A stretch of DNA of 64,000 nucleotides. It comes from Mobula hypostoma (taxonomy: Eukaryota). A program made the position numbers and the translations under genes. Position 1 is the first letter of the stretch. Each line of letters starts with the position of its first letter. The notes beneath the pieces were generated by a model. It was not told the origin of the DNA and searched no databases. It saw only the letters and a list, made by a program, of their open reading frames with translations. Below, in pieces: positions 1-64,000 of the stretch. The stretch lies in the NCBI RefSeq assembly GCF_963921235.1, contig NC_086128.1, positions 26,474,001 to 26,538,000 of the forward strand, in the 5' to 3' direction.

Positions 1-461
1 ACTTTGGTAGAAGGAATAAAGGCGTAGACAACAGTCAAAATAGGAAGAAAATTCGGAAATCATAAGTTCATCCTGGGAATGAAAGGGTTAATGTATGAGG
101 AGTATTTGATGGCTCTAGGCCTCTGGAGTTGAGAAGAATGAGAGGGGATCTCATTGAAACCTATTGAATATTGATAGGCCGAGATAGAGTGGACGTGGAG
201 AGGATGTTTCCTATAGTGGGGGAGTCTAGGACCAGAGAGCACAGCCTCAGATCACTAGGACATTGATTTAGAACAGAGATGAGGAGGAATTTCTTTAGCC
301 AGAGATGGTAAATCTATGGAATTCATTGCCACAGAAGGCTGTGAAGTAACTGAGTATATTTAAAGTGGAGGTTGATAGGTTTTTGATTGGTCAGGGTGTC
401 ACAGGTTATGGGGAGAAACTGGAGAATGGGGTTGAGAGAGATAATACATCAGCCAAGATGG
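1..461 (+). mobile_element. CR1-type LINE 3' end, interrupted by the LTR element; tail resumes at 1780-1843
   Basis: Same CR1 3' motifs recur throughout the window (e.g. 8260-8640, 14450-14760). The tail 'tcagccaagatgg / aatgacagagcagactcaatgggccgaatggcc' is split by the insertion. Confidence 0.8.
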
Positions 462-1779
462 TGTTAAGAGTGATTTTTGGGTTTAGGACATATACATTTA
501 GCAATTGACTTTGACTACCAATCTTCACATCTGAATATGCATCTTTTCTGACTGTTTTGTGGAATAAAGAAGCTGCTTTGTATCAACCAGTAACTTTTCT
601 CTGGTGACTTCATTCACGCAACAACATTTTCCCCTTTAAAAGAACGATACCTTTCTTCATTCCTGGCATACCCTGCAGTTGCCTGTGTACCATCTCGCAC
701 CCCCTGGGCCATCCTGTCTCACATACTCCTCAGGTATTTTGCTTTTATGAACACATGTATATCTTTAAGGTGCATCTGGTGAAATTCAACCACTTCCTCA
801 AGCTTGCGCCAGAATTCCGAATTTCCACAGGCGACTTTAAGTGAGGGCAACTCGGACAAAATGCTCTGTTTTTCCCCGGGGGTGCAGGGCTTATGAATAG
901 TCATAATCAAGGTTAAGGGTTGGCTCGGATTATCAGGGTTCTCAACCTGACATTGCCTGACCTCAATAGGTGCCATTCTGGTAGATATATCTGGGTAAAA
1001 CCTCTCCCTGAGATATCCACAAACTACTTCCCACACTACGCAAAATATAAAAGATGGGTACCAGTTAATCAGCACATGCTTAAAACCGCAGAGTATGTAT
1101 TCCACAATCTGCCACTTTTGAATACCTGAACTCATGATGCCTGCTGTATTCCTTTACATCACACTTGCAAAATGTGTACGCTAAAATGCAGCTCCCTGAA
1201 TGAGTATACACGCCCCCACTCTGGCATCCCGAACCGTCGGTAACCACCCTTCACAACTGGTGGCTCCGTCTCACCAAGTTAACACGCAAAGTTTCGTCTC
1301 TGACATAAACACACATGCACGCGCACACACTACTTTTATATCTACCAGTTCAGCTCTCCATCTTCATGATACCTCGTGTTCCCATGTACCACCGACCCGA
1401 ACAGATTTTTAAAAAATACTCACCCATTTAGACTGCTAAGATCGCTGGACACACGATGGGTCACGAAGGTATCCCACTCCTGACACCAAATCTTGTTGCG
1501 TGAATGAAACTGCCAGAGAGAATTACTGGTAGATACAAAGCAGCTTCTTTATTCCACAAAACAAGGTACAACCTTCACACCTCCTGATTCACATCCACAC
1601 TGCAGACATCCAAATGAATTTTAATCAGCATTGTCTGGTCCGGGAATCACAGCTTTTAGGAACCTGTTGTTCAGAGTTGCACTCCAAATTAAATCCACAG
1701 TACATTTTCAGATGTGAAGACCGGTAGCCAAAGTCAATTGCTAAATGTATATGTCCTAAACCCAAAAATCACTCTAACA
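462..1779 (-). mobile_element. Non-autonomous ERV/LTR element with inverted LTRs (5' LTR 1779-1491, PBS 1488-1471, PPT 637-627, inverted second LTR 462-626)
   Basis: TGTT...AACA termini and a 4-bp TSD ATGG (458-461, 1780-1783). Minus-strand TGGTGTCAGGAGTGGGAT is complementary to the tRNA-Leu(CAG) 3' end. Purine tract AAAGGGGAAAA abuts the second LTR. 462-626 is the reverse complement of both ends of 1491-1779. Confidence 0.85.
719..1135 (-). pseudogene. Gag-like ORF remnant inside the LTR element
   Basis: Lies downstream of the PBS. HKPCTPGEKQSILSELP resembles, from memory, the capsid motif of fish/amphibian epsilon-like retroviral Gag; not verified by search. Confidence 0.45.
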
Positions 1780-1983
1780 ATGGAATGACAGAGCAGACTC
1801 AATGGGCCGAATGGCCTAATTCCGTTCCTATCTAATGGTCTTAAGGGGGATTGGGGGGTGAGGAAGAGAGAAGGGAAGAATGAGGAGGGAGAGAAGAGGA
1901 TACGAGGAGTGAGAGAAGGGAGGAGAGCAGGGATATGGGGGGGGGGTGGAAATCGAGAGAGGACAGGTCTTACAAGATCTCGC

Positions 1984-2103
1984 CTTCCCCTCCATGAGTG
2001 GGTGGTTGATGGATACATCTGGACGGTTGGCTCCCTGGGACATCTGCTCCGTCTCCTTGACTTTAACCTCTGCAATTAAGGGTAAGCCAATGTCCAGGGG
2101 AGA
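1984..2103 (-). CDS. ATF7: ATF7 coding exon 4 (SPLDIGLPLIAEVKVKE...MEGK); donor uncertain
   Basis: Acceptor tccctcag at 2104-2105. Peptide resembles ATF7 PLDMSLP..DIKIKEEE. Donor is either GC (AAG|GCGAGA) or GTAAGA 10 nt further. Confidence 0.7.
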
Positions 2104-2206
2104 CTGAGGGACATGTCCGGAGGAGGCAGTTAGTGGAGGATGCTCGCACTCCATTCCTCCTCACCACCCACCTCCTTCACCCTCACCGCCCAACTCATTA
2201 ACTGAC

Positions 2207-2325
2207 CTTTTTGCACTCTTCCTCGTCTGCCTTCTTGAACTCTTGCTCAAAGGGATTTGCCAGCTCTGTGAACAGCCCAACCTCCTCACAATTTTTCAGG
2301 AAGCGGGTAGGTGTAGGGGTCTGGT
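2207..2325 (-). CDS. ATF7: ATF7 coding exon 3 (DQTPTPTRFLKNCEEVGLFTELANPFEQEFKKADEEECKK)
   Basis: Canonical AG/GT sites. ATF2/ATF7 activation domain with the MAPK TPTP phosphosites; phase consistent with neighbouring exons. Confidence 0.95.
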
Positions 2326-2589
2326 CTGTTCCAGGCATGGGGGGTGAGATGGAGAGAAAGACAGTGCTTATGGCAAGGAACAAGCACACAGCCCCTCTAA
2401 AGCCCTGCTGAACCTCCTCCCTTACATCCTGCCTAAATCTCTGAGGGTGGCATCTCCCATGCACATGAGTCCAGCAGCCCCTCAAACAGGCAGGAAAGGG
2501 GGTGGGAGGGGAGACGTACACGCACAGAGAGGAAGAGGAACGCTGATACAGGCTGGTGTGTGTACATACAAACACAAAAACAAGCAGAC

Positions 2590-2876
2590 TGTGGACTCAC
2601 TCAACTCCACCACTGACACAACCCTCCCCACCAAATTCAAGAGGCGATGCCTCAAGAATGCAGCATTCATCATTTAAGGACTCTCACCATCTGGGACACA
2701 CCTTCCTCTCATCACTACCATCAGGAAGGAAGTACAGGAGCTTGAAGACCCACACTCCATGATTCAGTAACAACTTCCTCCCAACCAGCTTCCCAATCAC
2801 ATTTCTGAATGGTCCATGAGCCCATAAACACTCACTATTCTTCTTTTGCAGTATTTATTTATTTTGTAATTTGTAT
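2590..2876 (+). mobile_element. Rex/Babar-type LINE 3' fragment
   Basis: FKRRCLKNAAFII resembles the C-terminus of the minus-strand element at 24459-24734 (FKERCLRKAVSIIKD). Confidence 0.6.
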
Positions 2877-3217
2877 CAGTGGTCCCCAACCTCTGGGCCG
2901 CGGACCGATACATTGCCGCGAAGAATATAACGGTACAGCGGTGGCCAGAACGCACACAGCACATCTTTAAGAAAAAAGCCTAAATAAACAAGCTAATTAA
3001 TTAGGTGCCGCCCAGCAAGTAAATGTCAGCCCAGATCAGAGGTATTGCCGATTGCGCCGCCTCTGATCTGGGCTGACATTTACGTGCTGAGTGGCACCTA
3101 ATTAATTAGCTTGTTTATTTAGGCTTTTTTCTTAAAGATGTGCTGGGTGCGTACCGGCTACCGCTGTATTCTTCACAGCAATGCATCGGTCCGCAGCCTG
3201 GAGGTTGGGAACCACTG
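2877..3217. mobile_element. Palindromic hAT(Charlie)-like MITE, 341 bp
   Basis: Termini CAGTGGTCCCCAACC / GGTTGGGAACCACTG. The whole element is an inverted repeat centred near 3050. Imperfect 8-bp TSD atttgtat / atttatag. Confidence 0.85.
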
Positions 3218-3386
3218 ATTTATAGTGATTTTGCACTCTCAACAGTGGCTGGGAGAGAGACAGAGACTCAAGAGGTAGTGAGACACACACTCATACCGAT
3301 AAACTTGCTTCGTAAATCTTGTTTAACCCACCCCCACAAAACCACCTGCCCCCATACTTGAAGAATACAACCTCATGCCCACCTAC

Positions 3387-3480
3387 CCGCAACGATGACC
3401 CCATCACGACCTGGCCCGAACTTGAGGGTCATCTCATGTTTGTGTTTGTGGACAGCCAGGTGGTCTTCGTTGGTGAATCT
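3387..3480 (-). CDS. ATF7: ATF7 coding exon 2 (RFTNEDHLAVHKHKHEMTLKFGPGRDGVIVA)
   Basis: Canonical splice sites, 94 nt; second half of the ATF2/7 C2H2 zinc finger. Confidence 0.95.
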
Positions 3481-3948
3481 CTGTGGGGGGGGGGGGGGAA
3501 GGAAGGACACAGTTAGACCAGCCCACTCGCAGGGTGAGGGGGGAGGGAAACAAATTAGGCATTTCCTTTTACCGGATTGGCTCCAGCCCCAGCTGACTCT
3601 CCTCTTCTCACCCCTCCTCTAAACCAGAGTAATCACCTTCATACTTGTTACCCCTGACCCTTGGCAATATGGAGGTGGGAAGGAGTGAGCCCCCCGCCCC
3701 ACCCCACAGTACGTGTTTTAATGGGAGGGAGTGGGAAACCGTGTTTCTGAACCTCCACAGTCCGTGTGGTGTGGTTGGGGAGGAATGTCTCCCTGATATA
3801 CCAGTCCGTATAGTGAAGATTCCTTTGCACAGTAAACTGAGTCACAGAGTCACGCACATAGAAACAGGCCCAAGTCCAACCTGAGGATTGTCCCAGCCAG
3901 TGTCAAGCTTCTTCAGAGCTGTTGGAGCCACACTCACCCCAGGAAGGG

Positions 3949-4585
3949 GGAGTGTTCCATCACACTCCTGACCTGTAGACAGTGGAGAGGTAATGTGGTG
4001 GATGTGTAGTACATGGACTAACTCCACCTGGGAAAGTAGAGAATGTTCCATCACACTCCTGACCTGCAGACAGTGGAGAGGTAATGCGGTGGATGTGTAG
4101 TACATGGACTAACTCCACTCAGGCAAGTGGGGAGTGTTCCATCACGCTCCTGACCTCTAGACAGTGGAGAGGTAATGTGGTGGATATGTAGTACATGGAC
4201 TAAATCCATCCGGGCAAGTGGGGAGTGTTCCATCACACTCCTGACCTGTAGACGGTGAAGAGGTAATGTGATGGATGTGGAGTACATGGACTAACTCCAC
4301 ATGGGGAAGTAGGGAGTGTTCCATCACACTCCTGACCTGTAGACAGTGGAGAGGTAATGTGGTGGATGTGTAGTACATGGACTAACTCCACTCAGGCAAG
4401 TGGGGAGTGTTCCATCACGCTCCTGACCTCTAGACAGTGGAGAGGTAATGTGGTGGATATGTAGTACATGGACTAAATCCATCTGGGCAAGTGGGGAGTG
4501 CTCCATCACACTCCTGACCTGTAGACGGTGAAGAGGTAATGTGATGGATGTGGAGTACATGGTCTAACTCCAACTGGGCAAGTGT
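3949..4585. repeat. 91-bp minisatellite, about 7 copies, with a 273-bp (3-mer) superperiod
   Basis: gttccatcac recurs at 3954, 4045, etc. ORFs 4051-4287 and 4324-4560 are near-identical at offset 273. Confidence 0.9.
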
Positions 4586-4714
4586 GGAGGGGGACTCGGT
4601 GATAGAACACTTTGTGGCACGAGGAAGGGAGTTCCTTCAGCACAGGTGCATCTGCTCATACCCCAGGGATGCAACCAATAACCTTAGGACCACCAGACAA
4701 TGATTACCACTCAC

Positions 4715-4762
4715 CTGCCCACACCCTGGTGCAGAGCAGACAAACGGTCTGTCATCTCCCAT
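4715..4762 (-). CDS. ATF7: ATF7 first coding exon (MGDDRPFVCSAPGCGQ); exon starts at 4784
   Basis: ATG at 4762, acceptor ctacag, donor cag|gtgagt. The MGDDRPFVC start is ATF7-type. The bZIP exons lie left of the window. Confidence 0.95.
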
Positions 4763-5089
4763 CTTCACAGCTGCCTGGACTCAGCTGTAGGGGGTGGGAG
4801 TAGAGAGAGGGAGAGGGAGAAATGTTACACACTTGTCAGATACACCAGCCCCCCTCTTTGTTCAGAAGTTCCATCCATCCCCAGTGCCTTGCTCTATAGC
4901 CTGCTGATTGGTAGATGGAAGTGATTGTCCCTCTCTTGTGGCACTACCCCCTCAGAAACAGCTCACCAATATGAGAAGGCATGTTTAAACCAATGGGTTT
5001 AAAGGGACCGGGGATTGAGATCCAGGTGGGTTTAATGCGAGTGGGGAAGTGGGATCCTGGTAGGTTTAACTTGAGCCAAATCACTAGTC

Positions 5090-5850
5090 TCACTAATATA
5101 ATGCTAATATTAGCAGCAATTGAGCAGACAGCAATTATAAACTGATTATTAATGAAACTATTACTGACAGTACTGCACAGACTGAAATAGTAATTAGCAT
5201 TTATAATACCATCGCCATCAGTAATTGTAAGACAGCATGAATATTACTAACCAGTTTACTATTACTAGCAGTAACTACAGACACCAGTAGTAAACTGATT
5301 AGTAATAATACCTTTACATGCATTAACAAAAGTAAACTGATATTAGCAGTGATTATGAAGAGTGATAGTTAACATTATATTACTAACAGCATTACTAATC
5401 AGTTTACTAACAGTGACTAAAAAGATAATAGCTAACTGATTAGAAATAATAGTATTATTAATAACAATTGTAAAGTCAGCAATACTATTAGCAGTAATTA
5501 TGCAGACAGCAATAAACTGATCAGTAATATTAATCGCAACTTTGAAGATAGCAATAGCAATTGTTCAGTAATAATACTATTACTAGCAAAATTGTGAAGA
5601 TAATTACAGTGCTTAGTAATACCACTATTATTGCTAGCAATATTGACTAATAGTAAATTGTTTAGCATTATTACTGATCACCCATTACCAAATAGCAGCA
5701 TTATTTCTACCAATACCAGTCAACAACCGCATCACTAACAGGACAAATACTAGGAATGGCTATAGTGATGGCAGTTTTATCGCTCATTAAGAGCAGCTAT
5801 GATGGTGACAATAACCCCCAGTAATCAATTTAAATAACAGTAGAAATCCA
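5090..5850. repeat. AT-rich degenerate trinucleotide-like low-complexity tract
   Basis: Recurrent aat/att/act/agt/agc triplets (e.g. actattactagcagtaa). Confidence 0.6.
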
Positions 5851-5859
5851 CATGGACCA

Positions 5860-6800
5860 GCCGAAATCGATTAACCAGCCCACTCCGCCTTACCTCTGCG
5901 CGAGTTTACCCTGAAACATCGCTAACTAACCCAGCAGTCACTAATAACCAGGGGTAATACCACCATTATACCAAACAACTTCCTCCAGAGAGACACCCAC
6001 ACCGAGAAACCCAATTGGTTAGCCGCCACGTCCATCAGAGCCAGATTCCACTCCCTATTGGAACACTACAGCATCTGTCAGAATCGGATCCCGCCCTTAC
6101 ACTGCCGCGTCCGTGAGCCAAATCTCCATCCTCTATTTGTCTAACATCCCGTCAATCAGAGCCCAATATCGTCCCCACTCAATCCCCATCGGTCGACCGG
6201 TGCACTCGGAGCCATCGCTGACTCGACGATGGTCATGTCAATCAGCACGCAGCGTGGAACCGCCCACCAAACAAACTGTGATTGGCGAGCACTGGAGCAT
6301 CCGTAGCCGCCGTCGATATCCGTCACGGCGAGAGACCAGGATACCATCTCTCTCCTCCTCCCGCCTCCGCCGCTTCTCCCGTCAACTGGGAGCCGCGACG
6401 ACGGCAGCGGAACCTCGAAGGGGTGTGTGGGTGTTGTAGGGAGTAGGGTTTAGTTGAGACGCCAGCCAACCCGTTAAACCCGAGCACTATGAACTGTCTT
6501 AGGGAGAAGAAACCGCTCACCGCGAGAAGCCTGCGCCCTCGCCCACTTCTCGCGAGAATGACCGCAGGTTCGTGACGTAAATAGGGCTACCGCAGGTGTT
6601 TGGTGGGAGGGTGGGAGTGCCGCGGAGAGTAGAGAAGGGAACTCGCCCTCAGGTGGCTGGAGGACCGTCACTGCACTAGAGGCGGCGATGGCAGCTCGGA
6701 GGAGCGGTGCTGTTGGGTTAGGGAGGGGAGCAACAGACAGCATCACCTACAGATGGTGGGGCTGCTACCGCAGGTGGTCCGCATCGCCACTTTGTCAATG
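5860..6800 (-). promoter_or_regulatory. ATF7: CpG island: ATF7 promoter and non-coding first exon(s)
   Basis: High CpG density, several CCAAT boxes, GC box, CRE-like TGACGTAA at 6573-6580. Minus-strand donors cg|gtgagc (6519-6520) and gag|gtaagg (5892-5893). Confidence 0.7.
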
Positions 6801-7599
6801 GTGCGGATTATCCTGCTGCAATGGAACTGTAGCCCCACTCTTTGTCCATACCTATTTGCTGTCGCCTATAAATACACCCTAGGCCTTTGCACAAACCAGT
6901 AAACTGTCTGCTAAAGTATAAAAACACTCCAACCCTTCATACAAATTGCATGACAACGAAATGATAATTGTGCCTCAGACCTTTGTACAAACTTGTAAAC
7001 TGTTAAATTATAACTGCTGTGAGCCAAACTGAAGCTGTAACTGGGAAATACAAGTCTTAACGCAGCAAACCTTCAGGAGAGTGAGTCACTATCCTGACAC
7101 GATATTTTATAAACACACGAAATGCTGGAGGAACACAGCTCAGGCAGCATCCATGAAAAGGAATACAAACAATCGACATTTTGGGCCGAGACCCTTCATC
7201 AGTGTTTACAATGTTTTATACTACTTACACAAGAAAGATTAAAAATGATTAACTACAGTTTCAATTGCTATAATCACATTTGGAATACAGTCATGTATAT
7301 TTACAGGATTATGTATTTATAATGGTGACATCCCAAATAGCAGAATTCATTTGAATATTTAATATTGGTCTGTTCTAAAGACCCGAGTGCAAACTCCATA
7401 CACCCACAATATAACCCTTTTCTTACAGTGTTGAGGATGGCTCCATGAATATACAACTGACCAGAAGGTTAACTAACAGATGTGTCCTTACAGGTGATAG
7501 CAGGGATACACTTTTAACAATGTAACAGAAACATTCCCTTATGTAGCTTCAATGGGACAGAATCAAAATATACCACATCCAGTGATTGATCTCGTGATA

Positions 7600-8640
7600 A
7601 AATAAGGCTGAAGTCACATTGGTTAAGGGAAAATCTTGCCTAACAAATCTATTTGAATTATTTTGAGGAAATGACAGGCAGGATAGAGCCCATGGTATTA
7701 CAGGAAAGATACCTAGCATGGATAAAAGACTGGTTGACTGGCAAGAGGTAAAAAGAGGGAAGAGGGGATGCTGGTGACAAGTGGTGTTCCACAGGGGTCA
7801 GTGTTAGAACAGACTCCATTTCATGTTATACGTCACTGATTTGGAGGAGGCACTTGATGGCTTTGTGGCCAAATTTGTGAATGATACAAAAATAGGTGGA
7901 TGGGCAGGTGGTGTTGAGAAAGCAGGGAGGCTGTAGGACTTTGACAGATCAGGTGAGTGGAACATGGAATACAGTGTCAGGAAGTTAATGGGCATAAACT
8001 ATTTTCAAAGTGGAGAGAAAATTCAGAAATCAGGGGTGCAAAGGGACTTGAGTCCTTGTACAGGATTCCCTAAAGGTTGAGTGAGTGCAAGGTAGGCAAA
8101 TGCAATGTTAGTATTTATCTCATAAATGAAGGATGTAATGCCGAGGCTTGATAAAACACCGGTGAGACTATATTTGGAGTATGGCAAACAGTTTGGGCCT
8201 CTTATCTAAGAAAGGATGTACTGGCATTGGAGAGGGTCCAAAGGAGGTTGATAAAAATGATCCCGGGAATGAAAGGGTTAACATATGAGAAGGCTTTTGA
8301 TGGCTCAGGGCCTGTATTCACTTGGGATCTATTTAAAAGCCAAGATAGAGCGGATGTTTCCTATAGTGGGGGAGTCTAGGACCAGAGAGCAAGGAGGAGG
8401 AACTTCTTTAGCCCGACGGTGGTGAATCTATGGAATTCATTGCCACAGACAGCTGTGCAGGCCAAGTCACTGGGTATATTTTAAGGGTAGGTTGATAGGT
8501 TTTTGATTAGTAAGTGCATCAAAGGTTATGGGGAGAAGGCAGGAGAATGAGGTTGAGTGGGAAAATAAATTAGCCATCATGGAATGGCAGAGCACTCAAT
8601 GGGCCAAATGGCCCAATTCTGCTCCTTATGTCTTATAGTG
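7600..8640 (+). mobile_element. Decayed CR1 LINE (RT and 3' end)
   Basis: Degenerate 'GVPQGSVL' and 'KFVNDTKIGG' RT motifs at about 7780-7900; CR1 tail. Confidence 0.75.
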
Positions 8641-8724
8641 CAATGGACTAAGCAGAATAATCGTTCAGCACAAACTAGATGGACTAAAGAGCCTGTTACT
8701 GTTGGGGCTTAGCATGAAGTTTTG

Positions 8725-9355
8725 TTTAGAGATGCGGTGCTGAACAGCCCCTTCCAACGCAATAAACTGCACCACCCAGCAATCCACCGATTTAACTCCA
8801 GCTTAACCACAATTTACAATAACCAATTAACTTACTAAACAGTAGGTCTTTGAACTGTGGCAGGAAACTGGAGCACCCAGAGGAAACCCACTCATTCACG
8901 GGGAGGACGTCGAAATTAAACTCCGAAGCCCTGAGCTGTAACAGTGTTGCACTAACTGCTACGCAACTGTGGCACCAGTGATTAGAATTCAATTCGTGAC
9001 ACTAACAGTAAAGAGTTTGTATGTTATCACCATTACCATGAAAGTTTTCTCCAGATACTCCTGTTTCCTCCCATGTTGCAAAGACACATGGGTTAAGTTG
9101 TGAACATGCTGTATTATGGGCAGCATAGAAATTAACAGTAATGCTATTGCAGAGCCAGCAACTGGGTTCAATTCCTGCCGCTGTGTGGAGTTTGTACGTT
9201 CTCTCCATGACCACATAATTTTCCTCCCACATTCCAAGCCCTTTGGAATTAGTAGGTTAACTGGCTACATGAGTGTCATTGGGCAGCACAGGGTTTGTTG
9301 GGCCAGAGAGGCCTATTAGCATGCTTATCCCTAAATAAATAAATAAATAAATAAA
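8725..9355. mobile_element. Two adjacent SINE-like elements in opposite orientation, ending in (TAAA)n
   Basis: 8730-8980 is similar to 19010-19270 and 24060-24200; (taaa)n tail at 9332-9356. Confidence 0.55.
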
Positions 9356-9549
9356 ATGCTGTAGTGCTCTATGACTCTCTGTTTGGTAACTTGTCAAATC
9401 TACACAAGTTTCTATGAAAGTAGAGGTGCTATTGTGACACTTCTGCGCCGGTCCCAGGACAGACCCATGTTATCCCTCTTTGTACCATGTCACTTATGTG
9501 AATGTTTATGTCTTTACACTGACTACTGCTGGAAATCCCATTTCCCAAA

Positions 9550-12500
9550 ATACAGAGCATATAGCACAATACAGGCCCTTCAGCCCACGATGTTGTACAG
9601 GACTTTTAACCTACTCCAAGTTCAATCTTGCACTTCACTCCTACACAACCCATAGCCCTCCATTTTCCATACATCCATGTAACAATCCAAGTCTCTTAAA
9701 TGACCCTAATGTATCTGCCTCTAACATCACCCCTGGCAGAGTGTCCTATACTCCCACCACTCTTGATGTTTAAAAAAACTTAACTTTGACATCACCCCCT
9801 CTACTTTTCTTCATTCACCTTAAAAGGATGTCCTGTGGTATTGGCTGTTTCTGCCCTGGGAAAAAGGCACCATTTATCCCCTCTATCAAGTCACCTCTCA
9901 TCCTCCTCCACTCCAAAGAAAAAAGCCTCATCTCACTCAACCGTTCCTCATAAGACAGGCTGTCTAATCCAGGCAGCACCCTAGTAAACCTCCTCTGCAC
10001 CCTCAGAGGAGGGTGAAACACTCACACTCTTCATATAATGAGGTTACCAGAACTGAACACAATGCCCAAAGAGTGGTCTAACCAAGGTTTTATAGAGCTG
10101 CAACATTACCCTACAGCTCTTGAACTCAATCTGACTGAAGGCCAACGCACCATATGTATTCCTAAACAACCGATTAACTTGCATGTCATGAGGGATTTAT
10201 GGATATGGACCTCAAGAAAACAAGGATTCTGATCATCTACCCGATCTATGCTCCTCATGATCTCTTCCCTCAGCCTCATTCACTCCAAAGGAAATGAGCC
10301 CTGCCATGTCTGATGTCTCACTATCACTGATGTCCATGGACCCAGACAATGTTCTGGTGAATCCCCCCTGCAGCATGTTCACATGCTTCCTTTAAGGGTG
10401 AGCAGCTTCAAGCTCCTGGACGTCAACATTTTAGAGCCCTGGGCCCTACACATAGATGCAATCACAAATTTAGTGGTAATACTTCACTAGGTGTTTGAGG
10501 AGACTTGGCATGTCACCGAAGATTTTTAACAAATGTCTACAGATGTACCGTGGAGAGCATGAGATGTACCGACTGGTTGCATCACAGGAGCCTGTGCTAT
10601 TCATGTATTTTTTTGTTTTGCACAGTACTGCTGCTACAAAACAAATTTCATGACATGTCAGTAATTGTGGTGTGGGGGCCAGATTCACACACTGTACTTT
10701 ATGTGCAAACACAGGTCTCTCCTTTGCTGTCCTGTGAAATCAGGTTGCTGCTGCAGACTGGGCAGCTTGCTTTGGGGTGAAGCCCTGGCTAAGTTCTTTA
10801 AGACCAGAAGATATTGGAATAGAATTAGGTCATTCAGCCCATCGTGTCTGCTCTGCCATTTGATCACTGCTGACTCATTTCCCTCTCAATCCCATTCTCC
10901 TGCCTTCTCCCTGTAACCTTTCATGCCCTGACTAATCAAGAAACTATCAAGCTCTGCCTTAAATACACCCAATGACCTGGCCTCCATAGTCACCCGTGGT
11001 AAGAAATTACTCTTTAACTCTTATAAATGGATGTCCCTCTATTCCGAAGTTGTGCCTTGTGGTCCTAGACTCCCCTACTATAAGAAACATCTTCACATCC
11101 ACTCTATCTAGGCCTTTCAACATTTGTTAAGTTTCAGTGAGATTCTCCCCTCATTCTTTTGAATTCCAGTAAGTGCAGGCCTTCATACACTCCATCAAAT
11201 GCTCCTCATATAAGTCTTTCAATCCTGAAATCATGTTTTGTGAACCTCCTTTGAACCCTCTCCAACGTCAGCACATCCTTTCTTGGATAAGGGGCCCAAA
11301 ACTGCTCACAATACCAAGTGAGGCCTTGCCAGCGTCTTATAAAAGCTCAGCCTTATATCCGTTTTTATATTCTATTCCTCTTGAAACGAATGCGAACATT
11401 TCATTTGCCTTCCTCATCACTGACTCAAGCTGCAAGTTAACATTTAGGGAATCCTGGCACAAGGACTCCCAAGTCCCTTGGGACCTCAGTTTTAAATTTT
11501 CTCCCCATTTAGAAAATGGTCTGTTTTTATTCCTTCTACCAAGGTGCATGACCATACACTTCCCAACACTATATTCCATCAGCCACTTCTTTGCCCATTC
11601 TCCTAATCTGTTAAAGTCCTTCTGCAACCTTCCTGCTTCTTTAAAACCACGTGCCTCTCCACCTATCTTTGTATCATCTGCAAACCCATCAATTCCGTCA
11701 TCCAAATCATCGACGTACAACGTAAAAGGAAACGGTCCCAATGCAGCTCTCTGTGGAACACTCTAGTCACCGACAACCAGTCAGAAAAAGCTCCCACTCT
11801 TTGCCAATCAGCCAATGTTCTATTCATGCTAGTATATTTCCTGCAATACCATGGGCTCTTAACCTCCTTTGCGGCACCTTATCAAAGGACTTCTAAAAAA
11901 TCCAAGTACACAACATCCACCGATTATCTTGCTTATTATTTCACTTCATCAGAATTCCGACAGACTCCTTAGGCAAGATTTTCCCTTAAGAAAACTAAGC
12001 TGACTTTGGCCCATTTTATCATGTACCTTCAAGTACCCGCAACCTCATCCACCTAATGGACTCCAACATCTTCCCAGGGCTTAGGCTAGATGGCCTACAA
12101 TTTCCTTTCTTCTGCCTCCCTCTTTCAAAAAGCCTGAAAGCACATATCACCAGGCTCAAGAACAGCTTCTATCAGTTATCAGACTACTGAATGGTCACCC
12201 CCCACCCCCCAGTCAGCAAGATAGATTCTTGGCCTTACAATCTACCCTGTTAAGATCTCGCACCACACTGTTTTATGAACAGTATGAAAGACAAGCTTTT
12301 CATTGTATCTCAGCATATGTGTCAATAATAAACTAATACCAAAACCCTTTGGGAAAGACTGTGACCACCCACCTTATTTACACCACTTGTGGTTTTATAA
12401 ACCTTTCGGGTCATCCCTCAACCTCCTTAAATCCAGGCAAAACAGTCCTAGCCTGTCCAGTCTTTCCTCATTAACCAAGCCCTCCAGTCCTGGCAACATC

Positions 12501-13470
12501 CTCATGTTTTTTTTCCCCTGCACCCTCTTCAGCTTAATCCCATCCTTCCTGTAGCTAGGTGACCAGAACTACACATGGTACTACAGGTGTAATCTTATCA
12601 ACATCTTTCACAGTTGCAACATACAACACAACCTTCAGCCCACGATTTTGTGCAAACCTTTCAACTTACTCCAAGAGCAATCTAGCCCTTCCCTCCCACA
12701 TAGCCCTCCATTTAATGTATCTGCCTCTACCACCACCCCTGGCAGCACATTCCACACACCCACCACTCTTTGTGTAAAACCCTACTTCTAACATCCCCCC
12801 TATGCTTTCATCCAGTTACCTTAAAATTATGCCCTTTTGTATTAGCCATTTCCACCCTGGGATAAAGTCTGTCTCTCCACTCGATCTATGCCTCTTATCA
12901 TCTTGTACACCTATCAAGTCATCTCTTATCCCCTTTGCTCCAGAGAAAAGCCCTAGCTTGCTTAAACTATCCTCAAAGACATCCTCATGAATCTTTTCTG
13001 CACCCTCCCTAGCTTACAACATAGAACACTACAGTACAAAAGAACCACAATGTTGTATAACTAAGCAAACTATTAATTAAACACCTAACTAAACTAATCC
13101 CTTCAGCCAACATGCTGCCCATATCCTTCCATTCCTTGCACATCCATGTGCCTGTCTAACAGCCTCAAATACCTATCGTACCCGACCACCATCATCCCTG
13201 GAAACAGATTGCTGGCACCCACCACTCTGTGTGAAAGGAAAAAAAATTGCCTCACACATCTCCTTTGAACTTAGGCCTCTAACCTTAAATATATGCCTTC
13301 TGGTGTAACATAACTCATGCTCTCCAGTCCCAGTAACATTTCGGTGGACCTTTATTGTACCCTCTTCAGCTTAACCTGAAGCAGAGGTTGAGAGGTAGTT
13401 AATTAGTAAGGGGATCAAAGGTTATGGGGAAAAGTCAGAATGAAGTTACCCACTAACCAACCCTTCCACA
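9550..13470 (-). mobile_element. Cluster of decayed CR1 and Rex fragments, including an RT core at 11337-11741
   Basis: ORF with FTLYVDDLD...FADDTKIGG...LGEWAKKWLMEYSVGKC, typical of CR1 RT; repeated minus-strand CR1 tails. Confidence 0.75.
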
Positions 13471-14069
13471 CCCCCAACCACCACTACTTTATCATTTACT
13501 GTTGGTCACCTTATGTTCAGACACCCCTGTGCCTAGCATCACTTTATGGATTATACAATGTATCTTGCATATTTATTGTGTGCGTATTTTAAAATTATTT
13601 ATTCCTCATCTTATTGTGTTTTGTTTGTGCTGCATCTGATCTGGAGTAACAATTATTTCAATCTCCTTTACACTCGTATATTGGAAATTACATTAAACAA
13701 TCTTGAAAATAAATCAGCCATGATTGAACAGTCAATGGGCTGAACAAACTAATTCTACTATGTTTTTATGGTCTTAATCCCACCCTGGGTGGCCAGAACT
13801 GCACACAATACTCCAGGTGCGGTATCACCAACGCCAGCCAGCAGTCCCAGTCTCTCCATATGACTCCTGCCCCAGCGAGATGTCTCATCCAACTAAATGC
13901 TGATGACCGTTCATGCCCCATTTTCAGTGCACAGGGATGACCCCAAGGTTCCAGTTGTCTACCACCTATCCCATGATATCTCCCTCCCTGTGGCATCCTG
14001 CCCCAACACAACAGGTCTGACCCAAGCTGAGAAACACCAATTCATCCTCTGCTTGGCGGTTTGCAACGA

Positions 14070-15150
14070 CTTTGAAGGCGTCCTGCCTAGCAGGCTGCTC
14101 TGGAAGGTTAGGTCCTGTTGAATCCAGGGAGAGCTAAGTTGGTGGGTTCAGCGTTGGCGTGTAAGTAGGAAGCACAGGGTGGTGGCTGAAGGTTGTTTCT
14201 TGGAATGGAGGCCAGTGACTAGTGTGCCACAGGGGTTAATACTGGGACCCTTTTTATTCCTTGCTTATTTAAATGGTTCAGATGGCAAGGCACAAGCTTG
14301 ATTGGCAAATTTGCAGATGACACTAATTAGATGGTCGTGTTGATAGTGAAGGTTATCATAGATTACAGGGGGATCTTGATCAGTTAGGGAAGTGGGCTAA
14401 GGAGTGGTAAATGGATTTCAGCCTGCACCTGTGCTGTGTTCCTCCACAAGATGTTTCATATAGTGGGGGGAAGTCTAGGACCAGAAGGCACAGCCTCGGG
14501 ATAGAGGGACATCCCTTGAGAACAGAAAGGAGGAAATATATCTTTATCCAGAGAGTGGCGAATCTATGGAATTCATTTCCACAGATGACTGAGCAGACCA
14601 AGTCACTGGGTGTATTTGAGGAGGTTGATAGGTTTATGATTAGTAAGGGCATCGAAGGTAATGAGGAGATGGAAGAATGGGGTTGAGAGGGAAAATAAAT
14701 TAGCCATTATGGAATGAAACAGCAGACCCAATGGGTTGAATGGCCTAATTCTGCTCAAGTCCCAGGGTAGAAATGGTTAATACGAAAAGGCATAATTTTG
14801 AGGTGAATGGAGGAAAGTTTGGAGGGGGGGGCGGTGCGGAAGACAGAGGCAAGTTCTTTACACAATGAGAGGTCAATGCGTGAATGCACTGTCAGGGGTG
14901 GTGGTAGAGGCTGATACATTAGGGACATTTAGGAGACTTAGGCACATGGATGATAGAAAAATGGAGGGCAATGTGGGACAGAAGGATTGAATTGATCTTA
15001 AGAGTGTGGGCCTTAAAACTCTACAGTTCCGTGCAGGCCCTATGTTTAAGTCAGAATAGAAGGATGTCCCTTTAGAACTGGGAAAGGAGGAAACCATGGG
15101 AATTATTGCCATGGAGGGCAGTAGAGGGTAGGTCACTGGGTGTATTAATG
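14070..15150 (+). mobile_element. Decayed CR1 fragments
   Basis: KFADDT motif near 14310; SRTRRHSL...RVANLWNSFP C-terminal motif. Confidence 0.7.
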
Positions 15151-16591
15151 GCAGAGATTGATGGGCTCGGTTACCGGGTGAAAAAGAAAAGTGACAGTTG
15201 AAAGGCAGTGCTGACCTCATTCTACCCAGCATATTCTGGCATCACCAGCGACACTCCCCGCGCTCAAACAGAGACAACCCAGACAGTGTTACGTATTGTA
15301 AAGTAGTTCTTAATACATCTGACAAAATAGCACATGTTGGTTTCTGTAGAAAAAAAAGGAAAGAGGGTGCCTCTCTCTCCCTACAAGGGGTGCCTGGTGG
15401 TGGGAAGGGTCCTATAACAACACGACTCAATATTTGTTAAAAATCTTCAACACATGCGGGACAGGGGGGAGATTACTGTACAATATTGGGAACATCTGCA
15501 CTCTGTGTGACAGCAGAGAGAGAGGCACTTTCTCACTGGGTTGGGGGGAGGGGGGGTTGTGCAGGGGAGGACAGCAGAATGGGGATAGTAGAATATCTCT
15601 CCCCAAACCCCAAACAGAACTACCTCCTGTCGGGGGGGGGGGGGTTGGTAGTGATGGAATAATTCCCCAGAGGGAGGACACTGGACTCTTGGGAGGGTAG
15701 AGAGAGACAAGAGAGGGTTAGAATTTGGGAACAGGGGCTGGACTGAGGGACCCCACCACCCTCGCACCCTGCCTTGCTGGTCCCTGGGAATGCCACTGGG
15801 GGGGGGGGCGGGGGAGAAGAGAGGTGTGGGGGGGGGGGTTACTGGCTTTATCTGAGCAAAGGCTACAGGGAAGTGGGTCCACTGGCACCGGGAGGAGAGT
15901 CAGCTGGCTATGGCCGGTGACAAGAGGGCAGAATGGACACACACATACAGGCAATCACTTGCACAGTGTGAGCACACAAGCACTTGTACAACACGCGCAT
16001 GTACTTCACAACCTTCCACACCAGCTACATAGAATAAATCCAGATTCCTGACTGGTTGGGAGGATGGGGATTTGGGGGGGGGGTGGTGGAGGAGGGTGTG
16101 CACTTGGAGCAGGAGAAGATCAGAAAGCGGACTGCAGACAGGGGACCCTACCAGTTATGGGGGAGTGTTGGGGTTCTGGTATCTTGCTAACATACAGATG
16201 AAGGATGCAGTACATGAATGACACACGCTTCCCCAGACACACATGCGCAGACTCGTCCTCTACCTGCCCGGGCCAAACTGCAGTGGGAAGGGAGGAGAGG
16301 GAGAATGACAGGGAAGGGAGGAGAGGGACAGCTGGGTAAGAGTACAGAGAAGGGATGTTGAGGTTGGAGAGGAGAGAGGGAGTGGGGATTCAGATTAGAA
16401 CCTAACCCCACGTCCTCCAGTTAAAACTCAAGAGCTGGGAGACTTCACCCAGTGAGAGGAACGACTCTCACCTCCCCTCTCTTTTCCTTCCCACCCCTGC
16501 ACCCTCCCTCCCTCCTCAAACCTACAGCCCCCAGGGAGGGTGTGGTAGGAGGGAGGGAGGGAGAGGACAGGCAGCGGGGACACGCCTGCAT

Positions 16592-16912
<321 letters not shown>

Positions 16913-17080
16913 TCATTCCCTCCCCACTCCTGCTCATTCCATCCCCTCCTCCTCAACCTCACAATCCCTTTCTCTCTGTACCCCTATAGCCCCCTCACCA
17001 TCACTCCCCCCTCCCTCCCCACCCCTTCCATACTCAACTCTCCCTCCCTCCATCTTCACTAACCCCACACCCTTCCCTCA

Positions 17081-20488
<3,408 letters not shown>

Positions 20489-21161
20489 TGTGAAGGAAAG
20501 AGTTAATTGTGATTCCTCCTTAGTATGTACCAAAATAAAAAGGAAATTCAAAAGCAAAGTGGTGTCAGGTTGGAACGTGGTGACAATCTGGGGATATGCA
20601 CCAGTGCACATCTCCATGATTCGATACTGAACAATGTTTTCCTCCTTCAGACCTGTTGACTGTTTTCCTAGATTGTGCGCCTGGGCTGAAGGTTGTTTTA
20701 AAAAAAGATGCAGCTGGTACCATCAAGGGTTGGAAAAATACTGAGGTGATAATTATGTTGTGCTTTGAAGGAATCTTAAGGAGTGTATAAAAGGGGCACT
20801 TTCTTTGTGTGGGGGAGAGATTTGTCTTAGGCTAGGTCACGACTGGTGCTAGTGCTCAGAGTTAGAGAAGTATAGACAAGGGGGAGGGGGGGCTGCATGA
20901 AAGATTATCGGATCTGTGGTTCTCTGACATTGCAGAGATCGGCTTGTTTAGTGGATTATAAGTATTATTTTGAATTCTGTATTGCTACTTATGTAAACTT
21001 TAGTTTTTCCTTCTCTGTTGAAATTGTACTCATTCTAATAAAGTGTTTTCTGGTGGCCTCAGCATGTGTACAGTGTCTCCTTTGTTTGCAAAATGCATAT
21101 GCAAACATACTGAGCTGAATAAGAGAAGAACAATGAATTTTAAAACAATTTTCATTACACA
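20489..21161 (+). mobile_element. Probable solo LTR inserted in a CR1 fragment
   Basis: TG...CA ends, TATAAAA 20786-20792, AATAAA 21037-21042; CR1 sequence is continuous on both sides. TSD unclear. Confidence 0.55.
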
Positions 21162-21538
21162 TGGAGAGAACGGCTCCATCAGTGGGAGAGCCTAGGATCC
21201 GAGAGCACAGCCTCAGAATGAAGGGACGTCCCTTTGGAACTGGGATGAAGAGGAAGGTGTGCTTAAAGCAGAGATGGAAGGAGCTATGGGTTACGGGGAG
21301 ACAGCAGGAGAATGGAGTTGGGAAAGTTGTTCAAACTGCATTTGGAGTATCAATAAGGCAGAGATGAACGGTTTCTTTGTTCTGCAGAAGAAGTCCGGAG
21401 AAGTAGGTTTTGGGGGGGGAGAACACCTGTCAGCTGGATGGGCTGAATAGCATAATTTTGCTCTAAACCTTACAGTACTATGGGATGAGGACATGGTTCA
21501 CTGCTGCCTCCCCAAGGGATGAAATGTGAATTGCTGAC

Positions 21539-21722
21539 CTCTTTTTTCCTCTTGGTTTTGGGCTCCTCATTGCCGTTGACGATGGCAGACTTGCGTTTGC
21601 TGTTATCCGGCTTGTCTCGGGAACCAGTGCCATTCTCCTTGTCCTTGTTGTAGGTTTTCAGGAACTCCCCGATCAGTTCTGGGCAGTCAAGGTTCTTCTC
21701 CGGCTCCCACGTGTTGTCAGCA
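21539..21722 (-). CDS. CBX5: CBX5 coding exon 2 (chromodomain end and hinge)
   Basis: DADNTWEPEKNLDCPELI...SKRKS...KRKKE; canonical sites, 184 nt. Confidence 0.96.
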
Positions 21723-22062
21723 CTGCCGGCAGGCAGGGGACACCGAGCGTCAGTGGAGGGCAATCGCAGGAGAATGAGGGGAGAGGGATAGAGTTGGGAG
21801 AGGGTAAGGATAGATGGGGTGGGGGAGGGAGGATGGAGACGGGGGTGGGACGGAAAGGGGAGAGATGGAGTGGAGAGAAAAGCAACACAGAAGGTAGCTT
21901 GGTCACAGCTGAGGGTAAGAAAAAGGCAGAGTGCGAGAAAGTGTGAGATGAAAGAGAGAAAGAGATAGAACGGGAACGAGAGAGGATGAGTGAAGGGGCA
22001 ATACTATGAGAGACAGGTGGGGTAAGTGGGCGGGGGTTGAAATGCACTGGTGATGGCACTTA

Positions 22063-22239
<177 letters not shown>

Positions 22240-22394
22240 TCAGCACTGTGGGATGAGCCCTCCCCTCTCCCAGACCCTCGGCTAACCTCACAACCCTGCC
22301 TGAATCAGAATAGCTCTCTTCATGCAGAGCACTGGAACAGGCCCTTTAAACCAACTCATGATCTCCACCCTGGAAAAAAAACTCTGGCTGTCTA

Positions 22395-23602
22395 TCTATA
22401 TACTACTAAAACTCTCATGCTCTGTCTGTCTGTTTGTGACCTCCAATTAGCGCAAGCAGTGCATTACAGCAGCATTTTTTTTGGCTAAATCGAATTAAAA
22501 TGCGCTAACTTACAGAATGCAGGCAAAGTTCAGGGTTATATACTCATATAAAATTGCTCATTCGCCAAATGTCAACAGGCTGGCTTTCACCTGAGACCCG
22601 ATCGGCCATCATGGAAATCGGGACGCGACAGCCCGACGCATGCGCACGGCCAGCCTCAGCAGCGATACCTATCGGAGCAAAAGGGCAGGGCAGCTCTATT
22701 TCGAGGGCTCACATTCTGCTAATCACCATCAGCATGTGCAGGATTGGGACAGATCTAACTGCCACCCATCAATAAGAGATAATTAAATCTTATTGTAATG
22801 ATGTACACCGAGACACCCATAAAACCCTTTGCTGCAGTCAAAGGACAGCGGTGACTATATCACATCCATTTAGAAGAGCGCCAACCACATCATCAAGAAT
22901 AATCAGCATCCTTTGGTGTTACTGCTTCGTATCCTCTATCCAGTATCAGGATAAAAAAAGGTCAGCCTAATTACGCTGCGTGAAAAGGGAAGGGGTGCAT
23001 TATGGTCAAGAGATGATGCCAAACGTCGTCGGGAAGCAACAAGGAGAGGGAGAGAACAAGAATCGGATGAGGCCAGGGCTGCACGACTCCAGGATCAAAG
23101 AGTCAGGACAAAAAAAGATGAGAGAAGAAGAGACAGAGGAGGAGAGGCATGCACGTCTCCAGGATCAGAGACAGACAGCAAACAGCAGAAGAGATGAAGA
23201 GACAGGGGATGAAAGGGCTGCACGTCTCCAGAATGACAAAAACAGGCACAGGAGGAGGAGAGATGAAGAGACAAAGGAGCTGAGAAATGCACGTCTCCAG
23301 GATCAGAGACAGAACAAACAGCAGAAGAGATAAAGAGATGACAGAAAGGGCTGCACATCTCCAGAATGACAAGGAGAGGCACAAGGGTGGCAGATAGACC
23401 AGAAATGATGCCGTCAAGTGTCCTTCGGTAAACGAGAAGCTATATTTGCTTTGCTACGTGTCGTTCTTCTTTAATAAACTGAGTCTTCTACTTCAGTTTC
23501 CAAAGCAAAGCAATACCAATAGCATTCAGGAAAATTTAATGTTCATTCTGGTCACATCACCTTCTCTCAAAGGGTGCCCCAACTGGTCACCCTGTTGTCT
23601 AG
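22395..23602 (+). mobile_element. Non-autonomous Helitron, 1208 bp
   Basis: 5' TCTATATAC; 3' hairpin GGGTGCCCCAACTGGTCACCC followed by CTAG. Inserted between A and T with no TSD, in a CR1 fragment. Internal 69-bp repeats. Confidence 0.85.
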
Positions 23603-24199
23603 TTTTATCTATGCCCCTTATCACCTTGTCTTATATACCTGTATTAAGTTACCTTTCATTCTCCTTCTCTTCAAAGAGAAAAGCCTTAGCTCACTCAACC
23701 TTTCATAAGACCTACTATCTGATCCAGACAGCATCCTGGTAAATCTCCACTGCACCCTCTCCAAAACTTCCACATCCTTCCTGTAATGAGGTGGCCAGAG
23801 TTTTATAGAGCTGCAACATTACCTTGCTGCTTCCAAGTAGTGATCACTCACTCTCCCTTTACAATCAATAATTAAAATATCAATCTTTCCTGGGCTCCCT
23901 TGTACTCTGCATATTAAAAATAAATGTAAAGAGCACGTTTGAGGGAATACACTTCTGTTGTAAATCACACACTTTAGATGAAAAGAAAATTAAGGAATAA
24001 ATTCCAAGCAAAGGGGCTTGTACAAAATTTCAATAAATTTATAGTTGAAATGCAAGTGGTTGCTACCCAGCAACCCCTGACAACCCTAATTTAATCCTAA
24101 CCTAATCGTGGGACAATTTACAATCACCAATTAACCTACTAACCAGTATGTTTTTGGACTGTGGGAGGAAAGTGGAACACCCAGATAAAATCCACACAT

Positions 24200-25290
24200 T
24201 CCAGAATCAGGATTATTTTCACCGGTATGTGTCGTGAAATTTGTTAACCTAGCAGCATTCAATGCAATACACAATATAGTAAGAGAGAAAATAATAATAA
24301 ATAACTCAATTACAGTGTACCTATATTGAATAGATTAAAAATCATGCAAAACATAATTATATTAAAAAATGTGAGGTAGTGTTCACAGGTTCAATGTCCA
24401 TTTAGGAATCGGATGGCAGAGGGGAAGAAGCTGTTCCTGAATCGCTGAGTATGTGCCTTCAGGATTCTGTATCTCCTACCTTATGGTAACAGTGAATAAA
24501 GGGCATGCCCTGGGTGGTGGCGGGGGGGTCCTTAATAATGGACACTGCCTTTCTGAGACACCGCTCCTTGAAGATGTCCTGGGTACTTTGTAGGCCCAAG
24601 GAGCCAACTAAATCTATGACCCTCTGCAGCTTCTTTCGGTCCTGTGTAGAAGCCCCCTCATACCAGACAGTGATGCAGAATGCTCTCCGCGGTATATCTA
24701 TAGAAGTTTTTGAGTGTATTTGTTGACATGCCAAATCTCTTCAAACTCCTAATGAAGTATAGCCACTGTATCGCCTTCTTTATAACTACATCAATATGTT
24801 GGGACCAGGTTAGATCCTCAGAGATCTTGACACCCAGGAACTTGAAGCTGCTCACTCTCTCCACTTCTGATCCCTCTGAGGATTGGTATATGTTCCTTCA
24901 TCTTACCCTTCCTGAAGTCCACAGTCAGCTCTTTCGTCTTACTGATGTTGAGTGCCAGGTTGTTGCTGTGACACCATTCCACTAGATGGTATATTTTGCT
25001 CCTGTACACCCTCTCGTCACCACCTGAGATTCTACCAACAATAGTCGTATCATCAGTAAATTTATAGATGGTATTTGAGCCACACAGTCATGTGTATATA
25101 GAGGGAATAGAGCAGTGGGCTAAGCAGACACCCCTGAGCTGCAGCAGTGTTAATCATCAGCAAGCAGGAGACGTTATCACCAATCTGCACAGATTGTTGT
25201 CTTCTGGTTAGGAAGTCGAGGATCCAATTGCGGAGGGAGGTACAGAGGCCCAGGTTCTGTAACTTATCAATCAGGGTTGTGGGAATCCTC
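24200..25290 (-). mobile_element. Rex/Babar-type LINE, 3' half, frameshifted
   Basis: QGCLLSPLLYSLY, WCHSNNLALNISKTKELTVDFRK, ERVSSFKFLGVKISEDLTWS. Confidence 0.85.
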
Positions 25291-26149
25291 AGGGAGGACA
25301 TACAGAGGCTCCTTACAGAACGGCACTGGAATTGAACTCTGACGCCTCAAGTTGTAGTAGCTTCCATGGCACCCTTGGAGTACATAATGAGTGGCAAATG
25401 AATGAGAAGTGTTTAAAATTATTAGTCTTAGCCAAGATGGATGTTAAGTCTGTTACCCAGGATAGGGCAGTGCAAAACCAGACTGCATAGATTCAAGGTG
25501 GGGGGGGGGGTGGAAGAAGAGAAAATTTAAAAGGTTCTCAAGGGCAAATTTTTCCACACAAAAGGTGGCGAGAACATGGAACGAGCTACCAGAGGAAGTG
25601 GTTGAGGCAGGAACAACAGTGTAATTTAAGAAGCACTTGGACAGGTACATGGAGGGGAGGAGCTTGGAGGGATATGGGCTGAACACAGGAAATTGGAGAC
25701 TAGTTGGGTGGGCACTATGGTGGGCATGGCCTGGTTAGGTCAAAGGGCCTGTATCTGTGTTGTATTACTCTATGGCTCTGTTTGAGAAAATATTTTGCAT
25801 CTGTTGTCTGCCAAGATTTAACATTTTATGCAATACATTTGTTACACTTATTAACATGCACTTTACAGTTCCTTGTGAGGTCATGTTCTAGACCCCTAAA
25901 GGCTATTGCTCAAGTGGAGAGGGACTCAAATCAGTGACATCTAGAGGGACCTAGGAGCTTGTAGGTGAATCTCGACCAGGTCAGGATGCACTCAGACATG
26001 AGAGATTGCAAATGCTGGATATGTGGAGCAACACAAGATGCTGGAGGAACCCAGCAGGTCAGGTAGTATCTATGATGGGAAATAAACAGTTGATTTTTCC
26101 TGCCAAGACCCTTCATCAGGATGGAAAAGAATAAATAATAAATAAATAG

Positions 26150-28720
26150 CAACAGAAAACATGAGATGAGTCTTTGAAGGTGCATAGGTTTGGGAACATT
26201 TTCAATAATGGGGCAAGTGATGTTGTAATAAGTTATCCCCTTTGGTTCACGGGCCTGATGGCTGAGGGGTAATAACTATTCCTGAACCTGGTGGTGAGAG
26301 TCCTGAGGCTCCTGTATCACCTCCCTGATGGCAACAGGAAGAGGAGAGCATGGCCTGGGTGGTGGGGATCTCTGATGGACAGCGCTTTTATGACAGCATT
26401 TCCTGTAGATGTGCTCATTGGCTTTACCTGTGATGTACTGAGCTGAATACACTATTTTTTGTAGGATTTTCCGTTCAAGGTCTTGGTCTTGCTGACATTG
26501 AGTGAGAGGTTGTTTTTATGACTCTACTCAGCCAGATTTTCAATCTCTCTCCTATATGCAGCCAACAATAGTCGTGTCATCAGCAAACTTGAATATGGCA
26601 TTGGAGCTGTGCTTAGTCACACAAGTAGAGCAGAGGGCTAAGCACAGAAACTTGTGCTGTACCCTATGCTGATGGAGATATTGTTGCCAGTCCAAACTGA
26701 CTGGGATCTGCAAGTGAGGAAAATGAGGATCCAATTGTAGAAGGAGGTATTGAGGCACAAACAACAGAAGAATAAATACCAAGCAGAGGGGCTTTAACTA
26801 TAAATTTATTGAAAATTTTGTTCAAGTGCAAGTGGCTGCTACCCAGCAACCCCTGACAACCCCAATTTAACCCTAACCTAATTTTGAAGCTTACTGATCA
26901 GACTTGAGGGGATCATGGTACTGATGTTGAGCTGTAGTCAATATAAAGCATCCTGATATATGTACCTTTGCTATCCAGATGTTCCAGGGTTGAGTGAAGA
27001 GCCAATGAGATGGCATCTGCTGTGGACCTGTTGCTCCGGTAGGCAAATTGGAGTAGATCCAAGTCGCTTCTCAGGCAGGAGTTGATATGTTTCATCACCA
27101 CCCTCTCAAAACACTTCATCACTGTGGATGTAGGTGCTACTGGGCAATAGTCATGGAGGCAGGTCACCACGTTCCTCTTGGGCACCAGTACAAATGAAGT
27201 CTGCTTGAAGCAGGTGGGTACCTCAGTCTGCTGAAGGGAGAGGTTAAAGATCTCAGTGAACAGTTGACCAGAACAGGTCTTTAGTACCTGGTCAGGTAAC
27301 CCATCTGTGCCGGATGCTTTTCGTGGGTTCACCCTCCTGAAAAATGATCACACATCAGCCTCAGGGACTGAAATCACAGCATCATCAGGGGCTGTGGGAG
27401 TGTGTGAAGGTTCCTCCACAGAAGACATTGAGCTCATCTGGATGCGGAGCCCAGCTGTCTCCTCTGTCACTTGATTTAACTTTAGAGAGGTGAAGGCATT
27501 CAACCACTGACACAGCTGTTGAGCATCCCTTGTTGAGTCAAGTTTGATTTGGAAGTCACTTCACCCATGAGATGGCTTTCCAGAGATAATACCTAGACCT
27601 CTTGTAATTTTCTTGATCTCTAGACTTGAATGCCTCAGATCTGGCCCTTGGCAGATTTTGGATCTCATGGCTCATCCAGTACTTCTGGTTGAGGAACACT
27701 CTGATTTTGTGGGGGCACACAAGTCTACAGCTGATTTGATAAAGTCCATTGCTTGAACACAGCCTAGTGCACTAACTCGAAGCAGTCCCATAACCACTCC
27801 TCTGCCTCCCTCAACCATCTCTTAGTTGGCCTAATCTCTGGAGCTTTGTTCTTCAGCCTCTGCCTGTATGCAGGTAGGACAGCCAAGTGATTCAATTTAC
27901 TAAAATGCGGTCTGGGCACGGAACGGTAGGCAGAATAATAGTAGCTTAGTGTGTTGGGGCCTCTGGTGCTACAGGTTATATGCTGATTGTAATTGCGCAG
28001 TTTTCTTCAAACAAGCCTGGTTAAAGTCTGTGACTATGATTTGAAATACATCGGGATAAGACTGTTTCTTTTTCCAGACGACATCGTGCAGTGTCACTAG
28101 CACTTAATTATAGTTGGCCACTACTGGTATGTAAACTCCAGTGAGGAATATGGAGGAGAGCACCCTAGGTAAATAGAATGGACGGCATTTGATTGTTAGG
28201 TGTTCAAGATCAGGGGAACAGGATGTGACAGAACTGCCAAGTCGGAGCTCTTCATAAAACACACACCTCATCCTTTTGCCTTTCCTGAATCAGCAATTCA
28301 GTACATCAGTACATTCTGTGAAACTAGAATGCTTCAAGTTTGATCACTGTATCTGGCGTGCCTGGAGAAAGCCATGTTTCAATAAAGCATCCAATGGTAC
28401 AGAGTTTACTTCAATACAGCAATCTTGCCCTCATGTCCTCAATTTTGTTATCCAGTGAGTGCAGTTTTTCCAACTGCCTTGGAGTTCTCCCCCCACCCCC
28501 CACCCCCCACCCCACCTTGCTTTCAGCCACGGCAGTGAACCTTACAGGTGCCACAGCTGACTGGTCTGGTTTCTTCAGTCGATTGTGAGATTTGAAGATC
28601 ATTGAGTTGATTTAAAAGTCCATTGCTTGGAACGAAGTTGCAAGCTGCAGATATATTTAATAGAATTTTTGGAACAATTTTCTGCAGCCCACAGAACATC
28701 ACCGATGATCACTGCCGCTA
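26150..28720 (-). mobile_element. Decayed near-full-length Rex/Babar-type LINE (endonuclease and RT remnants)
   Basis: ORF 26913-27332 RT (LQFAYRSNRSTADAI), KFADDTT, N-terminal SLDNKIEDMRARL. Confidence 0.8.
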
Positions 28721-29219
28721 TCTTGTTCTTCCTTGTTCACAAGGAACTCGCTGGGACTAGAGGGCCCAAGTTTTAAGAAGAACTGGACAGGCTTGGAGAG
28801 TGAAAGCAAAGGAGTCTGAGGGGTGACTTGATAGATGTGCATAAAACCCAAGAGGAACACAGATAGGTGGTCTTTTCCCCTAGGGGTACAAGAGTCTAAA
28901 ACTAGAGGGCATGGGTTTAAAGTGAGAGGGGAAAGACTTAGAGGACCTGAGGGGCAAGTTTTAGGGGTTTATTAAAACATTCAAGAAGAGTTGCTAAAAA
29001 AAATTAGCATCCTGCATTTGATGACATAGTGACCATATTTCTGGCATCTCAGGTAGACACCATGGCCGAGAAAGCTCACCAGAGCCCCTTACTTTCTTAG
29101 GAAGCCAAAGAAATTTGGCAACCTTCATCAATGCACCAAAGAAAGCATTCTATCTGAATGCAACACAGCTTGTACGGCAACTGCAGAGTTGTGGACATAC
29201 AGCTGCAAGAAAAAGATAG

Positions 29220-29960
29220 TGAACCTTTTGCAATTACCTGGTTTCCTGCATTAATTGCTGAAAGTGTAGTCTGATCTTCATCCAAGTCACAATAATAGAC
29301 CAACACAATCATTTTCATGTCCTTATTAAACACATTGTTTAATTATTCACAGTCCGGGCTAGGAAAAGTATGTGAACCCTTGTATTTAACAACTGGTAGA
29401 ACCTCCTTTAGGAGCAATAACCTCCACCAAACATTACCTTCAGGTGATGAAGCACTACCCTGACATTCATCTATAAAATACCTCGATTTAATTTTGAAAT
29501 TCATTATTCTCTCAACGACTGCAAGTTGTACAGGCCCTGAGGCAGCAAAAGAGCCCCAAACCATGATGCTCCTTCCACCATGCTCCAGTTGGAATGAGGT
29601 TTTGGTGTGCATTGCGCCCCCCCCCCAAACACAGCAGTGTGCATTTCTGCAAAAAAAAGTTCAATTTTTGTCTCCCCTGCCCACAGAACATTGTCCTAGA
29701 AGCGTTGTAAAACACCCAGGTGGTCTTTTACAAACTTGAGACACAAACAGACTTTATCAAGTTCTAGAAATTTCTGCAGGTCTTTTGCTGATAACTTTGG
29801 GTTCTTTTTCACCTCCTTCAGCTTTGCACGTTATGCCCTTGCTCTTTGCAACTCACTCACTCACTCCTAGGGAGAGCAGCAGCAGTACTGAGTTTCCTCC
29901 ATTCGTAAGTAATTTCTCTTACTGATGAACACTCAGGGCTTTGGAAATGCTTTTCCAGCT
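29220..29960 (-). mobile_element. Tc1/mariner transposase remnant
   Basis: EHGGRSIMVWGSFAASGP matches the Tc1 KHGGGSIMVWGCF motif. Confidence 0.8.
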
Positions 29961-31619
29961 TCAGCAGGAAAGCTGTTTCCACTGGTGAGACTAGAACTAG
30001 GAGGGATAGCCTCAAGATTCGGGGGAGTAAATTTAGGATGAAGTTGAGGAGGAACTGCTTTTCCCAGAGGGTAGTGAATCAGTGGAATTCTCTGCCCAAT
30101 GAAGCAGTGGAGGCTACTTCAGTAAATATATTTAAGACAAGGTTGGATAGATTTTTGCATGGTAGGGGAATTAAGGGTTCTGGGGCCCAAAACTGCTCAC
30201 AATACACCAAGTGCAGCATGACTAAAAACTCAGAATTACATCCCTGTTGTTATATTCTAGTGCTCTCGAAACAACTAACATTGCACTTGCACTGTCTCAG
30301 ACTGCTGGTTAACCTTTAGGGAATCCTGCACGAGGACTCCCAAGAACATTTGCACCTCTGATTTTTGAATTTTCTCCCCATTTAGAAAATAATCTATGCC
30401 TTTATTCCTCTCCCATCGAACAGAAGATACAAAAGCCTGAAAGCACATACCGCCAACCTCAAGGACAGATTCTATCCCGCTGTTATCACTCTTAAACAGA
30501 CCTCTTGCATGATAATATGGACTCTTGGCCTCATAAATTCCCTTATTATTACCTTGCCTGTACCACACTTTCTCTGTAGCTGTTACACTTTATTCTATAT
30601 TCTATTATTTTACCTTGTACTGCTTCAATACACTGTAATGAACAGAAAAGCTCTTCACTGTATCTCGCTATGTGCAACAGTAATAAGCCAATTTCAAAAG
30701 GAAACCATGTGGGCTGACGAGAGTGTTATAAAGCTCCATTGTGACTTGCAAACTTTTACACTCATGCCCCAAACAATGACTTGGACCCCAGGACTTTTCA
30801 TGTAATTGGTTTATTATTGCCACACGTATAGCTTGCATGCCACTTAAACAAATCATTCCAAACATCGAGGTAGCACAAGGGAAAAACAAGAACAGAATAT
30901 AGGATATCAGTACATTAATGTGAAGGAGTGGCACCATTTACCGTAGGAAACACTGCAAACAGCTGTTATCGAAGTTGTGTACAAATCTTTTTCTAGGAAC
31001 ACCTTAATCCTTAAAAAAAACAAAAAAATAGTTAACCTCCAGGAATGCTGCTTGACCAGCTAAATTCTGGTAATTTATTAGACTGCAGACTGCCAGATAA
31101 AATTCAAAAATTAGTTAACATGTTACCTGCAATCTACTGCTACATTTAGAGGCTTATTAAAAAATAATTATTTTGATTAATTAGAACATTCCTGCTTGGC
31201 GTTACAGATCTTTGGAAAGAGAACGACATGCTTTACGAAGAATACAAACCCCATCACATACCATCGATTAACGCAAGTTTAACAAGGAATGTGTTACAAA
31301 TGCGTTTGAAAAAGTTGGGGACTTTAATAAAACAGGAAAGGTCAATACAACAAATGAAACCGTGTCAATACAAGTGCGTGGTGGAATTTATCAAAATCAA
31401 GTTTGCAACTTTTGCAAAGCACTCCACGTAATCTCAAACTCAAGCCATTCAGGGTGAATATGCATTTTACGACGGTTTTTTTTATATTTAAGAAAAACAT
31501 AACGGTGTATAATTCGCAGCTCAATTTAAGCGCGCCATAGACACAGAACAATGCGCCCAATCCATCTCATGAATAGTTTTTAGCCATATGGTGGAATAAA
31601 GGCAGGGGAGGGGGGAGGG

Positions 31620-32480
31620 AAACCTTTGAAAAAACGTTTATTTCGCTGCATTCACAAACTCCATGCCTCCTTGCAACCACACAAGACCCTCCCCTGCTAC
31701 AGAATCTTCCAGAAAAACCGCGTACACAAGGTATCGCCACCAAGGGGGGGGGGTGAAAAGAGGGTGGGGCTAGTACGGAGAATGATGGACAATGAGGGAG
31801 AATTTACAGCCCACCTCCAGCACTTGTCTCAAACCCGATTGGTAGACAGTGACAGGAGACCAGTGGCTATTGGCCAGTGCCCGCTGTCCATCAGTCTCAA
31901 CGGGAGTACAGCGGGAGACCGAGTTGTCAATCAAGGGAAGGGGCAAGGAAAGAGGTGTGGCCATTGACTGCCCATCAAGTGAGCGACGCGGCCTACCAAT
32001 CCACCCCCCCTTCATCGAACCGACCTCCGGCGCGACAATAAACAACGGTAACAACGATTACCGCCACCAATAAGCGCACCGCTTTTACTCTGTTTACCTG
32101 TTCCCTAGGGGAAAAAGAACCTTGGGCCACTTCGTCAAAGGCGAAGATAAACGTTGCTTTTATGTATTTTTATATCGCTTCTCAGCGCCGACTCCTCTCG
32201 TTCTGCGGAACCCGCCAAAAAAAATCCGTCCCCCTCCCCCTCCTTCTCCACTCGCTGGCGCCAACCCACCGCAGGCAGCTGCGCAGGCGTGGTGCCCCGC
32301 CCGCCCACGTGAGGAGAAAAGGCGGGAGAATGGGGGGGGACCGAGAGGGCGGTGATACGACACCGACCAGCCAATAGAAGGTGCCATAGTCCGTCCCCCC
32401 CACAGCAGTTGGCAGTGGAAGGGCTCCGTCCCGCCAATAGGAGGGAGGGGGCGTGAAGTTTCGAAGCCCTATATAAACTG
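31620..32480. promoter_or_regulatory. CpG-island bidirectional promoter CBX5/HNRNPA1
   Basis: CCAAT at 32371 and 32434, GC boxes, E-box CACGTG, TATATAAA 32470-32477 on plus. Head-to-head layout as in mammals. Confidence 0.85.
32098..32260 (-). other. CBX5: Probable CBX5 non-coding exon 1 (5' boundary approximate)
   Basis: Minus-strand donor cag|gtaaac at 32096-32097 within the CpG island. Confidence 0.6.
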
Positions 32481-32626
32481 TGGCGCCGGCGCGCTTCGGT
32501 CTCTTGCCCTGTTGTCGACGATCCGAGCTGTTGGTTGAGGTTCTTTTTCTCTTACGAAATAATTTTTTTCTCCCGACGGTGGCCCCACGTAAATCAGGCA
32601 AGACGGCGCCCTCATACGAACGCGAT

Positions 32627-32632
32627 ATGGAG
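32627..32632 (+). CDS. HNRNPA1: HNRNPA1 exon 1 coding part (ME)
   Basis: ATGGAG|gtgagt downstream of the TATA box; in frame with exon 2. Confidence 0.85.
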
Positions 32633-34149
32633 GTGAGTGATGCATTTTTCTTTGCTACCTCACCATCTCCTCTTCCTTGATAAGCAATGACGCAGCAAAG
32701 AATAGGTAGACGCCATTAGGCGAGTTGGCAGCTATGATCTAGAGCTTTCCCTTTGTTACATTCACTCTAGTTACCCCCTCAAATGTATGTGTACTTTTTT
32801 TGTTGTTATTTACGGGTGGGTTGGTGATATCTTTTGCTAGAAAGAAGTTTCGCTTGGTAGTGGTTACCAAAAGAGAATCCTCAAAATGGCGGCCTGTCTT
32901 TAGACGCCACATAAGCTTCACTCTAGAGTCTGAGGGAGAGTCCCGCTCCCCTATTAATACATAATCTGTAGCGGTCGTGGGAGGATTCTCGCCCTGTCTA
33001 TTCACGACCAAATTTTTGTCCCCCGATCGGTCGTCTCGCCAACATGGCGACATCTTCCAGTCCGTCTGTGTCACATGGCAGATCCGCTATCTTCACACAA
33101 TGTAACTGGTGAAAAACACCAGGTCTGACAACATTAGTTTACTTTTTCGGACTTCGCCAGTGCCCGTTTCAGAAATACTATTCGGATTCAATCTATCTAT
33201 CTCAAACGGTAATGGTATAGTGGGATATTGATTTTTTTTCCTCAAAAAAAGTGAGGTTTGATGTATCCGTCGGTTTCCCCTGACAAAATGGCTGTTAATT
33301 GCATGAAAATGTTTGTAAGCTCCGCCCGTTCATTCTTATTGTCCTGTAACTGGCGGCAGCTCGTCTTAAAATGGCGGCTCGCCACCCCACCCAGTCTTCG
33401 GGGACCATGGGGGCGGGTGAGTACGCTGCCGACCTTCTCCCACTTCGCCAGACAGCCACTGAAACGAGAGGCTGGGTTTATCCAGCACAACACTTTATTT
33501 CTCCCCCCCCCTTCTCCCACTCAGGTCCTCTGCCTCCCGGACCTCGTGTCTCCGTCCAACTGACCTCAAAATGGTGGCATGTCGCCTCTCTCCTTTTACT
33601 GCAGGCGGCGCTGTTCTTCATGGGAGTCGGAGTTTCGTCCAATTGCCACGGGGCCTTTTTGGATGCCATTACCCCGTTTGGGATTGGCTTAATTATTCCC
33701 AGTTGCTTCGAGTGTAACGATTCCTTGTCTTTTTGTTAAGTTAATGATTATGTTAGTGTTGGAGATCGTAATCTCTCGTGGGTGTAGACTGGAGCCGCCG
33801 GGGTTGAGATGCAAAGCAATATATCTCCAGTTTAAATTCCATCCTGAATTTTTGGAAGATCAAGAACCAATATAAGTTGACTCTCTCTCATGCTGCAGGC
33901 TTCAGAATGCATAGATTGTCTCTCTAGTGAGTAAACATTTATCAGAGGGGAGATTTGTTTCTGGGTTGTAAACATGTTTTACAATCTGGAGATGAAGAAT
34001 CTTCATTAATTTCTGATGGAATCACTTGGATTGATTAGTGACTATTTGGTTTTGCAGCAGAATGCAAGTTAAACTGTACAAGCACTTGCATTGCCAAGCC
34101 TGTCTATGGTCGTGGTTTTGTTCCCAGATGCTGGGTATACTAATGCTGA

Positions 34150-34606
<457 letters not shown>

Positions 34607-34715
34607 TAAGTATGGTTTGTCTGGTGACAGTTGAAAAGCTGTTCCTTAATTTTGTGGGTCTTCAGGTAGCAGTGCCACCTTGATGGTAAGAGTGCATCAG
34701 TGTAGTGTTTAGTAA

Positions 34716-35148
<433 letters not shown>

Positions 35149-35519
35149 TAAGTTTTTAACATCCACATTCATAAATGTCCCTTGTGCACCAGCCTTCCCT
35201 GGCAAGTGTGTTTTAAATGATCTCTGGACAATCTTATCAATGTTCTGCATCAAGGCAAGTGTTTACTTGTTTTTATCTATATATCTAACTAGATATAGAT
35301 ATATATAATATCCACAGACTGGTAAGGTGATATGAAACATTACCAGAGGAGGTATCGGGAGCATTTGGGATATTTAATTAAATGGGCAATATGTAAAAGT
35401 GATTCTAATGGGGGACAAATGGGACTGGTCCGGGTGCAAGATCTGCAAGGGTTTTTTCTTGTACTGTCCCACTTAAATGCAGTCTCTACTTCTCTTCCCA
35501 CCTGCTCCTTAAATTCTAG

Positions 35520-35615
35520 GTCGAGGCAGTTCTGGCAACTTCGGTAGAGGCAACTTCAACAATTCTGGGGGCAACTTTGGTGGCCGTGGTGGAGGAGGGA
35601 ACTTCAACAGCCGAG
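35520..35615 (+). CDS. HNRNPA1: HNRNPA1 exon 6 (RGG region)
   Basis: GRGSSGNFGRGNFNNSGGNFGGRGGGGNFNSR; phase-1 sites. Confidence 0.9.
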
Positions 35616-35656
35616 GTGAGGTGTTTAGGTCTCTGGGAAGTGGGGATCTTGAGTAG

Positions 35657-35821
<165 letters not shown>

Positions 35822-35862
35822 TGAGTCCAATAATTAAATGCAACTTCGTATCCCTCATGCAG

Positions 35863-36030
35863 GTGGTGGCTACGGTGGAGGTGGCTACGGCGGTGGTGGC
35901 AGAGGTGGTCCTGGATATGGTGGCAGCCCCAGCTATGGCAACCAGGGTGGAGGTGGCGGCGGCGGCTATGGCAGCGGAGGTGGAGGTGGTGGAGGAGGTT
36001 ATGATGGCTACAATGGTGGATTTGGTGGTG
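35863..36030 (+). CDS. HNRNPA1: HNRNPA1 exon 7B-equivalent cassette (Gly/Tyr-rich)
   Basis: 168 nt, symmetric phase 1; GGPGYGG..YGNQG..YDGYNGGFGG. Confidence 0.85.
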
Positions 36031-36240
36031 GTGAGTTTGCCAACCTCGTCTTGAGCCTGTGTTTGGCCTTTCATTCACCCTGTCTCTTTTACCCTATCCA
36101 TATGTGTTCATGTACCTGCTTCATTCTCTTAACCACCCCCACTCTTAAAAATCTTTTTGTTTTCCATGACTTGAGAGTAGGAAACTGCCTTTACTCTATA
36201 CATGTCTCCTCTTCTCTCCCTCCCCCCCACACAGCTGTGA

Positions 36241-36579
<339 letters not shown>

Positions 36580-36814
36580 TAGGAAAAAATAAAAAGTAAT
36601 AGCTGTTCTGAGAAACATCACTCTTGGCCTTGTGATTTGAACTTTGCATTTGGCCTGTGGCTTATTGTCCAAGTAAGGCCATAATTGCTTCCAGTTCATA
36701 AGTAATCAATTAGAATCTGTTCAAATCTACTAGGGGAGAACTTTAAGAAGGTTGCTTGAGCTCAAAGGTTTGCTTCCCTTGCTCTGACTACTAACCAGTT
36801 TTTCTCTCCTGCAG

Positions 36815-36864
36815 GTAACTACAGTGGCTCCAGTGGCGGAGGTTCCTTTGGCCGGAGGTTCTAG
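36815..36864 (+). CDS. HNRNPA1: HNRNPA1 last coding exon (…GSFGRRF*); exon ends at 36877
   Basis: TACTAAC branch point 36789-36795; C-terminal GRRF as in hnRNP A1. Total CDS 1095 nt. Confidence 0.9.
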
Positions 36865-37335
36865 TTTTATGTTGCAGGTGCGTTCTGCTGGAGTGGTTTG
36901 GGAACTTGGAGTGATTTTTGTGTCCTGGTTGGCATGGCTGGGCTGGTGTGGGGGTGGAAGTGAGGGGAGTGACAAAGCAGAGCCTGCCATAGATGGGCAA
37001 CAGGCTCTCTCTCCCCAGTTTACAGCTGCAGGCACTCCTGGCCTTCAGGGGAAGTGAAATCCAGAAGTTGCGATGGGGAAAGGTGGGGTATCTTGTATGC
37101 AGCATCCACTGTCCCTTCATTTGGGTCTCGGTGCCACTTCTGAAGTAGTCAGTTTCATCCTGTGGTGCTGGGATTTAGTAGGTAAATGAATGCTTTAATA
37201 TTGTGGGAGTGGGGGGTGGGAGGGTAGGAGAGTGGCAGCACTGCTTTGGCTTCCCGCTGCCCCTCCGCTTACTGTTAAGAAAACTCGTTTTAGGAAATGC
37301 ACGATATAATAATTCTATCCCATGTTGTTCAACAG

Positions 37336-37755
37336 GAATACAGTACTTAGCAGGAGAGGATGAGCCAGGAGTTGTGACAGGGAGAGAGCCAGCAGGTTAC
37401 TACAATACAAATCTCAGCCAAGCGCAGGGTACAACTGCTTCCGGAAGAAAATGTCCTTTGTTTTAGTCAGAAAAGTCAGTGTTTGATCTCATAAACTTAA
37501 AAAAAAAAAAAAAAAATTTAAACCCATGTGCATGGATATCTGCTTAAGGACTGTGATATTTTGATAAACTGTTGAACAGGTTATTTTATAGTGAACTTTT
37601 TCCCTTTCCTATTCCCTTCTGGAAGTGTACAACAAACATTCCAGTGAGTCTTTGCTAGACAAACTTTTTGATTTTATTGCTCCAGTTTTCAAGTGATAAA
37701 TGTATTAGTTGTGATCATGATTTAAGAATAAAAAAAAAAATTCCATTGACTAGTC
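37336..37755 (+). other. HNRNPA1: HNRNPA1 non-coding 3' UTR exon with AATAAA at 37727-37732
   Basis: Acceptor ttcaacag. Start 'cttagcaggagagga..agccag..gtgacaggga' resembles the mammalian last exon as recalled. Confidence 0.75.
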
Positions 37756-40700
37756 CTGCAGGTAGTCTTGTTTTGTTTGAGCTTTATGCCAGCTGTTGTC
37801 CCTTACTGCTTTTGTCACTTAGCTTTGGTCCTCAGCCAATGTTTCCATACTCCTATCAGAAGCTGCCATCCATGCCCCATCACTTCCTGCCTGCTCCACA
37901 TGCAAGTGTTCAATACAGGGACCCTTCTGAATGTGATAGAAGGCAGCCTGTCTATTCCTTTCAACTGTTGACACCCTTACTAATCAAAAAACTTTGCCAG
38001 CTTTTGCTGGTAGATGACCAATGACTTGGCCTGCCCAGCTGCCTGGTAATACATCATACTCTGGCCTTCACAAATAGACAGTCTGTTCCACTGATCCACC
38101 TTTAAATATGTTTCAGTGAGACCCCCCCCCCCCCGATCATTCTCAGCTCCAGTGAGTACAGACCAAGTGACATCAAATGTATGTAATAGAGCTTGGTCCA
38201 AGTATAAACACTATTCTGCTTCCAACCCCCACCCATTCTGTCAGGCCCAAAAAAAGTCTTGCTGCTTTAAAGTAGTTAAGATGCCAGGTCAAATGGGGAT
38301 CTACTGCCCCAGACTTGACCTTCCCCACTGGATGTGGGGTCTGGGACCTTTTAAAGAGATTCCTGCTTGCACACATCACCCCACTTGCAGAAGTTTGTGC
38401 AATAGCAGCAGTCAGGATTTCGAAGGAGGCCTGATGTGTAATCAGACCCAGTTGCCTGCAGCGAAGTCGGCGGAGGAAAGTCATGCTGCTTTAAAAGAAA
38501 CTGTGTGTGTGAGTGTGCGTGTGCTACCTTCGGCTCTTGGCTCGAGAGATAGGACGAGGCAGGACACCGGACGGCATCAGCTTCAGCAGCAGCAGAGGAA
38601 AAATCTAGACTTAGAAGCTACGAGCGTACTCCTGTGTCCGAGGGTCAGGAGCAGCATCAGCAGAGGCCAGCTTTGTTCTCGCGTTTGTAGTTCCTCGGAC
38701 TTGTTGTTACTGGAGGCTAGCGTTGAGGGCTGCGCCATGGGAGGCCAGCAGTTCAGGGCTAGCACAGCCAGAAGCCTTGCTACCACTAAGACTAAAGCAG
38801 GCAGGCAGACTTCCCAGGGCCGTTGCTTTCAATAGGTAAGGCTGGATTTCATCTTACTTTTATTTTGATGTTTTAAAAAAAAACGGGTGATTTCAGTAGC
38901 GGGAAAGCTTCATCTGGCCTGTTCTACCAAGCTGGAGGCTTGATTGCCCCTTGTTGCTTGCAGGTAATGTCTGGAGGGATCACCATACAGCAGATTGTGG
39001 GCTGCACTTGTACTCCCTGGAAGTATATGTCCTCAAGGTATGTATGTGAATTGGTTCATAATTAACAATCTAGGTGTGATGGCCAACAAAGCTTATCAGA
39101 GCCTTCACTTCCCCAGGAGACTAAAGAAATAGAGCATTTCTGCTGACCCTCAAGTTTAAACATCCCAACTGGATGCTTAATGGCTTGGTTACAACTGCTC
39201 TGCAAGTGACTGAAACTAAAGAGCTAACCAGCTTTTCTATATAAATGATGAAACACAAAGCTCAAGGGACTTGAATGTACACCTAGTGTACATACAACTG
39301 GATGTAACCTCAATCTACATCGTACTGCAGACAGATAGGATACAAGCTTGTGCTGTTAAGGGATTGATGCAGATCAGTACTCACTAATCTGTGCTTGCAC
39401 ACCTGGTCTGTCTTCAGTAATGACCCAGTCTTGTTTTTCTCCCAACAGGTGAAGGCTGGTGGGAGCTGATAATGGTTTTTAATTTGGCTCCATAATCCTG
39501 GATGTTCCCTCTTCTGGACAGAGGGTATTCACACAACATTCAATACTATGTATTCTTTCTCCTGTAGCTGCTGTGCAGATGTTTTTCTGAATGTTAATTC
39601 TTTGTAAAACAATAAAGGTCAGATTATTCCTTTGTGTATCTGTTGTATTTTGTGTGGTGTTTGGGGGGGGGGCCTTTGGAATGGCCAGTGTCATGGAGCA
39701 GTGGTCTTGGGGTAGTATGTGGTTTGTGCAGCTGTGTAACATGTAGCTATTTGGGGTGAAAGTAGACAAAAATTGATTTACTGGTTATATTAATTAGTTG
39801 GTGCATGTCCAGAATATATCAAAATAAAAGTTTAACCAGAACACACACCAATGCCTTGTTCATAGTCAATGCTTTTATTACTGTTCTGATGCTTTCTTGC
39901 TAACCAATGATGCTGCTCCTTGTACTTTTGCAAGAAAATGGCATTGGGGTCCTTTCACCTGGAGCATAGTCCATATATGGAAATATAGCTGAGGTCAGAA
40001 CATTGGTATTGAAAAGGACCTTGGACAAAGATGAGTGAGGCCCATGGGTCTGTTTCTGCACTGAAAGATGCCATCATTGATGGGAGCAGGTTAAAAGTTG
40101 GATAGACCACTTGATTTATCTGATTGGCTTTAAGTTTCCTTTTATTGGAGGTCAGGGTTATCTTAGAGGCAGTCTCTGTCCAATGAATTGTGGGAGGGAG
40201 AATCACAAGCGGAGTGGTTCTCAGTATAAGGGGTTACCAGTCAGTGTTAACACAGGCTGGCAGAGGATATGGTATACTCCACTGTGGGCAAGTCCTACTG
40301 CTATCTAATTTGATCTCTTCCCTATAGACTGCTCATCAGGGAATAACTTCAATTGCCCTATCAATGACCTGGCCTCACTTTTAATGTCAATCTAATTCCT
40401 TAAAAGGTTGTTGGACCATGAGAGTGGGATTAGGCTGGTGTTTGAGGTCCATCCCATAACTAATGAAAGCCTATGATCCCTCAGACAGGTCCATAGGTAG
40501 GGATGAAAATGTTGCCCAAACATTGCAGATGGATTTTTGGGTGAGTATGCTACAAAGTGGTCTGGTTGTACTTGTGTGATGTGTTGATCGTGCAATGAAG
40601 GATGTTTATCCCTGGCAGCTTGTTCTCATATATGGACCATCTGGGTGGAAGAAAACAATCATAAGTTTGGTTAAATCTCAGTATGGAAACTGGCCCTTTA

Positions 40701-41639
40701 GCTCAACCAGTCCATGATGACCTAAGATGCCTATCTAAGCCAGTCTCCCTTGGGTCCCTTTTTTTTTGTGTATCAACACTGACCAAAACTGAACACAGTA
40801 CCCACAGAAAGACTTCACAAATGTCTCATATAACTCCCAACTCTTGTGCTTAGTGCCCTAATTGATGAGGGCTAGCGTGCCAAACACTTTTCACCAAGCT
40901 GTCTGTTCCTGTACTCCAAATTCCTTTTGTTATCCAAAATTCCATAGGGCACTATGTTCCCCTCCATTGCTGCAATTCTGTCACACTAATGATGTCAGAA
41001 GAGAGAGTCTTTGGTTGCAAGAAATATATTTTTATATTAATATACATATACAATAGTGATGTTCACTGGTAGTATACAGCTCTGCAGAGTGGGGGTGGGG
41101 GGGTAGAGGTTAAGCTAATACATATTCCAACTTTGTTCCCGGTCTGTCACTTCCTAATGTGTGACTGGGCCCCTGTGTCTTTCGTCTCTTGTTCCACAGG
41201 CCCATGGATGGAGGGGTAGCAAGAAGGCAGGGAGCCCACCATACCAAGTAGTCACACTCACCCACTCTGCCCTCCCCTCCCTCCTTCCTACCCACCACCC
41301 CCAACCTCTCCACCCTCCCTGTCCCACGCCCAAGGGAGCAATAAGATTGCCTTAGTTCCCATCCCTATACATCTCCCACCACCGCCCCCCCCCCCCTTCT
41401 CCCAGGGCCTAAACCTGCAGGGAGAACATCAGGAAGAGGTATGTTTGCCTGGGCCTCTTCTCCCTTCCCCTATCCCCCATATCACTCAGACCCTTCTGAA
41501 ATTCTCCTCTTTCCCTCCCCCTCCTCTGTCCCCTTAGTCTCCTACCTCTCCCCCACTCTGTCCCCTCCCTCCCTGCTCTATCCCCATTTCCCCCTCTTGA
41601 CCCAAACTGCACCAGGAAGGCTCTATTCTTAGACTGCAC

Positions 41640-42698
41640 TCACTCACACCCTGCTGCCCCCTCCTGCAGCAGGAACACCCCCCCATCAGCCCCCACCTGC
41701 AGGGTGAGCTGCCCAGGAGGGTAGGGTCGTCCGCCAGGGTCCCGCAGAGCTGCCAGCACCCGCTGTCCAAGCTGTGCCAGCCGTGCCTGGGCCTGAAGTA
41801 AGGCTCGTCCCACCCGTTCACGTTCACCGGCCAGCCGCTCCCTCTGGCCCCGTAGGCCACCCAGCTCCCTCTGCAGCCGAGCCACAGCCTCCAGTTTACG
41901 ACGTCGGCAGTGCCGGGCTGCCACCTTGTTCTTGCCTCGTCGGCGGATGTCCCTTACCAGGGCCAGCTGGGCCTCACTCAGTCGGTGCCTAGACAGCAGC
42001 TCGTTGTACTCCTCAACTGGTAGCTGCACAATCGCTTCTGTGGGAATGGGGAGGCACAGGGCTCGGGCCCGTCGCTCGTCACGGCTGCAGGTCTCCCGGC
42101 CTAGTCTGGCAGGGCCCTTCAGGCCTGTTCCTGTCCCGAGGCCCAGTCCAGACGGAAGTCCTGTCCCAGCCCTGAGACCAAGTCCGATCCCAGCCTCATG
42201 TTCGGTCTTTTGGCCTAGACTGGGCCTAAAGCCCAGCTCGGTCCCAGATCCTGACTCAACCTTTGGGCCAGCTCCATTGCTGAGGCCCAGCCTGGCCTCC
42301 ACACCCAGAATTGTCCCTGTCCCCATCAATTCGGCCTTCAGGCCTGTCCCGGGTCCCAGTCTGACCTCGGGCCCTGACCCAGGCCCAGTCCTCCTGAGGC
42401 CCAGCTCCAGCCCTGGTCCCGGCTCAGCCTTCAAGCATGGAGCAGCCTCCAGCTGGGACCCACCCCAGGCCCCTGCCCACGTCTCTTGTCCAGAGCCCAG
42501 CGGCAGGGCAGAATCATGACAAGGGCCTTGGGGCAGCAGCCAGGGCTCAGGTGGAGGTGGGGGCAGGGGCTGGGCCAGGGGGTAGTGGGGCCAGGGCTCG
42601 GGCAGAGGGACGGAAAGGTGAGTAGGGGTGGCCATTGGATAGAAGGGGATGCAGCTTTCAGAGGGGGTGGAGGAAGCCTCAGCAGTCATCTCCAGGCC
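41640..42698 (-). CDS. NFE2: NFE2 (p45, CNC-bZIP) last coding exon, 352 aa; upstream exon not in the window
   Basis: Acceptor gtttcag|GGCCTG. CNC-bZIP SRDERRA...QLALVRDIRRRGKNKVAA..CR.RKLE. Tail-to-tail with HNRNPA1 as in mammals. Confidence 0.88.
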   Translation of the reverse strand, partial: GLEMTAEASSTPSESCIPFYPMATPTHLSVPLPEPWPHYPLAQPLPPPPPEPWLLPQGPCHDSALPLGSGQETWAGAWGGSQLEAAPCLKAEPGPGLELGLRRTGPGSGPEVRLGPGTGLKAELMGTGTILGVEARLGLSNGAGPKVESGSGTELGFRPSLGQKTEHEAGIGLGLRAGTGLPSGLGLGTGTGLKGPARLGRETCSRDERRARALCLPIPTEAIVQLPVEEYNELLSRHRLSEAQLALVRDIRRRGKNKVAARHCRRRKLEAVARLQRELGGLRGQRERLAGERERVGRALLQAQARLAQLGQRVLAALRDPGGRPYPPGQLTLQVGADGGVFLLQEGAAGCE

Positions 42699-42754
42699 CT
42701 GAAACAACAGGAAGAGATGAAGAAGGGAGAGAGTTAAGAGAATTGCCAACTTTT

Positions 42755-45400
42755 CCGCACTGTCCCATCACACACTCCCAGGGTCAGACACAGAGTGAAT
42801 CTCTCTCCACACTATCCCATCACACACTCCCAGGGTCAGACACAGAGTGAATCTCCCTCCACACTGTCCCATCACACACTCCCAGGGTCAGACACAGAGT
42901 GAATCTCTCTCCACACTATCCCATCACACACTCCCAGGGTCAGACACGGAGTGAATCTCCCTCCACACTGTCCCATCACATACTCCCAGGGTCAGACACA
43001 GAGTGAATCTCCCTCCACACTGTCCCATCACACACTCCGGGGGTCAGACACAGAGTGAATCTCCCTCCACACTGTCCCATCACACTCTCCCAGGGTCAGA
43101 TACAGAATGAATCTCCCTCCACACCATCCCATCACACACTCCCAGGGTCAGACGCAGAGTGAATCTCCCTCCACACCATCCCATCACACACTCCCAGGGT
43201 CAGACACAGAATGAAGCTCCCTCCACACCGTCCTATTATCCACTCCCGGGGTCAGACACAAAGTGAATCTCCCTCCACACTGACCCATCACACACTCCCA
43301 GGGTCAGACAAAGAGTGAATCTCCCTCCACACTGTCCCAATCACACACCCCCGGGGTCAGACACAGAGTGAAGCTCCCTCCACACCGTCCTATTATCCAC
43401 TCCCAGGGTCAGACACAGAGTGAATGTCCCTCCACACTGTCCCATCACACACTCCCAGGGTCAGACACAGAGTGAATCTCCCTCCACACTGTCCCATCAC
43501 ACTCTCCCAGGTTCAGACACAGAATGAATCTCCCTCCACACCATCCCATCACACACCCCCGGGGTCAGTAACAGAGTGAATCTCCCTCCACACCGTCCTA
43601 TTATCCACTCCCAGGGTCAGACACAAAGTGAATCTCCCTCCACACTGTCCCATCACACACTCCCAGGGTCAGACAAAGAGTGAATCTCCCTCCACACTGT
43701 CCCATCACACACTCCCAGGGTCAGACACAGAGTGAATCTCCCTCCACACTGTCCCATCACACTCTCCCAGGGTCAGACACAGAATGAATCTCCCTCCACA
43801 CCATCCCAACACACACCCCCGGGGTCAGTAACAGAGTGAATCTCCCTCCACACTGTCCTATTATCCACTCCCAGGGTCAGACACAGAGTGAATCTCCCTC
43901 CACACTGTCCCATCACACTCTCCCAGGGTCAGACACAGAATATATCCCTCCACACCATCCCATCACACACCCCCGGGGTCAGTAAGAGAGTGAATCTCCC
44001 TCCACACTGTCCTATTATCCACCCTCAGGGTCAGACACAGAGTGAAGCTCCCTCCACACCATCCTATTATCCACTCGCAGGGTCAGACACAGAGTGAATC
44101 TCCCTCCACACTGTCCCATCACACACTCCCAGGGTCAGACACAGAGTGAATCTCCCCCCACATCGTCCCATCACACACACTCCCAGGGTCAGACACAGAG
44201 TGAATCTCCCTCTGCACTGTCCCATCACACACTCCCAGGGTCAGACACAGAGTGAATCTCCCTCCACACTCTCCCATCACACACTCCCGGGGTCAGACAC
44301 AGAGTGAATCTCCCTCCACACTGTCCCATCACACTCTCCCAGGGTCAGACACAGAATGAATCTCCCTCCACACCATCCCATCACACACCCCCGGGGTCAG
44401 TAACAGAGTGAATCTCCCTCCACACTGTCCTATTATCCACTCCCAGGGTCAGACACAGAGTGAATCTCCCTCCACACTGTCCCATCACACACTCCCAGGG
44501 TCAGACACAGAGTGAATCTCCCCCCACACCGTCCCATCACACACTCCCAGGGTCAGACACAGAATGAATCTCCCTCTGCACTGTCCCATCACACACTCCC
44601 AGGGTCAGACACAGAATGAATCTCCCTCTGCACTGTCCCATCACACACTCCCAGGGTCAGACACAGAGTGAATCTTCCTCCACACTGTCCCATCACACAC
44701 TCCCAGGGTCAGACACAGAGTGAATCTCCCTCTGCACTGTCCCACCACACACTCCCAGGGTCAGACACAGAGTGAAGCTCTCTCCACACCGTCCCATCAC
44801 ACACTCAGTGTCAGACACAGAGTGAATCTCCCTCCACACCGTCCCATCACACACTCCCGGGGTCAGACACAGTGTGAATCTCCCTCCACACTGTCCCATC
44901 GCACACTCCCAGGGTCAGACACAGAGTGAATCTCCCTCCACACTGTCCCATCACACACTCCCAGGGTCAGACACAGAATGAATCTCCTTCCACACCATCC
45001 CATCACACACTCCCAGGGTCAGACGCAGAGTGAGTCTCCCTCCACAGCGTCCCATCACACATTCCCGGGATCAGAAACAGAGTGAATCTCAATCCACACT
45101 GTCCCTTCACACACTCCCAGGGTCAGACACAGAATGAATCTCCCTCCACACCATCCCATCACACACCCCCGGGGTCAGTAACAGAGTGAATCTCCCTCCA
45201 CACTGTCCTATTATCCACTCCCAGGGTCAGACACAGAGTGAATCTCAATCCACACTGTCCCTTCACACACTCCCAGGGTCAGAAACAGAGTGAATCTCCC
45301 TCCACACTGTCCCATCACACACTCCCGGGGTCAGACACAGAGTGAATCTCCCTCCACACTGTCCCATCACACACTCCCAGGGTCAGACACAGAGTGAATC
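42755..45400. repeat. Satellite A, 52-bp unit cactgtcccatcacacactcccagggtcagacacagagtgaatctccctcca, about 51 copies
   Basis: Directly visible tandem array. Confidence 0.97.
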
Positions 45401-45494
45401 TGACACAGACACAGACACAGAGCAACTAAAATCTTTCCTGGATGACCTAGTAAGGGACATCAGAGGGAGAAGCAGCCTCGCTCCTACGGGGGAT

Positions 45495-45694
45495 NNNNNN
45501 NNNNNNNNNNNNNNNNNNNNNNNNNNNNNNNNNNNNNNNNNNNNNNNNNNNNNNNNNNNNNNNNNNNNNNNNNNNNNNNNNNNNNNNNNNNNNNNNNNNN
45601 NNNNNNNNNNNNNNNNNNNNNNNNNNNNNNNNNNNNNNNNNNNNNNNNNNNNNNNNNNNNNNNNNNNNNNNNNNNNNNNNNNNNNNNNNNNNNN
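45495..45694. other. Assembly gap (200 N)
   Basis: A run of exactly 200 N suggests a scaffolding join of unknown true size. Confidence 0.99.
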
Positions 45695-48600
45695 CATCGT
45701 GCACAGTTCACATCTCCCTATCCCTGGGTCAGACCCAAACCGGGAGCGCCGCGCACAGTTCCCATCTCCCTTGCCTTGGGTCAGACCCACACCTGGAGCA
45801 CCGTTCACAGTTCCCGTCCCCCTATCCCTGGGACAGACTCACACCGGGAGTACCGTTCACAGTTCCCGTCTCCCTATCCCTGGGTCAGACCCAAACTGGG
45901 AGCACCGTGCACGGTTCCCACCTCCCTATCCCTGGGTCAGACCCAGACCATGAGCACCGTGCACAATTCCAGTCTCCCTATCCCTGGGTCAGACCCACAC
46001 CGGGAGCACCGTGCACAGGTACCATCTCCCTCTCCCTGTGTCAGACCCACACCAGGAGTACCGTGCACAGTTCCCATCTCCCTATACCTGGGTCAGACCC
46101 ATACCGGTAGAACCGTGAACAGTTCCCGTCTCCCAATCCCTTGTCCAGACCCACACAGGGAGCACCGTGCACAGTTCCCACCTCCCTATCCCTGGGTCAG
46201 ACCCAGACCATGAGCACCGTGCACAATTCCAGTCTCCCTATCCCTGGGCCAGACCCATACCGGGAGCACCGTGCTCAGCTCCCGTTTCTCTATCCCTGGG
46301 TCAGACCCACAATTGGAGCGACGTACACAATTCTCAACTCCCAATCCCTGTGCGAGACCTACACCGAGAGCACCTTGCACAGTTCCCATCTCCCTATCCC
46401 TGGGTCACACTCACACCAGGAGCACCGTTCACAGTTCCCGTCCCCCTATCCCTGGGTCAGACCCACACCAGTAGCACAGTGCGTAGTTCCCAACACCCTC
46501 TCCCTGGGCCAGACCCAAACCGGGAGCACCGTGCATAGGTATCGTCTCCCAATCCCTGGGTCAGACCCACTCCAGGAGCACCGTGCACAGTTCCCGTCTC
46601 CCTATCCCTGGCTCAGACCCACACCCGGAACATCGTGCACAGTTCCCATCACCCTATCCCTGGGTCAGACCCACACTGGGAGCACCGTGCATAGTTCCCA
46701 TCTCCCAATCCCTGGGTCAAACCCTCACCGGGAGCACCGTGCACAGTTACTGTCTCCCAATCCCTGGTCCAGACTCACACCGGGAGCACCATGCACAGTT
46801 CCCATCTCCCTATCCCTGGGTCACACTCACACCGGGAGCACCGCTCACAGTTCCCGTCCCCCTATCCCTGGGACAGACTCACACTGCGAGTACCGTTCAC
46901 AATACCCGTCCCCGTATCCCTGGGTCAGACCCAAACTGGGAGCACCATGCACAGTTCCCACCTCCCTATCCCTGTGTCAGACCCACACCAGGAGTACCGT
47001 GCACAGTTCCCATCTCCCTATCCCTGGGTCAGACCCACACCGGGAGCACCGTGCACAGTTCCCGTCTCCCAATCCCTTGTCCAGACCCACACCGGGAGCA
47101 CCGTGCACAGGTACCGTCTCCCTATCCCTGGGTCAGACCCACAATGGGAGCGACGTACACAGTTCTCAACTCCCTATCCCTGTGCCAGATCTACACCGAG
47201 AGCACCTTGCACAGTTCCCATCTCCCTATCCCTGGGTCACACTCATACCGGGAGCACCGTTCACAGTTCCCGTCCCCCTATCCCCGGGACAGACTCACAC
47301 CGGGAGTACCGTTCACAGATTCCGTCCCCCTATCCCTGGGTCAGACCCAAACTGGGAGCACCGTGCACAGTTCCCGTCTCCCTATTCCTTGGTCAGATCC
47401 ACACCAGTAGCACAGTGCGTAGTTCCCAACACCCTCTCCCTGGGCCAGACCCAAACCGAGAGCACCGTGCATCGGTATCGTCTCCCTATCCCTGGGTCAG
47501 ACCCACTCCAGGAGCACCGTGCACAGTTCCCGTCTCCCTATCCCTGGGTCAGAACCACACTGGGAGCACCGTGCATAGTTCCCATCTCCCAAACCCTGGG
47601 TCAAACCCTCACCGGGAGCACGGTGCACAGTTCCTGTCTCCCAATCCCTGGTCCAGACTCACACCGGGAGTACCATGCCCAGTTCCCGTCTCCCTATCCC
47701 AGGGTCAGACCCACACCAGGAGCACCGTGCACAGTTCCCATCTCCCTATCCCTGGGTCAGACCCACAATGGGAGCAACGTACACAGTTCTCAACTCCCTA
47801 TCACTGTGCCAGATCTGCACCGAGAGCACCTTGCACAGTTCCCATCTCCCTATCCCTGGGTCACACTCACACCGGGAGCACCGTTCACAGTTCCCGTCCC
47901 CCTATCCCTGGGACAGACTCACACCGGGAGTACCGTTCACAATTCCCGTCCCCCTATCCCTGGGTCAGACCCAAACTGGGAGCACCATGCACAGTTCCCA
48001 CCTCCCTATCCCTGGGTCAGACCCAGACCATGAGAACCGTACACAATTCCAGTGTCCCTATCCCTGGCTCAGACCCACACCCGGAACATCGTGCACAGTT
48101 CCCATCACCCTATCCCTGGGTCAGACCCACACTGGGAGCACCGTGCATAGTTCCCATCTCCCAAACCCTGGGTCAAACCCTCACCGGGAGCACGGTGCAC
48201 AGTTCCTGTCTCCCAATCCCTGGTCCAGACTCACACCGGGAGTACCGTGCCCAGTTCCCGTCTCCCTATCCCAGGGTCAGACCCACACCAGGAGCACCGT
48301 GCACAGTTCCCGTCTCCCAATCCCTTGTCCAGACCCACACTGGGAACACCGTGCACAGTTCCCACCTCCCTATCCCTGGGTCAGACACAGACCGTGAGCA
48401 CCGTGCTCAGCTCCCGTTTCTCTATCTCTGGGTCAGACCCACAATGGGAGCGACGTACACAATTCTCAACTCCCAATCCCTGTGCCAGACCTACACCGAG
48501 AGCACCTTCCACAGTTCCCATCTCCCTATCCCTGGGTCACACTCACACCGGGAGCACCGTTCACAGTTCCCGTCCCCCTATCCCTGGGTCAGACTCACAC

Positions 48601-51600
48601 CAGTAGCACAGTGCGTAGTTCCCAACACCCTCTCCCTGGGCCAGACCCAAACAGGGAGCACCGTGCATAGGTATCGTCTCCCTATCCCTGGGTCAGACCC
48701 ACACCAGCAGCACCGTGCACAGTTCCCATCTCCCAATCCCTGGGTCAGACCCACTCCAGGAGCACCGTGCACAGTTCCCGTCTCCCTATCCCTGGCTCAG
48801 ACCCACACCCGGAACATCGTGCACAGTTCCCATCACCCTATCCCTGGGTCAGACCCACACTGGGAGCACCGTGCATAGTTCCCATCTCCCAATCCGTGGG
48901 TCAAACCCTCACCGGGAGCACCGTGCACAGTTCCTGTCTCCCTATCCCTGGTCCAGACCCACACCGGGAGCACCGTGCACAGTTCCCATCTCCCTATCCC
49001 TGGGTCACACTCACACCGGGAGCACCGTTCACAGTTCCCGTCCCCCTATCCCTGGGACAGACTCACACCGGGAGTACCGTTCACAGTTCCCGTCCCCCTA
49101 TCCCTGGGTCAGACCCAAACTGGGAGCACCGTGCACAGTTCCCACCTCCCTATCCCTGGGTCAGACCCAGACCATGAGCACCGTCCACAATTCCAGTGTC
49201 CCTATCCCTGTGTCAGACCCACACCAGGAGTACCGTGCACAGTTCCCATCTCCCTATCCCTGGGTCAGACCTACACCGGGAGCACCGTGCACAGTTCCCG
49301 TCTCCCAATCCCTTGTCCAGACCCACACCGGGAGCACCGTGCACAGGTACCGTCTCCCTATCCCTGGGTCAGACCCACAATGGGAGCGACGTACACAGTT
49401 CTCAACTCCCTATCCCTGTGCCAGATCTACACCGAGAGCACCTTGCACAGTTCCCATCTCCCTATCCCTGGGTCACACTCATACCGGGAGCACCGTTCAC
49501 AGTTCCCGTCCCCCTATCCCTGGGACAGACTCACACCGGGAGTACCGTTCACAGTTCCCGTCCCCCTATCCCTGGGTCAGACCCAAACTGGGAGCACCGT
49601 GCACAGTTCCCACCTCCCTATCCCTGCGTCAGACCCAGACCATGAGCACCGTGCACAATTCCAGTCTCCCTATCCCTGGGTCAGACCCACACCGGGAGCA
49701 CCGTGCACAGGTACCATCTCCCTCTCCCTGTGTCAGACCCACACCAGGAGTACCGTGCACAGTTCCCATCTCCCAATCCCTGGGTCAGACCCACACCGGG
49801 AGCACCGTGCACAGTTCCCGTCTCCCAATCCCTTGTCCAGACCCACACTGGGAGCACCGTGCACAGTTCCCACCTCCCTATCCCTGGGTCAGACCCAGAC
49901 CAGGAGCACCGTGCACAGTTCCTGTCTCCCTATCCCTGGGTCAGACCCACAACGGGAGCACCGTGCACAGTTCTCAACTCCCTATCCCTGGGTCAGACAC
50001 ACACCTGGAGCACCGTGCACAGTTCCCACCTCCCTATCCCTGGGTCAGACCCACACGGGGAGCATCGTGCACAGTTCACATCTCCCTATCCCTGGGTCAG
50101 ACCCAAACCGGGAGCGCCGCGCACAGTTCCCATCTCCCTTGCCTTGGGTCAGACCCACACCTGGAGCACCGTTCACAGTTCCCGTCCCCCTATCCCTGGG
50201 ACAGACTCACACCGGGAGTACCGTTCACAGTTCCCGTCTCCCTATCCCTGGGTCAGACCCAAACTGGGAGCACCGTGCACGGTTCCCACCTCCCTATCCC
50301 TGGGTCAGACCCAGACCATGAGCACCGTGCACAATTCCAGTCTCCCTATCCCTGGGTCAGACCCACACCGGGAGCACCGTGCACAGGTACCATCTCCCTC
50401 TCCCTGTGTCAGACCCACACCAGGAGTACCGTGCACAGTTCCCATCTCCCTATACCTGGGTCAGACCCATACCGGTAGAACCGTGAACAGTTCCCGTCTC
50501 CCAATCCCTTGTCCAGACCCACACTGGGAGCACCGTGCACAGTTCCCACCTCCCTATCCCTGGGTCAGACCCAGACCATGAGCACCGTGCACAATTCCAG
50601 TCTCCCTATCCCTGGGCCAGACCCATACCGGGAGCACCGTGCTCAGCTCCCGTCTCTCTATCCCAGGGTCAGACCCACACCAGGAGCACCGTGCACAGTT
50701 CCCATCTCCCTATCCCTGGGTCAGACCCACTCCGGGAGCACCGTGCACAGTTCTCAACTCCCTATCCCTGGGCCAGACCCATAACGGGAGCACCGTGCAC
50801 AGTTCCCATCTCCCTATCCCTGTGTCAGACCCACACCGGGAGCACCGTGCACAGTTCCCGTCTCCCAATCCCTTGTCCAGACCCACACTGGGAGCACCGT
50901 GCACAGTTCCCACCTCCCTATCCCTGGGTCAGACACAGACCGTGAGCACCGTGCTCAGCTCCCGTTTCTCTATCCCTGGGTCAGACCCACAATTGGAGCA
51001 ACGTACACAATTCTCAACTCCCAATCCCTGTGCGAGACCTACACCGAGAGCACCTTGCACAGTTCCCATCTCCCTATCCCTGGGTCACACTCACACCAGG
51101 AGCACCGTTCACAGTTCCCGTCCCCCTATCCCTGGGTCAGACCCACACCAGTAGCACAGTGCGTAGTTCCCAACACCCTCTCCCTGGGCCAGACCCAAAC
51201 CGGGAGCACCGTGCATAGGTATCGTCTCCCAATCCCTGGGTCAGACCCACTCCAGGAGCACCGTGCACAGTTCCCGTCTCCCTATCCCTGGCTCAGACCC
51301 ACAATGGGAGCGACGTACACAGTTCTCAACTCCCTATCCCTGTGCCAGATCTACACCGAGAGCACCTTGCACAGTTCCCATCTCCCTATCCCTGGGTCAC
51401 ACTCATACCGGGAGCACCGTTCACAGTTCCCGTCCCCCTATCCCCGGGACAGACTCACACCGGGAGTACCGTTCACAGATTCCGTCCCCCTATCCCTGGG
51501 TCAGACCCAAACTGGGAGCACCGTGCACAGTTCCCACCTCCCTATCCCTGCGTCAGACCCAGACCATGAGCACCATGCACAATTCCAGTCTCCCTGTCCC

Positions 51601-54600
51601 TGGGTCAGACCCACACCGGGAGCACCGTGCACAGGTACCATCTCCCTCTCCCTGTGTCAGACCCACACCAGGAGTACCGTGCACAGTTCCCATCTCCCAA
51701 TCCCTGGGTCAGACCCACACCGGGAGCACCGTGCACAGTTCCCGTCTCCCAATCCCTTGTCCAGACCCACACTGGGAGCACCGTGCACAGTTCCCACCTC
51801 CCTATCCCTGGGTCAGACCCAGACCATGAGCACCGTGCACAGTTCCAGTCTCCCTATCCCTGGGTCAGACCCACACCGGGAGCACCGTGCACAGTTCTCA
51901 ACTCCCTATCCCTGGGCCAGACCCATACCAGGAGCACCGTGCACAGTTCCCGTCTCCCTATCCCTGGGTCAGACCCACAACGGGAGCACCGTGCACAGTT
52001 CTCAACTCCCTATCCCTGGGTCAGACCCACACCTGGAGCACCGTGCACAGTTCCCACCTCCCTATCCCTGGGTCAGACCCACACGGGGAGCATCGTGCAC
52101 AGTTCACATCTCCCTATCCCTGGGTCAGACCCAAACCGGGAGCGCCGCGCACAGTTCCCATCTCCCTTGCCTTGGTCAGACCCACACCTGGAGCAACGTG
52201 CACAGTTCCCATTTCCCAGTCCCTGGGCCAGACCCAAACCGGGAGCACCGTGCATAGGTATCGTCTCCCTAACCTTGGGTCAGACCCACACCAGCAGCAC
52301 CGTGCACAGTTCCCATCTCCCAATCCCTGGGTCAGACCCACTCCAGGAGCACCGTGCACAGTTCCCGTCTCCCTATCCCTGGCTCAGACCCACTCCGGGA
52401 GCACCGTGCACAGTTCTCAACTCCCTATCCCTGGGCCAGACCCTTACCGGGGGCACCGTGCACAGATCCCATCTCCCTATCCCTGGGTCACACCCACACC
52501 GGGAGCACCGTGCACAGTTCCCGTCTCCCAATCCCTTGTCCAGACCCACACTGGGAGCACCGTGCACAGTTCCCACCTCCCTATCCCTGGGTCAGACCCA
52601 GACCGTGAGCACCGTGCTCAGCTCCCGTTTCTCTGTCCCTGGGTCAGACCCACAATTTGAGCGACGTACACAATTCTCAACTCCCAATCCCTGTGCCAGA
52701 CCTACACCGAGAACACCTTGCACAGTTCCCATCTCCCTATCCCTGGGTCACACTCACACCGGGAGCACCGTTCACAGTTCCCGTCCCCCTATCCCTGGGT
52801 CAGACTCACACCGGGAGTACCGTTCAGAGTTCCCGTCCCCCTATCCCTGGGTCAGACCCAAACCGGGAGCACCGTGCATAGTTCCCAACTCCCTCTCCCT
52901 GGGCCAGACCCAAACCGGGAGCACCGTGCACAGGTACCGTCTCCCTATCCCTGGGTCAGACCCACAATGGGAGCAACGTACACAGTTCTCAACTCCCTAT
53001 CACTGTGCCAGATCTGCACCGAGAGCACCTTGCACAGTTCCCATCTCCCTATCCCTGGGTCACACTCACACCGGGAGCACCGTTCACAGTTCCCGTCCCC
53101 CTATCCCTGGGACAGACTCACACCGGGAGTACCGTTCACAATTCCCGTCCCCCTATCCCTGGGTCAGACCCAGACCATGAGAACCGTACACAATTCCAGT
53201 GTCCCTATCCCTGGCTCAGACCCACACCCGGAACATCGTGCACAGTTCCCATCACCCTATCCCTGGGTCAGACCCACACTGGGAGCACCGTGCATAGTTC
53301 CCATCTCCCAAACCCTGGGTCAAACCCTCACCGGGAGCACGGTGCACAGTTCCTGTCTCCCAATCCCTGGTCCAGACTCACACCGGGAGTACCGTGCCCA
53401 GTTCCCGTCTCCCTATCCCAGGGTCAGACCCACACCAGGAGCACCGTGCACAGTTCCCGTCTCCCAATCCCTTGTCCAGACCCACACTGGGAACACCGTG
53501 CACAGTTCCCACCTCCCTATCCCTGGGTCAGACACAGACCGTGAGCACCGTGCTCAGCTCCCGTTTCTCTATCTCTGGGTCAGACCCACAATGGGAGCGA
53601 CGTACACAATTCTCAACTCCCAATCCCTGTGCCAGACCTACACCGAGAGCACCTTGCACAGTTCCCATCTCCCTATCCCTGGGTCACACTCACACCGGGA
53701 GCACCGTTCACAGTTCCCGTCCCCCTATCCCTGGGTCAGACTCACACCAGTAGCACAGTGCGTAGTTCCCAACACCCTCTCCCTGGGCCAGACCCAAACA
53801 GGGAGCACCGTGCATAGGTATCGTCTCCCTATCCCTGGGTCAGACCCACACCAGCAGCACCGTGCACAGTTCCCATCTCCCAATCCCTGGGTCAGACCCA
53901 CTCCAGGAGCACCGTGCACAGTTCCCGTCTCCCTATCCCTGGCTCAGACCCACACCCGGAACATCGTGCACAGTTCCCATCACCCTATCCCTGGGTCAGA
54001 CCCACACTGGGAGCACCGTGCATAGTTCCCATCTCCCAATCCGTGGGTCAAACCCTCACCGGGAGCACCGTGCACAGTTCCTGTCTCCCAATCCCTGGTC
54101 CAGACTCACACCGGGAGCACCGTGCACAGTTCCCATCTCCCTATCCCTGGGTCACACTCACACCGGGAGCACCGTTCACAGTTCCCGTCCCCCTATCCCT
54201 GGGACAGACTCACACCGGGAGTACCGTTCACAATACCCGTCCCCCTATCCCTGGGTCAGACCCAAACTGGGAGCACCATACACAGTTCCCACCTCCCTAT
54301 CCCTGGGTCAGACCCAGACCATGAGCACCGTCCACAATTCCAGTGTCCCTATCCCTGTGTCAGACCCACACCAGGAGTACCGTGCACAGTTCCCATCTCC
54401 CTATCCCTGGGTCAGACCTACACCGGGAGCACCGTGCACAGTTCCCGTCTCCCAATCCCTTGTCCAGACCCACACCGGGAGCACCGTGCACAGGTACCGT
54501 CTCCCTATCCCTGGGTCCGACCCACAATGGGAGCGACGTACACAGTTCTCAACTCCCTATCCCTGTGCCAGATCTACACCGAGAGCACCTTGCACAGTTC

Positions 54601-57600
54601 CCATCTCCCTATCCCTGGGTCACACTCATACCGGGAGCACCGTTCACAGTTCCCGTCCCCCTATCCCCGGGACAGACTCACACCGGGAGTACCGTTCACA
54701 GATCCCGTCCCCCTATCCCTGGGTCAGACCCAAACTGGGAGCACCGTGCACAGTTCCCACCTCCCTATCCCTGCGTCAGACCCAGACCATGAGCACCGTG
54801 CACAATTCCAGTCTCCCTATCCCTGGGTCAGACCCACACCGGGAGCACCGTGCACAGGTACCATCTCCCTCTCCCTGTGTCAGACCCACACCAGGAGTAC
54901 CGTGCACAGTTCCCATCTCCCAATCCCTGGGTCAGACCCACACCGGGAGCACCGTGCACAGTTCCCGTCTCCCAATCCCTTGTCCAGACCCACACTGGGA
55001 GCACCGTGCACAGTTCCCACCTCCCTATCCCTGGGTCAGACCCATACCAGGAGCACCGTGCACAGTTCCTGTCTCCCTATCCCTGGGTCAGACCCACACC
55101 GGGAGCACCGTGCACAGTTCTCAACTCCCTATCCCTGGGTCAGACCCACACCTGGAGCACCGTGCACAGTTCCCACCTCCCTATCCCTGGGTCAGACCCA
55201 CACGGGGAGCATCGTGCACAGTTCACATCTCCCTATCCCTGGGTCAGACCCAAACCGGGAGCGCCGCGCACAGTTCCCATCTCCCTTGCCTTGGGTCAGA
55301 CGCACACCTGGAGCACCGTGCACAGTTCCCATTTCCCAGTCCCTGGGTCAGACCCACACCGGGAGCACCGTGCACAGTTCCCGTCTCCCTATCCCTGGGT
55401 CAGACCCACACCAGGAGCACCGTGCACAGTTCCCATCTCCCTATCCCTGGGTCAGACCCACACCAGGAGCACCGTGCACAGTTCCCGTCTCCCTATCCCT
55501 GGGTCAGACCCACACCGGGAGCACCGTGCACAGTTCCCACCTCCCTATCCCTGGGCCAGACCCATACCGGGAGCACCGTGCACAGTTCCCATCTCCCTAT
55601 CCCTGGGTCAGACCCACACCGGGAGCACCGTGCACAGTTCCCGTCTCCCAATCCCTTGTCCAGACCCACACTGGGAGCACCGTGCACAGTTCCCGTCTCC
55701 CTATCCCTGGGTCAGACCCACAATGGGAGCGACGTACACAATTCTCAACTCCCAATCCCTGTGCCAGACCTACACCGAGAGCACCTTGCACAGTTCCCAT
55801 CTCCCTATCCCTGGGTCACACTCACACCGGGAGCACCGTTCACAATTCCCGTCCCCCTATCCCTGGGTCAGACCCAAACCGGGAGCACCGTGCATAGTTC
55901 CCAACTCCCTCTCCCTGGGCCAGACCCAAACCGGGAGCACCGTGCACAGGTACCGTCTCCCTATCCCTGGGTCAGACCCACAATGGGAGCGACGTACACA
56001 GTTCTCAACTCCCTATCCCTGTGCCAGATCTACACCGAGAGCACCTTGCACAGTTCCCATCTCCCTATCCCTGGGTCACACTCACACCGGGAGCACCGTT
56101 CACAGTTCCCGTCCCCCTATCCCTGGGTCAGACTCACACCGGGAGTACCGTTCACAGTTCCCGTCCCCCTATCCCTGGGTCAGACCCAAACTGGGAGCAC
56201 CGTACACAGTTCCCACCTCCCTATCCCTGGGTCAGACCCAGACCATGAGCACCGTCCACAATTCCAGTGTCCCTATCCCTGTGTCAGACCCACACCAGGA
56301 GTACCGTGCACAGTTCCCATCTCCCTATCCCTGGGTCAGACCCACACCGGGAGCACCGTGAACAGTTCCCGTCTCCCAATCCCTTGTCCAGACCCACACT
56401 GGGAGCACCGTGCACAGTTCCCATCTCCCTATCCCTGGGTCAGACCCACACCGGGAGCACTGTGCACAGTTCTCAACTCCCTATCCCTGTGCCAGATCTA
56501 CACCGAGAGCACCTTGCACAGTTCCCATCTCCCTATCCCTGGGACACACTCATACCGGGAGCACCGTTCACAGTTCCCGTCCCCCTATCCCTGGGACAGA
56601 CTCACACCGGGAGTACCGTTCACAGTTCCCGTCCCCCTATCCCTGGGTCAGACCCAAACTGGGAGCACCGTGCACAGTTCCCACCTCCCTATCCCTGGGT
56701 CAGACCCAGACCATGAGCACCGTGCACAATTCCAGTCTCCCTATCCCTGGGTCAGACCCACACCGGGAGCACCGTGCACAGGTACCATCTCCCTCTCCCT
56801 GTGTCAGACCCACACCAGGAGTACCGTGCACAGTTCCCATCTCCCTATCCCTGGGTCAGACCCACACCGGGAGCACCGTGCACAGTTCCCGTCTCCCAAT
56901 CCCTTGTCCAGACCCACACTGGGAGCACCGTGCACAGTTCCCACCTCCCTATCCCTGGGTCAGACCCACACCGGGAGCACCGTGCACAGTTCCCGTCTCC
57001 CTATCCCTGGGTCAGACCCACAACGGGAGCACCGTGCACAGTTCTCAACTCCCTATCCCTGGGTCAGACCCACACCTGGAGCACCGTGCACAGTTCCCAC
57101 CTCCCTATCCCTGGGTCAGACCCACACGGGGAGCATCGTGCACAGTTCACATCTCCCTATCCCTGGGTCAGACCCAAACCGGGAGCGCCGCGCACAGTCC
57201 CCATCTCCCTTGCCTTGGGTCAGACGCACACCTGGAGCACCGTGCACAGTTCCCGTCTCCCTATCCCTGGGCCAGACCCAAACCGGGAGCACCGTGCATA
57301 GGTATCGTCTCCCTATCCCTGGGTCAGAACCACACCAGGATCACCGTGCACAGTTCCCATCTCCCAATCCCTGGGTCAGACCCACTCCAGGAGCACCGTG
57401 CACAGTTCCCGTCTCCCTATCCCTGGGTCAGACCCACTCCGGGAGCACCGTGCACAGTTCTCAACTCCCTATCCCTGGGCCAGACCCACACCGGGAGCAC
57501 CGTGCACAGTTCCCGTCTCCCTATCCCTGGGTCAGACCCACACCGGGAGCACCGTGCACAGTTCCCGTCTCCCAATCCCTTGTCCAGACCCACACTGGGA

Positions 57601-60600
57601 GCACCGTGCAAAGTTCCCGTTTCTCTATCCCTGGGTCAGACCCACAATTGGAGCGACGTACACAATTCTCAACTCCCAATCCCTGTGCCAGACCTACACC
57701 GAGAACACCTTGCACAGTTCCCATCTCCCTATCCCTGGGTCAGACTCACACCGGGAGCACCGTTCACAGTTCCCGTCCCCCTATCCCTGGGTCAGACCCA
57801 CACCGGGAGCACCGTGCACAGTTCCCAACTCCCTCTCCCTGGGCCAGACCCAAACCGGGAGCACCGTGCACAGGTACCGTCTCCCTATCCCTGGGTCAGA
57901 CCCACAATGGGAGCAACGTACACAGTTCTCAACTCCCTATCCCTGTGCCAGATCTACACCGAGAGCACCTTGCACAGTTCCCATCTCCCTATCCCTGGGT
58001 CACACTCACACCGGGAGCACCGTTCACAGTTCCCGTCCCCCTATCCCTGGGACAGACTCACACCGGGAGTACCGTTCACAGTTCCCGTCCCCCTATCCCT
58101 GGGTCAGACCCAAACTGGGAGCACCGTGCACAGTTCCCACCTCCCTATCCCTGGGTCAGACCCAGACCATGAGCACCGTGCACAATTCCAGTCTCCCTAT
58201 CCCTGGGTCAGACCCACACCAGGAGCACCGTGCACAGTTCCCATCTCCCTATCCCTGGGTCAGACCCACACCGGGAGCACCGTGCACAGTTCCCGTCTCC
58301 CAATCCCTTGTCCAGACCCACACCGGGAGCACCGTGCACAGTTCCCGTCTCCCTATCCCTGGGTCCGACCCACAATGGGAGAAACGTACACAGTTCTCAA
58401 CTCCCTATCCCTGTGCCAGATCTACACCGAGAGCACCTTGCACAGTTCCCATCTCCCTATCCCTGGGTCACACTCATACCGGGAGCACCGTTCACAGTTC
58501 CCGTCCCCCTATCCCTGGGACAGACTCACACCGGGAGTACCGTTCACAGATCCCGTCCCCCTATCCCTGGGTCAGACCCAAACTGGGAGCACCGTGCACA
58601 GTTCCCACCTCCCTATCCCTGCGTCAGACCCAGACCATGAGCACCGTGCACAATTCCAGTCTCCCTATCCCTGGGTCAGACCCACACCGGGAGCACCGTG
58701 CACAGGTACCATCTCCCTCTCCCTGTGTCAGACCCACACCAGGAGTACCGTGCACAGTTCCCATCTCCCAATCCCTGGATCAGACCCACACCGGGAGCAC
58801 GGTGCACAGTTCCCGTCTCCCAATCCCTTGTCCAGACCCACACTGGGAGCACCGTGCACAGTTCCCACCTCCCTATCCCTGGGCCAGACCCATACCAGGA
58901 GCACCGTGCACAGTTCCTGTCTCCCTATCCCTGGGTCAGACCCACAACGGGAGCACCGTGCACAGTTCTCAACTCCCTATCCCTGGGTCAGACCCACACC
59001 TGGAGCACCGTGCACAGTTCCCACCTCCCTATCCCTGGGTCAGACCCACACGGGGAGCATCGTGCACAGTTCACATCTCCCTATCCCTGGGTCAGACCCA
59101 AACCGGGAGCGCCGCGCACAGTTCCCATCTCCCTTGCCTTGGGTCAGACCCACACCTGGAGCACCGTGCACAGTTCCCATTTCCCAGTCCCTGGGCCAGA
59201 CCCAAACCGGGAGCACCGTGCATCGGTATCGTCTCCCTATCCCTGGGTCAGACCCACACCAGGAGCACCGTGCACAGTTCCCATCTCCCAATCCCTGGGT
59301 CAGACCCACTCCAGGAGCACCGTGCACAGTTCCCGTCTCCCTATCCCTGGCTCAGACCCACTCCGGGAGCACCGTGCACAGTTCTCAACTCCCTATCCCT
59401 GGGCCAGACCCATACCGGGGGCACCGTGCACAGTTCCCACCTCCCTATCCCTGGGTCACACCCACACCGGGAGCACCGTGCACAGTTCCCGTCTCCCAAT
59501 CCCTTGTCCAGACCCACACTGGGAGCACCGTGCAAAGTTCCCGTTTCTCTATCCCTGGGTCAGACCCACAATTGGAGCGACGTACGCAATTCTCAACTCC
59601 CAATCCCTGTGCCAGACCTACACCGAGAACACCTTGCACAGTTCCCATCTCCCTATCCCTGGGTCACACTCACACCGGGAGCACCGTTCACAGTTCCCGT
59701 CCCCCTATCCCTGGGTCAGACCCAAACCGGGAGCACCGTGCACAGTTCCCAACTCCCTCTCCCTGGGCCAGACCCAAACCGGGAGCACCGTGCACAGGTA
59801 CCGTCTCCCTATCCCTGGGTCAGACCCACAATGGGAGCAACGTACACAGTTCTCAACTCCCTATCACTGTGCCAGATCTACACCGAGAGCACCTTGCACA
59901 GTTCCCATCTCCCTATCCCTGGGTCACACTCACACCGGGAGCACCGTTCACAGTTCCCGTCCCCCTATCCCTGGGACAGACTCACACCGGGAGTACCGTT
60001 CACAATTCCCGTCCCCCTATCCCTGGGTCAGACCCAAACTGGGAGCACCATGCACAGTTCCCATCTCCCTATCCCTGGGTCAGACCCACACCAGGAGCAC
60101 CGTGCACAGTTCTCAACTCCCTATCCCTGGGCCAGACCCACACCGGGAGCACCGTGCACAGTTCCCGTCTCCCTATCCCTGGGTCAGACCCACACCGGGA
60201 GTACCGTGCACAGTTCCCATCTCCCTATCCCTGGGTCAGACCCACACCGGGAGCACCGTGCACAGTTCCCATCTCCCTATCCCAGGGTCAGACCCAGACC
60301 TTGAGCACCATGCACAGTTCAAATCTCCCTATCCCTGGGTCAGACCCACAATGGGAGCAACGTACACAGTTCTCAACTCCCTATCCCTGGGCCAGACCTA
60401 CACCGAGAGCACCGTGCTCAGCTCCAGTCTCCCTATCCCTGGGTCAGACCCACAACGGGAGTACCGTGCACAGTTCCCATCTCCCTATCCCTGGGTCAGA
60501 CCCACACCGGGAGCACCGTGCACAGTTCCCATCTCCCTATACTTAGGTGAGAGCCACAGTAGGATCACCATGCACAGTTCCCATCTCCCTATCCCTGGGT

Positions 60601-63600
60601 CAGATCCACACCGGGAGCACCGTGCATAGTTCCCAACTCCCTCTCCCTGGGCCAGACCCAAACCGGGAGCACCGTGCACAGGTACCGTCTCCCTATCCCT
60701 GGGTCAGACCCACAATGGGAGCAACGTACACAGTTCTCAACTCCCTATCACTGTGCCAGATCTACACCGAGAGCACCTTGCACAGTTCCCATCTCCCTAT
60801 CCCTGGGTCACACTCACACCGGGAGCACCGTTCACAGTTCCCGTCCCCCTATCCCTGGGACAGACTCACACCGGGAGTACCGTTCACAATTCCCGTCCCC
60901 CTATCCCTGGGTCAGACCCAAACTGGGAGCACCATGCACAGTTCCCACCTCCCTATCCTTGGGTCAGACCCAGACCATGAGCACCGTACACAATTCCAGT
61001 GTCCCTATCCCTGGGTCAGACCCACACCGGGAGCACCGTGCACAGGTTCCCCCTCCCTCTCCCTGTGTCAGACCCACACCAAGAGTACCGTGCACAGTTC
61101 CCATCTCCCTATCCCTGGGTCAGACCCACACCGGGAGCACCGTGCACAGTTTCCGTCTCCCAATCCCTTGTCCAGACCCACACTGGGAGCACGGTGCACA
61201 GTTCCCACCTCCCTATCCCTGGGTCAGACACAGACTATGAGCACCGTGCACAGTTCCAGTCTCCCTATCCCTGGGTCAGACCCACACTGGGAGCACGGTG
61301 CACAGTTCCCACCTCCCTATCCCTGGGTCAGACCCAGATCATGAGCACCGTACACAATTCCAGTCTCCCTATCCCTGGGTCAGACCCACACAGGGAGCAC
61401 CGTTCACAGGTACCGTCTCCCTCTCCCTGTGTCAGACCCACACCAGGAGCACCGTGCACAGTTCCCATCTCTCAATCCCTGGGTCAGAACCACTCCAGGA
61501 GCACCGTGCACAGTTCCCGTCTCACTCTCCCTGGGTCAGACCCACACCGGGAACAGCGTGCACAGTTCCCGTCTCCCTATCCCTGGGTCAGACCCACAGC
61601 GGGAGCACCGTGCACAGTTCCCATCTCCCAATCCCTGGGTCAGACCCACACCGGGAGCACCGTGCACAGTTCCCACCTCCCTATCCCTGAGTCAGACCCA
61701 CACCGGGAGCATCGTGCACAGTTCACATCTCCCAATTCCTTGTCCAGACCCACACCGGGTGCACCGTGCACAGTTCCCACCTCCCTATCCCTGGGTCAGA
61801 CCCAAACCGTGAGCACCGTGCTCAGCTCCTGTCTCTCTATCCCTGGGTCAGACCCACAATGGGAGCAACGTACACAGTTCTCAACTCCCTATCCCTGGGC
61901 CAGACCCACTCCGGGAGCACCGTGCACAGTTCACGTCTGCCTATCCCTGGGTCAGACCCACACCGGGAGCACCGTGCACAGTTCCCATCTCCCAAATCCT
62001 GGTCCAGACCTACACCGGGAGAACCGTGCACAGTTCCCGTCTCCCTATCCCTGGGTCACACTGACACCAGGATCACCATTCACAGTTCCCGTCTCCCTAT
62101 CCCTGGGTCAGACTCACAACGGGAGCACCGTGCACAGTTCCCATCTCCCAATCCCTGGGTCAGACCCACACCGGGAGCACCGTGCACAGTTCCCACCTCC
62201 CTATCCCTGGGTCAGACCCAAACCGTGAGCACCGTGCTCAGCTCCTGTCTCTCTATCCCTGGGTCAGACCCACAATGGGAGCAACGTACACAGTTCTCAA
62301 CTCCCTATCCCTGGGCCAGACCCACACCGGGAGCACCGTGCACAGTTCACGTCTCCCTATCCCTGGGTCAGACCCACACCAGGAACACCGTGCACAGTTC
62401 CCATCTCCCTATCCCTGGGTCAGACCCACACCGGGAGCACCGTGCACAGTTCCCATCTCCCAATTCCTGGTCCAGACCCACACCGGGAGCACCGTGCACA
62501 GTTCCCGTCTCCCTATCCCTGGGTCAGACCCACACCGGGAGCACCGTGCACAGTTCCCGTCTCCCTATCCCTGGGTCAGACTCACACCGGGAGCACCGTG
62601 CACAGTTTCCGTCTCACTATCCCTCGGTCAGACCCACACTGGGAACACCGTGCACAGTTCCCATCTCCCTATCTTTCGGTCAGACTCACACCGGGAGTAC
62701 CGTGCACAGTTCCCGTCTCCCTATCCCTGGGTCAGACTCACACCGGGAGCACCGTGCACAGTTCCCATCTCCCTGTCCCTGGGTCAGACCCAGACCGTGA
62801 GCACCCTGCACAGTTCCCATCTCCCTATCCCTGGGTCAGACCCACACCGGGAGCACCGTGCACAGTTCCCATCTCCCTATCCCTGGGTCAGACCCAGACC
62901 ATGAGCACCGTGCACAATTCCAGTCTCCCTATCCCTGGGTCAGACGCACACCAGGAGCACCGTGCACAGTTCCCATCTCCCTATCCCTGGGTCAGACCCA
63001 CACCGGGAGCACCGTGCACAGTTCCCGTCTCCCTATCCCTGGGTCAGACCCACACCGGGAGCACCGTGCACAGTTCCCATCTCCCTATCCCTGGGTCAGA
63101 CCCACACCGGGAGCACCGTGCACAGTTCCCATCTCCCTATCCCTGGGTCAGACCCACACCGGGAGCACCGTGCACAGTTCCCATCTCCCTATCCCTGGGT
63201 CAGACCCACACCGGGAGCACCGTGCACAGTTCCCATCTCCCAATCCCTTGTCCAGACCCACACTGGGAGCACCGTGCACAGTTCCCACCTCCCTATCCCT
63301 GGGTCAGACCCACACCGGGAGCACCGTGCACAGTTCCCGTCTCTCTATCCCTGGGTCAGACCCACAATTGGAGCAACGTACACAGTTCTCAACTCCCTAT
63401 CCCTGGGCCAGACCCACACCGGGAGCACCGTGCACAGTTCCCGTCTCCCTATCCCTGGGTCAGACCCACACCAGGAGCACCGTGCACAGTTCCCATCTCC
63501 CAATCCCTGTGTCAGAACCACACCGGGAGCACCGTGCACTGTTCCCATCTCCCAATCCCTGGTCCAGACCCACACCGGGAGCACCGTGCACAGTTCCCGT

Positions 63601-64000
63601 CTCCCTATCCCTGGGTCACACCCACACAGGGATCACCGTTCACAGTTCCCGTCTCCCTGTCCCTGGGTCAGACTCACACCGGGAGTACCGTGCACAGTTC
63701 CCGTCTCCCTATCCCTGGGTCAGACCCACACCGGGAGCACCGTGCACAGTTCCCATCTCCCTATCCCTGGGTCAGACCCACACCGGGAGCACCGTGCACA
63801 GTTCCCGTCTCCCTATCCCTGGGTCAGACCCACACCGGGAGCACCGTGCACAGTTCCCATCTCCCTATCCCTGGGTCAGACCCACACCGGGAGCACCGTG
63901 CACAGTTCCCATCTCCCTATCCCTGGGTCAGACCCACACCGGGAGCACCGTGCACAGTTCCCATCTCCCTATCCCTGGGTCAGACCCACACCGGGAGCAC
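45695..64000. repeat. Satellite B, 52-bp unit gggtcagacccacaccgggagcaccgtgcacagttcccatctccctatccct, about 350 copies, with higher-order structure
   Basis: Directly visible tandem array that runs off the window end. Confidence 0.98.

Follow-up and report, generated by a model that had tools for sequence, protein, structure and literature searches.

The window, a stretch of 64,000 nucleotides of the Mobula hypostoma genome, contains near its start a retrovirus-derived element located in an intron of ATF7 and lying in the same sense as the gene. ATF7 exons map to both sides of the element, in agreement with the position assumed in the first-pass annotation: an exon at 1984-2106 (minus strand) lies just before the element in the direction of the gene, and the following exon was found outside the window, approximately 3.7 kb ahead of its first position (L099). 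ATF-7-like proteins of two rays match the exon at 2207-2326 with 100% identity. Other repeats were observed in the same window: a long MITE-like inverted repeat in an ATF7 intron at 2875-3219 (arms of 109 and 61 nt, matching at 94 and 85%), a tandem repeat with 7 copies of a 91-bp unit (3947-4589), located in the first coding intron of ATF7, and, at 42754-64000, 52-bp tandem arrays of approximately 51 and 352 copies with a strong GC skew, which reach the window end.

Read on the minus strand, the element begins with a 5' LTR (1491-1779) whose U3 start faces outward, from which approximately 130 bp are absent and in which the terminal CA is changed to GA. A TT spacer (1489-1490) separates this LTR from an 18-nt primer binding site (PBS) for tRNA-Leu(CAG) at 1471-1488. 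The PBS is followed by a leader (1154-1470), carrying a candidate splice donor, GGTGAGT, at 1418-1424, and by the 5' part of gag (629-1153), the frame of which is broken and which is cut upstream of the zinc knuckles. The last codons of this gag fragment, F-K-G-E, form a purine run (629-642) where homology to the family ends. Read on the plus strand, the opposite end of the element is an inverted LTR cap (462-626), with the U3 start as its outer end, the U5 end (CA) at its inner junction and an AATAAA at 563-568; approximately 255 bp are absent from the cap relative to the family LTR. The CA is followed by TT (627-628), the same two letters that part U5 from the PBS in normal copies. The element is flanked by two copies of ATGG (plus strand): the left one (458-461) lies within the 3' tail of a LINE-like host repeat, which we take to be CR1-like, and the same repeat picks up again at the right one (1780-1783). 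The locus is a 5' LTR-PBS-gag fragment severed in the middle of gag, with an inverted LTR as a cap, and both of its outer ends are U3. Its coding content is the 5' part of gag only.

The PBS and the Gag-like remnant proposed from the window alone were both confirmed. The complement of the PBS is the 3' end of host tRNA-Leu(CAG) genes, such a gene being found in two of the three host loci scanned, and relatives of the element extend the frame at 719-1153 into CCHC zinc knuckles. A Pfam search with the window's ORF returned no family at E 10, the gag identity coming from the relatives. In these relatives zf-CCHC, RVP, RNase_H, Integrase_H2C2 and rve follow one another in that order, with RT seen, by eye, as remnants only. 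The order gag-protease-RT/RNase H-integrase between direct LTRs is found in the relatives, and the family has a tRNA PBS after the 5' LTR, a PPT before the 3' LTR and a target-site duplication (TSD) within the range of 4-6 bp. For pol, the named proteins among 31 matches are vertebrate proteins, NYNRIN-like or uncharacterised, that carry retroviral RNase H and rve (best 44-48%); pol of the vertebrate ERV type is thereby the nearest kind of protein.

The LTRs of the subfamily are approximately 420 bp long and mostly solo. Analysis of 40 proviral loci gave 26 repeat pairs, 14 loci being without a pair; one non-LTR repeat and one tandem duplication (L081) were dropped, and all 24 true proviral LTR pairs that were kept are direct, with identities of 82-95%. 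The non-LTR repeat, L085, had been flagged as inverted, as had L188, which also turned out to be a non-LTR repeat and was dropped. Among solo LTRs of a first set the TSD was 5 bp in 8 of 10; it was 5 bp in 10 of 14 in a second set, one member of which (L231, see below) is no solo LTR. As judged from these sequences, the parent family is an abundant vertebrate endogenous retrovirus (ERV) with direct LTRs and 5-bp TSDs.

Several observations were made on the proviruses themselves. Many copies (L153-L190, L089) are without most of RT through internal deletions, some of them at shared break points, a hint that these copies spread with the aid of a helper. At C50:88.04 Mb (L022/L023/L081) a provirus lies in a tandem duplication with a spacing of approximately 4 kb and copies 97.6% alike. 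A 2.1-kb near-palindromic insertion was found in a provirus at C52 (L100, 5962-8049), with related insertions in L098.

The insertion site of the window element was compared with other copies of the host repeat. In 15 of 16 such copies the left flank joins the right flank directly, with a single copy of ATGG; the sixteenth is incomplete, the end of the locus cutting the comparison of its flanks. As the other copies are uninterrupted and hold these letters once, the ATGG is a true duplication. The 4-bp TSD described in the first-pass annotation is therefore real at this locus; as a trait of the family it fails, the parent family making 5 bp. An ordinary solo LTR, L250, also scores a 4-bp TSD, and the short duplication of the window element is an oddity or the result of a lost letter, not a sign of a Ginger-type transposon.

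The inverted arrangement of the LTRs was confirmed as well. The arms at 462-626 (plus) and 1491-1779 (minus) are reverse-complementary in three segments of 73, 41 and 35 nt, at 95, 98 and 83%, and in a predicted RNA fold they pair with each other, consistent with the pairing in ATF7 pre-mRNA that had been suggested. Overall the arms are approximately 92% alike (12 of 146 letters differ, some at sites variable in the family). They also share a rare allele, GG before AATAAAG, present in only 1 of 101 other copies. An identity lying within the range of the 24 proviral LTR pairs, together with the shared allele, points to one source and to the age of the family; these data fit a single source molecule as well as conversion at a later time. 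The deletions in the arms are likely a later event.

An assembly artefact, produced by a hairpin read or a misjoin, would also give an inverted LTR. No contig covers the junction with 31 letters on each side of it, and four further runs (three of one sample, one of organism B) yielded no contig bridging it. Run X1, taken to be RNA by guess only, holds exact interior pieces of the element. A contig of run X2, which may derive from the assembly's own sample, matches 612-772 without a difference and extends 15 letters into the LTR side. Against an artefact, the arms differ by approximately 8% and carry different deletions, and the element, bounded by a TSD, interrupts a host repeat that is otherwise continuous. 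An artefact is unlikely, and the least probable of the explanations considered.

The purine run at 629-642 had been read as a PPT, an assignment that the relatives contradict: gag continues past the run in all 65 relatives that reach this point (63 by motif, 2 by eye) among the 160 long loci searched, and the true PPT of the family is another tract, immediately upstream of the 3' LTR. With inverted LTRs and gag codons in place of a PPT, the copy does not have the structure of a retrotransposition-competent LTR element. Against all 65 relatives gag homology stops at GGGGAA; two letters stand between that point and the end of the reversed LTR. On the plus strand, the junction consists of the CA of the LTR, TT and reverse gag. 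The two extra letters are identical to the U5-PBS spacer, which is TT in the window's own 5' LTR and in 40 LTR-PBS matches (in the latter by construction of the search pattern), and we infer that they represent an unprocessed U5 end. They could instead stem from slippage on the A run or from a gag variant. Homology at the joint amounts to 2 letters, or to 5 if the source had the variant, found in 5 of the 65 relatives, in which ATG follows the purine run.

A genome search with the junction, in which 40 of 1098 candidates were scored, showed that all matches other than the window end at the purine run or at most 4 letters away from it; only the window itself crosses the junction, and the genome contains a single occurrence of the junction pattern. 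The search proposed in the first-pass annotation therefore uncovered no amplified inverted unit. Its suggestion that the 3' LTR had flipped precisely in place found no support in the form given, since the inverted LTR abuts the middle of gag and no PPT, pol or 3' half of gag lies beside it.

Two U3 ends were nevertheless found at other loci, against the notion of a one-off inversion among otherwise direct copies. L156 and L231 likewise have two U3 ends and are flanked by 5-bp TSDs in which 4 of the 5 letters match, a degree of matching with a chance probability of 0.017 at each locus. L156 consists of an LTR, TT, the full 18-nt PBS and then reversed U3 1-~130; its TSD is gaaac/GATAC, and the host repeat looks continuous by eye. 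L231 (TSD gcaat/GCAAC) consists of a full LTR whose CA is joined, in reverse, to the tract immediately preceding the PPT, beyond which lie integrase and RT, reversed, and then reversed U3 1-28. In L254, known from 4 kb covering one end, U3 1-201 is joined to reversed RT, gag and PBS. In L032 a 3' LTR cut at ~305 is capped by reversed U3 1-51; at the far end of L032/L100 two probes detected no 5' LTR or gag in approximately 50 kb upstream. The break points differ among the window, L156, L231, L254 and L032, and the separate break points of L156 and L231 suggest that such units formed more than once and were not amplified from one. Retrovirus-derived elements with a U3 at either end, one of the possibilities raised at the outset, thus do recur; their differing junctions do not fit the mobile, TIR-like family that had been envisaged.

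In L156 the switch falls within the final 6 of the 18 letters of the PBS and leads onto a look-alike of the PBS complement in U3 (11/14). This look-alike of the 3' end of tRNA-Leu is located at U3 ~134 of the family LTR (L032-L060) and may be an old captured primer. It scored at least 10/14 in 21 of 29 LTRs, compared with 16 of 2000 shuffles, and in neither of the two arms of the window element. Among 40 scored of 583 candidates, the PBS/U3 junction is common to L154 and L156 only. The two loci have different LTR variants and different layouts: in L154, which was scored as without a second LTR, the junction is internal to a provirus whose outer ends, U3 and U5, are ordinary and for which no clear TSD was seen. 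A common master for L154 and L156, suggested by TGTTACAG shared in their inverted pieces, was rejected on account of the different LTR variants and because the TGTTACAG variant also occurs in L195 and in the 3' LTR of L070. Short internal inversions in proviruses with ordinary outer ends were seen in L154/L223 (C1:110988451), L121 (7767-8074) and L171, and the family seems prone to inverted switches.

The frequency of such units was estimated from several samples. Of 38 newly fetched LTR-PBS loci, 19 had direct LTRs, 17 had no second LTR within 9.4 kb and 2 were flagged as inverted, one of them falsely. Inverted viral DNA was present at 2 of 60 unbiased U3 sites from which 4 kb downstream were read. 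Since sampling anchored on U3 counts a unit from either end, and since such units cannot collapse to solo LTRs, the rate of two-U3 molecules per integration is probably below 3%. Two lists of exact U3 sites (all 93 sites of one, 100 of 163 of the other) gave one facing pair each within 15 kb, the window and L156; these lists missed L231 and are hence insensitive.

The several U3/U3 units could be members of a TIR-like non-autonomous family mobilised as DNA, by an integrase or by a Ginger-type transposase. The window element resembles Ginger1 and Ginger2, as described in passages of PMC2836005, in its inverted TGT..ACA termini and its 4-bp TSD. According to the same passages, Ginger elements encode a transposase, have target preferences and amplify as a unit, whereas the window unit is made of the LTR, PBS and gag of a retrovirus with 5-bp TSDs, holds no transposase gene and exists as one copy in the genome; its TGT-starting terminal repeats are the LTR arms. 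Mobilisation as a family is further at odds with the single-copy junction of the window, with the varying break points and the 5-bp TSDs of the other units, and with the different LTR variants and layouts in which the PBS/U3 junction was seen twice. We regard this explanation as very improbable.

Plus-strand viral DNA begins at U3, and the PBS end is the natural end of plus strong-stop DNA. As the 5' end of the plus strand is U3, run-off synthesis is the simplest source of a second exact U3 end. We therefore favour, with a probability of roughly 0.6, the explanation that plus-strand viral DNA was copied back before integration and that integrase inserted the resulting linear molecule with its two U3 ends. 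The 3' end of a plus strand (strong-stop DNA or an unprocessed U5 end, ...CA-TT) would anneal in gag through 2-5 letters; alternatively, a growing plus strand would switch onto the U5/PBS boundary. Copy-back synthesis would then run off at the U3 start, defining the second U3 end, and the family integrase would insert the two-U3 duplex like ordinary viral DNA. If it was the long form that integrated, the present cap would be the product of a later collapse between LTRs. In support of copying back, the element occupies a single target site across which the host repeat is continuous, and the switch in L156 lies at the PBS end, where plus strong-stop DNA ends. The U5-PBS spacer letters at the point where gag homology stops, the similarity and shared allele of the arms, and the recurrence of inverted caps, at L156 and L231 with the family's 5-bp TSD, speak for it as well. 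Passages of PMC5041404 describe, for HIV and ASLV, polymerases that extend the end of a viral DNA with further viral sequence of either orientation. The window unit would be a dead single insertion, not open to another round of reverse transcription because it has no PPT and no 3' R in sense.

The same structure could have been formed after integration, the 3' part of a provirus being replaced by an inverted LTR through template switches at TGTT/AACA (the flip of the first-pass annotation with a deletion added), or a nested inverted insertion being trimmed by deletion. The LTR ends are short inverted repeats, internal inversions occur in the direct-LTR copies L121, L171 and L154, and passages of PMC5210030 attribute the inverted LTR of a guppy ERV to possible recombination. 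The window TSD, 4 bp and not 5, favours such a rearrangement and speaks against copying back. Every junction could also form or be trimmed post-integration, and in L156 deletion is favoured by the direct repeats which the PBS and its U3 look-alike form. Rearrangement requires, on the other hand, an exact break at the provirus-host border in the window, L156 and L231 alike, with the TSD kept, and neither of the full-LTR caps (window and L231) retains the true PPT. A rare allele common to both arms would not be expected of two separate insertions; that allele is a single character and could reflect gene conversion. The TSD evidence comes from the window, L156 and L231, the latter two matching at 4 of 5 letters. 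On balance we consider a post-integration origin unlikely.

Alternatively, the joint may have been made by integrase: a U5 end would attack gag of its own or of a second viral DNA in inverted orientation, the U3 ends would integrate and the inserted copy would collapse to a solo LTR. The junction of L231, which comes straight after CA, has the expected form, and according to passages of PMC5041404 HIV infections yield autointegrants and aberrant circles. The same passages state that integrase trims two nucleotides off each viral 3' end. The window junction retains the TT that integrase would have trimmed, and is therefore more readily explained by an end-join or by a switch of the polymerase than by integrase. 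In L156, L254 and L032 the cap is a partial U3 piece, with an inner end of a kind that integrase does not process, and more steps are required; an integrase-made joint appears less probable than rearrangement.

Comparison with known systems places the copy-back reading among aberrant proviruses. Those of HIV-1 and ASLV, in passages of PMC5041404, likewise combine a truncated viral end with viral DNA in either orientation, primed through short homology. In that type one end is normal and the other is inserted by host enzymes, with duplications of host DNA that are usually large, or with deletions, while the M. hypostoma units have two exact U3 starts and duplications of 4-5 bp and are germ-line and recurrent; at the window in particular, both ends are exact U3 and the host repeat continues across a 4-bp duplication, unlike a provirus integrated by one end. 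Guppy PrERV-1 (PMC5210030) is a fish ERV with one inverted LTR, as in the window element. It is described, in passages that contain no TSD or junction analysis, as a single full ERV whose 5' LTR is inverted (which would face U5 outward) and whose origin is left unclear. HIV-1 proviruses with asymmetric LTRs or internal inversions have been explained, in passages of PMC9278108, by template switching of plus strong-stop DNA, similar to our proposal; their LTRs stay direct, and those passages describe no form with two U3 ends.

Copy-back defective genomes of RNA viruses arise when the polymerase leaves its template and copies back, which produces complementary ends, and they replicate as RNA with a helper. 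Two-U3 units, by comparison, are integrated DNA dead ends. In the literature searched, which covered few subscription journals, no account of U3/U3 ERV integrants with TSDs was found, and among the papers listed an inverted LTR was mentioned for PMC5210030 only; in two passages of PMC12657518 the words "inversion" and "inverted" are absent. The window locus, itself a single insertion, belongs to a recurrent and apparently undescribed variant of the aberrant provirus.

That the family formed two-U3 copy-back DNAs as a matter of routine, helped by the tRNA-Leu look-alike and inserted by integrase with normal TSDs, we judge to be as likely as not. If it did, these units would form an unrecognised class of proviruses, amounting to a few percent of the sampled LTR sites and unable to collapse to solo LTRs, in which two LTR promoters are aimed at a viral fragment. 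Repeat annotation in any vertebrate genome would split such units into two unrelated matches, and the class would escape any LTR finder built on direct repeats.

If the two-U3 molecules were formed before integration, they would be evidence, from the germ line, for the in vivo use of two U3 ends by a retroviral integrase, and the loci would record where reverse transcription goes wrong, as at the PBS end in L156. LTR elements can yield units with inverted ends, the shape that a DNA-transposon derivative would need; none of these units was amplified here. With LTRs facing inward and arms predicted to pair, such units may also have been a source of double-stranded RNA directed against the family.
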